5,983 bases of DNA from a virus. Position numbers and translations under genes: made by a program. Positions 1-5,983 of the stretch are shown in pieces. The stretch lies in the IMG/VR virus record IMGVR_UViG_3300030387_000005, positions 1-5,983 of that record; one strand, 5' to 3'. The notes under the pieces are model-generated. The model had not been told where the DNA came from. It ran no database searches and saw only the letters and a list, made by a program, of their open reading frames with translations. Positions within the stretch are counted from its first letter, which is position 1. Each line of letters begins with the position of its first letter.

Positions 1-1005
1 CTTCTTCATTTGCTTCTTTATCACTCTTTCTTTTGTCTTACATTGCTCTGCAAAGTCTGCATTTTCGTATTTAAGCCGGTTCTCTGCTATGGCTGCTGCT
101 TGTCTGTTCTGTTTAATTCTCCATAATCTTTGTGGGTTTTCAGCTTCCATCATTTTTTCATAATAGCGTGGAATTTGTGCGCGTTTGCCGTTTGTGCATT
201 GGATATAGCCTTGTTTCCAGATTTCTGCTTTGTGCTCTTGGTAATAGTGGTCGCCTAAACCCGGCTTAAGGCTCATGCATGCGAATGGTTTTGTTTGCCC
301 TAGTTCGTAGTATGCGTTTGCTTTTTGACCGTCTATCTCATACATTTTTTTTGTGACGTATCCTGCAACATATCTATACGTTTCTGGTACTGCTTGTGCT
401 ATCTGTATTTGACCCATGCCCCAGATGTTTGCTAGCCATTTACTTGTGAAATATCCGTTGTGCTGTATTTTGTATAGGTGCTCTAGGTCTGTTGGTCTCC
501 ATCCATATAGAATCATATGGAAATGTGGTCTAGCTGTCTGCTCTCCGTATTCTCCCGCCACAAAATAGCGCAATTTGCCCCCATAAGCCTTCCTGAGGCG
601 TTTTAAGAACTTTTGAACGTCAGTATATAGCAAAATTTGGACGCTTTCAGGGCGCTTCTCTCCCGGCTTCCAGACGTATTGTACTTTTCGCATGATTTCA
701 CCTGTGTTTACTATCATGCCCGGTACATGTTCGTCATCATAGGTTAATGTGATAAACCAAACTTCTTCTTTTGGATAGTCTCGTGCTTCTAATTCTATTC
801 GTGTTGTCCAGTCCTCCCTTTGTCTGATTCTGCACCCGATGCACTGTCCGCATGGTATCAACATGATATCTTTTCTGTACATCAAATCTTCATATTTGAG
901 CTGTTTTCCCGCTAACTGAGAAAAGCGGGAGAGTGAATACACCCTCCCGCTAACGTCTTTATCGTTCGGGTTGTACAGCCTTATTAATGGCTTGTAGCAA
1001 CTCAT
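1..1005 (-). CDS. Replication initiator protein VP4 (rolling-circle Rep). This is the N-terminal 335 codons; the ORF continues across the circular junction to 5884..5870, for 339 aa in total.
   Basis: The minus-strand ORF starts with ATG at 1005..1003, which overlaps the VP2 TGA stop as ATGA. The SD-like AGGTGA lies 9 nt upstream. The translation MSCYKPLIRLYNPNDKD... contains the rolling-circle motifs FITLTYDDEH (motif I), RPHFHMILYG (HUH, motif II) and YVAGYVTKK (motif III with the catalytic Tyr). The frame stays open to position 1, so the ORF track missed it only because it crosses the window edge. Confidence 0.88.
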   Translation of the reverse strand, partial: MSCYKPLIRLYNPNDKDVSGRVYSLSRFSQLAGKQLKYEDLMYRKDIMLIPCGQCIGCRIRQREDWTTRIELEARDYPKEEVWFITLTYDDEHVPGMIVNTGEIMRKVQYVWKPGEKRPESVQILLYTDVQKFLKRLRKAYGGKLRYFVAGEYGEQTARPHFHMILYGWRPTDLEHLYKIQHNGYFTSKWLANIWGMGQIQIAQAVPETYRYVAGYVTKKMYEIDGQKANAYYELGQTKPFACMSLKPGLGDHYYQEHKAEIWKQGYIQCTNGKRAQIPRYYEKMMEAENPQRLWRIKQNRQAAAIAENRLKYENADFAEQCKTKERVIKKQMKK

Positions 1006-1865
1006 TTCAGGTAATCACCTGGCTTTCGCTTTTCTCCGTATGACCCCGTTTTATCTTGCGGTTTCATGCTTCTGTTTTGTTTTGCGCTTTTTTCTGTTTT
1101 TGCTGTTGCATCTGTAATGACCTTACTCGTGTCGTTTCCTACTTCTGTAAGCGTCTTTTGTAGTCCGTATGGCGTCATGTGTGTTGAACTAAGCATCTGT
1201 TGCCAGCTTTGTGCTGCATTGTACCAGTCGCTTTTGCTCCAGCTGCTGCTTTCGTATGCGTTCGGCACAAATCCTCCACTTCTGCTTACTCCTAGTGCGC
1301 TGCTGCTTGCAAGTCCCATACTTGCTCCGCTGATTGTTCCTGCACTTCCTCCCGGTGTGCTTGCGCCGCCGTTTGAGAATGCTAGGATAGGGTTAAGTCC
1401 CGCTTTTTTCATGTCCTCAACGGCTCGCTGGTATGCTGTGCTTGACATGTGTTCCTGCCATTCACGGTTTGCTAGTGCTTCTGCACTGTTGTAGTTCATT
1501 GCTACGCTGTTTTCAATGTGGTTGTATACGCCTTGCATGATTGCTTGCAAGGTGTTGTAACCCATCTGTTTTAACATGCTCTGACTGTTATATTTACCTT
1601 GCATGGCTGCTTCTTGCCCTTGGTATGCGTATGCCTGCTTTAGCCAGTCGTTGACCTGTTGCACGTTTGTGCCGGCTTGACTTCCGCTTTCGGAGTGTCC
1701 GCCGCCTTGGCTTATGCTGCCGCCGCTACTTTGGCTATTGCCTGTCTGTCCCCATCCGCCAAACGCTCCGGCTACGTTTTTAGCTGCTCCTGCAAAAGTT
1801 CCGATTGTGTTTGCCACGTTTCCCGCTACGTTTAGTGCTGTTAAGAATCCTGATAATGCACTCAT
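1002..1865 (-). CDS. Minor capsid / DNA pilot protein VP2 (287 aa).
   Basis: The 287-aa ORF has an ATG at 1865..1863. The sequence is Gly/Ser/Ala/Gln-rich and low in complexity, as is typical of gokushovirus VP2, and includes a conserved-looking segment AYQRAVEDMKKAGLNPILAF. It sits between VP1 and Rep, and its stop overlaps the Rep start. Confidence 0.75.
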   Translation of the reverse strand: MSALSGFLTALNVAGNVANTIGTFAGAAKNVAGAFGGWGQTGNSQSSGGSISQGGGHSESGSQAGTNVQQVNDWLKQAYAYQGQEAAMQGKYNSQSMLKQMGYNTLQAIMQGVYNHIENSVAMNYNSAEALANREWQEHMSSTAYQRAVEDMKKAGLNPILAFSNGGASTPGGSAGTISGASMGLASSSALGVSRSGGFVPNAYESSSWSKSDWYNAAQSWQQMLSSTHMTPYGLQKTLTEVGNDTSKVITDATAKTEKSAKQNRSMKPQDKTGSYGEKRKPGDYLK

Positions 1866-1903
1866 TTAAAAATAGCCCGGATTTCTCCGGGCTTCCTCCT
1901 TTC
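1866..1903 (-). promoter_or_regulatory. Stem-loop in the VP1-VP2 junction, which may be a partial terminator, an attenuator, or a translation-coupling element.
   Basis: An 8-bp stem, AGCCCGGA (1874-1881) paired with TCCGGGCT (1886-1893), encloses a 4-nt loop. On the mRNA it is followed by ATTTTTAA and then the VP2 ATG. The VP2 SD, AAGGAGG (1903..1897), lies 5' of the hairpin, 31 nt from the ATG when the sequence is unfolded. Confidence 0.45.
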
Positions 1904-3586
1904 TTACAGTTTGTACAAGCCCGGTACGCTGTACAGTGGCATCCGTCTTGTGGTTTTGTTTGCTACACGGATTGCGCCGAAAAATTGGGGTTCATTTTGC
2001 ACGATGAGCGTGCGCGCAATCTCGATTTTTCCTTCTTCCATCCAGTCTTGCGACAGTGTTGGTACGCTGCTATAATTGTCAGCATAATGCCAGAAATCCA
2101 GCGTTCCGGTTGCGTTACTTCTCATGAGGCCGGATACCCGGTTAGGCTTCATGCGATAGTCTGCCCAAGCTTCCTGATATCCGAAGGTTTCTTCGTCACT
2201 TGCATTGCCGGTTAACATGATTTCTTTTTTCTTTACCGGCTGCTCACCTAAGTTTGCGAACTGTGGCACATAGTAGTCAAGCCTGTCACTTCTGCTCCAG
2301 AAGCGTTCCAAGCCTTGCTGATAACTGCGATTGTGTCGCACACAACATACGCCGATGACGAAACCATGCTCCTCAAAAGATTTTGTGAAGCTGCTTTCAT
2401 TGATTGGCGTTACCGACATTGCACCGGTTTCACCAATTGGAGTGTCATTGTTGGTCTGCTGTCCGCTGGTTTGCACGATTTGGTTAATGTTTACATGATA
2501 TCTGCCACCGCCAAGGTATTCCGGCACCTGCACGGTTTTATCGCTGATTACCACGTTCCACAGTGCTTGTACCTGTTCACGGTATCTGCTGCCGCCTCTT
2601 GCTAGTGCTTCGTAGTACTGTTGTACCGCTATGGCTTTTCGTAAGTCGTTGATGGTTGCTGCAGTAACTGTGCTAAGGTCTGCATACATCCAGCCGCCCG
2701 TACCTGCTTCACCGGATGTATTTTCTGTTCCGGTAAATTGCATCTTCTTTTTTTCTCCCGGGGATCCTGTTTCTTGTGTATAGACTAGACTTCCGGGTTT
2801 GTTCAATGTACTTGTTGACCCCAGTACCATTTGTACCGGTGACGGAAAATCTTCGTATTCCAAAGATTTATCGCCTAATCTTATAGGTGCGTTACCCTGC
2901 ATTGGCATCGTCACTGCCGGTCCGCGCTGCGGATAAGGTAGGCAGCTGGTAAAGTAGTCGTGGAATTTGTTTACCGGTAACAGGTTTCCGCCTTTGTATG
3001 CGTTGTTTTCTGCTTCTTGTACCCAATCTTCTTTTCCAAACTCGTATACCAAGTTGGTATCGTCTGTTTTCAGCGTTGCTATGTTATCTACGTTTTCGTC
3101 TCTGAAAAATTCATTCCAGATTTTTACATACGCTCTTACGGGTAGTGCGTTAATCATAAACGGTTTTTTGATTTTGGTTGGCACTCCCATATAGTCTAGT
3201 ACGGACCTTTCGTCCGGTTTTGGTGTGCTATCCGTCCCATTGATTATGAGTTTTGGCGTTGCATATTCTTTTTTTGGCATCCATGGCGTTGCTTCTACTT
3301 CTCCCATGAAGTATTTGAAGTTGTCCCACAGAATTCTGTTGGGACAGTAGAAGTAGTAGAAGTCGATAAATGCATCGTCCATTACCGGGTACTTCGGCGT
3401 GGTCATGCGGATGATAGCTGATGTATCCACGCTGAAGGTATCGCCCGGTAATACCTCGTCAACATAAAATGGAATCAGCTTGCCAGAGTCGAACGTTGTT
3501 AAGATTGTCTGGTCGCGGTTGAATCGCGTTCGGCTCGCTCTCATTTCTGGAATTTGATTGAAGTGCCTTTCATTGTTTCGGTTCAC
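1904..3586 (-). CDS. Major capsid protein VP1 (560 aa) of the Microviridae, a homologue of protein F. It uses a GTG start.
   Basis: The N-terminus RHFNQIPEMRASRTRFNRDQTILTTFDSGKLIPFYVDEVLPGDTF matches the conserved gokushovirus VP1 N-terminal signature, which has the form TTFDxGxLIP....EVLPGDTF. The GTG at 3586..3584 is preceded by AGAGGAGGAAG and overlaps the VP3 TGA stop as GTGA. An in-frame TAA lies 21 nt upstream, so no ATG start is available. Confidence 0.9.
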   Translation of the reverse strand: MNRNNERHFNQIPEMRASRTRFNRDQTILTTFDSGKLIPFYVDEVLPGDTFSVDTSAIIRMTTPKYPVMDDAFIDFYYFYCPNRILWDNFKYFMGEVEATPWMPKKEYATPKLIINGTDSTPKPDERSVLDYMGVPTKIKKPFMINALPVRAYVKIWNEFFRDENVDNIATLKTDDTNLVYEFGKEDWVQEAENNAYKGGNLLPVNKFHDYFTSCLPYPQRGPAVTMPMQGNAPIRLGDKSLEYEDFPSPVQMVLGSTSTLNKPGSLVYTQETGSPGEKKKMQFTGTENTSGEAGTGGWMYADLSTVTAATINDLRKAIAVQQYYEALARGGSRYREQVQALWNVVISDKTVQVPEYLGGGRYHVNINQIVQTSGQQTNNDTPIGETGAMSVTPINESSFTKSFEEHGFVIGVCCVRHNRSYQQGLERFWSRSDRLDYYVPQFANLGEQPVKKKEIMLTGNASDEETFGYQEAWADYRMKPNRVSGLMRSNATGTLDFWHYADNYSSVPTLSQDWMEEGKIEIARTLIVQNEPQFFGAIRVANKTTRRMPLYSVPGLYKL

Positions 3587-3981
3587 TTTTCTTCCTCCTC
3601 TTTTTTAGTTTCCGCTTTTGGCTTTTCCGTTGCCATTTTTTGCAGTTCCTCAAGTTTCATGGCGTTTGCCTGTGCGGTCGCTACCATGCGGTGATATTCA
3701 TGGATGTTTTGCGGAAATTCTGTAATATCCGTGTATGTGTCGTTTAATGCTCCTTCTGACAGGCTTTTCAGAAACTGCGGGTCAAAACTTGCTTTTCGGA
3801 CGATGTTTTTGATATCACATTCGTCCGCATAGCTTTCAATTTCCTGCTGGATGTCGATTGGTGTAGTTTCTTGCAGCACTTCTTGCCCTTTTTCGTCCTT
3901 CGTCCAGACGTATTGTTTTTGGAGCTTTTCGCCTGATTTAGAAAAGAAGGGCTTTCGCCCCTCTTCGTATCGTTTATTCAT
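3583..3981 (-). CDS. Internal scaffolding protein VP3 (132 aa, counted from the RBS-supported ATG). The open frame extends upstream to 4089.
   Basis: The ATG at 3981..3979 is preceded by GGGAGGG with an 8-nt spacer and overlaps the TAA of the upstream ORF. The protein is acidic and lysine-rich, and its C-terminus KAETKKEEEEK and its position immediately 5' of VP1 are typical of gokushovirus VP3. Confidence 0.7.
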   Translation of the reverse strand: MNKRYEEGRKPFFSKSGEKLQKQYVWTKDEKGQEVLQETTPIDIQQEIESYADECDIKNIVRKASFDPQFLKSLSEGALNDTYTDITEFPQNIHEYHRMVATAQANAMKLEELQKMATEKPKAETKKEEEEK

Positions 3982-4213
3982 GCGGCTTGCCCTCCCATAC
4001 TTTTTCCTTGCAGTTCTCAAAAGCTCCGGTCTCGTCGTTAAATTCTGCCAGCTTGAAGCCGGTGTAGTCGCCCGGCGCCTGACCCACAAAGGTTTTTTCG
4101 TCCTTCGCCATTATGTTGCACATACGTGCAAAGGTTGCATTGCTCTTGTTCTCGCCTACCCATGCGTAGCATTTTGCCACGCTATCCCACAGGCCAAAAT
4201 ATTCATGCTTCAT
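3974..4213 (-). CDS. Hypothetical protein (79 aa) of unknown function.
   Basis: The ATG at 4213..4211 is preceded by AAGGAG with a 9-nt spacer. Its stop is coupled to the VP3 start through the sequence CATGAATAA. The product MKHEYFGLWDSVAKCYAWVGENKS... contains three Cys residues, and I recognise no family for it. Confidence 0.6.
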   Translation of the reverse strand: MKHEYFGLWDSVAKCYAWVGENKSNATFARMCNIMAKDEKTFVGQAPGDYTGFKLAEFNDETGAFENCKEKVWEGKPHE

Positions 4214-4232
4214 GATATCTGTTCTCCTTTTT

Positions 4233-4355
4233 TTACAGCCGGATGCCGCCGCGCATAGGCTTTTGGCTAAGGTTGATGCTTTTTGTTTTTCTTGCTGTTA
4301 CGTTAAACATACGGCGGTCTTTTGCGCCGCTCATGCTTTTACGATGTCGTGCCAT
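4233..4355 (-). CDS. Small, highly basic, putative DNA-binding protein (40 aa). It resembles the gokushovirus ORF8 protein and the phiX174 J protein, and it is absent from the ORF track.
   Basis: Manual translation of the minus strand gives MARHRKSMSGAKDRRMFNVTARKTKSINLSQKPMRGGIRL*, about 30% Arg/Lys. The ATG at 4355..4353 is preceded by AAGGGAG with a 7-nt spacer and overlaps the last 17 nt of the upstream gene. An alternative internal start at 4334 would give a 33-aa product. Confidence 0.55.
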   Translation of the reverse strand: MARHRKSMSGAKDRRMFNVTARKTKSINLSQKPMRGGIRL

Positions 4356-4560
4356 TGTCGTACTCCCTTCTAAGTAACTCTAACTGTATGTCGTTTGCCA
4401 GTGCTTTCATAGACCATATATTGTCTATCATTGCTTGTGCATCTTCGAGCCTTGACATTTTTTTAAGCAGCCTATAACTTTTTTCTATTTCTTTGTATAG
4501 GCTTTCCACTTTTGTTCTTAGTGCTTCTTCGGTCTGGTCGCGTATATTCCATGTTTTCAT
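4339..4560 (-). CDS. Hypothetical helical, possibly coiled-coil protein (73 aa from the RBS-supported ATG). The ORF track extends it to 4575.
   Basis: GGAGGG lies 7 nt upstream of the ATG at 4560..4558 (MKTWNIRDQTEEALRTKVESLYKEIEK...). The upstream ATG at 4575 has no SD and sits only 2 nt after the preceding stop. Confidence 0.55.
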   Translation of the reverse strand: MKTWNIRDQTEEALRTKVESLYKEIEKSYRLLKKMSRLEDAQAMIDNIWSMKALANDIQLELLRREYDNGTTS

Positions 4561-4577
4561 TCTAGTGCCCTCCATGT

Positions 4578-4694
4578 TTACTTCTCTTCGCCGATGTTGT
4601 CGTGCAGCGCATGATAGATCTCGTCAAGCTTTTCGAGAATCTGCATCATAATGCGGATTGCCTGTTTGACGTCCTTAATGGAAATCAGTGCCAT
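4578..4694 (-). CDS. Hypothetical small protein (38 aa), below the ORF-track size cutoff.
   Basis: Manual translation gives MALISIKDVKQAIRIMMQILEKLDEIYHALHDNIGEEK*. A strong SD, AAGGGGG, lies 7 nt upstream, embedded in the 3' end of the peptidase gene. The ATG lies 2 nt after the peptidase TAA stop. Confidence 0.5.
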   Translation of the reverse strand: MALISIKDVKQAIRIMMQILEKLDEIYHALHDNIGEEK

Positions 4695-4696
4695 TG

Positions 4697-5089
4697 TTAC
4701 ACCCCCTTTCTGTATTTTTTTCCGTCTCGCACATCAAAGTGTACCCAACTGTTGTATACGATAATGCCGCATCCATTCGGGACGATTTCATCCAGTTTTT
4801 TGGCAAGCTCTTTTGTTTTCATTCCGTTTACCTTTATGTCCGCTGCCATGCCGCGCATGTGGTAGCTGTATTTTGCTCCACTGCATTTTGTGTTCCACCA
4901 TGGCGTTCTGTATCCGCTGGTGATAATGATTGGTTTTCCTAGCTTGTTTCGTAAGATATCCAGAATGGTGCACAGGTAGTCGTCTATGAATACTACCTGG
5001 CTGCCGTCTTGACAAGCAAATTCTTTTACTTTGAAGTACTGTCCTACTTTTTCGTTTGAGCTCGTGTCCATGATATAGCTTTTAATCAT
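4697..5089 (-). CDS. Zinc peptidase of family M15, of the M15A / Peptidase_M15_3 type, a putative peptidoglycan hydrolase (130 aa from the ATG).
   Basis: The product carries SGYRTPWWN ... YHMRGMAADIKV ... WVHFDVRD, which matches the spacing of the H-x-D ... H zinc-ligand pattern and the SxHxxGxAxD motif of LAS-type M15 peptidases. GGAGG lies 9 nt upstream of the ATG at 5089..5087, which overlaps the upstream stop through ATGATTAA. The ORF-track start at 5119 is a TTG extension. Confidence 0.75.
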   Translation of the reverse strand: MIKSYIMDTSSNEKVGQYFKVKEFACQDGSQVVFIDDYLCTILDILRNKLGKPIIITSGYRTPWWNTKCSGAKYSYHMRGMAADIKVNGMKTKELAKKLDEIVPNGCGIIVYNSWVHFDVRDGKKYRKGV

Positions 5090-5273
5090 TTCCGTCAACC
5101 TCCGTGAAGTATACTTCAACCGTTTCGACTCTTTTTAGTGAATACAATCCCGGGTTTTCTTCTGCGTATGCTTTTGCACGTTTTTTCGCGTCCCTTGGCT
5201 CTTCTGTCATTCTGAGCACGATTGTTGTGGTTGCATCGCTGTTTAATGCTCTGAGTTCGTAGTTGTGTTTCAT
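5082..5273 (-). CDS. Hypothetical protein (63 aa). It is the first gene of the operon.
   Basis: The ATG at 5273..5271 is preceded by AAGGGGG with an 8-nt spacer and lies about 22 nt downstream of the predicted transcription start. The ORF-track extension to 5330 would begin inside the promoter -35 box, so that start is rejected. The product is MKHNYELRALNSDATTTIVLRMTEEPRDAKKRAKAYAEENPGLYSLKRVETVEVYFTEVDGND. Confidence 0.55.
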   Translation of the reverse strand: MKHNYELRALNSDATTTIVLRMTEEPRDAKKRAKAYAEENPGLYSLKRVETVEVYFTEVDGND

Positions 5274-5301
5274 TTTAATTGCCCCCTTTTTTTCTGATTT
5301 C

Positions 5302-5330
5302 ATTATATCATATGTCAATAGGGATTTCAA
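5302..5330 (-). promoter_or_regulatory. Sigma70-type promoter that drives the minus-strand operon covering the whole genome.
   Basis: On the minus strand the sequence reads TTGAAA, a 17-nt spacer, then TGaTATAAT. That places the -35 box at 5330..5325 and the extended -10 box at 5310..5302. The predicted transcription start is near 5295, followed by a 5' UTR carrying AAGGGGG upstream of the first ATG. Confidence 0.6.
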
Positions 5331-5415
5331 TGATTTTGCTGTTTTGTAATATATTTGTAACTTTCTCTTGTAACCTGGTTTTGCCCCTTTGGTTTGAAAG
5401 CGCTTTAGCGCTCTG

Positions 5416-5442
5416 CCGTGCGGAGCGTATGCGGAGCTCGGC
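5416..5442. repeat. Tandem direct repeat of TGCGGAGC, flanked by the inverted pair GCCG and CGGC.
   Basis: TGCGGAGC occurs at 5420-5427 and again at 5430-5437, 10 bp apart. The adjacent sequence AGCGCTTTAGCGCT (5398-5411) is two copies of the palindrome AGCGCT. Confidence 0.4.
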
Positions 5443-5470
5443 TAATTCTTTCATTGTTAGCGCTGTGCGC

Positions 5471-5646
5471 GTTTTCAACACTTTCAACACTTTCAACAGG
5501 TTTTCCACAAAATGTTGCACAATGATTTTCGTTATTTTGACGAACTTTCAACATTTCAACAAGTTTTCAACAAAACTTTCAACATTGTTTTTCGCTTTTT
5601 ATTTACGCTTTAGCGTTAAATTTTAGTACTTTTCAACTTTTCCACT
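5471..5646. repeat. Iteron array of the heptamer TTTCAAC on the plus strand, which is GTTGAAA on the coding strand.
   Basis: Three tandem 9-mers, CTTTCAACA, lie at 5473-5497. Four more copies lie at 5546-5552, 5554-5560, 5565-5571 and 5577-5583, and another at 5631-5637. Variants TTTCCAC lie at 5502-5508 and 5640-5646. An inverted copy lies at 5394-5400, and the promoter -35 box at 5325-5330 is a further copy. Confidence 0.7.
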
Positions 5647-5720
5647 GCCTCTACTACTACTCCTACAACAAGTTATATATTATACGGCGCTTGTGAGCTT
5701 GCGAACAATAGCGCCGAAAA

Positions 5721-5768
5721 GGCCGCGCGTGCGCGCGTGCGCGCTTCGCGCGCGTGCGCACGCGCGAT
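5721..5768. repeat. GC-rich palindrome made of alternating purines and pyrimidines. It has hairpin and Z-DNA potential.
   Basis: The sequence is GGCCGCGCGTGCGCGCGTGCGCGC TT CGCGCGCGTGCGCACGCGCG. Positions 5724-5743 can pair with 5766-5747 over about 20 positions, giving 18 Watson-Crick pairs and 2 G-T pairs, with a CTT loop. It is an isolated GC island in an otherwise AT/T-rich control region. Confidence 0.65.
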
Positions 5769-5820
5769 AAAGTATAGCTATTTGATAGACTGAATAGACG
5801 GATACATGGAGTCTTTAGAC

Positions 5821-5860
5821 GACAAAAGCCCAGTACCTTACTTGATAGGTACTGGGCTAG
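5821..5860 (-). terminator. Rho-independent terminator downstream of the Rep stop. It marks the end of the operon that runs across the circular junction.
   Basis: A perfect 11-bp inverted repeat, GCCCAGTACCT (5828-5838) paired with AGGTACTGGGC (5847-5857), flanks an 8-nt loop. On the minus strand it is followed by TTTTGTCGTC. It lies 10 nt after the Rep TAA stop. Confidence 0.6.
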
Positions 5861-5869
5861 GTGACACTG

Positions 5870-5983
5870 TTAAAGTGTCCCCCTCTTCTTCATTTGCTTC
5901 TTTATCACTCTTTCTTTTGTCTTACATTGCTCTGCAAAGTCTGCATTTTCGTATTTAAGCCGGTTCTCTGCTATGGCTGCTGC
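5870..5983 (-). CDS. C-terminal end of the same VP4/Rep gene. Positions 5885-5983 duplicate 1-99, and the unique part, 5884..5870, encodes the last four residues RGTL plus a TAA stop.
   Basis: Position 5885 aligns with position 1, giving 99 nt of exact identity. Reading the minus strand from 5983 continues in frame through ...KKQMKK, then RGTL, then TAA at 5872..5870. Confidence 0.8.
   Translation of the reverse strand, partial: AAAIAENRLKYENADFAEQCKTKERVIKKQMKKRGTL
5885..5983. repeat. Terminal redundancy: an exact copy of positions 1-99. It indicates a circular genome of about 5,884 nt opened arbitrarily inside the Rep gene.
   Basis: Base-by-base identity of 5885-5983 with 1-99 was read directly from the sequence. 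Confidence 0.9.

Follow-up and report, generated by a model that had tools for sequence, protein, structure and literature searches.

The GTTGAAA repeats in the control region of this phage are probably binding sites for the host initiator DnaA. The window, the whole 5983-nt stretch of DNA analysed here, consists of a complete circular genome of 5884 nt plus a 99-nt terminal repeat from assembly. In it an array of 11 boxes, the last two of which form the proximal tandem, leads through a 4-nt spacer to five or more putative DnaA-trios and an AT-rich stretch. The architecture and its register, their conservation among phages and their diagnostic value for chromosomal origins are all directly supported, as is the occurrence of this box variant at a real bacterial origin. 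The module is best read as an unwinding element of the oriC type that depends on host DnaA and acts on the replicative form while it is double-stranded. That the full chain holds, from DnaA boxes through unwinding to origin function with theta-type replication of the replicative form, appears to us on balance probable, if narrowly so. An earlier note on this DNA had offered several functions for the repeats: host regulator sites and origin elements both seem to have been right, in the form of DnaA-box variants within an oriC-type module, while sigma decoys or UP elements, Rep iterons and primosome signals do not agree with the data presented below.

The repeat array and its unit

The phage belongs to a clade of mammal-gut gokushoviruses, its nearest relative in GenBank being KX513868 (83% identity across 91% of the genome). 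Its initiator Rep is an HUH nickase (family phrog_942) homologous to that of phiX174-type phages, and Shine-Dalgarno sequences stand ahead of several genes. The array lies within a non-coding region of about 600 nt, between the Rep stop (5873) and the start of the next gene (5273); a search of this intergenic region against Rfam gave no match.

On the - (gene) strand GTTGAAA occurs in exact copies at 5473, 5482, 5491, 5546, 5554, 5565, 5577 and 5631, i.e., eight times, against an expectation of 1.14 and a maximum of four in 200 dinucleotide shuffles; there is no exact copy outside the array in the rest of the genome. If the two copies of the variant GTGGAAA (TTTCCAC on the + strand, at 5502 and 5639) and the single TGTGCAACA variant (+ strand TGTTGCACA, 5513-5521) are added, there are 11 units, and the repetition to which the earlier note drew attention is therefore real. 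All units have a single orientation, are confined to 5472-5646 and form three clusters, with start-to-start spacings of 9, 9, 11 and 12 nt in the first, 8, 11 and 12 nt in the second and 8 nt in the third. The true unit, derived from 736 units in 87 genomes, is the 9-mer YTTTCMACA (+ strand). The features are collected in Table 1.

Table 1. Genes and sequence features of the window (+ and - refer to the strand as presented; all genes lie on the - strand).
Feature	Position	Strand	Sequence or remark
Rep/VP4	start near 1005, wraps around the end, stop at 5873	-	
VP2 DNA pilot protein, VP1 major capsid protein, VP3, VP5-like, M15 peptidase, small ORFs		-	
Whole module	5470-5685		behaves as an exchangeable cassette
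Distal cluster of putative DnaA boxes	5472-5521	+	five same-orientation 9-mers: TTTTCAACA (5472), CTTTCAACA (5481), CTTTCAACA (5490), TTTTCCACA (5501), TGTTGCACA (5513)
Middle cluster of putative DnaA boxes	5545-5584	+	CTTTCAACA (5545), ATTTCAACA (5553), TTTTCAACA (5564), CTTTCAACA (5576)
Proximal tandem boxes, putative	5630-5638 and 5638-5646	+	TTTTCAACT and TTTTCCACT, 8 bp start to start
4-nt spacer	5647-5650	+	GCCT
Putative DnaA-trios	5651-5665	-	+ strand CTA CTA CTA CTC CTA; - strand 3'-GAT GAT GAT GAG GAT-5'
CAACAAG motif	5666-5672	+	CTACAACAAGTWATATA, between trios and AT run
Putative AT-rich unwinding element	5673-5684		TTATATATTATA, longest pure A/T run of the genome

The array is thus shorter than the 5325-5646 first proposed, and the promoter -35 box at 5325-5330, which had been counted as one of its units, lies 140 nt outside it. 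This box reads ATTGAAA on the - strand and is a conventional -35 element of the sigma-70 type (TTGAAA-17-TATAAT, 11/12; promoter 5330-5302), its + strand form TTTCAATG is a poor fit to the 9-mer, and the -35 at the promoter position differs in close relatives, e.g., in KX513868. Likewise, the supposed inverted copy at about 5391-5399 reads GTTTGAAAG, with an extra T, and sits in a different conserved block; it too fits the 9-mer poorly, and neither sequence is conserved as a unit.

The consensus DnaA box is TTATCCACA, with the relaxed form TTWTNCACA. The only exact TTWTNCACA of the genome is TTTTCCACA at 5501. At position 6, where the canonical box has C, nine of the 11 carry A, which amounts to 2-3 mismatches to TTATCCACA. 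Because of this A, most of the boxes would be low-affinity sites for canonical DnaA.

The core downstream of the boxes

The basal unwinding system (BUS) of bacterial chromosomal origins is defined by a box with no more than two mismatches that has a second box in tandem with it, followed by a short GC-rich spacer, three or more trios 3'-GAT-5' and an AT-rich region (Richardson 2016; Richardson 2019, PMC6669920; Pelliciari 2021, PMC8287927). In the window these elements follow one another in the order TTTTCAACT TTTTCCACT, GCCT, CTA CTA CTA CTC CTA CAA CAA G, TTATATATTATA. Within the 0-16 bp from the trios in which a box with at most two mismatches to TTATCCACA is looked for lies TTTTCCACT (5638-5646), which has two and is the sole such match in the genome; at this second proximal box the consensus in relatives is TTTTCCACA, with a single mismatch. 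The adjacent tandem box, TTTTCAACT, has three mismatches where up to four are allowed, and the distance between the proximal box and the first trio is that expected (about 4 bp). At least three trios of the form 3'-[G/A]A[T/A]-5' are called for, and at 5651-5665 there are, on the correct strand, three perfect ones in succession and five triplets with a central A; this trio-bearing - strand is the one that a DnaA filament would bind. An AT-rich element lies beyond the trios, though CAACAAG intervenes, and of all 16-bp windows of the genome the one that contains it is the least stable. Distal clusters are present as well, in the form of nine more boxes at 5472-5584.

The match to the BUS rule at 5638 is the only one in the genome. 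Taken alone, the loose published rule is satisfied by 86 of 1000 shuffles; a stricter architecture, which the window has, is found in 0 of 1000, in a test that is partly post hoc since that architecture was defined after the module had been seen.

The B. subtilis scaffold with which strand separation by DnaA was demonstrated reads TTATCCACA AATCCACAG GCC CTA CTA TTA CTT CTA CTA (Pelliciari 2021, PMC8287927 supplement). An ungapped alignment of the phage core with the B. subtilis BUS scaffold (ACTTATCCACAAATCCACAGGCCC+TACTATTACTTCTACTA) gives 28 identities in 39 positions by hand count, and the proximal tandem boxes of the phage correspond to DnaA-box#6/#7 of B. subtilis.

The phage core as a probe for bacterial origins

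A degenerate pattern derived from the phage core, TTWTCMACNTWTCMACNNNNNCTACTAC, was searched for in one genome per bacterial species and found at no fewer than 120 loci, a frequency that, like others from scans of the collection, is a lower bound. Among the matches listed (120 loci, not an unbiased sample), 78 have a DnaA-like ORF just upstream and 78 a DnaN-like ORF just downstream, and when the flanking ORFs are clustered at least 91 of the 120 adjoin dnaA and/or dnaN; RecF, GyrB and RnpA are also found nearby. The loci listed have a uniform layout of tandem boxes (8 bp), a 4-nt spacer, which is GCCC or GGCC, trios and an AT-rich stretch. Because a pattern taken from the phage retrieves dnaA/dnaN loci, the phage sequence is diagnostic of real chromosomal origins. 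The phage genome itself has neither dnaA nor dnaN, and so lacks the chromosomal dnaA/dnaN neighbourhood that is a further criterion for a BUS: the module would be oriC-like in its proposed working, yet it is no chromosomal oriC.

One bacterial locus, L292 from an Oscillospiraceae MAG, for which Pfam confirmed both DnaA and DnaN, is particularly informative. The spacer between its dnaA and dnaN holds eight TTTCAAC words and one TTTCCAC, and its origin core is TTTTCAACATTTCAACAGCCCCTACTACTAA. Boxes with A at position 6 are thus present in real origins of Clostridia, and the CAAC-type boxes of L292 remove the main objection to GTTGAAA as a DnaA box. The box usage at L292 may also be taken as a weak hint to the host; if it is correct, the CAAC variant would point to uncultured, Oscillospiraceae-like Clostridia. 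An altered specificity of DnaA was considered as the cause of CAAC boxes and rejected: only the box-contact motif of L292 deviates (RNHSTM), and since other CAAC-rich origins come with the canonical RDHTTV, no general rule links the DnaA motif to CAAC boxes.

Conservation among phages

Alignment with related genomes, proposed earlier as a check on the heptamer, was strongly positive. The array is found in the same region in every relative examined, with 5-12 exact heptamers each, and the module is kept in more than 200 genomes of mammal-gut gokushoviruses. A BLAST search with the module returned 43 GenBank records, none of which annotates it; all are gut gokushoviruses, sampled from humans, pigs, monkeys, mink or raccoons. 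There was no match to plasmids. Phages with as little as 37-48% identity in Rep and 41-46% in VP1 still have the same boxes and core, and the phage L178 has the module in a different gene context. The triple tandem and the fourth box of the distal cluster are kept in phages with Rep 37-46% identical. PV067914 has a perfect TTATCCACA after a degenerate 'aattcaaca' box, at the place that corresponds by eye to window position 5564. Chp2, phiMH2K and SpV4 lack the module, which is thus not a general requirement of microviruses.

Across 120 distinct phage modules the conservation of boxes and trios is 0.9-0.97. The trios are 94-97% conserved, the fourth being variable, and the spacer varies in sequence while its length is constant in all 120. 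The AT run of the relatives keeps its A/T-only composition and not its sequence, and the immediate flanks (5350-5390 and 5686-5722) are much more variable than the module. Such a pattern appears to match the proposed function.

The same comparison bears on who reads the boxes. Direct repeats beside a Rep gene and hairpins superficially resemble Rep iterons, and as with the iterons of plasmids and CRESS-DNA viruses the array could in principle be recognised by a protein of the phage itself, be it Rep/VP4 or some small accessory protein. As a rule, the sequence of an iteron changes along with that of its initiator. However, the TTTC[A/C]AC units are constant across Rep proteins from 37 to 100% identical, and the heptamer, which had been put forward as a Rep recognition element, is unchanged where Rep is only 37-48% identical; this constancy despite Rep divergence favours a host reader over the phage Rep. 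A small accessory protein fares no better, since the small genes beside the array are not conserved among carrier phages and a family search of the small ORFs near it found no DNA-binding family; moreover, the motif is a box used at a bacterial oriC (L292). We regard iterons for a phage protein as very improbable.

A host factor other than DnaA with an overlapping motif is a shade less probable again. The obvious candidate would be Spo0A, with a link to sporulation as in phi29: Spo0A binds sites that overlap DnaA boxes in the B. subtilis oriC, 0A boxes are present in phi29, and TGTTGAA and TGTGGAA are each one position off the 0A box TGTCGAA. Yet the window has no TGTCGAA at all and its boxes contain no TGNCGAA, the variable position of the box is T or G, and Spo0A would leave the trios, the spacer and the AT run unexplained.

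Orientation and strand structure

In seven close relatives and in MG945388, i.e., in at least eight genomes, everything from the first box through the AT run is turned round as one block, between ...GCGCTGTGCGCGT and the GC-rich flank. The inverted modules are each other's nearest relatives, and the Rep genes of the same genomes are nearest to those of normal-module genomes, several at 93-97% identity. Since the kinship of module and Rep disagrees, the module behaves as a cassette that is exchanged between phages and is apparently usable in either orientation. A site-specific inversion switch was considered and set aside, inspection of the module borders for inverted repeats having turned up only short GC-rich similarity by eye; over an active switch we favour one old inversion that was spread by recombination, plus that of MG945388 in a further clade. 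A dif/XerCD-like site at 5660-5690 was considered by eye as well; its arms match E. coli dif poorly.

As a single strand the module has a predicted energy of -15.2 kcal/mol (z = -0.27), i.e., no significant fold, compared with z = -5.3 for the whole intergenic region, where the structure resides in the flanking GC-rich blocks. The strong, orientation-dependent structure looked for in a single-strand origin or a signal of the ABC-primosome type is thus missing from the module, and the suggestion of a primosome or single-strand signal is not supported. Usability in either orientation together with an unstructured single strand favours action on the duplex replicative form.

The idea that the repeats are a promoter cluster, made of stacked -35 boxes, sigma decoys or UP elements, or belong to a small ORF (5308-5520, 70 aa), or are neutral, we find scarcely credible. 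TTGAAA does resemble a -35 element, the ORF does overlap the array, and some GenBank records place hypothetical proteins there. Stacked -35 elements or decoys, however, are hard to reconcile with a single weak -10 partner (9/12) and with the inversion of the array; a coding reading of the ORF was rejected because it has no family match and is broken by a 4-nt indel in KX513868, and because the module inverts; and conservation across deep divergence rules out neutrality.

A DnaA sink, by which the phage would titrate DnaA and stop or retime host initiation, or a DnaA switch on the early promoter, would use the same boxes without any origin firing. Dense clusters of boxes in the same orientation are typical of titration loci (datA-type), and the promoter at 5330-5302 is 140 nt away from the array. 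Nevertheless, titration or transcription control needs no in-register trios, fixed spacer or AT element, and these are the best conserved parts. In addition, inversion places each box at another distance from the promoter and turns it the other way, yet the module is not lost, and in L178 it lies in a different gene context. Both versions are improbable.

A separate conserved hairpin at 5827-5858 carries a nick core of the phiX/pC194 type, ACTTGATA, in its loop, and the only CTTGATA of the genome is found there (5841-5847, + strand). This hairpin does not invert along with the module. No CTTG^ATA-type nick core lies within the array, and the CAACAAG by the trios resembles it weakly.

The CAACAAG motif is a candidate nick or recognition site for Rep, and it is the starting point of the main alternative. 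Here the DnaA boxes and trios would act just as proposed, and melting would serve a nick by VP4 (HUH) in or beside CAACAAG/TTATATA, in the CAACAAGTTATATA region, so that rolling-circle replication is gated by DnaA. HUH enzymes require a single-stranded substrate, which counts for this possibility, and CTACAACAAGTWATATA fills precisely the interval that separates the trios from the AT run, is kept in divergent phages (at 37-46% Rep identity), is absent from the bacterial BUS loci examined and inverts with the boxes in every case. The nick region of phiX174 is CAACTTG^ATATTAATAAC, to which CTACAACAAGTWATATA has a loose likeness (11/18 by eye). On the other side, this likeness to the phiX174 origin is weak and its context is AT-rich, the hairpin at 5827-5858 holds a better nick core that does not co-invert, and with a nick site inside the module the inverted-module genomes would package the opposite strand. 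We therefore consider nicking within the module possible but unlikely.

Proposed mechanism and significance

Returning to the unwinding element, we propose that host DnaA-ATP would fill the boxes on the double-stranded replicative form and oligomerise from the proximal tandem boxes along the trio (-) strand, and that the resulting filament would melt the AT-rich element. The most likely use of this opening would be as an entry point for the replicative helicase of the host, from which theta-type replication dependent on DnaA would start, a route that could permit amplification or plasmid-like carriage independent of the rolling-circle Rep. The unwinding model leaves CAACAAG unexplained. The phage also retains its conserved rolling-circle Rep alongside the module. 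To our knowledge, no need for DnaA is known for microviruses.

More broadly, one can picture a widespread clade of mammal-gut gokushoviruses with a portable origin-opening module, whose replicative form might be replicated or licensed under host DnaA. The phage would then either persist like a minichromosome, as an episome in a plasmid-type carrier state, or be a rolling-circle phage with DnaA-gated Rep nicking; we put this forward tentatively, as somewhat less probable than its opposite. A Rep query against 185,579 bacterial species genomes found no relatives, no prophage and no episome.

Microviruses are the textbook case of rolling-circle replication by an HUH nickase. In full-text literature searches, neither DnaA boxes and DnaA-trios nor oriC-like elements or iterons turned up for microviruses, nor did DnaA-trios for phages, and an unwinding module of the chromosomal type, as predicted from the sequence, would be new for a rolling-circle phage with single-stranded DNA. 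Conserved in a large gut clade, the module implies a second, host-initiator route, DnaA-gated initiation or plasmid-like persistence, and if this is true, Microviridae would have a way of replicating and of living that has not been described for them. It bears on the question of which hosts the abundant gokushoviruses of the gut live in and how, lacking an integrase, they persist there. For the biochemistry of origins, the module is a natural minimal BUS of about 215 bp. BUS-like modules are also found on larger viral contigs, and together these cases suggest that the capture of origin modules by phages may be commoner than recognised.

Comparison with known systems

The origins of pSC101, F, R6K and P1 oriR combine their own initiator with DnaA boxes beside an AT-rich region. 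Like them, the phage would be a mobile replicon that recruits host DnaA. In those origins, however, a few boxes assist a plasmid Rep bound to iterons of 17-22 bp, whereas the phage, with an HUH nickase as its initiator, shows no evident iterons for it; the core of tandem boxes, spacer and trios is not known to have been described in origins of the pSC101 type.

A further comparison is with the phiX174-type origin, a 30-nt ori with CAACTTG^ATA, and with the nick sites of the pC194 family. The phage shares with these a homologous HUH Rep and the ACTTGATA core in the loop of its conserved hairpin. The array differs from such an origin in being unstructured, independent of Rep divergence and inverted separately from the hairpin. 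In the ABC primosome of Masai and Arai, the priming signal on single-stranded DNA is reportedly a hairpin whose stem contains a DnaA box. There, as presumably here, DnaA is used by a single-stranded replicon, but in the ABC primosome the box is in a duplex hairpin stem, whereas the phage boxes are direct repeats with no significant fold.

The closest comparison is with the bacterial BUS. Several features set the phage module apart from it: the module is on a 5.9-kb single-stranded DNA genome that has no dnaA or dnaN, its 11 boxes share one orientation and most have A at position 6, CAACAAG follows the trios, and the module occurs in either orientation, flanked by GC-rich blocks that form hairpins. 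In its core, on the other hand, the module has the same box orientation, 8-bp tandem, 4-nt spacer, trio sequence and trio frame as the BUS of B. subtilis (incC) and other bacteria. In B. subtilis, that BUS is the one whose tandem TTATCCACAAATCCACA is spaced 8 bp start to start just as TTTTCAACT/TTTTCCACT is in the phage. The phage module also resembles B. subtilis in having an AT-rich element beyond the trios and extra box clusters upstream, and the trios of C. difficile, CACCTACTACTATTACTACTATGA, are closely similar to those of the phage.

Genome layout

The two ends of the window are identical, and this exact 99-nt terminal repeat therefore shows that the genome is circular and complete, with a length of 5884 nt; its junction is crossed by the Rep gene. 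The small genes beside the M15 peptidase vary among close relatives, so this part of the genome is a variable accessory slot; no family match was obtained for any of these genes.

Sequence features of the window around the putative origin module
Feature	Position	Description
Terminal repeat	1-99 and 5885-5983	identical copies
Small genes	5082-5273	between M15 peptidase and non-coding region
GC-rich block	5390-5470	conserved; holds a GCGCTTTAGCGC hairpin, with TGCGGAGC present twice
Apparent small palindrome	5596-5626	between middle and proximal boxes; seen by eye
Motif CTACAACAAGTWATATA	within 5663-5684	immediately past the trios
GC-rich palindrome	5724-5766	conserved, 43 nt; alternating pyrimidine/purine, (CGCGCGTG)n
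Hairpin	5827-5858	perfect, 12 bp, directly after the Rep stop; loop TACTTGAT

Exchange and borders of the module

In eight retrieved loci (L003, L007, L023, L044, L053, L055, L068 and L088) the DnaA boxes, the trios and the AT run are reversed relative to the genes as one unit. The inverted modules form a single sequence lineage, while the Rep genes of the backbones that carry them are nearest to those of genomes with normally oriented modules. A single lineage of inverted modules on backbones with such Rep kin implies that the module is exchanged as a cassette by recombination. The retrieved contigs L059 (10,711 nt) and L021/L356 (10,917 nt) are about twice the length of one genome. L059 holds boxes in both orientations, eight in each, a pattern suggestive of two genomes joined head to head or of an artefact of assembly.

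On the right, the invertible module is bordered by the GC-rich palindrome, which lies 40 nt from the AT-rich element. The palindrome is a strong hairpin or cruciform former and is likely to be prone to Z-DNA. The GC-rich block on the other side folds as a long imperfect hairpin and is non-coding, given a 4-nt indel in the relative KX513868. Other clades carry different structured GC-rich blocks at this position, and KX513877 lacks the one described here; the block might serve as a single-strand origin.

Within the module, the apparent small palindrome, which by eye is variable in sequence, reads CGCTTTAGCG with AT-rich arms in the window. At the same position L005 and L006 (MG945334 and MG945233) seem to have a palindrome of about 14 bp, GTACTTTTTCTT...AAGAAAAAGTAC.

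Comparison with bacterial origins and other viral contigs

The motif CTACAACAAGTWATATA is almost unvarying, even in phages whose Rep is only 37-46% identical. It was not seen in the bacterial origin modules examined (at least 120), and is therefore not explained by a model in which host DnaA opens the module.

The dnaA-dnaN spacer of L292 (Oscillospiraceae MAG, JAJQDP010000025) is a chromosomal origin consisting almost wholly of TTTCAAC boxes. The box-contact motif of its DnaA is RNHSTM, compared with RDHTTV in most others, and this may reflect an altered box specificity. However, other CAAC-rich origins occur with the canonical RDHTTV.

Cores resembling the basal unwinding system (BUS) of bacterial oriC are also found on larger, non-microvirus viral contigs of 12-110 kb. 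Five of these (L335, L342, L351, L354 and L381) had their flanks examined, and all five have upstream DnaA-box clusters; L317, L320, L330, L332, L349 and L361 are further contigs with such cores. Neither dnaA nor dnaN was detected in the retrieved stretches of the BUS-bearing larger contigs, and L332 and L381 use the TTTTCAAC box variant of the window phage. Phages may have captured origin modules more widely than in this gokushovirus clade.

A candidate nick site behind the Rep gene

The hairpin behind the Rep stop is the sole terminator-like site scored. Its loop is conserved in about 66 relatives while its stems covary, and the counterpart in locus L164 has the stem GGGCCTAATCCT and the loop CTTCTTGAT. 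We regard the loop as a candidate rolling-circle nick site; if it is the nick site, the antisense strand would be packaged. The loop TACTTGAT holds the only CTTGATA of the genome, on the + strand and antisense to the genes, and this heptamer is the nick core of phiX174 and pC194.

Follow-up and report, generated by a model that had tools for sequence, protein, structure and literature searches.

Filamentous phages of the Ff group (f1/M13) carry two hairpins, B and C, on the packaged strand 5' of the plus-strand nick, where RNA polymerase primes the complementary strand. In phiX174 and G4 the viral-strand origin is inside gene A, a long way from the complementary-strand sites. Gokushoviruses are among the most abundant gut phages, and the virion polarity of their classical members is textbook knowledge; we know of no experimental account of how either DNA strand is started in this group. 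Host priming proteins recognise hairpins of the phiX174/G4 type, which lie in non-coding DNA of the viral strand (PMC9865509 section 3.8; PMC5714925), and a minus-strand origin function has been suggested for intergenic hairpins of other microviruses (PMC9865509). More generally, single-strand origins are strand-specific secondary structures served by host enzymes (PMC5703833, PMC5714925). Those of Firmicutes plasmids (ssoA, ssoU, ssoT and ssoW) are orientation-specific and non-coding, lie on the displaced strand, use host enzymes only, and are dispensable but beneficial (PMC5703833). The Microviridae are described as +ssDNA viruses (PMC10707117, Table 1); the presence of a single ORF on the complementary strand was termed 'highly unusual' (PMC3394797). 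In the literature we found nothing specific on the palindrome described below, on the gokushovirus origin, on negative-sense microviruses or on an inversion of genes relative to the origin.

The whole stretch of DNA that we analysed (hereafter the window, 5,983 nt) belongs to a gokushovirus (Microviridae). Its bases 1-99 are repeated exactly at 5885-5983, so the window represents a circular genome of 5,884 bp; in GenBank it is closest, at ~84% identity, to gokushoviruses of the human and pig gut. The - strand carries all genes, among them a Chlamydia-phage-type scaffold, ORF5 and a peptidase M15. The other genes and the signals that bound the non-coding region are:

1904-3586, - strand: major capsid protein VP1
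1005 across the junction to 5870, - strand: Rep protein VP4, with a match to PF23343
5330-5302, - strand: the only strong predicted promoter, sigma-70-type (11/12, extended -10)
5858-5827, - strand: the sole predicted terminator-like hairpin (terminator scan)

The ~490 nt between this predicted terminator and promoter are consequently predicted to be untranscribed, and they contain a GC-rich palindrome. We detected no credible ORF at the palindrome, and Rfam covariance models returned no match at E<=1 over the whole window. The structured DNA in this region comprises the following elements:

5471-5682: 212-bp module of seven TTCAACA iterons and a CTACTACTACTCCTACAACAAGTTATATATTAT box, adjoining the hairpin cluster
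5650-5684: AT-rich box, (CTA)n / TTATATATTATA, adjoining the hairpin cluster
5685-5716, + strand: upstream hairpin, stem GGCGCT/AGCGCC, 18-nt loop with GCTTGCG
5724-5743, + strand: left arm of the palindrome, CGCGCGTGCGCGCGTGCGCG, 20 nt, strictly alternating purine/pyrimidine
5744-5746, + strand: loop of the palindrome, CTT, 3 nt
5747-5766, + strand: right arm of the palindrome, CGCGCGCGTGCGCACGCGCG, 20 nt
5827-5858, + strand: origin-like hairpin AGCCCAGTACCT-TACTTGAT-AGGTACTGGGCT, loop TACTTG|AT at 5839-5846
G5844|A5845, + strand: putative Rep (VP4) cleavage site, context ...CCTTACTTG|ATAGG...
5860-5867, + strand: GGTGACAC box, directly 3' of the origin-like hairpin
5863-5879, + strand: small hairpin GACACT-GTTAA-AGTGTC, overlapping the opposite-strand VP4 stop codon

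The palindrome is far beyond chance. An initial annotation of this DNA had recognised a GC-rich alternating inverted repeat able to form a hairpin of about 20 bp, and folding of both strands bears this out, with arms of 20+20 nt and exceptional stability; the element measures 43 nt and not the ~48 nt first given. Its arms are 90% complementary. On the + strand they form an uninterrupted 20-bp stem of 18 Watson-Crick and two G.T pairs, and the same two positions become A.C mismatches on the - strand. The DNA fold of 5690-5790 reaches -34.9 kcal/mol on the + strand (z -3.9; none of 200 shuffles as good) and -30.3 kcal/mol (z -2.0) on the - strand. In a 60-nt sliding scan no other hairpin of the genome is as stable: the palindrome folds at -33.0 kcal/mol, whereas the genome mean is -4.8 (sd 3.3). 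It contains two GC-rich alternating runs of 20-21 nt, the sequence type of a Z-DNA-forming tract, and its flanks are AT-rich; one strictly alternating 20-nt purine/pyrimidine run is present in the window, against 0.01 expected by chance. It was also initially described as isolated, yet three further hairpins share 5685-5879 with it, one of them preceding it: the + strand of 5640-5884 folds into the hairpins at 5685-5716, the palindrome, 5827-5858 and 5863-5879 (z -8.1). The first of these is found in window-type genomes, where its stem covaries (GGCGCT/AGCGCC, AGCGCT/AGCGCT, GGCACT/AGTGCC).

An alternating GC palindrome of different sequence occupies the same place in ~80 related genomes. All eight GenBank relatives fetched and most IMG/VR relatives carry it, flanked by a conserved AT-rich box on one side and a conserved hairpin on the other, and with differing arm sequences; further genomes were added through an IMG/VR pattern scan and a capsid-based search. 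A first set of 37 unique palindromes has arms of 13-32 nt and loops of 3-8 nt (CTT, TTT, CTAT, TATT, ATTA, TCTA and similar). Their pairs divide into 643 Watson-Crick, 122 G.T, 7 A.C and one other. In 2000 shuffles that preserve the alternation, Watson-Crick pairs number only 537+-8 (maximum 565), and arm adenines stand opposite T in 79 of 86 cases although T makes up only about a quarter of the pyrimidine positions. For a formal count we used 22 distinct versions of 17+3+17 nt, in which 99.2% of the pairs are standard (96.4+-0.4 in shuffles, 0/500 as high); the reverse complement of this alignment gives only 82.1%. Thirteen cells are doubly changed (3.6+-1.5 in shuffles, with 0/500 reaching 13), and five pairs are changed on both sides. 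The pairs thus covary beyond what alternation-preserving shuffles yield, which argues that pairing is selected and not alternation alone. The conservation of structure over sequence that the initial annotation had put forward as a check is therefore found in the relatives, together with covariation. Alternation in the homologous arms is 0.95-1.00, with one transversion-type mismatch in 773 pairs. Evolution through G.T intermediates, by transitions only, can explain this alternation, which is therefore not independent evidence for Z-DNA.

The gokushovirus genomes compared fall into two classes according to the strand of an origin-like hairpin described below. The palindrome is present in 78/102 genomes of the class in which this hairpin is inverted relative to the genes, and in 1/27 of the other class; a single large gut dataset (IMG 3300045988) supplied many of these genomes, which are mutually related, so the counts are not independent events. 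It is absent from 24/102 genomes of the inverted class. Complete loss is seen in L098, where the deletion is clean, and in L066 and L087; variants include an arm duplication (L147), a truncation (L096) and a collapse to a half-site (L042). The absences and the clean deletion indicate that the palindrome is dispensable or redundant. In Chp2, SpV4 and phiMH2K we found no comparable palindrome, their best 60-nt hairpins reaching ~-15 kcal/mol.

The imperfect pairs have a marked strand polarity. Read on the strand opposite the genes, they amount to 122 G.T and 7 A.C in the first set of 37, and to 242 G.T and 7 A.C among the unique palindromes of a wider set; counted by family the ratio is ~53:6. 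The hairpin of the non-coding strand is the more stable one in 36/37 cases (means -26.0 vs -20.9 kcal/mol). Composition favours the same wobble direction, as four-fold sites of the coding strand are A-rich (A.49, T.11). Mutational skew alone is nevertheless insufficient: it would give ~4:1 from four-fold sites or 1.4:1 from intergenic DNA, against the 17:1 to 35:1 observed, and in a simple equilibrium calculation A.C is ~4.5-fold rarer than the four-fold skew predicts and ~14-fold rarer with the intergenic skew. As a control we used a conserved hairpin inside VP4 (924-951; 13 unique versions), which has the reverse polarity, against the skew, with 19 wobbles on the coding strand vs 2. Lying in a transcribed region, this hairpin is probably an mRNA structure. 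Mutational skew remains a partial confounder of the wobble polarity. No transcription is predicted across the palindrome, so that its polarity implies a stage at which the + strand is single-stranded DNA. That the best-pairing strand is antisense to every gene had escaped the initial annotation. For this reason, a role on the virion strand is open to the palindrome only if the clade packages its non-coding strand.

The hairpin at 5827-5858, which starts 60 nt downstream of the palindrome, bears on this point. On the - strand it reads, with a T-run, as a predicted terminator of the gene cluster. On the + strand, its loop resembles that of a non-coding hairpin located on the coding strand in Chp2, SpV4 and phiMH2K, where stems differ and the loop is ..(C/T)TACTTG(A/T)T... 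In the phiX174 record, the viral-strand origin is annotated at the A after CAACTTG, position 4306, and ACTTG|AT is common to the gokushovirus loops and the phiX174 cleavage core. Like the phiX174 origin, CAACTTG|ATATTAATAAC, the window loop TACTTG|AT thus contains ACTTGAT; unlike it, the gokushovirus motif is placed in a hairpin loop and followed by TGACAC(C), and in the window clade it lies opposite the genes. The box is kept as (G)TGACAC(C) in both gokushovirus classes. A composite element can therefore be described as a stem, a loop with CTTG(A/T)T, the closing stem and then (G)TGACAC(C); it lies on the coding strand in Chp2, SpV4 and phiMH2K and on the non-coding strand in the window clade and is clearly homologous in both arrangements. 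The hairpin at 5827-5858 is most likely the rolling-circle nick site.

A search with fixed thresholds found the composite element in 129/138 unique gokushovirus genomes. Among genomes with the element on the non-coding strand, 102/102 have A>T at the four-fold sites of their coding strand (taken from all coding-strand ORFs of at least 150 codons); among those with it on the coding strand, T>A holds in 23/27, and the four exceptions are G-depleted and phiMH2K-like. The window coding strand (A.49, C.19, G.21, T.11) and that of a genome with the opposite arrangement, L333 (A.11, C.31, G.17, T.40), are mirror images. On a VP1 tree (a quick NJ tree without support values), the hairpin strand switches ~3 times, and the strong A>>T vs T>>A mirror flips alongside; these switches include neighbouring clades from the same gut dataset. 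The motif strand is in every case rich in T and poor in A, which is also true of the virion strand in phages where that strand has been established. Together, the motif strand and the mirror composition suggest that the + strand of the window is quite probably the one that is nicked, displaced and packaged, in which case the palindrome would be a virion-strand hairpin just 5' of the nick. The strand of the palindrome, the orientation of the origin hairpin and the mirror composition indicate that a major gokushovirus clade carries its genes on the non-packaged strand. The joint claim that this gut clade has its origin inverted relative to the genes, packages the antisense strand and uses the palindrome on it as complementary-strand origin is a possibility that we take seriously while leaning against it as a whole.

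Read along the motif strand, the palindrome precedes the origin-like hairpin, on its 5' side, in 77/79 cases, with a median start-to-start distance of -102 nt (range -406 to +61); the exception is the L029 clade, in which it lies 3'. Structure upstream of this hairpin is found in both gokushovirus classes. The 120 nt on the 5' side fold to means of -22.0 and -23.5 kcal/mol in the two classes, against backgrounds of -12.9 and -10.6, and median z values are -2.5 and -4.4 for the 5' flank and +0.4 and +0.7 for the 3' flank. Because the structured 5' flank is common to both classes, the palindrome can be regarded as the form taken in this clade by a stable hairpin that gokushoviruses generally have upstream of the nick. 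It would be an origin-associated ssDNA hairpin.

We propose, tentatively and at a little under an even chance, that the palindrome is a putative single-strand (complementary-strand) origin on the viral strand. G5844|A5845 would be the starting point of rolling-circle synthesis, which would proceed to higher coordinates. The palindrome, with its place directly 5' of the nick site, would then be displaced late in each round, within the final ~120 nt of old + strand. The freed sequence may immediately form a 20-bp GC stem that SSB would not melt, and this duplex island on SSB-coated viral ssDNA could recruit host RNA polymerase, primase or PriA. Priming there would convert both incoming and newly displaced viral ssDNA into the replicative form, the task performed by the single-strand origins of rolling-circle plasmids and by the phiX174 ssi site (PMC5703833, PMC5714925). 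In keeping with such a role, the structure is strand-specific (provided that the viral strand is correctly assigned), is conserved as a structure and not as a sequence, and lies in non-coding DNA outside the predicted mRNA; we identified no priming signal in the palindrome. The initial annotation had already suggested a complementary-strand origin. Stability, conservation, position and polarity all fit this suggestion, the 24/102 genomes that do without the palindrome speak against it, and it stands as the best, putative reading of the locus.

Compared with the described systems, the palindrome is closest in layout to the Ff minus-strand origin, being a stable hairpin immediately 5' of the nick hairpin in the main intergenic region, and the VP4 Rep of the window belongs to the same Pfam family as the gene II protein, PF23343. 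It differs in having no promoter-like -35/-10 mimic and in consisting of one near-perfect GC stem with a 3-nt loop, whereas Ff has two imperfect hairpins. With the n' (PriA) site of phiX174 and the ori-c of G4, phages of the same family, it shares the type of a non-coding hairpin on the viral strand, its function here being putative and drawn by analogy. Unlike these sites, it lies 60 nt from the putative nick site; no sequence relationship between them is shown, and the hosts are probably different. Like the sso of rolling-circle plasmids, it is orientation-specific, non-coding and dispensable. It is, however, not of the ssoA type (~160 nt, with an RSB and the CS-6 motif TAGCGT), given its 43 nt and 3-nt loop; TAGCGT occurs only at 5611-5616, in a separate small palindrome ~110 nt off. 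Several other identities were rejected. The palindrome is unsuited as the nick site itself, as its loop of 3-4 nt (CTT, TTT, CTAT) is too small and has no conserved motif. A phage attachment or XerCD dif-like site (dif is described in PMC7062461) finds no match either, as a search of 185,579 species genomes returned no VP1 relative and the palindrome is unlike dif; bacterial matches to the arm pattern fall mostly in high-GC genomes or microsatellites and are unrelated.

The closest competitor to a complementary-strand origin is an auxiliary element within the double-strand (leading-strand) origin, which would aid VP4 Rep binding, replisome pausing or termination/re-initiation, either on the displaced + strand or as a cruciform. 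Rolling-circle origins often have several inverted repeats, with separate loci for binding and nicking (PMC5703833, PMC5714925), and the setting lends itself to such an arrangement: the palindrome is 60 nt 5' of the putative nick hairpin and the last structured DNA before a round ends, the adjoining iteron array is a possible Rep-binding locus, and gokushoviruses generally have stable hairpins on the 5' side of the origin-like one. Nevertheless, the spacing to the nick hairpin varies from ~47 to 406 nt, the order is reversed in one clade, and a quarter of the related genomes have no palindrome; in a cruciform, moreover, both strands fold, and a wobble polarity confined to one strand would not be expected. 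We thus consider an accessory element unlikely. Tracts of (CG)n and (TG)n of such length are classic Z-formers, and the composition and symmetry of the palindrome fit both these tracts and cruciform palindromes. A non-B structure of either kind in the supercoiled RF, absorbing superhelical energy and tuning origin melting or transcription, would account for arms that are perfectly alternating in essentially all homologues with a single transversion-type mismatch in 773 pairs, and for the AT-rich flanks; similar single alternating tracts also occur in non-coding DNA of unrelated phage contigs. Selection for alternation only is nonetheless insufficient, as pairing exceeds every alternation-preserving shuffle, so that it is kept far beyond what alternation yields. 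Pairing also reaches into flanks that do not alternate (e.g., ATTGCG...CGCAAT, TTTCGCG...CGCGAGA), the alternation itself can be a by-product of G.T intermediates, and a strand-asymmetric wobble is left unexplained in duplex DNA. Covariation and wobble polarity point instead to a single-stranded hairpin. As for tuning transcription, there is no predicted promoter nearby, and the initial suggestion that the tract modulates one loses its object, none being predicted within ~400 nt. We regard a duplex-level role as distinctly unlikely.

The polarity could also be the trace of mutational skew on a near-functionless CG repeat that expands by slippage in a tolerant non-coding region. The spread of arm lengths from 13 to 32 nt and the duplications, truncations, half-site and losses would be natural for such a repeat, and the compositional skew has the same direction as the wobble bias. 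A drifting repeat would hardly persist at one position, with compensatory changes, in genomes sharing only ~40% VP1 identity, where A.C is rarer than the skew predicts and the control hairpin has the opposite polarity, nor would structured DNA be general at that position relative to the origin-like hairpin; we find this explanation improbable. We give very little credence to a transcription barrier or back-up terminator that would protect the origin and iterons from read-through. Transcription running past the predicted terminator 5858-5827 would indeed meet the palindrome shortly afterwards, and GGCCTTTTC comes after the - strand hairpin in window-type genomes. Yet the terminator scan calls only 5858-5827, no U-run follows the palindrome in L002-, L004-, L006- and L007-type genomes, and the A.C mismatches fall on the sense strand of the transcript. 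An intrinsic terminator or other RNA element was accordingly rejected, with no scan call, no conserved T-run and no Rfam match.

A complementary-strand origin at the palindrome would be one of two candidate cis elements for gokushovirus DNA synthesis, namely a VP4 cleavage site TTACTTG|ATA (in a loop and followed by GGTGACAC) and an upstream hairpin as second-strand origin. The main value of the palindrome is that its polarity exposed the apparent inversion of genes and origin in a major gokushovirus clade. If true, a family described as +ssDNA would include a 'negative-sense' microvirus; genome orientation and annotation would change, and strand-specific virome data would be read differently. 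With genes on the non-packaged strand, transcription and rolling-circle replication would run head-on in this clade. The two elements would also provide minimal origin parts for gokushovirus-based replicons.

The 212-bp iteron module next to the hairpin cluster is inverted with identical breakpoints in five genomes (L102, L074, L098, L040 and MG945447), the first of which encodes proteins 95-97% identical to those of the window genome. We rejected the idea that module orientation decides which strand is packaged, as four-fold composition and palindrome polarity are unchanged by its direction; both track the genes and the origin hairpin, not the iteron module. The CTA repeat and AT stretch that the initial annotation placed beside the palindrome are present at 5650-5684, but their proposed role as a DNA unwinding element is unsupported: the box is part of the iteron module, which occurs in both orientations, making a strand-specific role of the AT box unlikely. 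Compared by eye with E. coli dif, the AT box is alike at ~17/28 positions. On the gene strand it reads AACTTGTTGTAG, resembling the phiMH2K loop.

The strand that carries the origin-like element, whose hairpin is a putative rolling-circle nick site, divides the gokushoviruses compared here into two classes. The hairpin loop reads ..CTTG(A/T)T.. and matches ACTTG↓AT, the core at which phiX174 DNA is cleaved. The element was located as follows:

Window 5827-5867, + strand: composite origin-like element, the hairpin followed by (G)TGACAC(C)
L297 (Chp2) 2907-2944, coding strand: origin-like element
L298 (SpV4) ~500-540, coding strand: origin-like element
L299 (phiMH2K) ~3296-3335, coding strand: origin-like element

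Classical gokushoviruses carry the element on the coding strand, whereas in the window and 101 other genomes it lies opposite to all genes. The composition of four-fold sites switches together with the element's strand: A exceeds T in all genomes with the element on the non-coding strand (102/102), and T exceeds A in 23 of the 27 with it on the coding strand. Together, these observations suggest that the antisense strand is the one packaged in the clade of the window.

Across 127 gokushovirus genomes (loci L009-L373), the 120 nt located 5' of the origin-like hairpin are strongly structured on the motif strand in both classes (median z of -2.5 and -4.4), and the 3' flank is without strong structure in either. 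In many genomes of the coding class, a small GC hairpin adjoins the origin-like hairpin. Two features of the 5' side in the window are:

Window 5685-5716: hairpin directly 5' of the GC palindrome, with a covarying stem and an 18-nt loop
Window 5738 and 5752: T.G wobble of the GC palindrome (columns 12 and 26 of alignment A2, the palindromes with a 3-nt loop)

The first of these is restricted to the window-type subgroup; its stem varies as GGCGCT/AGCGCC, AGCGCT/AGCGCT and GGCACT/AGTGCC, and its loop, which includes GCTTGCG, is conserved. The wobble, six pairs from the palindrome loop, is invariant in 22/22 versions. Since "repair" to C-G is never seen, it might reflect recognition rather than mere tolerance. 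Elsewhere the palindrome has its left arm plus loop duplicated (L147, ~5100-5190), its right arm truncated (L096), is collapsed to a single half-site (L042) or is completely deleted (L098), consistent with slippage, palindrome instability or assembly problems. In unrelated, phage-like viral/MAG contigs (L101, L107, L112, L233), non-coding DNA that is AT-rich contains alternating (CG/TG)n tracts, each occurring singly and 25-50 nt in length, and a mycoplasma-like MAG of the Metamycoplasmataceae (L217, L221) carries long microsatellites of the (GCGT)n type.

The remaining features of the window are:

5471-5682: 212-bp module, seven TTCAACA iterons and the box CTACTACTACTCCTACAACAAGTTATATATTAT
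5400-5411, non-coding region: small palindrome GCGCTTTAGCGC
5605-5616, non-coding region: small palindrome ACGCTTTAGCGT
924-951, - strand sense: conserved VP4 hairpin, AGCGGGAGGGTG-TATT-CACTCTCCCGCT
5302-5330, - strand: predicted near-consensus promoter, TTGAAA-17-TGaTATAAT
4697-5119, - strand: peptidase M15_3 gene (E 2e-22)

TTCAACA occurs eight times in the window (1.0 expected), seven of them within the module. The module is inverted, with identical breakpoints, in L102, L074, L098, L040 and MG945447; the proteins of L102 are 95-97% identical to those of the window, yet its module is inverted. Because the two orientations share only ~76-79% identity, they look like two exchangeable alleles. 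The small palindromes are related to each other and could be operator-like sites; that at 5605-5616 contains TAGCGT, the CS-6 hexamer of ssoA origins.

The VP4 hairpin, 55-80 nt into the coding sequence of this Rep gene, has covarying stems and is probably an mRNA structure. Among its 13 unique versions, wobbles number 19 on the coding strand versus 2 on the other, the reverse of the polarity of the GC palindrome. The predicted promoter lies directly upstream of the first small ORF and, together with strong Shine-Dalgarno sequences, suggests that the host is Firmicutes-like. Gene acquisitions like that of the M15_3 gene have been described for microvirus genomes (Roux et al., 2012; PMC3394797).
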